Source: a virus (Duplodnaviria; Heunggongvirae; Uroviricota; Caudoviricetes). Taken from it: a DNA stretch of 4,921 nt. This document shows, one piece after another, positions 1 through 4,921 of the stretch. Below the pieces are notes generated by a model. The model had not been told where the DNA came from and ran no database searches. It saw nothing but the letters and a program-made list of their open reading frames with translations. The stretch is from positions 1 through 4,921 of the IMG/VR virus record IMGVR_UViG_3300029471_000044; one strand, given 5' to 3'. The translations under genes and the position numbers were made by a program. How positions within the stretch are numbered: position 1 is the stretch's first letter; each line of letters starts with the position of its first letter.

Positions 1-90
1 GTAGTTTTTTCTGAATTTATCCAGCACCTCCGATACGGAATTGCCGGAACAGCGGCGCGCGTCATCCGCACCATACAGAGGCGCTGGCAT
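1..90 (-). CDS. Hypothetical protein, N-terminal 30 codons only (continues past the left edge)
   Basis: ATG at 90-88 preceded by SD GGAG (complement of 97-100) with 6-nt spacing; open frame to position 1 giving MPAPLYGADDARRCSGNSVSEVLDKFRKNY...; starts 16 nt after the exonuclease stop. Confidence 0.5.
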   Translation of the reverse strand, partial: MPAPLYGADDARRCSGNSVSEVLDKFRKNY

Positions 91-106
91 GGTTTTCTCC
101 TGTTGA

Positions 107-655
107 TTATTTAGCTAACTTTTTCCAGATCGCTGAAACGTATTTGGCTTGGTGAATGGCATCATCAAGCGCGTTGTGGCGAGTTCCTTTGAATGGCATA
201 TCTCGCTTAGGGTCGAATCCTATTACCTTCCCAAGTTCGACGATTGTTCTTACGTCGCGGTCATTCCACCACTGCCACGGAACTGGCTGCCCTGTCAGCG
301 AATAACTGTTTCGGAGAATAACGCAGTCAAATGATGCTCCATTCCCCCAAACCTGAACGAATTTGTGGTTAGCGTTCTTTATGATGAATTCAGATAACCA
401 TGAAAGAGCCGTTGAAAGCTCCTGAGTGTTGCTGGTTAGCGATTTTCTGGCTTCTTCACTCTGTTCCAGCCACCATAAAATCGTTGAAGCGTCAGGACGC
501 GCTCGATATCGCATTGATGATTCAAGCGAGATATTTACCGAGAACTCTTCTCCTGTTTCTCCGGTATTCGGGTCAAAGAATACCGCCCCAATAGAAATAA
601 CTGGCGCGTATGGCCCGTTGCCCATTGTTTCAAGGTCAACCATTAAGTGATTCAT
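107..655 (-). CDS. DEDDh-type 3'-5' exonuclease (DnaQ/RNase T-like fold), phage exonuclease
   Basis: 182-aa ORF. Motif I MVDLETMG (D-x-E) at the N-terminus, motif II VWGNGASFDCVIL (Asp), motif III HNALDDAIHQAKY (His-x4-Asp) near the C-terminus. ATG 655-653 with SD AAGGA 5 nt upstream; stop TAA 107-109. Confidence 0.85.
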   Translation of the reverse strand: MNHLMVDLETMGNGPYAPVISIGAVFFDPNTGETGEEFSVNISLESSMRYRARPDASTILWWLEQSEEARKSLTSNTQELSTALSWLSEFIIKNANHKFVQVWGNGASFDCVILRNSYSLTGQPVPWQWWNDRDVRTIVELGKVIGFDPKRDMPFKGTRHNALDDAIHQAKYVSAIWKKLAK

Positions 656-663
656 GTAAGTCC

Positions 664-1142
664 TTAAATTGCGTGAATAGCGTGACGAGGGAAGGGGAGA
701 GTTACTGGCTCCTCGTCTGGGTAGATAGGTTTGTTATGTTTGTGCCACTCGACATGACATGACTTGCAGAGCCACATCACATCGGTTGGTTTGCTGTAGT
801 CGCAGTGGTGCGCCTGTGGTTTACATTCTGATCCGCAGCACTCACATTGTGGTGGTCGGATTAGCTTACCGTCGCGCAAAAAATTACCCACGATGATGTG
901 GGCTTTTCTTTTCCATGGGTTGCTCTGAATGAACCGCTTTTTGGCTGCGTTACACCGTTCTCTGCCGCGTTCCGATGATTGATATTCTCTCCTTGCTGAT
1001 ACTCGATGTGGCAATCCCGCGCGCTCTTTGTCATATTCAGCCAGGCAAGCCCGGCAAGCGGCAGTTAATCCATCTCTGGATGCTCTTCTGATTTGAAAGT
1101 CCCTTTCTTCCTNNNNNNNNNNNNNNNNNNNCAGATTTTCAT
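664..1142 (-). CDS. HNH endonuclease, interrupted by a 19-N run (1113-1131); start and frame across the gap uncertain
   Basis: ORF-track product 664-1014 carries an HNH-like core (CECCGSECKPQAHHCDYSKPTDVMWLCKSCHVEWHKH: His-His, then LC-x2-CH, flanked by Cys pairs). The same frame stays open with no stop from 1014 up to the N-run (...EERDFQIRRASRDGLTAACRACLAEYDKERAG-). A strong start context, AGGAGC-N5-ATG (ATG 1142-1140), sits just beyond the N-run but is out of frame if the gap is taken as exactly 19 nt. Stop TAA 664-666. Confidence 0.65.
1113..1131. other. Run of 19 N (unknown or masked sequence) inside the HNH gene
   Basis: Directly visible in the sequence. Confidence 1.
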
Positions 1143-1151
1143 ATTCAGCTC

Positions 1152-1625
1152 CTAGAACGGAATATCCGAATCGTCGAAGTTCATAGGTGGTTCGCTGTGA
1201 TTTCCATGCTGCTGAGGTTGCTGTCTTTGTTGATGACCATTATTTCGCTGAGGTGAAGACTGTTCATTGCCTCCTTGCTTGCCACCAAGCATTTGCATGG
1301 TTCCACCAACGCCCACGATGACTTCGGTAGTGAACCTATCCTGTCCGCTTTGATCCTGCCATTTTCTTGTCCGCAATTTTCCTTCAAGATAAACCTCAGA
1401 GCCTTTTCGCAGATATTCGCTGGCAATTTCTGCCAGTTTCCCGCTCATTACCACGCGGTGCCACTCCGTCTGCTCCTTTTGCTCTCCAGTTTGCTTATCA
1501 CGCCATTGTTCTGACGTAGCAACTGTAAGGTTTGCAAATGCCGTTCCTGATGGTGAATATCTGATTTCTGGATCATGCCCAAGGCGACCAATAATGATCA
1601 CCTTATTTACGCCTCTGCTTGCCAT
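1152..1625 (-). CDS. ssb: Single-stranded DNA-binding protein (phage-encoded SSB)
   Basis: 157-aa ORF. N-terminus [23 protein letters not shown] and motifs [58 protein letters not shown] closely match E. coli SSB as I recall it; Gly/Gln-rich linker and acidic tail ending DSDIPF. ATG 1625-1623, stop TAG 1152-1154. Confidence 0.95.
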
Positions 1626-2333
1626 TTATGCCGCCTGTTTTAGCTCGTTAACTCTGATGTTCATTACCTGAACGCATTTAGCCTGCGCCTCCTCGTTTCC
1701 AGCCATTAATTGCCAGTCATGCTGATAACGCTCGATGAGTTTTTTCTTGTCAGTTTCTGTCGCTGCATAATCGCTGAAGTCTTTCAGGATTTGTTCGCAG
1801 TCAACCGATGGAGATTTCTGGTTGGTATTTTCTGGTGATGGTTTGTTATCTGATGCTGGGATTGCCCATCCCGGCAGCGATGGAGGGAGCCAGTAAAATC
1901 CTGTCCCATCCTTCAGTTTTGCCCTGTGCCACCCCTGCTTTTTATCGAGAGATGTTTGTGCGAAACCTTCCTCAAGGTTATACAGATACCGACCGATTCC
2001 CCATTGAACGGCAGCGCGCTTCATTGCGCCGGAACGACCACCTTTGACTGCTTCTACCTGCGTGTTTTCAGCAGCATCCCATTTGGTTACCCATTCGGAA
2101 TCAATCTTTATTGATATGCCGCATTCAACGCCGCCGTTGTTGGGAATATCGCGGTATTCATTGCGCCATCCTGCTTTGCCGCAAACATCGTCCAGGCGTT
2201 TCATGATTGCCCGGTTCGTGACATAAGCCAGCACCATAGCCCACACTTTGCCATCGCGTGTTTTACCGCTTTGCTGTATTCGCCATTCGATATCTTCAGG
2301 GCTGAATGGCTCATCGAATTTGTTCAAATCCAT
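1626..2333 (-). CDS. Single-strand annealing protein (recombinase) of the Rad52 superfamily (Sak/Erf-like)
   Basis: 235-aa ORF. Contains the signature blocks I associate with Rad52-like phage SSAPs: ...AYVTNRAIMKRLDDVCGKAGWRNEY... and ...GAMKRAAVQWGIGRYLYNL.... ATG 2333-2331 with SD GAGGTG 4 nt upstream; stop TAA overlaps the SSB start region. Confidence 0.8.
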   Translation of the reverse strand: MDLNKFDEPFSPEDIEWRIQQSGKTRDGKVWAMVLAYVTNRAIMKRLDDVCGKAGWRNEYRDIPNNGGVECGISIKIDSEWVTKWDAAENTQVEAVKGGRSGAMKRAAVQWGIGRYLYNLEEGFAQTSLDKKQGWHRAKLKDGTGFYWLPPSLPGWAIPASDNKPSPENTNQKSPSVDCEQILKDFSDYAATETDKKKLIERYQHDWQLMAGNEEAQAKCVQVMNIRVNELKQAA

Positions 2334-2341
2334 AATTCACC

Positions 2342-2597
2342 TCAGAATGGACATGGCCCAAGGAAATAACGCTGATTTAATACTTCAGTCTTTGCCGCAT
2401 TCAAAAATACGCGAACACCTTCACGATCTCCCTTCTGGCGATANNNNNNNNNNNNNNNNNNNTGCGTGTACATGCGCCTCTGTAACTTGCTCTCCTTCAC
2501 TGTGGTTGCAAGTGACATGAATATCTCCTTCGTTACCGATTAATTCTTTCATCTGACGAATGAATTCTTCGTCTGAACAGTTATCTGTAAAACTCAT
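2342..2597 (-). CDS. Small hypothetical protein in the kil-like position, interrupted by a 19-N run (2444-2462); true C-terminus uncertain
   Basis: ATG 2597-2595 (alternative GTG 2612) opens MSFTDNCSDEEFIRQMKELIGNEGDIHVTCNHSEGEQVTEAHVHA up to the N-run. Taking the gap literally the frame stops at 2421. A second frame past the gap is open for 33 codons (YRQKGDREGVRVFLNAAKTEVLNQRYFLGPCPF) to TGA 2342-2344, which overlaps the SD of the SSAP gene; this is in frame if the gap is 20 nt. The SD for ATG 2597 is poorly spaced. Confidence 0.4.
2444..2462. other. Run of 19 N (unknown or masked sequence) inside a small CDS
   Basis: Directly visible in the sequence. Confidence 1.
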
Positions 2598-2685
2598 TTC
2601 CTGCGATACCACGGAATGTTGATCGCTGATTTCATCGCTTTATTTGCTTCAAGCCACATTTTGGAATCACCAATAAATCTGGCTA

Positions 2686-2865
2686 TTACTGCTTTGTTTT
2701 GTGCTGCACGAAGCATCTGGTGATTGATGGATATTTCATTGCGCATAACGCCTCCAGTTGTTTCTTTGCTGCTCTGATTAATTGTTTAACTCGGCGTGAT
2801 AATTCAGATTCGTGCGGGTAGAAAGCGGACATGACGCCGCTACCCGCGAGCTGAAAGTGCATCAT
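2686..2865 (-). CDS. Small protein resembling lambda CIII (FtsH-inhibitor/CII-stabilising peptide family), 59 aa
   Basis: ATG ATG at 2865-2860 preceded by a strong SD AAGGAG (complement of 2872-2877) with 6-nt spacing; the ORF-track TTG start at 2916 has no SD. Product MMHFQLAGSGVMSAFYPHESELSRRVKQLIRAAKKQLEAL... parallels lambda CIII as I recall it (AG-x-PV..P-SESLLERITRKLRDGWKRLIDIL): AG, P-x-ES-L, then a basic amphipathic helix. Sits directly upstream of the kil-position ORF and the recombination genes. Confidence 0.6.
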   Translation of the reverse strand: MMHFQLAGSGVMSAFYPHESELSRRVKQLIRAAKKQLEALCAMKYPSITRCFVQHKTKQ

Positions 2866-2948
2866 GGGTAACTCCTTATATTTGATTGCATAACGAAAAT
2901 GCCTCTCGTGAAGCATTATTGGTATGCGGTAAAGCCGCGCTCAGGCGG

Positions 2949-3197
2949 CTACTCTATTTCTTCTTCGAATGATTTTATTAGTCGGTCAATAACATCATCC
3001 GTTTCAATATCATTTCCGTCTGATTGCTTTAATACATCTATTGATTCTGCAGCGGTAAATTCCATCGCTGTGAGAAACTCGACAATTGCACACTCAACGA
3101 CATATCGTTCTTCATCTGTACGACATGAGATAAAAGAGCATTTAATTGCTGTTATTACTTTTTGTTTAAGCTCTGCAGGGTAATCAGTTTTTATCAT
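2949..3197 (-). CDS. Hypothetical strongly acidic small protein (82 aa)
   Basis: ATG 3197-3195 with SD GGAG 6 nt upstream; stop TAG 2949-2951. 20 Asp+Glu against 9 Lys+Arg, with an acidic C-terminus ETDDVIDRLIKSFEEEIE. First gene after the terminator at 3211-3239. Confidence 0.7.
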   Translation of the reverse strand: MIKTDYPAELKQKVITAIKCSFISCRTDEERYVVECAIVEFLTAMEFTAAESIDVLKQSDGNDIETDDVIDRLIKSFEEEIE

Positions 3198-3210
3198 CGT
3201 TTACTCCGTC

Positions 3211-3239
3211 AAAAAAAACTGCCCTCACATTGGAGGGCA
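3211..3239 (-). terminator. Rho-independent terminator on the minus strand
   Basis: Minus-strand RNA: UGCCCUC-CAAUGU-GAGGGCA (7-bp stem 3220-3226/3233-3239, 6-nt loop) followed by G and eight U (complement of the A8 run 3211-3218). Lies between the 156-aa gene and the acidic 82-aa gene. Confidence 0.75.
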
Positions 3240-3300
3240 AAGAAGATTTCCAATAATCAGAACAAGTCGGCTCCTGTTTAGTTACGAGCGACATTGCTCC

Positions 3301-3328
3301 GTGTATTCACTCGTTGGAATGAATACAC
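3301..3328. repeat. Perfect 9-bp inverted repeat GTGTATTCA-N10-TGAATACAC
   Basis: 3301-3309 is the exact reverse complement of 3320-3328; located 15 nt downstream (in transcript sense) of the stop of the 156-aa gene and about 60 nt upstream of the terminator hairpin. Confidence 0.6.
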
Positions 3329-3342
3329 AGTGCTTATTTGTA

Positions 3343-3813
3343 CTAATAAAATACCCAATTTTCTGTTTCTTGGTTGTGTCCAAAGTTATATTCAATATCT
3401 GGTGTTGATGTATCAATATTCTTCATCCCATCAACAAGAGTTGATACAACAGCCAAATCTTGTTTGATTCTCATCAAATGGTATTTCTTCCGGCGCAATA
3501 AACTTTCAATGGCAAGTTTCTTCGTCGGGAACGCAAAAGATCTTTCTGCATTTTTTGCTACTTTCTTAATTGCATATCTATTTCTCCTTTGTTTCCATTC
3601 CTGTAACCACTGATTTGGTGCTGGTTTAAAATTAACAATCCAATGCGCAGGAACCAACCATGCATAATGCTCTGTCTGATGAAAAGCTATATATTGAAGT
3701 GCGAATATTTTTATCCCATCTTCTTCAACTGTCGCCTGGAATCTCCAGAAAACAGGCATTCCCTCATGTTCAGTTTCTGATTCAGGAAAAGGTACGCTCC
3801 ATGATTTTGTCAT
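3343..3813 (-). CDS. Hypothetical protein (156 aa), function unknown
   Basis: Long minus-strand ORF; ATG 3813-3811 lies 3 nt after the stop (TAA 3817-3819) of the upstream gene, suggesting translational coupling. Stop TAA 3343-3345. No motif I can recognise. Confidence 0.75.
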   Translation of the reverse strand: MTKSWSVPFPESETEHEGMPVFWRFQATVEEDGIKIFALQYIAFHQTEHYAWLVPAHWIVNFKPAPNQWLQEWKQRRNRYAIKKVAKNAERSFAFPTKKLAIESLLRRKKYHLMRIKQDLAVVSTLVDGMKNIDTSTPDIEYNFGHNQETENWVFY

Positions 3814-3816
3814 ATA

Positions 3817-4098
3817 TTACTCATCTCCAAGGGCTTTGCTGATTGCTGACTGTGCTTTCGATACTTCATCAGGATAATGGTCATTCCAGTTTTGCTTGTA
3901 TGCCTTGTTTAGCATCGCTTGCAGTGCTTCAAGCAAATCAGGAGCTGCTGCTATCAGTAGCGCATCCTCCCTTTCATTTCTTGTTGCTGCTTCAATGTAT
4001 GTGTCACCAATCGTCACACCATGGAACGTAGTCATCATCTCGTTGACGTTTCTAACCGTGTACTTCCATTTACCAGGCGTACCCTTAAACTCTTTCAT
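3817..4098 (-). CDS. Hypothetical protein (93 aa) with conserved-looking LLIAAAPDLLEAL segment
   Basis: ATG 4098-4096 preceded by AGAGGTGG 3-5 nt upstream; the ORF track begins 2 codons earlier at GTG 4104. Stop TAA 3817-3819. Confidence 0.7.
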   Translation of the reverse strand: MKEFKGTPGKWKYTVRNVNEMMTTFHGVTIGDTYIEAATRNEREDALLIAAAPDLLEALQAMLNKAYKQNWNDHYPDEVSKAQSAISKALGDE

Positions 4099-4137
4099 AT
4101 CCACCTCTGTTGTTTATGCCAAAAATAAAGGCCACCA

Positions 4138-4338
4138 TCAGGCAGCCTTGTTGTTCTGTTTACCAAGTTCTCTGGCAATCATTGCCGTCGTTCGTATTGC
4201 CCATTTATCGACATATTTCCCATCTTCCATTACAGGAAACATTTCTTCAGGCTTAACCATGCATTCCGATTGCAGCTTGCATCCATTGCATCGCTTGAAT
4301 TGTCCACACCATTGATTTTTATCAATAGTCGTAGTCAT
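4138..4338 (-). CDS. Hypothetical small Cys-rich protein (66 aa), possible zinc-ribbon-like C-x5-C-x2-C-x5-C
   Basis: ATG 4338-4336; weak SD (AGGA, 8-nt spacing); Cys at residues 11, 17, 20, 26; stop TGA 4138-4140. Confidence 0.6.
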   Translation of the reverse strand: MTTTIDKNQWCGQFKRCNGCKLQSECMVKPEEMFPVMEDGKYVDKWAIRTTAMIARELGKQNNKAA

Positions 4339-4408
4339 ACGGATAGTCCTGGTATTGTTCCATCACATCCTGAGGATGCTCTTCGAACTCTTCAAATTCT
4401 TCTTCCAT
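4322..4408 (-). CDS. Candidate micro-ORF, 28 aa, extremely acidic (MEEEFEEFEEHPQDVMEQYQDYPYDYDY)
   Basis: ATG 4408-4406 preceded by SD GAGGTG with 4-nt spacing (complement of 4413-4418); stop TGA 4322-4324, overlapping the start of the 66-aa gene by 17 nt in another frame. Below the ORF-track size cutoff, so coding status is unproven. Confidence 0.3.
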   Translation of the reverse strand: MEEEFEEFEEHPQDVMEQYQDYPYDYDY

Positions 4409-4462
4409 ATATCACCTCAAATAAGTTGTTTGCTGCGAAAGTAAATACGCTTAAGTTACCTG

Positions 4463-4600
4463 TTATTTATTCCACCAAGTTCCGTATCTATCTATCCAGT
4501 TACACCAATCATCGACACTCCATTTTGTTGTGTCGCATTTTGGCAACTGGCATGAATATCTACCTTCTTTGTAAAGTCGGCGTTTGACTTTCTTGAGCAT
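4463..4600 (-). CDS. Candidate small protein (45 aa), Cys-containing
   Basis: ATG 4600-4598 preceded by SD GAGGTG with 4-nt spacing (complement of 4605-4610); product MLKKVKRRLYKEGRYSCQLPKCDTTKWSVDDWCNWIDRYGTWWNK; stop TAA 4463-4465. First ORF downstream of the terminator at 4717-4741. Confidence 0.4.
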   Translation of the reverse strand: MLKKVKRRLYKEGRYSCQLPKCDTTKWSVDDWCNWIDRYGTWWNK

Positions 4601-4716
4601 GGCTCACCTCAATCGTAATAAGCTGGAATTGATTTTCCGCGTTGCTTCTGGCGGCCTGAGCAGGTCACACCCATTTCACTGCGTGGCTTGCTGTAATAAA
4701 TTCGGTTAGTTCAGAC

Positions 4717-4741
4717 AATAAAAAACCCACCGAAGCGGGCT
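4717..4741 (-). terminator. Rho-independent terminator on the minus strand, overlapping the stop codon of the upstream partial ORF
   Basis: Minus-strand RNA: AG-CCCGC-UUCG-GUGGG-UU then UUUUAUU; 5-bp core stem (4726-4730/4735-4739, one G-U pair) with a UUCG tetraloop, extendable to 7 bp, followed by a U-tract (complement of AATAAAAAA 4717-4725). Confidence 0.6.
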
Positions 4742-4919
4742 ATGACCATTTTTTATTTGGATTTCGTTGGTGAGCGTGATTAACAACTCTGTGCATTACA
4801 TCCTCATATTTTTCATCTTCAATTTTTTCGACATCGCGAGGAAATGGTGTTGCTAATGCTTTGTCAACTTTATCCATTGGGTCTTCATTAATCTTATATT
4901 CAGGACCGTCATCTATAGC
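4740..4919 (-). CDS. Hypothetical acidic protein, C-terminal 59 codons only (5' end beyond the right edge)
   Basis: Frame open from the window edge to TAG 4740-4742 (...AIDDGPEYKINEDPMDKVDKALATPFPRDVEKIEDEKYEDVMHRVVNHAHQRNPNKKWS); same strand as the rest of the operon, with a terminator straight after its stop. Not in the ORF track because no start codon is inside the window. Confidence 0.45.
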   Translation of the reverse strand, partial: AIDDGPEYKINEDPMDKVDKALATPFPRDVEKIEDEKYEDVMHRVVNHAHQRNPNKKWS

Positions 4920-4921
4920 AT

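Follow-up and report, generated by a model that had tools for sequence, protein, structure and literature searches.

In lambda Red (Exo-Bet-Gam) and Rac RecET, the single-strand annealing protein (SSAP) is accompanied by a dedicated 5'-3' exonuclease, and lambda Gam inhibits RecBCD outright. For most phage SSAPs, no 5'-3' exonuclease gene lies alongside (Lopes 2010). P22 (arf, erf, abc1, abc2) lacks one as well and hijacks RecBCD: once converted by Abc2, the host enzyme resects 5'-3' and so supplies the annealing protein (Murphy 2000, summarised in PMC5928155). In HK620 (hkaM, Sak4, SSB, Abc2), the SSB stimulated Sak4 recombineering, and oligonucleotide recombineering was independent of Abc2 (Hutinet et al. 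2018; PMC5928155). DnaQ-like 3'-5' nucleases in lambdoid Rec modules were described by Zheng, Casjens, Davidson, Amundsen & Smith (Genome Res 2025), who called their presence curious. Their class comprises an anti-RecBCD protein, an SSB, a nuclease and an SAP, and the DnaQ-like gene of epsilon34 was accepted as a Rec-module member.

The window (the whole stretch of DNA analysed, 4,921 nt) probably carries the Rec module in the early-left (pL) operon of a P22-like or lambdoid E. coli phage or prophage. Its architecture is already known, being that of an ordinary recombination cluster of a lambda/P22-like E. coli phage, catalogued in 2025. The module runs from a small ORF in the arf position through a Rad52/Sak-type SSAP, an SSB, an optional HNH-like gene and an optional DexA-family 3'-5' exonuclease to Abc2. 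Phage CurroJimenez_Bas106 and an E. coli prophage carry a module 98% identical to this one, and abc2 adjoins the exonuclease gene in both.

All four genes named in the sequence-only reading (SSAP, SSB, HNH-like and DEDDh exonuclease) lie on the minus strand. Their tight coupling, also claimed there, was borne out by gaps of 0–16 nt: 0 nt between the SSAP stop and the SSB ATG, 9 nt between SSB and HNH, 8 nt between HNH and exonuclease and 16 nt between exonuclease and abc2. The whole window contained 4 promoter-like sites, with 8.8 expected by chance. Upstream members of the early-left operon, a kil-like gene and cIII (PF08134, E=7.7e-30), occupy positions 2594–2916 of the minus strand, and their order agrees with that in lambda, P22 and HK620. 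Immediately upstream of the SSAP, the ORF list gives a small minus-strand ORF in the arf/hkaM position (2342–2518), which is broken by an N-mask at 2444–2462. By position, the corresponding gene in relatives is annotated as 'recombinase protein' (CurroJimenez) or as hypothetical (E. coli KCJ3K291).

Profile searches confirmed the earlier identities of the SSAP, the SSB and the exonuclease. The product of 1626–2333 (minus strand, 235 aa) is a Rad52/Sak-type SSAP with predicted annealing activity. Residues 4–136 matched Pfam Rad52_Rad22 (PF04098) at E=5e-26 (91.9 bits against a cutoff of 20.3), the protein matched PHROG 1097 (E=7e-130), and its RefSeq name is 'Rad52/Rad22 family DNA repair protein'. 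In the Pfam search, no Erf, RecT or Bet profile matched it at E≤0.01. A sequence search for relatives of solved structure returned none for the SSAP, and NCBIfam gave no match for the SSAP, the exonuclease, the HNH-like protein or Abc2. The adjoining gene (1152–1625, minus strand, 157 aa) encodes a phage SSB of the bacterial type, with an OB-fold domain (PF00436, E=1.1e-38; TIGR00621, 181 bits against a cutoff of 54) and the canonical acidic C-terminus ...NFDDSDIPF. The cognate SSB also has a second natural form, in which a 15-residue extension follows DIPF.

The exonuclease gene (107–655, minus strand, 182 aa) matched PF16473 (Rv2179c-like) over its full length (E=2.9e-73) and PHROG 255 (exonuclease). 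The DEDDh residues D7 and E9 (Exo I), D110 (Exo II) and H160 and D165 (Exo III, Hx4D) were invariant in an alignment of 14 homologues with 58–87% identity. The closest solved structure was T4 DexA (8kel/8ken, E=1e-13), which shares the DEDDh fold and the catalytic residues, and identity to T4, T2 and T6 dexA was 31%. DexA is 45 residues longer than the window protein, which has no equivalent of D90: A83 stands at this position. W130 aligns with DexA W152; the equivalent of DexA D169 is ambiguous and aligns to F147. T4 DexA, a 3'-5' exonuclease, acts preferentially on ssDNA, shows some dsDNA activity and helps end degradation in intron homing, that is, end processing during homing-endonuclease-initiated recombination. 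From this homologue, the polarity of the window enzyme on DNA is predicted to be 3'-5', in agreement with the polarity assigned to its family in the sequence-only reading. The two genes differ in setting: the DNA of the window phage is unmodified, and its gene lies in an SSAP/SSB module, whereas dexA lies in the T4 early region.

The family is widespread, with 1617 phage records from many phage types. Next to xis/int lies a paralogue of about 60% identity, and this holds for phage LLS too, although LLS is devoid of a Rec module. The family is thus also used outside SSAP recombination.

The gene cluster extends beyond position 107, and the next gene after the exonuclease is abc2. Positions 1–90 of the minus strand encode its first 30 codons before the gene runs off the window end, and 29 of the 30 residues are identical to the N-terminus of P22 Abc2 (MPAPLYGADDARRCSGNSVSEVLDKFRKNY). 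Abc2 is full length in the 98% identical relatives (PF11043, E=2.4e-61 for a full-length relative), and an abc2 or phage anti-RecBCD protein is annotated at the matching position in CurroJimenez_Bas106 and E. coli KCJ3K291. An abc2 gene (PF11043) and an SSAP gene thus share one operon, as in P22-type, Abc2-dependent Rec modules. By transfer from genetic and biochemical work on P22 (summarised in PMC5928155 and PMC12315714), recombination would depend on host RecBCD modified by Abc2. With abc2 adjacent and presumably recruiting RecBCD for resection, no nuclease would be missing from the module.

In every E. coli/Salmonella-type locus, and in many others, the gene after the exonuclease encodes Abc2 or a divergent homologue. 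The rule that the exonuclease is always followed by Abc2 holds for the E. coli/Salmonella type only; elsewhere, other small proteins take this place. The following gene is not an Abc2 homologue in the non-E. coli loci L042, L175 and L177–L181, and the Abc2-RecBCD account of resection is therefore unproven there.

Among described phages, epsilon34 is arranged like the window (SSAP-SSB-DnaQ-like exonuclease-Abc2), with about 90% nucleotide identity to window positions 1–2350. The window differs in having an HNH gene between ssb and the exonuclease, which is the CurroJimenez_Bas106 arrangement and was seen in 3 of 80 contigs. In Sf6, the order is SSAP-SSB-HNH-Abc2, and the exonuclease is missing. 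P22 resembles the window in operon position, in combining an SSAP with Abc2 and in having no phage 5'-3' exonuclease with RecBCD hijacked. Its SSAP, however, is Erf, and the slot of P22 abc1 is filled in the window by ssb, HNH and the exonuclease. In one contig (L061), the same Rad52-type SSAP as in the window goes with abc1-abc2 instead. HK620 shares the SSAP, cognate SSB and Abc2, and some relatives of the window exonuclease come after a Sak4-SSB pair as in HK620 (L042, L175). In contrast to the window, the SSAP of HK620 has a RecA-like fold, its SSB is not annotated as an OB protein and there is no exonuclease. Lambda Red and RecET agree with the window in operon position and in recombination by single-strand annealing and differ from it in their dedicated 5'-3' exonuclease. 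As no 5'-3' PD-(D/E)XK exonuclease (Exo/RecE/YqaJ) was found among the window ORFs, the module is not of the lambda Red/RecET type.

We checked how constant the exonuclease is in 80 viral contigs with an SSAP at least 98% identical to that of the window. The core SSAP-SSB-Abc2 was constant. It stood alone in 33 contigs, with the exonuclease in 27, with HNH in 17 and with both in 3. The exonuclease was thus present in 30 and missing from 50 contigs, and HNH was present in 20; these contigs do not stand for independent events, because the sampling of prophage lineages is clonal. In complete E. coli genomes, the SSAP was found at 435 places (about 7% of genomes), the exonuclease at most at 185 (about 3%) and HNH at 106. 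The junctions of both cassettes are clean and fall at the stop codon and the TAATCA...GGAG ribosome-site region. The exonuclease is dispensable for the design of the module.

The exonuclease clade with at least 67% identity to the window protein gave 52 informative loci. In 51 of them there is, just upstream of the exonuclease, either an SSB gene of bacterial or HK620 type or the remnant of one. In some of these, the window included, an HNH gene intervenes. The same adjacency recurs at 48–57% identity in Aeromonas, Photorhabdus, Thalassotalea and Tolumonas. The SSAPs upstream belong to four families (Rad52-type, Erf-type, Sak4 and a 288-aa AAA_24 protein), which rules out that the exonuclease is specific to Rad52-type SSAPs. 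It travels with the SSB and not with any single annealing protein. In 54 related Rec-module loci, searched up to 6–7 kb around the exonuclease, there were no matches to lambda Exo, RecE, Bet, RecT or Gam, and neither lambda Exo nor the RecE nuclease domain gave a tblastn match. The window has none of these five either.

The sequence-only reading had presented the DEDDh enzyme as the SSAP's nuclease partner instead of a lambda Exo/RecE-type enzyme, so that a non-canonical route might be needed. There is indeed no Exo/RecE-type gene in the window. The partnership is unsupported, because the next gene is abc2, the exonuclease is dispensable and not Rad52-specific, most phage SSAPs lack an adjoining 5'-3' exonuclease and the combination has already been published. 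For the same reasons (abc2 adjoining, the exonuclease in only 30 of 80 same-SSAP contigs, several SSAP families), the need for a non-canonical route is likewise unsupported. The hedge that the nuclease does something different, such as trimming or flap removal, is our best guess too.

Most likely, the functional core is SSAP, SSB and Abc2, working in the manner of P22 and HK620. By analogy with P22, Abc2 would bind RecC, and host RecBCD, thus re-programmed, would open and resect DNA ends independently of Chi. The phage SSB would cover the resulting single strand and, as in HK620, stimulate its cognate annealing protein. Pairing of complementary strands by the latter could then lead to circularisation, recombination-dependent replication and mosaic exchange. 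The exonuclease would be an accessory cassette and not the resection nuclease, shortening or removing 3' ssDNA ends on SSB-coated DNA. Its targets might be non-homologous 3' tails or flaps after annealing, or surplus 3' strands, and such trimming would permit extension or ligation of annealed joints, much as T4 DexA acts in the end processing of intron homing. This trimming role is our best guess. Removal of 3' flaps is not needed for circularisation by terminal redundancy. Nor does a role in promoting recombination readily suggest itself, since the usual effect of 3'-5' ssDNA exonucleases in E. coli is to reduce recombination (Lovett 2011, cited in Zheng et al.). Taken as a whole, a P22-like Rec module with an SSAP-SSB-Abc2 core, a selfish HNH gene and an optional accessory exonuclease is the account we think probable.

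It is unlikely that the DEDDh enzyme itself performs resection, chewing 3' strands at duplex ends so that the SSB covers 5' tails which the SSAP pairs. Its absence from most loci with the same SSAP and SSB and the presence of abc2 beside it in the window and all close relatives speak against this, although some loci have no recognisable Abc2, and the enzyme was never seen alongside lambda Exo/RecE (54 loci) and nearly always beside SSB. DexA prefers ssDNA, its dsDNA activity notwithstanding, and the E. coli homologue EcD leaves unmodified dsDNA uncut; EcD is, however, only 37% identical to the window protein. An SSB-enhanced annealing pathway driven by a 3' exonuclease is documented in vaccinia (PMC9415595). 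There, the E9 3'-5' exonuclease and the I3 SSB act in annealing-type viral recombination, the only precedent for a non-canonical route; E9 is an essential proofreading domain of the polymerase, whereas the window exonuclease is stand-alone, dispensable and placed beside an SSAP and Abc2. With similarly low probability, SSB and exonuclease form a functional unit: SSB-coated DNA would attract the DexA-like enzyme, whose 3'-end processing would alter what the SSAP can join. This may take the form of poxvirus-style 3'-5' resection or of removal of non-homologous 3' tails. In the latter version, diverged, mosaic phage genomes could recombine. The cassette of such a unit would influence phage mosaicism in a tunable way, and it could usefully be added to recombineering systems when ends are imperfect.

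Two further proposals were weighed. Degradation of ssDNA fragments and oligonucleotides (e.g. RecBCD products) to mononucleotides that serve phage DNA synthesis, with no part in annealing, would fit the documented scavenging role of DexA and the occurrence of the family in so many phage types. The LLS paralogue by xis/int lies near a putative deoxyribonucleoside 5'-monophosphate phosphatase gene, and a gene with a dATP/dGTP pyrophosphohydrolase domain lies downstream in the KCJ3K291 prophage. Such a salvage role is nonetheless quite improbable, because this clade is found strictly inside Rec modules, beside SSB and with four SSAP families, which is not expected of a salvage enzyme. Temperate lambdoid phages are not known to degrade the host chromosome. 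More doubtful still is warfare between phages, in which the enzyme would destroy the 5hmC DNA of T-even competitors. Plasmid-borne EcD was reported to degrade T4 DNA and to protect against T4 as the 'HREX' defence (PMC12153337), and the window protein keeps the catalytic residues and has W130 opposite DexA W152 and A83 opposite D90. The HREX claim rests on a single report, however, and the equivalent of D169 is ambiguous. PADLOC gave no meaningful match (best E=2e-4). The gene would give its host no protection, since a lysogen should keep the pL operon shut off, by analogy with lambda and P22. We reconstructed the EcD sequence from the primers in the supplement of that paper. EcD belongs to a different clade, carries A78 and lies in the early region of a P2-like prophage. 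That the window exonuclease and the published anti-T4 protein are one and the same was rejected, given 37% identity, 189 aa against 182 aa and a different type of locus.

Under the preferred reading of the exonuclease as an optional accessory, the puzzle of Zheng et al. 2025, the role of a 3'-5' exonuclease in a recombination module, is sharpened: the enzyme is optional, SSB-linked and found in modules without a 5'-3' exonuclease, mostly of the Abc2 type. This bears on the design of recombineering tools, where SSAP-SSB pairs could be used with or without the DexA-like enzyme, and on how the HREX claim is read, as its test protein EcD is itself a prophage gene.

The HNH nuclease of the sequence-only reading is present as a gene, with other boundaries. 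It spans 664–1142 on the minus strand (about 159 aa, HNH-like, putatively beta-beta-alpha-Me). The ORF-finder result of 664–1014 is too short owing to a 19-N mask at 1113–1131, which corresponds to 20 nt in relatives. The HNH assignment found no profile behind it: Pfam gave no HNH family at E≤1, sequence searches of NCBIfam and the PDB were equally negative, and Foldseek of the model against the PDB gave nothing significant. Its homologue clusters (n=78) are named 'hypothetical' save for a few SSB, exonuclease or HTH names on apparent gene fusions. As only 20 of 80 otherwise identical loci carry it, HNH was rejected as a functional member of the module. The gene is a selfish, free-standing gene of a predicted homing-type endonuclease, a mobile insertion in the ssb 3' end. 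Two HNH alleles, just 48% identical, occupy one site, and the last 14 codons of HNH recur at the end of ssb genes without HNH. Some HNH copies are decayed or fused.

Every real gene of the window is encoded on the minus strand; together they make up the early-left (pL) operon of a phage of the lambdoid/P22-like type. At the right end (4740-4877, PHROG 5632) is the C-terminal part of a termination factor that resembles Nun and not classical N; this region matches mEp235 and HK75, both annotated Nun. It is followed by ral (anti-restriction type, 4138-4338), several small function-unassigned genes, an anti-restriction-family gene (2949-3197, PHROG 14587 member), cIII with a kil-like gene (2594-2916) and a small ORF in the arf position (2342-2518). 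Two separate anti-restriction-type genes, ral and the PHROG 14587 member, are thereby found in one operon. The window contains two N-masks of exactly 19 N each (1113-1131 and 2444-2462), the latter interrupting the arf-position ORF.

The sequence-only reading had described a Rad52-superfamily annealing protein (SSAP) paired with a 3'-5' DEDDh exonuclease in one tightly coupled operon. This observation was confirmed by the family matches of the SSAP (1626-2333; Pfam Rad52_Rad22, E=5e-26), the SSB (1152-1625; PF00436, E=1e-38; DDSDIPF tip) and the DnaQ-like exonuclease (107-655; PF16473 over the full length, E=2.9e-73), by gaps of 0, 9, 8 and 16 nt between the genes and by few promoter-like sites (4 in the whole window vs. 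8.8 expected by chance). The catalytic residues D7, E9, D110, H160 and D165 were all invariant among exonuclease homologues, down to 58% identity. The nearest solved relative is T4 DexA (8kel, E=1e-13), and identity to the T4/T2/T6 dexA genes is 31%. The HNH-like gene between ssb and the exonuclease gene had no Pfam or NCBIfam model. The most important correction is that the cluster continues past position 107 into abc2, whose first 30 residues (1-90) are 29/30 identical to the P22 anti-RecBCD protein Abc2. In relatives at 98% identity, namely phage CurroJimenez_Bas106 and a prophage of E. coli KCJ3K291, a full abc2 directly follows the exonuclease gene, and the full-length product matches PF11043 (E=2.4e-61).

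In 80 viral contigs whose SSAP shares at least 98% identity with that of the window, the genes downstream of the SSAP were classified. The most frequent order was SSAP-SSB-Abc2 (33 contigs), followed by SSAP-SSB-exonuclease-Abc2 (27), SSAP-SSB-HNH-Abc2 (17) and the arrangement of the window, SSAP-SSB-HNH-exonuclease-Abc2 (3). Among 5426 complete E. coli genomes, there were 435 places with the SSAP, at most 185 with the exonuclease and 106 with the HNH gene; 94 genomes had the complete four-gene arrangement. Although contigs and genomes are not independent events, these counts show that SSAP-SSB-Abc2 is the constant core and that both nucleases are optional. Stop codons and ribosome-site sequences mark the exact boundaries of both nuclease cassettes. 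While the window has both nucleases, Sf6 has only the HNH gene and epsilon34 only the exonuclease. In a survey of 325 lambdoid phages, Zheng, Casjens, Davidson, Amundsen and Smith (Genome Res 2025) named the epsilon34 gene a legitimate Rec-module member and defined a class of anti-RecBCD, SSB, nuclease and SAP (25 phages). As the epsilon34 module is that of the window minus HNH, the finding is real, yet already described.

Loci around exonuclease homologues were taken from viral contigs and one genome per species and scored against reference proteins from lambda, P22, HK620 and Rac. Homologues with at least 67% identity to the window protein form a clade that, in the sampled loci, was always inside a Rec module. 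An SSB gene or SSB remnant lay just upstream in 51 of 52 informative loci (exception: L045; remnant only: L019), in some, including the window, with the HNH gene in between. The SSB was of the bacterial or the HK620 type, and the annealing protein was Rad52-type, Erf-type, Sak4 or a 288-aa Walker-A ATPase (Pfam AAA_24, E=4.5e-34; L035, L037, L039, L045, L174, L181). By BLAST, this ATPase differs from HK620 Sak4; it is presumably a further annealing protein of the RecA-like kind. SSB-exonuclease adjacency recurs in Aeromonas, Photorhabdus, Thalassotalea and Tolumonas (exonuclease identity 48-57%). The gene after the exonuclease was Abc2 or a divergent homologue in all E. coli/Salmonella-type loci and many others. 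In several non-E. coli loci (L042, L175, L178, L180), an unrelated ORF of 97-133 aa (MMSPEQLLAALRRDSRTH...) with no Pfam match holds this position and could encode another RecBCD modulator. Searches of the exonuclease loci gave no hit to lambda Exo, RecE, Bet, RecT or Gam. A second clade (~60% identity) adjoins xis/int outside any Rec module (L046-L082, L182-L249, L250); it includes gene 34 of LLS (L250), a phage without any Rec module. Both clades occur in one contig (L027), and locus L061 combines a Rad52-type SSAP and abc1-abc2 with a distal xis/int-clade paralogue as its sole exonuclease.

The idea that the DEDDh enzyme substitutes for lambda Exo was not supported, with abc2 adjacent and the exonuclease optional. 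In P22, Abc2 binds RecC and turns RecBCD into an activity preparing ends for the annealing protein, and in HK620 oligonucleotide recombineering the annealing protein was stimulated by its cognate SSB, not by Abc2 (PMC5928155). Many phage SSAPs have no adjacent 5'-3' exonuclease (Lopes 2010). By analogy with P22, Abc2-modified host RecBCD would be the end-processing activity for the SSAP, a paradigm that explains the apparent missing-nuclease gap; on this view, resection need not come from the DEDDh enzyme and for the most part does not. A poxvirus-like route, with the DEDDh enzyme as the 3'-5' resection nuclease of the module, has a precedent but is unlikely given the optional exonuclease and the presence of abc2. 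We infer instead that the exonuclease would trim 3' ends on SSB-coated ssDNA, based on the strict SSB linkage, the ssDNA preference of T4 DexA and its documented help in degrading ends in homing-endonuclease-initiated T4 recombination. Nucleotide salvage, the other role of DexA, is a rather improbable function here.

Still less probable is the anti-T4 function 'HREX', reported for the E. coli DexA homologue EcD (Kang et al. 2025, PMC12153337). EcD, reconstructed from the primers in the supplement (189 aa, A78), shares just 37% identity with the window exonuclease. Its gene lies in the early region of a P2-like prophage, with cox/int on one side and a Dam methylase gene on the other, so the EcD data cannot be carried over directly. 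Lambda and P22 also suggest, by analogy, that a gene of the pL operon should be silent in the lysogen. The primers and A78 match a gene on viral contigs (L254, L259, L269, L270, L272 and L275, there at 6401-6970, minus strand), with repressor, cox and integrase genes nearby and ParE-like and Dam methylase genes downstream. Hence, this 'bacterial' host defence protein appears to be prophage-encoded; prophages are never mentioned in Kang et al. 2025.

The HNH-like gene occupies 664-1142 (about 159 aa); a 116-aa ORF at 664-1014 was ruled out as this gene. Its reading frame looks broken because the 19-N mask at 1113-1131 replaces 20 nt of near-identical relatives. In HNH-less loci, the ssb frame runs 15 codons beyond ...DDDIPF (APVTLPFPRHAIHAI). 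Where the HNH gene is present, ssb ends immediately behind DIPF, and the last 14 codons of the HNH gene are the same tail (PVTLPFPRHAIHAI; window ssb 3' end 1152-1160, HNH 3' end 664-710). The insertion restores the free DIPF end of SSB and takes over the codons of the extension. Judging by how SSB of E. coli binds its partners, a blocked tip might alter the set of host partners open to the phage SSB. Similar extensions occur in SSBs beside exonuclease homologues of Thalassotalea and Tolumonas (L090, L093, L238, L240). A second HNH allele (48% identical) has the same site and tail, homologues of other genera have no such tail, and fused SSB-HNH or HNH-exonuclease entries (P0131, P0134, P0145, P0171) and a truncated copy (L102, premature stop at codon 10) exist. 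Together, these features are the signature of a putative homing-type endonuclease gene of the free-standing kind. The same caution on HNH genes is advised by Zheng et al. (Genome Res 2025). In about 100 complete E. coli genomes (e.g. H107-H109), RefSeq has no annotation for this gene, and almost all of the 78 homologue clusters are named 'hypothetical'.

Residues 129-164 of the SSAP (GWHRAKLKDGTGFYWLPPSLPGWAIP, window 1842-1949), located between its annealing domain and C-terminal region, weakly resemble the PRP40 WW domain (E about 0.1), which may be a chance match.

Follow-up and report, generated by a model that had tools for sequence, protein, structure and literature searches.

Two short runs of N interrupt coding sequence in a phage operon, and one of the interrupted genes, read as written, looks frameshifted. 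Is this gene really broken, and what do the Ns stand for? The window (the whole stretch of DNA analysed here, written with 4,921 nt) contains two such runs, gap 1 at 1113-1131 and gap 2 at 2444-2462. Each consists of 19 N, and there is no other ambiguous base. Both runs are inside minus-strand coding sequence, so that a preliminary description of this DNA was right to say that two N-runs of length 19 each interrupt a CDS. In the reading that we regard as very probably correct, two ordinary coding stretches have been replaced by placeholders of a fixed length of 19 N, which hide 20 and 13 nt, and the genes are intact.

The operon around the N-runs

The window belongs to a lambdoid, P22-like (Sf6/N7-like) temperate phage of E. 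coli and covers part of its early-left (PL-type) operon. The long ORFs are all on the minus strand. The gene order is ral ... cIII, kil, two small overlapping ORFs, annealing protein, SSB, endonuclease and 3'-5' exonuclease; also upstream in the operon are an anti-restriction-like protein and two ORFs without assigned function, followed by ral. The DNA is 95-97% identical to that of phages N7, IME10 and Sf6, and the window matches places in 2,327 of the 5,426 complete E. coli genomes. A search of the window against Rfam gave no RNA families.

The kil gene (2594-2746, minus strand) encodes 50 aa and matches Lambda_Kil with E = 1.7e-20. Two genes lie between the N-runs, both on the minus strand: one for a Rad52/Rad22-family single-strand annealing protein of 235 aa (1626-2333; PF04098, E = 5e-26) and one for a phage SSB of 157 aa (1152-1625; Pfam SSB, E = 1.1e-38). 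The exact annealing protein is present in 1481 blocks of the assembly collection. The downstream neighbour of the endonuclease gene codes for an Rv2179c-like 3'-5' exonuclease of 182 aa (107-655, minus strand; Pfam PF16473, E = 2.9e-73).

Gap 1 interrupts the gene of an Sf6 gp26-like endonuclease (664-1142, minus strand), which has 159 aa once 20 nt are restored and is assigned by its match to phrog_2340 (E = 2.6e-47) and by the annotation of Sf6 gp26. Gap 2 is crossed by two small genes on the minus strand. The first, at 2342-2518, encodes 56 aa and belongs to the Sf6 gp29 / HK97 gp42 family (phrog_1723); we refer to it as the 56-aa gene. The other, at 2421-2597, also encodes 56 aa and belongs to the Sf6 gp30 / HK97 gp42.1 family (phrog_2123, E = 4e-40); we refer to it as the kil-coupled ORF.

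Bases hidden under the N-runs

As a handle for finding twins of the window we used its Kil, a rare variant with an L-to-I change, and an exact protein look-up with it returned three contigs only. Look-ups with the annealing protein and with a 156-aa ORF gave more than 1,000 blocks each and no twin. Two contigs from different ENA assemblies, both encoding the rare Kil variant and both without Ns, are exact twins of the window: scaffold_740 of ERZ28597731 (34,415 bp) and k119_13574 of ERZ27272356 (5,114 bp, a MEGAHIT-style contig). They match the window segments 1-1112, 1132-2443 and 2463-4921 exactly, in order and with zero mismatches, that is over 1112 + 1312 + 2459 = 4,883 determined nt.

Between the matching segments both twins carry TCTGTTGATGGCATCTTGAG (20 nt) at gap 1 and CATTAACGCCTGC (13 nt) at gap 2. 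These are the real bases, on the plus strand, for which the two N-runs stand, and gene callers find on the twins both the 159-aa endonuclease and the 56-aa small ORF. As the twins carry 20 and 13 nt, the true length of the stretch is 4,916 nt and not 4,921.

The relatives agree with the twins. Four annotated relatives with perfectly matching flanks have the same 20 nt at gap 1 and 13 nt at gap 2. When related loci from viral, genome, metagenome and isolate collections were gathered by gapped-pattern scans and protein-anchored look-ups, gap 1 was 20 nt long in 42 of 42 and gap 2 was 13 nt long in 48 of 48. Two main alleles of gap 2, CATTAACGCCTGC and CCAGAGAGCTTTC, occur among these 48 loci, plus one single-base variant. 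Further, among the full-length E. coli chromosome matches listed, all 40 span 335 nt across gap 2, 6 nt fewer than the 341 nt of the query.

The scan patterns were N-tolerant, and an N in a pattern also matches a literal N. In the gapped-pattern scans of viral, genome and metagenome collections neither Ns nor 19 positions were found at these sites. Exact protein look-ups with the truncated or X-containing products that would be expected from the N-containing sequence gave no match. Outside the Ns the window shows zero indels and differs by substitutions only, at 97-99.5% identity, from 9 relatives over the segment of 1112 nt and from at least 7 relatives over that of 1312 nt. All length discrepancies are therefore under the Ns.

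The hidden bases themselves are ordinary. On the minus strand the endonuclease takes its codons 4-10 from TCTGTTGATGGCATCTTGAG, which give the CSRCHQQ of MKICSRCHQQKEE with the first CxxC. CATTAACGCCTGC codes for QQALM, residues 19-23 or so of the 56-aa protein, and, read in the frame of the overlapping kil-coupled ORF, for AGVN. Both pieces are very short and unique and are not repeats: no 9-mer or longer part of either recurs elsewhere in the window, and their composition is unremarkable (45% and 54% GC). The suggestion that the two hidden segments might be related, for example by a repeated motif, did not hold, as they share no substring longer than 3 nt.

The commonest way of masking DNA is base-for-base replacement. 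If the Ns were masks of this kind, the source would truly have 19 nt at each site, the endonuclease gene would be a pseudogene and the 56-aa gene would have two additional codons. A length of exactly 19 at gap 2 does keep the 56-aa gene in frame, as 19 and 13 are equal modulo 3. However, the window would then have just two indels against the twins in 4.9 kb, and both would sit exactly under the 38 masked positions. Further, such lengths are seen in 0 of the 42 and 0 of the 48 relatives, no metagenome contig was found with exactly 19 positions between the gap 1 flanks, and the 56-aa protein is never 58 aa long in 69 phage records. We consider base-for-base masks highly improbable.

Reading frames of the interrupted genes

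The reading frames were examined by setting each gap to every length between 10 and 24 and translating from the start codons concerned. At gap 1, the frame of the ORF at 664-1014 is open up to the gap. On the other side lies ATG 1142, which has an AGGAG Shine-Dalgarno sequence 6 nt upstream that overlaps the stop codon of the SSB gene. This ATG joins the endonuclease frame only at gap lengths of 11, 14, 17, 20 or 23 (2 modulo 3), and at 20 the product has 159 aa. Its N-terminus reads MKI-CSRCHQQ-KEERDF..., the middle part being hidden by the gap. The gene looks frameshifted and is nevertheless intact, because 19 and 20 differ by one base.

The preliminary description had proposed just this for gap 1, a downstream frame open to the gap and a Shine-Dalgarno sequence with ATG 1142 that are in frame at 20 or 17, and translation bears it out; the exact twins and the 42 related loci settle the true length as 20, with an intact gene. 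The frame discrepancy concerns undetermined bases only; the identical contigs carry the 20 nt in frame and have the 159-aa gene. A genuine frameshift or pseudogene was also considered for the endonuclease gene and rejected, since there is no length change other than by multiples of three among the determined bases.

What kind of endonuclease the gene encodes is a separate matter. The protein has an N-terminal zinc ribbon with four Cys (CSRC...CRAC) and a C-terminal HNH-like motif (CECCG...HH...LCKSCHVEWH), and the PHROG 2340 that it matches is annotated 'endonuclease'. The HNH motif follows the pattern CxxC ... HH ... (N/D) ... LCxxCHxxxH, and the C-terminal CECCGSECKPQAHHCDYSKPTDVMWLCKSCHVEWH fits it by eye; the AlphaFold single-sequence model is poor (pLDDT 50). 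Against Pfam nothing was found below E = 0.1 (maximum E-value 10), NCBIfam gave no match, a PDB sequence search gave nothing significant, and BLASTP against the bona fide HNH_3 endonuclease found in some relatives gave no similarity. The HNH label that the preliminary description uses for this gene is plausible but unproven.

At gap 2, the ORF from ATG 2518 runs in frame through the gap to TGA 2342-2344 at a length of 19, and also at 13, 16 and 22. As 19 and 13 differ by a multiple of three, the frame does not change here; the 19 N in the window give the 56-aa gene 58 codons, two more than the real gene. The restored protein is MSLATTVKESKLQRRMYTQQALMYRQKGDREGVRVFLNAAKTEVLNQRYFLGPCPF. Its start codon is preceded by an AAGGAG Shine-Dalgarno sequence at a distance of 6 nt, and its stop codon TGA 2342-2344 lies in the GAGGTGA Shine-Dalgarno sequence of the annealing-protein gene. 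The 33-codon open frame (YRQKGD...GPCPF) that had been described as ending at this TGA and at this Shine-Dalgarno sequence does so, and it is the C-terminus of the 56-aa gene.

The 56-aa protein is well conserved. In 69 of 69 phage records tblastn gives it as one piece in frame, with an identity of 99% or more in 37 of them, and the records at 100% include HK022, H-19B, HK75 and N7. The identity is 82% to Sf6 gp29, 58% to HK97 gp42 and 48% to an Erwinia phage. When its relative Sf6 gp29 was used as the query of the profile search, it matched phrog_1723 over its full length (residues 1-56, E = 9.4e-36). The position of the gene between kil and the annealing-protein gene is also kept in relatives.

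Substitutions point the same way. Downstream of the overlap, 34 distinct sequences show 12 synonymous and 4 non-synonymous changes in the frame of the 56-aa gene, against 0 synonymous in the other frame. A comparison of the two alleles gives 8 codon differences that are synonymous in the 56-aa frame, and none that is so in either of the other frames. Within the overlap the counts of synonymous and non-synonymous changes are 5 and 2 in the 56-aa frame, against 2 and 5 in that of the kil-coupled ORF.

The ATG of the kil-coupled ORF at 2597 overlaps the kil stop codon (ATGA), and through this overlap its translation is probably coupled to that of kil. In the twins the ORF has 56 aa and ends at TGA 2421-2423, where it also ends at a gap length of 19. 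With the 56-aa gene it shares about 90 nt, read in a different frame. Premature stops are present in 3 of 38 distinct sequences; the 56-aa gene is intact in these three, as it is in nearly all sequences compared. By its substitutions and stops, the kil-coupled ORF is less constrained than the 56-aa gene.

The overlap of the two frames, about 90 nt in all relatives, would also allow a programmed +1 ribosomal frameshift, by which the N-terminus that starts at ATG 2597 would be joined to the ...GPCPF C-terminus as one gene. A +1 shift in the overlap would indeed join the frames, and the arrangement is kept beside annealing-protein genes of both the Rad52 type and the ERF type. However, the 56-aa gene has a start codon and a Shine-Dalgarno sequence of its own, at optimal spacing, and all of its 56 aa, the part in the overlap included, are conserved down to the 48% of the Erwinia phage. 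Further, the overlap substitutions favour the 56-aa frame over the upstream one, it is the upstream ORF that has the premature stops, and PHROGs keeps the two as separate full-length families. The weaker constraint on the kil-coupled ORF, together with its premature stops next to an intact 56-aa gene, makes such a fusion unlikely, and overall we give it very little chance. A programmed frameshift is needed to explain nothing here.

Origin of the N-runs

The lengths of 20 and 13 nt in twins and relatives differ from 19, and the N-runs are thus placeholders of fixed, inexact length. In a stretch of the early-left operon, two short coding pieces would have been replaced by N-runs with a nominal length of 19. 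At gap 1, 19 would have been written for 20, and the endonuclease gene would only seem frameshifted. At gap 2, 19 would have been written for 13, with the effect that the 56-aa gene would seem two codons longer and the kil-coupled ORF would still end at TGA 2421-2423. The content and length of the hidden stretches, and the integrity of all genes, follow directly from the identical contigs.

We infer that the Ns are an artefact of data handling: an assembler may have written them as placeholders for scaffold gaps, or they may be masks from data preparation. We know of no standard gap size of 19, conventional values being for instance 10, 50 or 100. One edge of each gap is at sequence that varies among relatives: hidden positions 2-4 of the 20-mer form a SNP cluster, and 2462/2463 is an allele boundary. 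Contigs from de Bruijn graphs tend to break at variable sites in mixed populations. The variable sequence at the gap edges may therefore be taken as a weak hint that the Ns arose in assembly.

Some specific sources of a masked 19-mer or 20-mer were considered and rejected. The positions 1113-2462 span exactly 1350 nt and bracket the SSB and annealing-protein genes, as masked PCR primer sites might, but no more than 13 nt are hidden at gap 2. With the Tn5/Nextera mosaic end, which has 19 bp, adaptor masks also came into question; they were set aside, since the flanks are colinear and a base-for-base mask leaves the length unchanged. The 20-mer on the minus strand is followed by AGG, as in a Cas9 protospacer, but gap 2 has no equivalent and we take this as chance.

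It is extremely improbable that the source phage truly differs from its twins at both hidden sites, be it through one 19-nt sequence, foreign or engineered, that replaced both, or through local hypervariation that defeats base calling. If it did, the Ns would conceal a paired feature bracketing the module of SSB and annealing protein.

The preliminary description had gone further than gap 1 and proposed that both gaps are 20 (or 17) nt long, one and the same adjustment of +1 (or -2) restoring the endonuclease and fusing the ORF from ATG 2597 to the 33-codon frame. This is right for gap 1. At gap 2, however, the ORF from ATG 2597 reaches TGA 2342-2344 only at lengths of 12, 15, 18, 21 or 24 (0 modulo 3), so that the fusion would take 18 or 21, and one correction for both genes is an arithmetic error. 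At 20 or 17 this ORF meets a stop at 2401-2403 (...IARREIVKVFAYF*). The frame at gap 2 is moreover in no need of repair, the true 13 nt giving the same frame as 19. The exact twins and all relatives have 13 nt at gap 2, and a fusion would break the conserved gene from ATG 2518, so that this model can practically be dismissed. What stands of the description is its view of the Ns as placeholders or masks of inexact length instead of two independent frameshifts, which the N-free twins with their 20 and 13 nt strongly support; the argument from a common +1 falls.

The placeholder explanation carries a practical lesson. In draft or masked sequence the length of an N-run should not be taken as exact, and an apparent frameshift that rests on such a length is no evidence of a pseudogene or of recoding. 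In the present case identical public contigs allow the hidden bases to be recovered with near certainty, and the genes that the Ns interrupt are both intact and common phage genes. The prophage module is very common, and the artefact in it is an ordinary one that touches no open biological question.

Comparison with known systems

The two gaps resemble the N-runs of nominal length known from draft sequence: the colinear flanks continue exactly, the written length (19) is unequal to the hidden ones (20 and 13), and two runs of identical length suggest that the value is fixed or nominal. They differ from such runs in that the missing pieces are very short and unique instead of repeats, and in the unconventional value of 19.

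The genes have their closest counterparts in the early-left recombination module of Lederbergvirus, namely genes 26-31 of Shigella phage Sf6 and ORF30-33 of Escherichia phage N7, with the same gene order at 95-97% DNA identity. With Sf6 the window shares the order of gp26 endonuclease, gp27 SSB, gp28 Rad52/Erf-like annealing protein, the overlapping gp29/gp30 and gp31 kil. N7 has the same gap 2 allele as the window, while in Sf6 the 13-nt segment and the ~75 nt after it are of the other allele. Unlike Sf6 and N7, the window has an extra gene for the Rv2179c-like exonuclease between the endonuclease gene and abc2, an arrangement that many E. coli prophages also have.

Finally, HK97 has the same pair of small ORFs upstream of its annealing-protein gene, gp42 and gp42.1 (phrog_1723 and phrog_2123), and both families match over their full length. 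The label 'recombinase' that this pair has in RefSeq and PHROGs is an annotation only.

Two overlapping small ORFs between kil and the annealing-protein gene

The interval between kil and the annealing-protein gene is occupied by two small ORFs on the minus strand, read in different frames and overlapping by about 90 nt (window 2421-2518), with equivalents in all loci. The pair is kept beside annealing-protein genes of the Rad52 type and also of the ERF type. The 56-aa ORF is under purifying selection, and the kil-coupled ORF is truncated in some sequences. The 'recombinase' labels that are attached to these small ORFs are annotation only.

An endonuclease gene missing from RefSeq/PGAP annotation

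In two E. coli chromosomal loci (L003 and L004) an intact 159-aa Sf6 gp26-like endonuclease gene is left without RefSeq/PGAP annotation: in these records a gap of roughly 500 bp separates the exonuclease gene from ssb, and the unannotated region, positions 1156-1652 in both loci, is equivalent to window 664-1142. The gene is called by other gene callers, and also in the annotation of Sf6. No model in Pfam or NCBIfam covers the 159-aa protein.

Variation among the relatives

The cIII ORF of the window (2686-2863, minus strand; start MHFQLAG) is a stop-loss form of 58 aa, compared with 43 aa in 19 of the 23 sequences (fetched loci and window), and its C-terminal extension overlaps kil over 61 nt. 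The same extended cIII is carried by the two exact twins of the window, the N-free contigs L067 and L068. It is likewise extended in one related locus, L054, but there the residues of the extension differ.

In some relatives (L004, L018 and L034) ssb is separated from the Rad52-like gene by a 464-nt insertion (L004 2123-2590) whose free-standing product, an HNH_3 endonuclease that also carries an HTH domain, resembles a homing endonuclease. In one relative, L051, the cIII-kil region is replaced by an IS605 OrfB/TnpB (Cas12f-like TNB) gene at 2645-3736, directly upstream of the annealing-protein gene.

One related contig, L037 (JAFADF010000066.1, 3,856 bp), comes from a MAG labelled 'Actinomycetes bacterium'; it is 98.8% identical to the E. 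coli phage module across 1,060 nt, and the label probably reflects binning contamination.

Terminator-like hairpins

Three intrinsic-terminator-like sites, each a strong hairpin followed by a T-run, lie within the minus-strand operon (minus strand, window 4149-4128, 3240-3219 and 4741-4724). From what is generally known of lambda, we take these hairpins to be consistent with tL-type terminators that are read through by N-type antitermination.

Follow-up and report, generated by a model that had tools for sequence, protein, structure and literature searches.

A discrete accessory cassette between the pL internal terminator and cIII of a lambdoid prophage encodes a small acidic protein with an unsupported anti-restriction label

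Ocr, ArdA and Arn are acidic mimics, encoded by phages or mobile elements, which plausibly act by occupying DNA-binding surfaces. Ocr and Arn, as T7 gp5.9, AcrIIA4 and Ugi, are small early inhibitory decoys, and the 82-aa protein described here is like them in size and charge. Small size, a pI about 4, a strong and conserved negative charge, early expression and the lack of an enzymatic motif are all shared with Ocr (T7 gp0.3), ArdA and Arn; Ocr and ArdA, however, form elongated dimers, whereas the 82-aa protein is predicted to be a single compact four-helix bundle. Ral (PF11058) is similarly a small early accessory protein, encoded in the same operon, and one record (ECP1) names the 82-aa gene 'ral', but Ral is a separate, basic protein of 66 aa, and the alignment of the two by BLASTP has an E value of 16. 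Further terms of comparison are provided by genes found at the same variable site, before cIII and kil, in phages with flanks >95% identical: lambda Ea10, P22/H-19B gp17 and mEpX2 'Ea10'. None of these early-left genes is essential, and little is known of what they do; for most early-left genes the function is not known (PMC8022706).

The window analyzed is a stretch of 4,921 nucleotides, positions 1 to 4,921 of the IMG/VR record IMGVR_UViG_3300029471_000044. All its recognisable genes lie on the minus strand, and make up the early-left (pL) operon of a lambdoid prophage; features located below are on this strand, unless otherwise stated. In transcription order, the 3' part of a Nun-like gene (phrog_5632), which runs off the right end with a frame open to 4921, is followed by a first terminator-like hairpin (4741..4724), a 45-aa ORF, a genuine ral gene of 66 aa (4138..4338; PF11058, E=1.6e-48; phrog_1055, E=1.7e-49), a second terminator-like hairpin (4149..4128), an uncharacterised 95-aa ORF, and a gene encoding a 156-aa basic protein (3343..3813; pI 9.07; phrog_1636) of the HK97 gp45 / 933W L0079 family. 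The latter gene sits upstream of a third terminator (3240..3219), past which the 82-aa gene is found. The hairpins come from a hairpin scan, the short ORFs from the ORF list. Directly downstream of the 82-aa gene lie cIII (2686..2865; PF08134, E=7.7e-30), whose longest ORF reaches 2916, the Pfam match and the Shine-Dalgarno sequence favoring a start at 2865 or 2862, and then kil (2594..2746; PF06301, E=1.7e-20) and a 63-aa acidic ORF. Genes for a Rad52-like annealing protein, SSB, an HNH-like protein and a Rv2179c-like 3'-5' exonuclease, identified by Pfam and PHROG matches, occupy, in that order, the downstream end of the operon. No known RNA element accounts for the region, as the whole window, scanned with Rfam at E<=1, returned zero matches.

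The coding sequence of the 82-aa protein, a member of the phrog_14587 family, spans 2949..3197 in the ORF list, from ATG to TAG, and a Shine-Dalgarno GGAG (3204..3207), read from the sequence ACGGAGTAAACG-ATG, is located 6 nt before the start codon. The initial annotation gave no strand for this ORF; the strand is minus. It had counted 82 residues, 20 D/E against 9 K/R and a net charge of about -11, and these figures are borne out by the ORF and its composition (8 D and 12 E, 6 K and 3 R; net charge -11, pI 4.27). The protein is identical (100%) to HK446 gp36, Kapi1_017, ECP1_057 and orf194 of Silas et al. An acidic C-terminal tail had also been pointed out. Residues 61-82 do have a net charge of -7, most of the charge thus falling in the last third of a protein terminating with ...SFEEEIE, but the EEIE end is not conserved, most relatives stopping near residue 79. 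Net charge ranges from -9 to -20 in 47 of 48 aligned relatives (median -12.5; the single outlier is at -3), which are 28-46% identical to the 82-aa query. Ten alignment columns (9, 30, 40, 49, 50, 51, 65, 67, 68 and 71) feature at least 70% D/E. Judging from the aligned sequences, acidity is a family trait, and no accident of chance.

The third terminator-like element of the operon (3211..3240) is a hairpin followed by a U8 tract, recognised by scan, folding and the annotation of HK97. The hairpin (3240..3219, GCCCTCC-AATGTG-GAGGGC) has an 8-bp stem with 5 G-C pairs and a 6-nt loop, and lies 21 nt upstream of the ATG; its folding energy is -13.3 kcal/mol in a 51-nt context, with a modest z-score of -1.5. 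The same hairpin sequence is annotated in HK97 as 'terminator, putative', in agreement with the earlier description of the 82-aa gene as the first one past an internal terminator. On the other side, a G+C-rich hairpin (2933..2950, AGCCGC-CTGAGC-GCGGCT; -10.3 kcal/mol), devoid of a U tract, overlaps the stop codon and marks the 3' end of a cassette. This hairpin is present in HK446, and missing from HK97.

The boundaries of the cassette are set by the three-way DNA alignment of the window, HK97 and HK446. In HK97 the cIII leader (CATACCAATAA...) begins immediately after the U tract of the terminator. A 283-bp segment (2927..3209), made up by the Shine-Dalgarno stretch ACGGAGTAAACG, the ORF and the G+C-rich hairpin, is inserted exactly at the junction of U tract and leader in both the window and HK446. 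The GC content of this single-gene cassette is 34.9% (24% at third codon positions) vs. 44.2% for the window. Adopting as a criterion of presence a coverage of at least 80% of a 701-bp query, the cassette is found in 5 of the 325 phage records which share the cIII/kil/terminator flanks, namely HK446, Kapi1 and ECP1, two of them in duplicate. The slot is empty in HK97 and HK022, and houses gp17 in H-19B and 'Ea10' in mEpX2. Phages carrying Ea10 or gp17 match the query in the flanks only, over 45-64% of its length and in two or three pieces, so the contents of the slot are unrelated by sequence. The 82-aa gene is a genuine coding gene, carried by a discrete accessory cassette between the pL internal terminator and cIII, and the window illustrates how the site between the pL terminator and cIII serves as an exchange site for single-gene cassettes.

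A discrete insertion (283 bp, GC 34.9%, 5/325 records) of atypical base composition calls to mind the lambdoid morons, accessory cassettes with autonomous expression. The cassette, in contrast to these, has no promoter of its own, and expression in the prophage is not detected; hence it is no classic moron. The hairpin/promoter scan detected nothing resembling a promoter on the minus strand, and the identical gene, Kapi1_017, did not reach the threshold of detection when lysogens were analyzed by RNA-seq, nor did cIII and kil (PMC12922286). The lack of a promoter, combined with the lack of detection in the lysogen, denotes an operon-dependent early accessory gene. The gene is probably delayed-early and silent in lysogens, being transcribed only upon read-through of the upstream terminators. 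Up to three of these would have to be passed, presumably by an antitermination mechanism, and the Nun-like gene hints at antitermination of the HK022 type rather than by N.

The initial annotation assigned the 82-aa gene to a ral-like position, and proposed a candidate DNA mimic or anti-restriction factor. The position has to be corrected. The genuine ral gene (4138..4338) is found in the same operon 940 bp upstream, two genes and one terminator apart; since a true Ral is encoded there, the 82-aa gene, whose slot is the one directly before cIII and kil, is out of the place of ral. The remark that the protein is not recognisably Ral was right, as the protein has no Pfam match, and BLASTP against the Ral of the window gives the E value quoted above. 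The latter is basic (pI 8.78), and its sequence is identical to that of UDP0087, used by Silas et al. as a Ral control. An anti-restriction protein directed against type I enzymes could either titrate EcoKI-like enzymes by an acidic surface, as a DNA mimic, or alleviate restriction in the manner of Ral. Such a role is suggested by the net charge of -11 and the pI of 4.27, along with an acidity kept across the family, by the early-operon site near ral, and by the names given to phrog_14587 and ECP1_057, but the operon already has a genuine ral, and neither the names nor the comparisons with known inhibitors stand up well.

The names can be followed in the databases. The family is annotated in PHROG as 'anti-restriction protein', whereas the gene is a 'hypothetical protein' in the original GenBank entries (HK446, Kapi1, SeSz-2, 64795_sal3, DS8 and others). 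Among the matches listed, the functional label is confined to ECP1, RefSeq re-annotations and recent records, which argues against reading it as evidence of anti-restriction; 'anti-restriction protein' is the name used in more than 20 RefSeq and recent phage records, and among primary records a functional name is given to ECP1_057 alone, 'antirestriction protein ral'. The entry of Kapi1_017 cites PHROG as the source of its label. The gene is called 'putative anti-restriction protein' in the Kapi1 transcriptome paper (PMC12922286), a name that would derive from the PHROG-based Kapi1 annotation. No mention of phrog_14587 was found in the literature searched, and no experimental basis for its 'anti-restriction' label. 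The label is concluded to be a propagated annotation, which appears to have spread from the ECP1 'ral' record.

The comparison with known inhibitors gave the same picture. Scans of the 82-aa protein with Pfam, NCBIfam and PADLOC profiles returned nothing significant, and detected no catalytic or DNA-binding family; Pfam gave nothing significant on the 48 relatives either. Searched with phmmer and hmmsearch, the complete set of PDB chains yielded no DNA mimic at E<=10, and hhalign against Ocr gave a probability of 0.35%. The structure prediction recommended in the initial annotation was run with AlphaFold2 on the 48-sequence alignment, and supports a confident four-helix bundle (pLDDT 91.3, pTM 0.80), with helices at residues 7-22, 28-44, 49-57 and 64-81; this model replaces a single-sequence one with a pLDDT of 59. 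The product is thus modeled as a cytoplasmic four-helix bundle of ~9.4 kDa. The fold, though confident, is a generic one, and came without a specific match to solved mimics or to any other solved or viral structure. Foldseek found nothing below E=0.5 in PDB, the top match being at E=0.59, and in BFVD it matched the family's own uncharacterised members alone. Taken together, PDB searches, hhalign and Foldseek reveal no likeness in sequence or fold to Ocr, ArdA, Arn, Ral or other solved DNA mimics, and the proposal of an Ocr/ArdA-type mimic is weakened.

One more acidic protein came up in these searches. Im7, the colicin E7 immunity protein, is an acidic four-helix DNase inhibitor, alike in size, acidity and four-helix architecture. 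Residues 45-78 of the query were weakly matched by phmmer, in a single-sequence search, to Im7 residues 8-42 (E=0.23-0.9). The lead was attractive because both are acidic four-helix proteins and an HNH gene resides in the window. The match, at best E=0.23, spans half of the protein, and is lost with the family profile and in fold searches; kinship with Im7 was consequently rejected as chance.

The initial annotation had also suggested measuring restriction of unmodified phage in a host with a type I system, and this has in effect been done with the identical gene. UDP0194/orf194 of Silas et al. has the sequence of AFH20664.1 of HK446 (JQ086372, 25659..25411), and is listed in Suppl. File 3 among the genes of a 200-gene library (bioRxiv 10.1101/2023.04.06.535777). 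In this preprint, the 200 accessory genes were expressed in MG1655 and about 20 ECOR strains from an inducible locus present in one copy, and the pools were examined for genes that are conditionally lethal or that sensitise the host to T2-T7, P1vir and lambda-vir (10.1101/2023.04.06.535777). With MG1655 (EcoKI) as the host and unmodified lambda-vir as the phage, the overview notes of Suppl. File 4 state that 'ardA, ral, ocr are hits', in 3/3 replicates; UDP194 is unmentioned in these overview notes (10.1101/2023.04.06.535777). Nor is orf194 named as a counter-defence gene or a cell-death trigger in the accessible text of the preprint (10.1101/2023.04.06.535777) or of the Nat Commun 2025 paper (PMC12373910), and, as far as the accessible contents go, the orf194 sequence, HK446, ECP1 and Kapi1 are absent from 16 supplementary files of the latter (PMC12373910). 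The screens were pooled, and sampled only the defences present and unmasked in the strains tested; hits are those of the experimenters' own overview notes, rather than per-barcode values.

Within the accessible parts of these sources, the pool noting only ardA, ral and ocr in three replicates, and the absence of orf194 from the named triggers of Ocr/ArdA-type cell-death responses, count against anti-restriction, as do the Ral E value of 16, the 0.35% hhalign probability for Ocr and the lack of a PDB sequence match or specific fold match. A type I anti-restriction protein or DNA mimic is therefore an improbable identity for the product, which probably does not inhibit type I restriction in general, as Ocr and ArdA do. 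Broad counter-defence is disfavored too, since orf194 is not reported, in the material accessible, as a sensitiser or a death trigger. What holds of the suggested undescribed anti-defence protein is that the gene is undescribed, conserved, early and accessory, and encodes a small acidic protein, with no homology to a characterised family, that probably works by binding; the arguments for type I anti-restriction fail. The more immediate value of the analysis is corrective, as no experimental basis was found for the 'anti-restriction' and 'ral' names. With such a label, and no listed hit for orf194, counts of anti-restriction genes based on labels are inflated. The gene and its family had already been catalogued, and screened once; new here are the correction of the position, the exact boundaries of the cassette, the family-wide acidity, a confidently predicted fold for which no characterised relative emerged, and the finding that the label is unsupported, also by the only functional test found.

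The 82-aa protein matches phrog_14587 with E=2.2e-48 over residues 1-82 of 82, and all the 48 aligned relatives match the same PHROG. The extent of the family depends on the search. A word-index search retrieved near-identical copies only, all from Escherichia, an exhaustive HMMER scan 17 family representatives among 1.84 billion, and a profile search 67 clusters (90% identity), which lack Pfam domains and, where named, are all 'hypothetical protein'. By tblastn the family was found in 112 phage records, five of which are identical lambdoid or P22-like copies; among the matches listed, the non-identical copies are about 40% identical, and reside in ~36-49-kb phages of Salmonella, Escherichia, Shigella and Klebsiella. 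Carriers include DS8 (Deseoctovirus), SeSz-2, 64795_sal3, LPST10 and seszw. The gene is present in 58 of 5426 complete E. coli genomes (about 1%), under the PGAP name 'hypothetical protein'. Residues A17, C25 and G61 are invariant in the 48-sequence alignment, and L14, E40, A44, L56, D67 and D71 nearly so. Members of the family are rich in cysteine, with 2-6 Cys per ~79 residues.

Six genomic contexts were examined. The family member follows cI, an N-like gene and a 75-aa gene in one contig (L010), with Rad52 further on; in a Pantoea prophage (L003) it is found in the order ERF, SSB, family member, xis, int; in E. coli O178:H19 in the order N, Nmad5, family member, cIII-like ORF, kil. In seszw and in L007/L008 it precedes a ParB-like nuclease-domain gene, either directly or past 1-2 short ORFs. 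A ParB-like nuclease-domain gene is found downstream of the DS8 member as well, in a cluster which also includes HNH and beta-clamp-domain genes, and in a Citrobacter contig (L011) a gene with an AAA_25 domain (helicase-like) lies directly before the member. All are early or accessory regions, with no constant partner gene, and this fits a stand-alone action on a target outside the cassette.

DNA-metabolism genes adjoin family members in every backbone examined, as lambdoid members precede SSB and recombinases of the Rad52-like or ERF kind, DS8- and seszw-like members lie 1-3 genes upstream of the ParB-like nuclease-domain protein (in DS8 along with HNH and beta-clamp), and the Citrobacter member directly after the AAA_25-domain gene. 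The 82-aa protein could accordingly be a phage-internal factor, which modulates a protein engaged in DNA transactions (recombination, replication, or partition-like), for example by masking its DNA-binding surface until it is required; the lack of a phenotype in the host-defence screen, as far as reported in the accessible sources, would be compatible. The neighbors, however, vary with the backbone (Rad52-like, ERF, RecT, ParB-like), so that no partner is conserved, and the related lambdoids HK97 and HK022 work without the cassette. We regard an internal role of this kind as unlikely on balance.

A partner was also sought in the gene upstream of the terminator. The 156-aa protein (3343..3813) and the 82-aa protein have opposite charges (pI 9.07 vs. 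4.27), and a 156-aa gene followed by a family member recurs in two metagenomic phage contigs (L007 and L009) of a different backbone; in L007 the 156-aa protein is 84% identical to that of the window, and the intergenic gap is 15 nt. The 82-aa protein might hence be the antidote or immunity partner in a toxin-antitoxin-like or effector-immunity pair. In the window, though, a terminator separates the two genes. The 156-aa gene is found in 83 phage records, including HK97, which has no cassette, 933W and many Stx phages, while HK446, Kapi1, seszw, L008 and DS8 carry the 82-aa family with no adjoining 156-aa gene. Moreover, the two proteins have diverged unequally between backbones (84% identity for the 156-aa protein vs. 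about 42% for the 82-aa protein), and PADLOC models match neither. Because each gene usually occurs alone, pairing is rejected as the main explanation, and must be considered very unlikely.

The interpretation we favor, at a probability of roughly 0.4, and thus tentatively, is that the 82-aa protein is a narrow-specificity, stoichiometric inhibitor of a basic surface of the host or of a rival element. Conserved acidic columns gather where helix 3 starts and along helix 4, a clustering deduced from helix periodicity and column conservation. Early-left transcription would pass the upstream terminators, and the 82-aa gene would be expressed as a delayed-early function. The protein would act stoichiometrically, with no catalysis, and the acidic face of helices 3 and 4 (residues 49-51, 65, 67, 68 and 71) may meet a basic, probably nucleic-acid-binding surface. 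The target protein, of the host or of a rival element, would thereby be blocked, resulting in narrow-spectrum counter-defence or in inhibition serving host takeover. A pure charge-decoy model does not account for the invariant C25 and the richness in Cys.

A more specific version is conceivable, if rather doubtful: the proteins may form a new family of inhibitors, small acidic helical bundles directed against some defence or exclusion system that was lacking or masked in the ECOR/T-phage screens, C25, E40, D67 and D71 contributing a binding, or metal-bridged, interface. Targets of this sort could be, for example, an exclusion nuclease encoded by a prophage or a sensor associated with the nucleoid. 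Should a host or rival factor indeed be inhibited by the 82-aa protein, the small acidic phage inhibitors would gain a structurally new family, and the occurrence of the family both in temperate lambdoids and in unrelated siphophages would indicate, if the inhibitor interpretation is true, a widely met target.

A last explanation, which we deem hardly credible, is that the ORF is a functionless or decaying passenger, or a gene called on the wrong strand. It may draw on the lack of a phenotype in the accessible reports, on the carriage of the gene by only about 1% of complete E. coli genomes, and on a 94-codon antisense frame, open on the plus strand opposite the 82-aa ORF. A protein conserved down to about 30% identity in 67 clusters, with invariant residues, argues against decay, as do the confident alignment-based AlphaFold2 fold (pLDDT 91) and the presence of a good Shine-Dalgarno sequence. 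As to the strand, the translation of the antisense frame is serine-rich, as is expected opposite codons rich in GAA and GAT.

The genuine ral gene of the operon resides at 4138..4338 on the minus strand (PF11058, E=1.6e-48), and encodes a protein of 66 aa identical in sequence to UDP0087 (from JQ086374), the library entry serving as Ral positive control in Silas et al. (bioRxiv 10.1101/2023.04.06.535777). The family of the 82-aa acidic protein, PHROG 14587, goes under the name 'anti-restriction protein'; in ECP1 (KY979108 37454..37702), the 82-aa gene is annotated as 'antirestriction protein ral'. Members of the family are 'hypothetical protein' in the original records, and carry the 'anti-restriction' label in RefSeq (NC_019714, NC_049926, NC_054643 and others) as in newer annotations. 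The label is an annotation error, now spreading across the family, probably via these two routes.

A 156-aa basic protein of the HK97 gp45 / 933W L0079 family (phrog_1636), which has no known function, is encoded at 3343..3813 (minus strand). The protein is frequent in Stx phages, and was found in 83 phage records. The metagenomic phage contig L007 encodes a homologue 84% identical to it (4516-4986), directly followed downstream by a member of the 82-aa family (~42% identical). The same arrangement, the 156-aa gene and then an 82-aa-family member, is found in a second contig (L009, with the 156-aa gene at 1677-2147). In most genomes, the 156-aa and the 82-aa-family genes occur one without the other.

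The cIII leader (2860..2926, minus strand) is conserved with HK97 and HK446, its 5' end coinciding exactly with the 3' boundary of the cassette carrying the 82-aa gene. The leader includes a hairpin (2917..2898, minus strand), and has no Rfam match. The start of the longest cIII ORF, at 2916, is probably not the real one, because both the Pfam match and an AAGGAG Shine-Dalgarno motif point to the ATG at 2865 or 2862. The start of cIII is inconsistent among database records, the gene being 135 nt long in HK97 vs. 186 nt in HK446.

Just after kil, at 2421..2612 (minus strand), comes another small acidic ORF, of 63 aa (net charge -9, pI 4.5). The ORF matches phrog_2123, whose label, 'recombinase', is implausible given the family's length of 52 residues. 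A masked run of 19 N (2444..2462) falls inside this ORF and breaks its 3' part; another, of the same length (1113..1131), separates the HNH-like ORF from SSB in the recombination module. This module (107..2333, minus strand) encodes a Rad52/22-family annealing protein (235 aa), SSB, an HNH-like protein (116 aa) and a Rv2179c-like 3'-5' exonuclease. HK446 and HK97 have the cIII-kil segment in common with the window, but feature an Erf/Abc2 module in place of the Rad52/22-type one. This difference illustrates mosaicism directly downstream of the 82-aa gene region.

The right end of the window truncates a Nun-like gene (phrog_5632; 4740..4921, minus strand), the frame being open up to base 4921 and the C-terminal end of the product reading ...HQRNPNKKWS. 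The presence of this gene suggests an HK022-like phage, which may use RNA-based (put) antitermination instead of N. The Nun-like gene is followed by a terminator-like hairpin (4741..4724, minus strand).

Follow-up and report, generated by a model that had tools for sequence, protein, structure and literature searches.

The hairpin encoded at positions 3239-3211 on the minus strand of the phage DNA analyzed here (a stretch of 4,921 nucleotides, hereafter called the window) is in all likelihood a prophage copy of the bacteriophage lambda terminator tL2a, which would act both as a terminator of the pL operon and as the 3' end of a small RNA (sRNA) of the PreS/LPR1 type. A preliminary description of this DNA had interpreted the hairpin as a terminator. 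That reading stands, as the hairpin, a homologue of lambda tL2a, has the form of a canonical intrinsic terminator in the early-left operon of a lambdoid phage, but the description missed the role in an sRNA. Judged from its sequence, the hairpin is a real transcription terminator, although one that has already been described. By analogy with lambda, forming the 3' end and the Hfq-binding module of PreS is a better documented role for this sequence than operon termination.

The RNA transcribed from 3239-3211 reads UGCCCUC-CAAUGU-GAGGGCA-G-UUUUUUUU. Two arms (3239-3233 and 3226-3220) enclose a 6-nt loop (CAAUGU, 3232-3227) and are followed by G3219 and eight U residues (3218-3211). RNAfold predicted a stem of 7 bp, five of them G-C, running from U3239-A3220 to C3233-G3226. 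The preliminary description had reported a GC-rich 7-bp hairpin followed by G and U8, located 13 nt before the ATG (3197) of an 82-amino-acid (aa) gene, and both its coordinates and its wording proved exact. It had also proposed a folding calculation of minus-strand positions 3245-3205 (CUUCUUUGCCCUCCAAUGUGAGGGCAGUUUUUUUUGACGGA). This 41-mer indeed folds into the hairpin at -12.9 kcal/mol (z = -2.5), a value equaled by 2 of 200 shuffled sequences, and the hairpin by itself is predicted at -12.5 kcal/mol. A pattern scan detected the same site as an 8-pair stem, including one G-U pair, with T8 immediately after it. Thus, the element combines a GC-rich stem-loop on the transcribed strand with a U-tract 0 to 1 nt past the stem, as is characteristic of intrinsic terminators. 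The 13-nt spacer that separates it from the 82-aa gene (3210-3198, minus strand) contains the Shine-Dalgarno sequence of that gene (GGAG, 3207-3204), and homology to other phages breaks in this spacer. The scan revealed no sigma-70-like promoter in the minus-strand interval separating the terminator from the genes that follow it, in line with what had been claimed from the sequence.

In lambda, tL2a belongs to the tL2 cluster of terminators, which is located ahead of cIII and the recombination genes, whose expression depends on N. By BLAST, window positions 3333-3213 aligned with lambda 33925-34045, in the ral-ea10 intergenic region, with 97.5% identity. In phage O276, which is a hybrid of lambda and HK022, the aligned hairpin bears the annotation "Transcription terminator tL2a"; in HK97, HK106, and HK75 it is annotated as a putative terminator. 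Lambda tL2a itself presumably maps near 33,930 (Luk and Szybalski 1983; Lambda II tables), in agreement with the alignment of the window. According to a preprint, LPR1/PreS is encoded between ea10 and ral, and its GC-rich stem and poly-U stretch correspond to tL2a (Silverman et al., bioRxiv 10.1101/2024.10.31.621285). We took the +1 position of the sRNA from primer P810 of that preprint; the cloned lambda LPR1 begins with GAGCAATG. On this basis, lambda PreS extends from 34011 to 33925 (87 nt) and the window copy, with its 5' end assigned by homology to the cloned LPR1, from 3299 to 3211 on the minus strand (89 nt). The first 69 nt of the window copy are identical to lambda 34011-33943, with no mismatch. 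The remaining differences are a G-to-A change in the loop, a change of the stem base from CGA to CAG, and the extension of U6 to U8, because of which the window terminator is predicted to be slightly stronger than that of lambda. Both RNAs share a common predicted fold. They also share the seed, the hairpin with its U-tail, and the place in the pL operon upstream of cIII. The element of the window thus has the early-left location, from the ral side to the cIII side, with different immediate neighbors: ral and ea10 in lambda, a 156-aa gene upstream and the acidic 82-aa gene downstream in the window. Moreover, lambda is an N-type phage, whereas the phage of the window is probably of the put type. 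A permissive search of the whole window against Rfam 15 returned no relevant family.

The preprint reports that lambda PreS is detected as species of ~88 and ~68 nt from 10 min after induction and is absent in lysogens. It describes PreS as an Hfq-dependent, Hfq-binding sRNA with its 3' end at the tL2a hairpin, which raises dnaN translation ~4-fold and lowers alaS ~2-fold; compensatory mutations confirmed both effects. Deletion of the seed resulted in less DNA replication and less spontaneous phage release (bioRxiv 10.1101/2024.10.31.621285). Lytic expression, Hfq binding, and regulation of dnaN and alaS have been shown for lambda only, by this preprint, and it is by analogy that we infer that the window copy is expressed and acts like lambda PreS.

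The sequence expected to carry this activity is intact in the window. The seed region (3264-3238, minus strand) is complementary to the E. coli dnaN leader in two blocks: positions 3264-3254 form an 11-nt perfect match to nucleotides -27 to -17 of the E. coli K-12 dnaN mRNA, and positions 3249-3238 form a 12-nt perfect match to nucleotides -47 to -36. The two matches are colinear, with a predicted local duplex energy of -32.3 kcal/mol. Of 2000 shuffled versions of the sRNA body, 2 had a 12-nt exact match to dnaN. We scored the pairing by exact match and local duplex, as full-length RNAduplex yielded meaningless all-over pairing. The sites that were mutated in lambda, M1 for dnaN and M2 for alaS, were defined from preprint primers P839 and P888, respectively. 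Both M1 (CUG; CTG in TTGTTCTGATT) and M2 (GAA in TTGGAAATC) are unchanged in the window, and the M1 triplet falls within the 11-nt dnaN-complementary block.

BLAST located a block of ~120 nt including the hairpin in 327 phage records (95 to 100% identity) and in 2237 of the 5426 complete E. coli genomes. Across these phage and E. coli matches the arms of the hairpin are kept, and the loop and tail vary. In 133 loci retrieved with an exact 33-mer, identity jumps from background to at least 95% at position 3333 and continues at about 100% through the terminator stem, with variation in the loop, stem base, and U-tract. The conserved unit is the non-coding block and not the flanking genes. The gene upstream of it is of the 156-aa L0079/gp45 type in 933W, H-19B, and HK97, ral in lambda and E. 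coli CPww7, and ECs_1180 in Sakai Sp5; IS903 takes this position in O276/HK022, and two extra open reading frames (ORFs) do so in Bas106. On the downstream side, ea10/ssb, a P22 gp17-like gene, cIII, or a 322-aa ORF is found, and the 82-aa gene in the window. The 145-nt gap between the 156-aa and 82-aa ORFs folds at -49.2 kcal/mol (z = -5.4) into three parts: a long hairpin with perfect pairing, an imperfect second stem, and the terminator. Among 27 distinct variants we detected no compensatory pairs in the sRNA/terminator. This covariation analysis was uninformative because the sequences are nearly invariant, and the structure therefore rests on thermodynamics and on the lambda experiments.

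On the minus strand, the genes are arranged in the order nun, ral, a 95-aa ORF, the 156-aa ORF, the element, the 82-aa ORF, cIII, kil, and the recombination genes, which Pfam identified as a Rad52-like/SSB/exonuclease module. ral was identified by Pfam PF11058 (E = 1.6e-48). The 156-aa ORF (3343-3813), upstream of the element, belongs to the 933W L0079/HK97 gp45 family, which is very widespread beside N in Stx phages. The acidic 82-aa ORF (2949-3197) is the first gene past the terminator and is called as a gene in E. coli CPww7 and in a closely related metagenome scaffold (L154). No Pfam family was assigned to these two ORFs, to the 95-aa ORF (3820-4104), or to a 116-aa ORF (667-1014), all on the minus strand; for a 93-aa form of the 95-aa ORF, a precomputed record lists PF27050 (Phage_P22_Y8K6). 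Two masked runs of 19 N residues are present in the window (1113-1131 and 2444-2462). The second falls within small ORFs between kil and the Rad52-like gene, where L154 has real sequence.

Further terminator-like hairpins lie on the same strand. The pattern scan detected one with a U-run directly past the nun stop codon (4741-4724). A 9-bp hairpin covers the ral stop codon (4149-4128) and is also present after ral in lambda. A third hairpin with a U-run, ~30 nt upstream of cIII (2917-2898), is homologous to lambda ~33.49 kb, probably the tL2b/cIII-leader region. In all, two hairpins upstream of cIII (2898-2950, minus strand) are homologous to lambda 33,46x-33,54x. The one at 2917-2898 has a U-A pair where lambda and HK97 have C-G, a compensatory change. 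Several terminator-like hairpins on one strand are the layout expected of an operon controlled by antitermination.

These additional hairpins, at least three in number, together with the anatomy of the terminator, would also suit a simpler reading, in which the hairpin is only an attenuator-type terminator of the pL operon and the short RNA ending at it is a functionless by-product in this phage. We consider this unlikely. Approximately 85 nt upstream of the stem are non-coding and yet invariant in lambda, 933W, H-19B, HK97, and Sf6-like phages, although the flanks change, and a bare terminator would not need such conservation. In addition, the window retains the seeds validated in lambda, and its complementarity with dnaN goes far beyond chance.

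Very unlikely, in our judgment, is that the hairpin terminates an independently transcribed moron, namely the 156-aa L0079-like gene, which would have a promoter of its own that is active in the lysogen. That gene and the terminator do co-occur in 933W, H-19B, HK97, and the window, and homology breaks just past the hairpin, as it does at moron boundaries. However, we rejected this reading because the element occurs without the 156-aa gene in lambda, E. coli CPww7, Sakai Sp5, and O276/HK022; in Bas106 the two are separated by two ORFs. Moreover, no minus-strand site resembling a promoter turned up ahead of the 156-aa gene in the scan, and lambda PreS was undetected in lysogens according to the preprint (bioRxiv 10.1101/2024.10.31.621285). 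Finally, a chance GC-rich inverted repeat with a T-run and no role, to which the modest z of the 41-mer and the ~4.4 terminator-like patterns per window in shuffled sequences might point, is effectively excluded, mainly because hundreds of phages and over 2000 E. coli genomes retain the stem arms and differ only in the loop and tail, and also by the phage records that annotate a terminator and the RNA 3' end reported there in lambda by the same preprint.

We also compared the element with other prophage sRNAs. DicF, from the dicB operon of Qin, is a prophage sRNA of the same kind that ends at an intrinsic terminator. StxS, from the PR' transcript of Stx phages, and lambda 6S RNA, which ends at tR', are likewise short, Hfq-associated RNAs of phage operons whose 3' end is an intrinsic terminator subject to read-through by antiterminated polymerase. 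StxS, 6S, and DicF nevertheless have no sequence similarity to PreS, derive from different operons (late or dicB), and have different targets. The EHEC/EPEC prophage sRNAs AgvB, AsxR, EcOnc03, HnrS, and PasA-D were discarded as candidates, as they are encoded in late Q/PR', lysis, and tail regions and have different sequences.

If the hairpin is tL2a, the genes beyond it would need read-through, and the preliminary description had proposed an N- or put-type mechanism for this. Our analysis favors put, and the antiterminator itself is located outside the window. The window contains the 3' part of nun (4743-4921, minus strand), whose C-terminal 59 residues are 100% identical to HK022 Nun. Positions 4743-4919 encode Nun residues 51-109 and are 100% identical to PDB 6ALG chain N ("Transcription termination factor nun"); the fragment is 98% identical to mEp235 gp38. 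As the C-terminal end of HK022 Nun is encoded here, the prophage probably excludes lambda. The window stops short of the immunity region, and putL, an N gene, and a nut site are outside or absent from it. The metagenome scaffold L154, which matches all 4921 nt of the window at 99.2% identity, extends further. We found this scaffold through the 93-aa protein, the form of the 95-aa ORF that starts at an ATG; the 95-aa form with a GTG start matched no encoding contig. Upstream, L154 carries a cI-like repressor gene and nun, separated by a gap of 349 nt in which no gene is called. This cI-nun stretch is 96.7% identical to the cI-oL/pL-putL-nun region of HK022, and the part spanning pL and putL matches the annotated O276 segment at 100% identity.

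Relatives of the window phage display two layouts around nun: putL-nun in HK022, O276, HK75, and L154, and N-nun in mEp235 and mEpX1. The latter two match the nun end of the window but have boxA and an N-like gene preceding nun; in mEp235, the region from nun to N matched no relevant Rfam 15 family. The tL2a/PreS element occurs downstream of both types of system. HK022 and O276, with put RNA, carry it, and so do lambda, 933W, H-19B, and HK97 downstream of N and nutL. The logic is the same in both cases, in that intrinsic terminators of the pL operon are overridden by a modified polymerase. What connects the window to HK022 is the 3' end of its nun in the window and putL in L154, outside the window; the window differs from lambda in having no N or nut, nor is there an N gene between cI and nun in L154. 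It is reasonable to suppose that the downstream genes would need read-through of the hairpin. The nun fragment, 100% identical to that of HK022, and the pL-putL arrangement of L154, without an N gene, make put RNA rather than N probably the device responsible.

A feature directly 5' of the PreS +1 position deserves separate mention. Positions 3330-3299 (minus strand) form a conserved 14-bp hairpin (CUGUGUAUUCAUUC/CAAC/GAGUGAAUACACGG), with a predicted energy of -18.8 kcal/mol and z = -6.5. It is at least 95% conserved in the 133 loci, on par with the sRNA, and falls outside the cloned LPR1. In six IMG/VR loci (L041, L057, L082, L097, L103, and L149), the same position is occupied by an 11-bp hairpin with an unrelated stem sequence (CUAUAGCAGAUU/UACG/AGUCUGCUAUG; -13 kcal/mol, z = -3.5), and homology resumes at GAGCAATG. 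That the hairpin was swapped and yet a hairpin was kept points to selection for structure. The 5' arm of this hairpin, intact in the window, has been lost to IS903 in HK022/O276; the upstream hairpin is therefore not essential for phage viability. The scan revealed no minus-strand promoter belonging to the sRNA or to the 82-aa gene. By eye, we saw only poor -10 candidates, too near +1, in both the common and the variant hairpins. As no promoter is apparent, the 5' end at 3299 probably arises by processing. The available preprint text gives no account of sRNA biogenesis, nor of how the 3' end of the sRNA forms at a terminator that antiterminated polymerase ignores (bioRxiv 10.1101/2024.10.31.621285), and a search of the available literature for RNase III or other processing sites in the pL operon yielded nothing. 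We tentatively propose that the upstream hairpin is a required, undescribed part of PreS, maybe a processing or biogenesis determinant that sets the 5' end of the sRNA on the pL transcript, though we regard this as doubtful. Perhaps it additionally protects the 3' end of the upstream mRNA. If the proposal is true, PreS would be made by processing independently of the type of antitermination, N or put, and processing would account for an sRNA whose 3' end lies at a terminator passed by modified polymerase.

Our model for the element is as follows. After derepression, transcripts from pL would cross nun, ral, and the 156-aa gene. putL RNA, made just after pL and the most likely modifier, would render the polymerase resistant to termination, and the resistant polymerase would pass tL2a, allowing expression of the 82-aa gene, cIII, kil, and the Rad52-like/SSB/exonuclease module. 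In RNA that ends at tL2a, the hairpin and U-tail would confer 3' stability and offer a binding site for the proximal face of Hfq. The 5' end of the sRNA (3299) would come from processing of the pL transcript beside the conserved upstream hairpin. The single-stranded seed (3264-3238) would then pair with the host dnaN leader, opening the ribosome-binding site and raising the amount of beta-clamp, and the sRNA would also repress alaS. Together, dnaN activation and alaS repression would favor phage DNA replication during lytic growth.

The PreS/tL2a block (3198-3342 and flanks; L001-L009 and L161) is a recurrent mosaic junction, with at least five different genes on each side. Its similarity to other phages sets in sharply at 3333 and stops within the U-tract. 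The early-left region of relatives is a site of clustered insertions: in phage CurroJimenez_Bas106, PreS is separated from the 156-aa gene by two ORFs (L003, 7908-8395), IS903 abuts PreS in HK022/O276 (L161, 4420-5343, O276), and an IS3 element is located downstream of kil in E. coli CPww7 (L004, 7175-8403). The exact PreS 33-mer was also found in assemblies of Pseudoxanthomonas, Shewanella, Pseudomonas, Bradyrhizobium, Neobacillus, Kitasatospora, and others (L011-L031). These non-enterobacterial matches look like lambda DNA contamination or spike-in because most of the contigs have low coverage and several measure ~48.4 to 48.5 kb, and we left them out of the estimate of breadth.

The Sp5 prophage of E. 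coli O157 Sakai carries a copy of the element (L005, 8559-8680; NC_002695.2, 1254558-1254679). ECs1180, the ORF directly 5' of this copy, ranked 22nd among coding sequences in Hfq CRAC (Tree et al. 2014, Table S1A), a rank that may reflect binding of Hfq to the PreS homologue of the Stx2 phage. We did not find the Sp5 copy among the named EcOnc sRNAs that we located. Short ORFs for hypothetical proteins overlie the sRNA in the window (3184-3294, minus strand), in Bas106 (Bas106_0039; L003, 7770-7868), and in VT2-Sakai (orf19; AP000363, 8469-8624), and these are probably mis-annotations of the non-coding element.

The element is thus a known one, lambda tL2a and PreS, and part of the value of recognizing it lies in annotation. 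Most Stx phages carry the block, as do ~40% of complete E. coli genomes; Rfam 15 has no entry for it, and it is usually unannotated and sometimes overlaid by spurious short ORFs. The hairpin 5' of the PreS +1 position adds one small undescribed detail. Recognizing the block labels a phage sRNA aimed at the host beta-clamp gene. It further indicates that one sRNA/terminator module serves different antitermination systems, N in lambda and 933W and probably put RNA in the phage of the window.

Follow-up and report, generated by a model that had tools for sequence, protein, structure and literature searches.

The closest described counterparts of the locus studied here are found in lambda, in the Stx-converting phages and in P22. 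The lambda ral-ea10 intergenic region encodes an Hfq-dependent sRNA, PreS (LPR1), the 3′ end of which is the terminator tL2a; in lambda, the one phage to which the description applies, this Hfq-bound transcript of about 88/68 nt activates dnaN translation (bioRxiv 10.1101/2024.10.31.621285). Most Stx-converting phages, 933W and H-19B among them, carry a gene of the L0079 family directly after the antiterminator gene N. In P22, orf78, which has the UniProt-style name Y8K6 and is the type member of the Pfam family PF27050, is located directly 3′ of ral in the pL operon and is tightly coupled to the next gene, the 67-aa orf87. The literature on L0079 and its accession numbers provided nothing on function, and that on XkdD, PF27050, orf78, the family motif and the accession numbers provided no function for any PF27050 member.

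The locus analyzed here is contained in 4,921 nt of viral DNA (the window; positions 1 to 4,921 of IMG/VR record IMGVR_UViG_3300029471_000044) and has a member of each of these two families side by side, a 93-aa PF27050 gene (geneA) followed by a 156-aa relative of L0079 (geneB). As in P22, the PF27050 gene is found directly 3′ of ral and close to the gene that follows (ral-orf78-orf87-17 in P22, ral-0034-0033 in Sf101 and ral-geneA-geneB in the window), with the difference that the partner is here the 156-aa gene instead of orf87. As in 933W, the same PreS/tL2a block is located downstream of geneB, whereas 933W L0079 comes directly after N, with its own GAGGTGAGAT ribosome-binding site and no PF27050 gene upstream. 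Lambda has only ~10 nt where the window has ~770 bp with two genes, although its ral-stop hairpin is nearly identical to the one in the window (2 differences in ~32 nt, compared by eye) and its PreS/tL2a block is identical at 121 of 125 nt (84 of the last 88). A sequence-only reading of this DNA had described the two genes as a translationally coupled module with unrecognized products and as a candidate for a defense or anti-defense function.

Genomic context and features of the window

The early left (pL) operon of a lambdoid prophage occupies the minus strand of the window. Leftward, the order is two small ORFs, ral, geneA, geneB, the gene of an 82-aa acidic protein and two ORFs of 76 and 50 aa, followed further leftward by a Rad52/Erf-type annealing protein, an SSB, an HNH nuclease and a 3′-5′ exonuclease. 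In near-identical loci, cIII and Kil are annotated near the position of the 76-aa and 50-aa ORFs, an assignment made by position alone. According to the ORF listing and the sequence, geneA and geneB lie 3′ of ral, 3 nt apart on the minus strand and flanked by two terminator-like hairpins. Both are real genes, judged by the intact copies and low pN/pS values of geneB and by the confident model of the geneA product (see below). The relevant features are the following.

4138 to 4338, minus strand: ral (restriction alleviation), matching PF11058 Ral (E=1.6e-48) and phrog_1055; upstream neighbor and left anchor of the slot described below
4128 to 4149, minus strand: terminator-like hairpin with a T-run, overlapping the ral stop codon; in lambda, ral is followed by the same sequence
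3817 to 4098, minus strand: geneA, encoding the 93-aa PF27050 (Phage_P22_Y8K6 / XkdD-Y8K6) protein, with the Shine-Dalgarno sequence GAGGTGG at 4107 to 4101
3814 to 3816, minus strand: spacer of 3 nt (TAT) that separates the geneA stop codon TAA (3819 to 3817) from the geneB ATG (3813 to 3811)
3343 to 3813, minus strand: geneB, encoding the 156-aa protein (933W L0079; phrog_1636), with a GC content of 36.7%
3211 to 3335, minus strand: block similar to the lambda ral-ea10 intergenic region (96.8% identity), of which ~3298 to 3211 is PreS (LPR1) by homology
3211 to 3240, minus strand: terminator homologous to tL2a (stem at 3240 to 3219 plus T-run), 3′ end of the PreS-like sRNA and right border of the slot

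The context proposed from the sequence alone was thus borne out, both in the 3-nt spacing and in the lambdoid pL setting beside ral (by the PF11058 match). The same is true of the flanking terminators, which correspond to terminator-like hairpins with T-runs at 4149 to 4128 and 3240 to 3219. A terminator scan found 4 sites in the region from 2900 to 4921, compared to 1.6 ± 1.4 in shuffled sequences. The upstream ORF measures 95 aa from GTG 4104 and 93 aa from ATG 4098, and the latter is the likely geneA start, because the homologues all begin with MKEFKG; GAGGTGG sits 2 nt upstream of this ATG. The GC content of geneB is low with respect to the 44% of the window, which is typical of accessory cargo.

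Some other parts of the window deserve mention. The gene of the 82-aa protein (2949 to 3197, minus strand; GC content of 35%) is found just after tL2a. Its product is very acidic (pI 4.3) and has a full-length match to phrog_14587 ("anti-restriction protein"; E=2e-48) and no Pfam family; judged by this match, it is a better-annotated anti-defense candidate than geneA or geneB. The recombination module (107 to 2333, minus strand) consists of a Rad52/Erf-like annealase, an SSB, an HNH endonuclease and an Rv2179c-like 3′-5′ exonuclease and is not of the lambda exo/bet/gam type. Masked or unresolved bases occur as two runs of 19 N, at 1113 to 1131 and 2444 to 2462. One run separates the HNH gene from the SSB gene; the other falls among the small ORFs upstream of the Rad52/Erf gene and breaks the ORF calls there. 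No complete E. coli genome matched 80% or more of the window, indicating that the prophage is strongly mosaic.

geneA is a member of the PF27050 family

The assignment of geneA to PF27050 comes from a precomputed match recorded for a 100%-identical protein and for all the listed homologues, and the PGAP name of its relatives is "XkdD/Y8K6 family phage-associated protein." Both geneA and P22 orf78 match phrog_1273 (E values of 3.8e-26 and 1.2e-15, respectively), and an HMM built from geneA homologues finds orf78 at 1.3e-08. The two proteins have AAPxLLEAL and a C-terminal KALGxE in common and share the same general plan, with a short N-terminal beta domain, the AAP[DE]LLEAL motif and a helix ending in KALG(E/K)E, whereas their N-terminal domains and inter-helix segments are unrelated in sequence. 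A profile search retrieved at least 5,723 PF27050 protein clusters at an E value of ≤0.001, with members in phages of Proteus, Providencia and Acinetobacter as well as in virulent E. coli and Salmonella siphoviruses. The family comprises thousands of clusters in Enterobacterales and Acinetobacter phages, and Bacillus PBSX XkdD is included by PGAP family name.

The segment of the 93-aa protein that had been singled out as a likely conserved motif proved to be one. It corresponds to LLIAAAPDLLEAL, at residues 47 to 59, which is the most conserved element of this very large family, with A52, P53, L55, L56 and L59 invariant in the alignment. Conservation at the protein level is strong (W11 and AAPELLEAL), and KALGE is conserved at the C terminus from E. 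coli to Acinetobacter phages. The protein is predicted to be acidic (pI 5.3), and its AlphaFold model is confident (pLDDT of 87), with three strands at residues 11 to 37 followed by helices at residues 40 to 89. The modeled fold is a small three-stranded sheet and then a helical hairpin that bears the AAP[DE]LLEAL motif.

The apparent combination of an invariant N terminus and a hypervariable C terminus among the geneA homologues was discarded, as it was partly an artifact of ranking and alleles with the same C terminus and different N termini exist. As far as the sequences of these alleles indicate, both halves of geneA-type proteins are exchangeable. We also considered that the variable segment of geneA might track the downstream gene, which was ruled out, as at least five different genes are found behind one and the same KAYKQNWNDHYP variant.

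geneB belongs to the L0079 family

The product of geneB has 99.4% amino acid identity to 933W L0079 (AAD25424.1) over all 156 residues and matches phrog_1636 over its full length (1 to 156 of 156; E=7.3e-112). The identity is the same to its equivalents in H-19B, BP-4795, Min27, Stx2 phage 86 and dozens more Stx phages. A match to the two-gene region, mostly through geneB, is present in ~680 of the 5,426 complete genomes of E. coli. The close family is confined to Enterobacterales prophages (33 matches). An exhaustive profile search uncovered, in addition, a distant superfamily of proteins of about 140 to 150 aa, corresponding to phrog_13631 and phrog_25384, with the function undescribed in both. 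Its members have the core K(R/K)IxK..SRFAFxTKExA..RKxxQLxHLKRDL in common, and their C-terminal tail reads Y-x-F-D/E. All the relatives of geneB are named "hypothetical protein" or "prophage protein" in their sources, and the locus of one distant relative is a run of small uncharacterized genes. The earlier statement that neither product could be recognized holds only in part, as both fall into cataloged families (PF27050 and phrog_1636), although these families are themselves uncharacterized.

A basic center between acidic termini had also been noted in the 156-aa protein, and the isoelectric points calculated per segment agree with this. Residues 61 to 125 contain 17 K+R versus 4 D+E (pI 11.1), and residues 1 to 60 (pI 5.1) and 126 to 156 (pI 4.1) are acidic. 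The whole protein has a pI of 9.1 and seven Trp residues, and its basic core is helix-rich. AF2 models the K(R/K)IxK..SRFAFxTKExA segment without confidence. An AP2- or integrase-arm-like beta-beta-alpha DNA-binding unit, considered for this segment, was dropped after the scans gave no AP2 or Arm-DNA-bind signal.

The C-terminal tail, YNFGHNxETExWxF, is conserved. Within residues 140 to 156 (3343 to 3396), close and distant relatives end in aromatic-x-Phe-Asp/Glu/Tyr; geneB itself ends in ETENWVFY and the distant members in Y-x-F-D, after a poorly conserved linker. Judged by its residues, this tail looks like a docking peptide. The gene is intact in 12 of 12 E. coli-type copies, with pN/pS values of 0.03 to 0.08, and is under strong purifying selection.

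A variable slot between N/ral and PreS/tL2a

Compared to lambda, geneA and geneB form a ~770-bp insertion, with the ral-stop hairpin as its exact border on one side and the PreS block on the other. Lambda sequence is found on both flanks, namely, behind the stop codon of ral (tggtggcctttatttttggcataaa...) and in the 125-nt block downstream of geneB. The PreS-like region (3211 to 3335) folds far better than its shuffled versions (z=-6.2), and Rfam gave no family in the window, this region included. A 19-nt PreS signature marks the distal end of the slot in 18 of 18 E. coli-, Shigella- and lambda-type loci and was not found in the loci examined from Pectobacterium, Rosenbergiella and metagenomes. 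Aligned in this way, the loci delimit a variable accessory slot, with N/ral on one border and PreS/tL2a on the other. Its contents differ by phage and can be nothing (lambda), geneB, geneA-type genes with other cargo, or both. In mEp213, the locus (1922 to 4416) has two different N antiterminator genes and two PreS signatures (3001 to 3019 and 4398 to 4416), and the N-to-PreS slot appears to have been tandemly duplicated, with different contents.

The DNA of geneA also bears on the origin of the arrangement. By bin-wise DNA identity, its first 180 nt (4098 to 3919) are 100% identical to the Bas106/mEp213 allele. Against the allele of ST131 prophages, identity is 93% in nt 151 to 180 and rises to 100% in the rest of the gene, from about nt 181 through the stop codon (3918 to 3817). 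This ST131 allele encodes another N-terminal domain, and the same 3 nt separate it from geneB. Read from these identities, the geneA of the window is a recombinant of two alleles, with the crossover at about nt 150 to 180, in the codons of AAPDLLEALQ. With the crossover inside these codons, the conserved motif also functions as a joint for homologous recombination.

Translation and transcription of the two genes

Stand-alone copies of geneB carry ...TTTGAGGTGAGAT-ATG upstream. In the window, and likewise in the ST131 prophage, the last codons of geneA (CTT GGA GAT GAG TAA TAT ATG) replace the ribosome-binding site of geneB, and the junction has only GGAG, 11 nt upstream of the geneB ATG and within the last geneA codons. 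As geneB has lost its own strong site (GAGGTGAGAT) and the stop codon of geneA is 3 nt upstream, termination-reinitiation is a reasonable inference from the sequence, so that the translational coupling announced by the sequence-only reading can be retained as plausible.

A consensus scan of the minus strand between 2900 and 4921, which weak or noncanonical promoters can escape, found no sigma-70-like site. To judge from this arrangement, geneA and geneB are probably part of the N-dependent pL transcript and made in lytic growth, not in the lysogen.

Linkage of geneA and geneB

The 762-bp two-gene region was used as the query for a survey of E. coli, in which 683 records matched, and 60 of these, evenly spaced along the ranking, were sampled. 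About 46 of the 60 match geneB only, with homology that stops 2 to 10 nt upstream of its ATG, 3 match geneB plus the 3′ 135 nt of geneA, and ~8 match pieces of geneA only; no complete genome among the E. coli records covers the whole query. The gene is found directly after N in 933W, APEC O1 and GDSC2239PM and directly after ral in phi367, and it is usually a stand-alone gene, which in about 80% of the sampled E. coli records comes directly after N with its own ribosome-binding site. Similarly, no PF27050 gene was present in any of the 12 loci fetched via geneB itself (up to 3 to 4 kb per side, less at contig ends), 7 of which come from Pectobacterium, Brenneria and Rosenbergiella.

PF27050 genes, for their part, abut unrelated downstream genes in P22 (orf87), Sf101, mEp213, Bas106 and HC6 as well as in a Proteus phage, BUCT618 and an Acinetobacter phage (with a ParB-like partner), with at least eight unrelated partners found in total. 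The reversed order, geneB and then a PF27050 gene, occurs in Bas106, Dewey and DEC9B. The exact geneB protein was found on 567 contigs versus 15 for the exact geneA protein. Since geneB is mostly solo and geneA-type genes have other partners, the pair is a young mosaic block rather than a conserved unit, and, by these comparisons, geneA and geneB are not an obligate pair. We consider it fairly probable that they are two independent, nonessential lambdoid accessory genes brought together by mosaic recombination in a variable pL slot. What the locus displays is ordinary lambdoid mosaicism with no new two-part system, and neither gene is new.

Against this background, the dedicated two-component defense or anti-defense module of the sequence-only reading, with products acting together, is unlikely. 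Most carriers, and all of the genera sampled other than E. coli, have geneB solo, geneA-type genes precede many unrelated genes, the order of the two can be reversed, and PADLOC gave no match. The 3-nt spacing, the ribosome-binding site lost at the junction and the vicinity of ral, a known anti-restriction gene, do speak for such a module, and so do the linkage of the 3′ half of geneA to geneB in ST131 prophages too and the fact that the exact 93-aa allele is followed by geneB in 8 of 8 places shown (24 contigs read), with varied genes on both sides. However, recent common descent alone would pair identical alleles. A functional interaction may exist in the exact-allele and ST131 lineages, and adjacency in both orders could reflect more than the common use of a small slot. 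Gene order, sizes, charges and coupling also resemble the layout of a type II toxin-antitoxin or abortive-infection pair, in which the acidic geneA product (pI 5.3) would neutralize the basic geneB product (pI 9.1). We regard this as highly improbable, as hundreds of genomes carry the putative toxin, intact and under purifying selection, but not the putative antitoxin, and neither protein has a toxin or antitoxin domain in Pfam, NCBIfam or PADLOC. Moreover, no promoter of its own was found for the pair, and its pL location is repressed in lysogens.

Another explanation would make geneA mainly a portable leader cistron, a well-translated small ORF serving any cargo gene recombined behind it, with a 3′ end (..CTG GGA GRN GAA TGA TG) that provides the ribosome-binding site and the stop/start junction. 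In 11 of 11 PF27050 members examined, the codons of the C-terminal LGE/LGG hold GGAG/GGAGG 5 to 11 nt ahead of the next start codon, and the gene that begins there differs among the members. The stop and start overlap in most cases (ATGA or TGATG) or are ≤3 nt apart, and the conserved 3′ codons of ..KALGE(E) read CTG GGA GRN GAA TGA TG. As these codons contain a Shine-Dalgarno-like GGAG(G), part of the conservation of the PF27050 C terminus, which reaches from E. coli to Acinetobacter phages, may reflect dual use. Nevertheless, the conservation of W11 and AAPELLEAL and the confident fold speak for the protein having a function of its own, and tight stop/start packing is common across phage early operons and not specific to this family, so we find this explanation improbable. 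It is also quite doubtful that PF27050 proteins are modular adaptors, with an N-terminal beta domain and an inter-helix segment exchanged independently and a gene always translationally coupled to variable cargo, and that they make up two-part counter-defense or host-takeover devices with this cargo (here L0079). If this were true, diverse phage effectors would have the very large XkdD/Y8K6 family as their general partner or chaperone.

Possible functions

Pfam, NCBIfam and PADLOC scans of the geneA and geneB proteins returned only noise; in PADLOC-DB v2, geneA had no match and geneB matched only Cas1_II (E=0.018, 12 bits), at the level of noise. No recurrent family emerged from a permissive Pfam scan of 42 members of the geneB superfamily, and PDB sequence searches with single proteins and profiles gave nothing below an E value of 0.05. 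The two genes resemble Ral and other small anti-restriction proteins in operon neighborhood, small size, accessory status and low GC content, but no sequence or fold similarity was detected to these or to the other known anti-defense proteins compared (Ocr/ArdA-type mimics and Tad/Acb-type sponges). A published DefenseFinder scan of phi367, a carrier of geneB, reported only anti-RM functions (methyltransferase and Ral) and Gam, and the absence of geneB from them indicates that it is not a known anti-defense family. The idea of defense or anti-defense derives solely from genomic position. Expression from pL with no nearby promoter would argue against a role in superinfection exclusion or prophage defense and make host takeover or counter-defense likelier.

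Keeping to the preferred reading of two independent accessory genes, the following sequence of events can be proposed. Mosaic recombination would have set geneA and geneB side by side in the slot between N/ral and PreS/tL2a, where they would be transcribed only in lytic growth, from pL under N antitermination, with geneB translated here by coupling to the termination of geneA. The features of geneB (basic core, Trp residues and tail) are consistent with a protein that binds nucleic acids and carries a docking peptide. It could act as an early protein that places its pI-11 helical core on DNA or RNA and docks onto a partner protein through the conserved acidic-aromatic C-terminal tail. The geneA product might work independently of it, as a small adaptor that binds proteins. 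Both would most likely serve host takeover or counter-defense during lytic growth and not the protection of the lysogen.

At the level of organization, the results define the borders of the slot and point to conserved coding motifs as recombination joints, with nothing surprising for lambdoid mosaicism. Both families are common and uncharacterized, and a function for either of them would annotate a great many genes.

Follow-up and report, generated by a model that had tools for sequence, protein, structure and literature searches.

Gene content of the locus

The window, by which we mean the whole 4,921-nucleotide stretch analysed here (IMGVR_UViG_3300029471_000044), includes an accessory part of the early-left (pL) operon of a lambdoid prophage. 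On the minus strand, this segment encodes three small proteins of 45, 28 and 66 amino acids (Table 1). Comparison with known phage proteins makes it almost certain that these are, respectively, a member of the Sf6 gp36/T4 gp55.4 family, lambda orf28 and lambda ral. None of the three ORFs is new; all are catalogued genes in their usual operon place.

An earlier note on this DNA had described a cluster of three ORFs behind a terminator, and its reading of the positions and signals proved accurate. The ORFs lie on the minus strand where it had put them, and the motif GAGGTG occurs exactly 4 nt 5' of three start codons, those of the 45-aa and 28-aa ORFs and of the gene for a Rad52-type SSAP (match at 2331-2343). 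The arrangement GAGGTG-N4-ATG is thus found three times against 0.06 expected, and none of 200 shuffles reached three. The 28-aa and 66-aa ORFs overlap by 17 nt (4322-4338), and the 28-aa peptide, MEEEFEEFEEHPQDVMEQYQDYPYDYDY, is strongly acidic, with eight Glu, four Asp and neither Lys nor Arg. All three ORFs are genuine genes, and both small ORFs are kept as proteins across relatives.

The terminator that the note had seen before the cluster was located as a hairpin and T-run at 4741-4724, with a 7-pair stem and a TTCG loop followed by TTTTATTGTC. A second hairpin, at 4149-4128 and absent from the note, has a 9-pair stem followed by TATTTTTGGC, so that the three small ORFs are bracketed by two intrinsic terminators.

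The partial ORF upstream of the first hairpin ends in ...HQRNPNKKWS* at its C terminus, and the mEpX1 gene that it matches carries the annotation Nun-like transcription termination factor. The match is thus to a Nun-like gene, whereas SfI, Sf6 and lambda have an N-type antiterminator; similarity between SfI and the window stops at about position 4695. Located 3' of ral are accessory genes, cIII- and kil-like ORFs, and genes for the Rad52-type SSAP, an SSB, an HNH protein and a 3'-5' exonuclease. Two of the accessory ORFs on the minus strand, both without a Pfam family, encode a 95-aa protein (3817-4104; phrog_1273) and a 156-aa protein (3343-3813; phrog_1636, E 7e-112). Runs of N (masked sequence) at 1113-1131 and 2444-2462 break up the window, the latter within a small ORF that precedes the SSAP gene.

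Both small ORFs are annotated in the lambda, SfI and Sf6 records. In one E. coli prophage with 99% identity, the PGAP annotation includes Ral and neither of the small ORFs, in agreement with the comment in the earlier note that two ORFs had been missed by an ORF track.

Table 1. Features of the three-gene segment and its borders, in the order of transcription
Feature	Position	Strand	Basis or remark
3' end of upstream gene, Nun-like	4740-4921	-	Runs past the window edge; context only
Terminator-like hairpin and T-run, at the tL1 position	4724-4741	-	Upstream boundary of the cluster
Shine-Dalgarno site GAGGTG of the 45-aa gene	4605-4610	-	4 nt 5' of the ATG
45-aa gene, DUF5484 (Sf6 gp36/SfI gp44/T4 gp55.4)	4463-4600	-	PF17583, phrog_1871
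orf28 leader, about 27 nt, conserved	4409-4435	-	GAGGTG at 4413-4418; upstream edge of the orf28-ral cassette
orf28 (lambda lambdap47), 28 aa, acidic and aromatic-rich	4322-4408	-	phrog_16060, lambda layout, pN/pS
Putative Shine-Dalgarno site AGGA of ral	4347-4350	-	-12 to -9 from the ral ATG; within orf28 codons Q20-D21
ral, restriction-alleviation protein, 66 aa, CX5CX2CX5C	4138-4338	-	PF11058, phrog_1055, lambda identity
Second terminator-like hairpin	4128-4149	-	Downstream cassette boundary; overlaps the stop codon of ral

The 45-aa protein belongs to a family common to T4-like and lambdoid phages

The 45-aa protein is the Sf6 'gene 36 protein' and SfI gp44, and it matches Pfam PF17583 (DUF5484; 46.7 bits, cut-off 27) and phrog_1871 (E 1.6e-22). 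A translated search found relatives in 1052 phage records, among which T4-like phages predominate; T4 55.4 is 53.8% identical (E 4e-7). Across 56 representatives of DUF5484, obtained by clustering at 50%, P20 and G40 are invariant, and at least 90% of sequences keep K6, Y15, W27, W32, I36, D37 and W42. The window protein, T4 gp55.4 and Sf6 gp36 have K6, Y15, P20, W27, W32, I36-D37, G40 and W42 in common, and all are products of stand-alone small early genes of 43-45 aa. The AlphaFold2 model has a pLDDT of 94.3 and predicts a small alpha/beta protein.

None of the three cysteines of the protein is conserved across DUF5484, and a zinc-finger protein can thereby be dismissed. A search for the domain inside larger proteins gave only spurious repetitive matches or short extensions. 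The pN/pS of the 45-aa gene is 0.76, a value that is uninformative because the lambdoid copies are near-identical and the T4 copies saturated, so its status as a gene rests on conservation across the family. In the literature search we found no paper on DUF5484, and the sole mention was of T4 gp55.4 among early-to-middle transcripts. The predicted fold of this family is a confident one.

This gene is a mosaic module separate from its neighbors in the window: it is present in mEpX1 without orf28 or ral, and it is missing from most ral loci. In ST64T-type phages (L111 (ST64T), L135 and L137) the orf28 ATG directly follows the leader of the 45-aa gene (...AATCAATTCCGGCTTATTACGATTGAG...). Compared with window positions 4600-4660, this junction looks like a deletion of the 45-aa gene by recombination between the near-identical Shine-Dalgarno regions of that gene and orf28 (TTGAGGTGA).

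The 66-aa protein is lambda Ral

The 66-aa protein is 100% identical to lambda Ral. It matches Pfam PF11058 (Ral) over residues 1-66 of 66 (162.5 bits, cut-off 25, E 1.6e-48) and phrog_1055 ('restriction alleviation ral'; E 1.7e-49). With Type IA enzymes, lambda Ral both relieves restriction and promotes modification (PMC12707154; PMC10695390), accelerating their de novo methylation (PMC12707154), and from the sequence identity we infer that the window protein would alleviate Type IA restriction as lambda Ral does. Ral expressed alone sensitised hosts in one screen (PMC12373910). In another study, Ral cloned alone had little to no effect (PMC9410887); the main text of that paper leaves unstated whether the construct included orf28.

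Among 34 homologues, C11 is invariant and C17, C20 and C26 occur in at least 90%, forming the motif WCX5CX2CX5C. Since all four cysteines are kept even in homologues that are only 53-64% identical (L113 and L114), it is plausible that Ral binds zinc. We found no solved structure of Ral, and an AlphaFold2 model of the protein alone is of low confidence (mean pLDDT 66.5; 50-62 in the cysteine region).

The putative Shine-Dalgarno site of ral, AGGA, lies within orf28. Among 39 haplotypes, the codon for Q20, which overlaps this site, is CAG in 36, and the codon for Q18 is CAA in 36. The comparison indicates that the synonymous site of Q20 is held fixed, which is consistent with AGGA being a functional Shine-Dalgarno site for ral.

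Ral sequences 100% identical to that of lambda also appear on short contigs assigned to unrelated bacteria (Nocardioides, Pseudoxanthomonas, Paenibacillus and others; genome_contigs loci L004-L019, L022, L024, L025 and L027), with a coverage of about 1-2x where the contig names state it. These most likely represent contamination with lambda DNA and not real prophages.

orf28 is a conserved small gene

The 28-aa peptide is lambda orf28 (lambdap47, NP_040623.1) and matches phrog_16060 over residues 1-28 of 28 (E 7.1e-19). The exact peptide is recorded as AAA96576.1 and others and is present on 182 contigs. The lambda genome has the identical 17-nt overlap with ral (lambda 34271-34287). No match to the peptide was found in Pfam, NCBIfam or PDB sequences. 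Our literature search returned neither a study of orf28 function nor expression data for it, and the annotation is still hypothetical protein.

Of 187 ral loci, from a collection gathered in phage records, IMG/VR and reference genomes, 177 carry an ORF with an ATG or GTG start at exactly positions -70 to +17 relative to the ral ATG. This geometry holds down to about 64% Ral identity and includes P22, BTP1, ST64T and Providencia/Proteus-type prophages (Ral 64-80% identical to that of lambda). Where the leader has changed, a Shine-Dalgarno-like sequence (GAGGTG, AAGGTG, AGGGG or AGGAG) still precedes orf28. The consensus of the peptide is M-E-[ED]-[ED]-[FI]-E-E-F-[ED]-E-H-P-x-D-[VD]-M-x-Q-Y-Q-D-Y-P-Y-x-Y-D-Y.

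Both orf28 and ral, whose reading frames the earlier note had proposed to compare across related prophages, are under purifying selection. Calculated over codons 2-23 only, which lie outside the overlap, and independently of any pre-selection of intact ORFs, pN/pS is 0.18 in the orf28 frame; the value for ral is 0.20. The five other frames over orf28 range from 0.36 to 3.5, with 1.8-2.4 in the other two sense frames. The lowest of these values, 0.36, belongs to the antisense frame that shares its wobble positions with orf28, and stops close that frame in 29 of 32 sequences. Invariant residues of orf28 are specified by alternative codons: P12 by all four, and E7, F8, H11, D14, Y19 and Y22 by both. 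On the strength of the fixed geometry, the low pN/pS in frame and the wobble variation at invariant residues, we judge orf28 to be protein-coding, and very probably a translated gene under purifying selection.

orf28 and ral travel as one cassette

Where Ral is at least 95% identical to that of the window, homology with the window breaks 14-45 nt past the ral stop codon and, in most loci, 8-27 nt 5' of the orf28 ATG. These breakpoints flank both genes, which indicates that the leader, orf28, ral and the terminator hairpin move as a single mosaic cassette. A translated search with orf28 against phage genomes gave no match, probably because of low-complexity masking of the acidic query, and a degenerate DNA pattern specific to orf28 was used in its place. 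This pattern identified 120 loci, and all 120 have ral or a ral remnant immediately downstream.

The exceptions to the pairing fall on both sides. Four loci have a broken orf28 and an intact ral (L131, L144, L147 and L194, the last with a stop at codon 4), and ral homologues without orf28 occur in two phages outside the lambdoid/P22 group, GZMU_E2010 and W5_chr3. The absence of orf28 from these two phages, together with the screen in which Ral acted alone (PMC12373910), argues that Ral is not strictly dependent on orf28. At three loci that lack orf28 (L153 and L155 of IMG/VR, and L114, which is Salmonella phage W5_chr3), the ral ATG overlaps the stop codon of another upstream ORF in the sequence ATGA. 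Repeatedly, then, ral is coupled to an ORF before it, which suggests that it may habitually be coupled in translation to whichever ORF precedes it.

Conversely, about ten loci have an internal deletion in ral (MTTTIDKNQWCGQ, then out of frame) with orf28 still open. They form a ral-deleted lineage in IMG/VR (L206, L208, L209, L213, L256, L260, L297, L299, L306 and L314). Synonymous and non-synonymous substitutions in orf28 number 2 and 5 at these loci and 47 and 21 where ral is intact, a comparison that involves few and non-independent ral-deleted loci. The open orf28 in this lineage fits poorly with a pure dependence of orf28 on ral.

Rare predicted orf28-Ral fusions were also seen (Logan/ENA short contigs; L316). 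Three of these (P0058, P0062 and P0155) arise through a 1-nt deletion (GG to G) in the overlap and one (P0068) through a 13-nt deletion in the overlap. We set all four aside as evidence, given that each rests on one short contig and could reflect an error of sequencing.

Translation of the pair and possible roles of the peptide

The earlier note had likened the overlapping layout to coupled regulator/partner pairs. Tight linkage between the two genes is borne out by the fixed -70/+17 geometry, the joint inheritance and the purifying selection; the mode in which the peptide acts, in trans or in cis, remains a proposal. The explanation that we find best combines the three-gene segment, the orf28-ral cassette, a translational link between the two genes and a functional peptide in the Ral pathway, and as a whole we regard it as moderately probable.

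Transcription of the pL operon would depend on N/Nun-type antitermination, and expression of the cluster would need antitermination from pL. Within the segment, the DUF5484 gene is an independent mosaic module. The strong Shine-Dalgarno site would drive translation of orf28, whose stop codon lies 14 nt inside ral, so ribosomes translating orf28 would cross the weaker AGGA site and the start codon of ral and terminate just past them. Because they would end just beyond the ral start, synthesis of Ral would be linked to translation of orf28, and we think it fairly likely that orf28 translation is coupled to ral initiation. Ral would then let EcoKI and other Type IA enzymes methylate DNA de novo at a higher rate, and would thereby relieve restriction.

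Selection on the peptide sequence itself implies that the orf28 peptide is a functional product and not a mere spacer. We prefer a role in the anti-restriction pathway, in which the peptide would be a partner or modulator of Ral or of its target, since the pair is never separated and since the aromatic residues and the His-Pro are as invariant as the acidic residues. That the peptide acts with Ral or on its target is a tentative proposal, to which we give somewhat less than even weight. A more specific version, in which orf28 is the missing second component of the Ral system, binding Ral or the HsdM/HsdS core of Type IA enzymes and needed for full alleviation or enhancement of modification, is speculative and on present evidence unlikely. 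If true, it would help to explain why the mechanism of Ral has stayed obscure and why Ral cloned alone had little or no effect in one study (PMC9410887).

Alternatively, orf28 could be a leader peptide that acts only in cis. Its acidic N terminus would pause or destabilise ribosomes and so set the level of ral translation, with no role in trans; Mg2+ and the ABC-F factors EttA and YbiT would influence what fraction of ribosomes reaches the overlap. Residues 2-10 include seven that are Asp or Glu, and positions 2-4, 6, 7, 9 and 10 are acidic in nearly all variants. Pausing that depends on EttA arises when acidic residues occur among the first 30 of a nascent chain; aceA, located downstream of aceB, is controlled in this way, as is the leader peptide MgtL (PMC11282234). 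EttA and YbiT relieve the destabilisation of ribosomes by poly-acidic sequences (PMC11162784). Such a leader would fit the fixed overlap of orf28 with ral and the repeated coupling of ral, by ATGA, to other upstream ORFs. However, F8, H11, P12, M16, Y19, Y22 and the C-terminal YPYxYDY are just as invariant, which a throttle based on charge alone leaves unexplained; orf28 also stays open in the ral-deleted lineage, and ral has a conserved AGGA of its own. We consider a purely cis-acting leader, the main rival of a role in the Ral pathway, rather unlikely.

The peptide might instead be, as the earlier note proposed, an independent inhibitor, a mimic of DNA or of an acidic tail directed against a host enzyme unrelated to Ral, and adjacent to ral because both are early accessory genes. 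A net charge of -12 over 28 residues and the conserved aromatic residues would suit such a function, as would the retention of orf28 where ral is deleted, and in lambda the accessory part of the pL operon houses the inhibitors of host functions gam, kil and cIII. Against this, orf28 was not found away from ral or its remnant at any of the 120 pattern loci, mosaic breakpoints never split the two genes, and the peptide is without similarity to any Pfam family or solved structure, so that we regard this explanation as improbable.

It is highly improbable that orf28 is untranslated and conserved as a non-coding 5' leader of ral (an RNA structure or standby site) or through a gene on the opposite strand: an opposite-strand frame is open in 36 of 36 variants and the leader RNA of the window folds somewhat better than shuffled sequences (z = -2.25), but substitutions show a three-nucleotide periodicity and cluster at the wobble positions of orf28, pN/pS is 0.18 in the orf28 frame against 1.34 in the open antisense frame, the consensus RNA structure is a negligible -2.6 kcal/mol with its helix in 31 of 73 sequences, and the start codon and Shine-Dalgarno site persist through turnover of the leader. 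An RNA switch pairing the starts of orf28 and ral, as drawn in the MFE fold of the window, was rejected on the same consensus figures.

Significance and comparison with known systems

The observation of the earlier note is real, and the genes that it concerns are already known and annotated; for a genome scan this is an ordinary finding of known genes in their usual place. What is added here is the quantitative constraint on orf28. Few phages have been studied as thoroughly as lambda, yet this gene is still a 'hypothetical protein', and automatic annotation can drop it, as PGAP did in the one prophage checked. With orf28 constrained as strongly as ral and never separated from it, a neglected annotation becomes a simple, testable question about how anti-restriction of the Ral type is produced or functions.

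Several other small or acidic proteins invite comparison with orf28. The T4 peptide Stp, of 26 residues, acts on EcoprrI, an enzyme of Type IC. Like orf28, it is a very small phage peptide, and its target is a Type I restriction-modification enzyme; it differs in not being acidic and in its genetic context, and we claim no sequence relationship between the two. Ocr and ArdA are folded proteins of more than 100 residues, compared with 28 in orf28. They resemble orf28 in being highly acidic and encoded by mobile elements, and they defeat Type I restriction; homology of the 28-aa peptide to these proteins was not detected in Pfam, NCBIfam and PDB sequence searches. Ocr and ArdA are described as DNA mimics (PMC9410887), and both have been used side by side with Ral as Type I inhibitors (PMC9410887; PMC12373910).

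MgtL and AceB, which are EttA-dependent or prone to destabilisation, resemble orf28 in that acidic residues run together within the first ten codons and that a following gene is tied, or in the case of orf28 is probably tied, to their translation. The conserved aromatic residues and His-Pro of orf28 are absent from the MgtL/AceB paradigm.

The closest counterparts of the orf28-ral pair are those of lambda and P22. Upstream of the pair, the window has the 45-aa DUF5484 gene and the Nun-like gene where lambda has sieB and N, and the downstream genes differ too. Between these unlike flanks, the Ral and orf28 sequences of lambda are identical to those of the window, with the same 17-nt overlap and the same place downstream of the N/Nun-type gene, and the orf28-ral pair is present in P22, ST64T and BTP1 as it is in the window.
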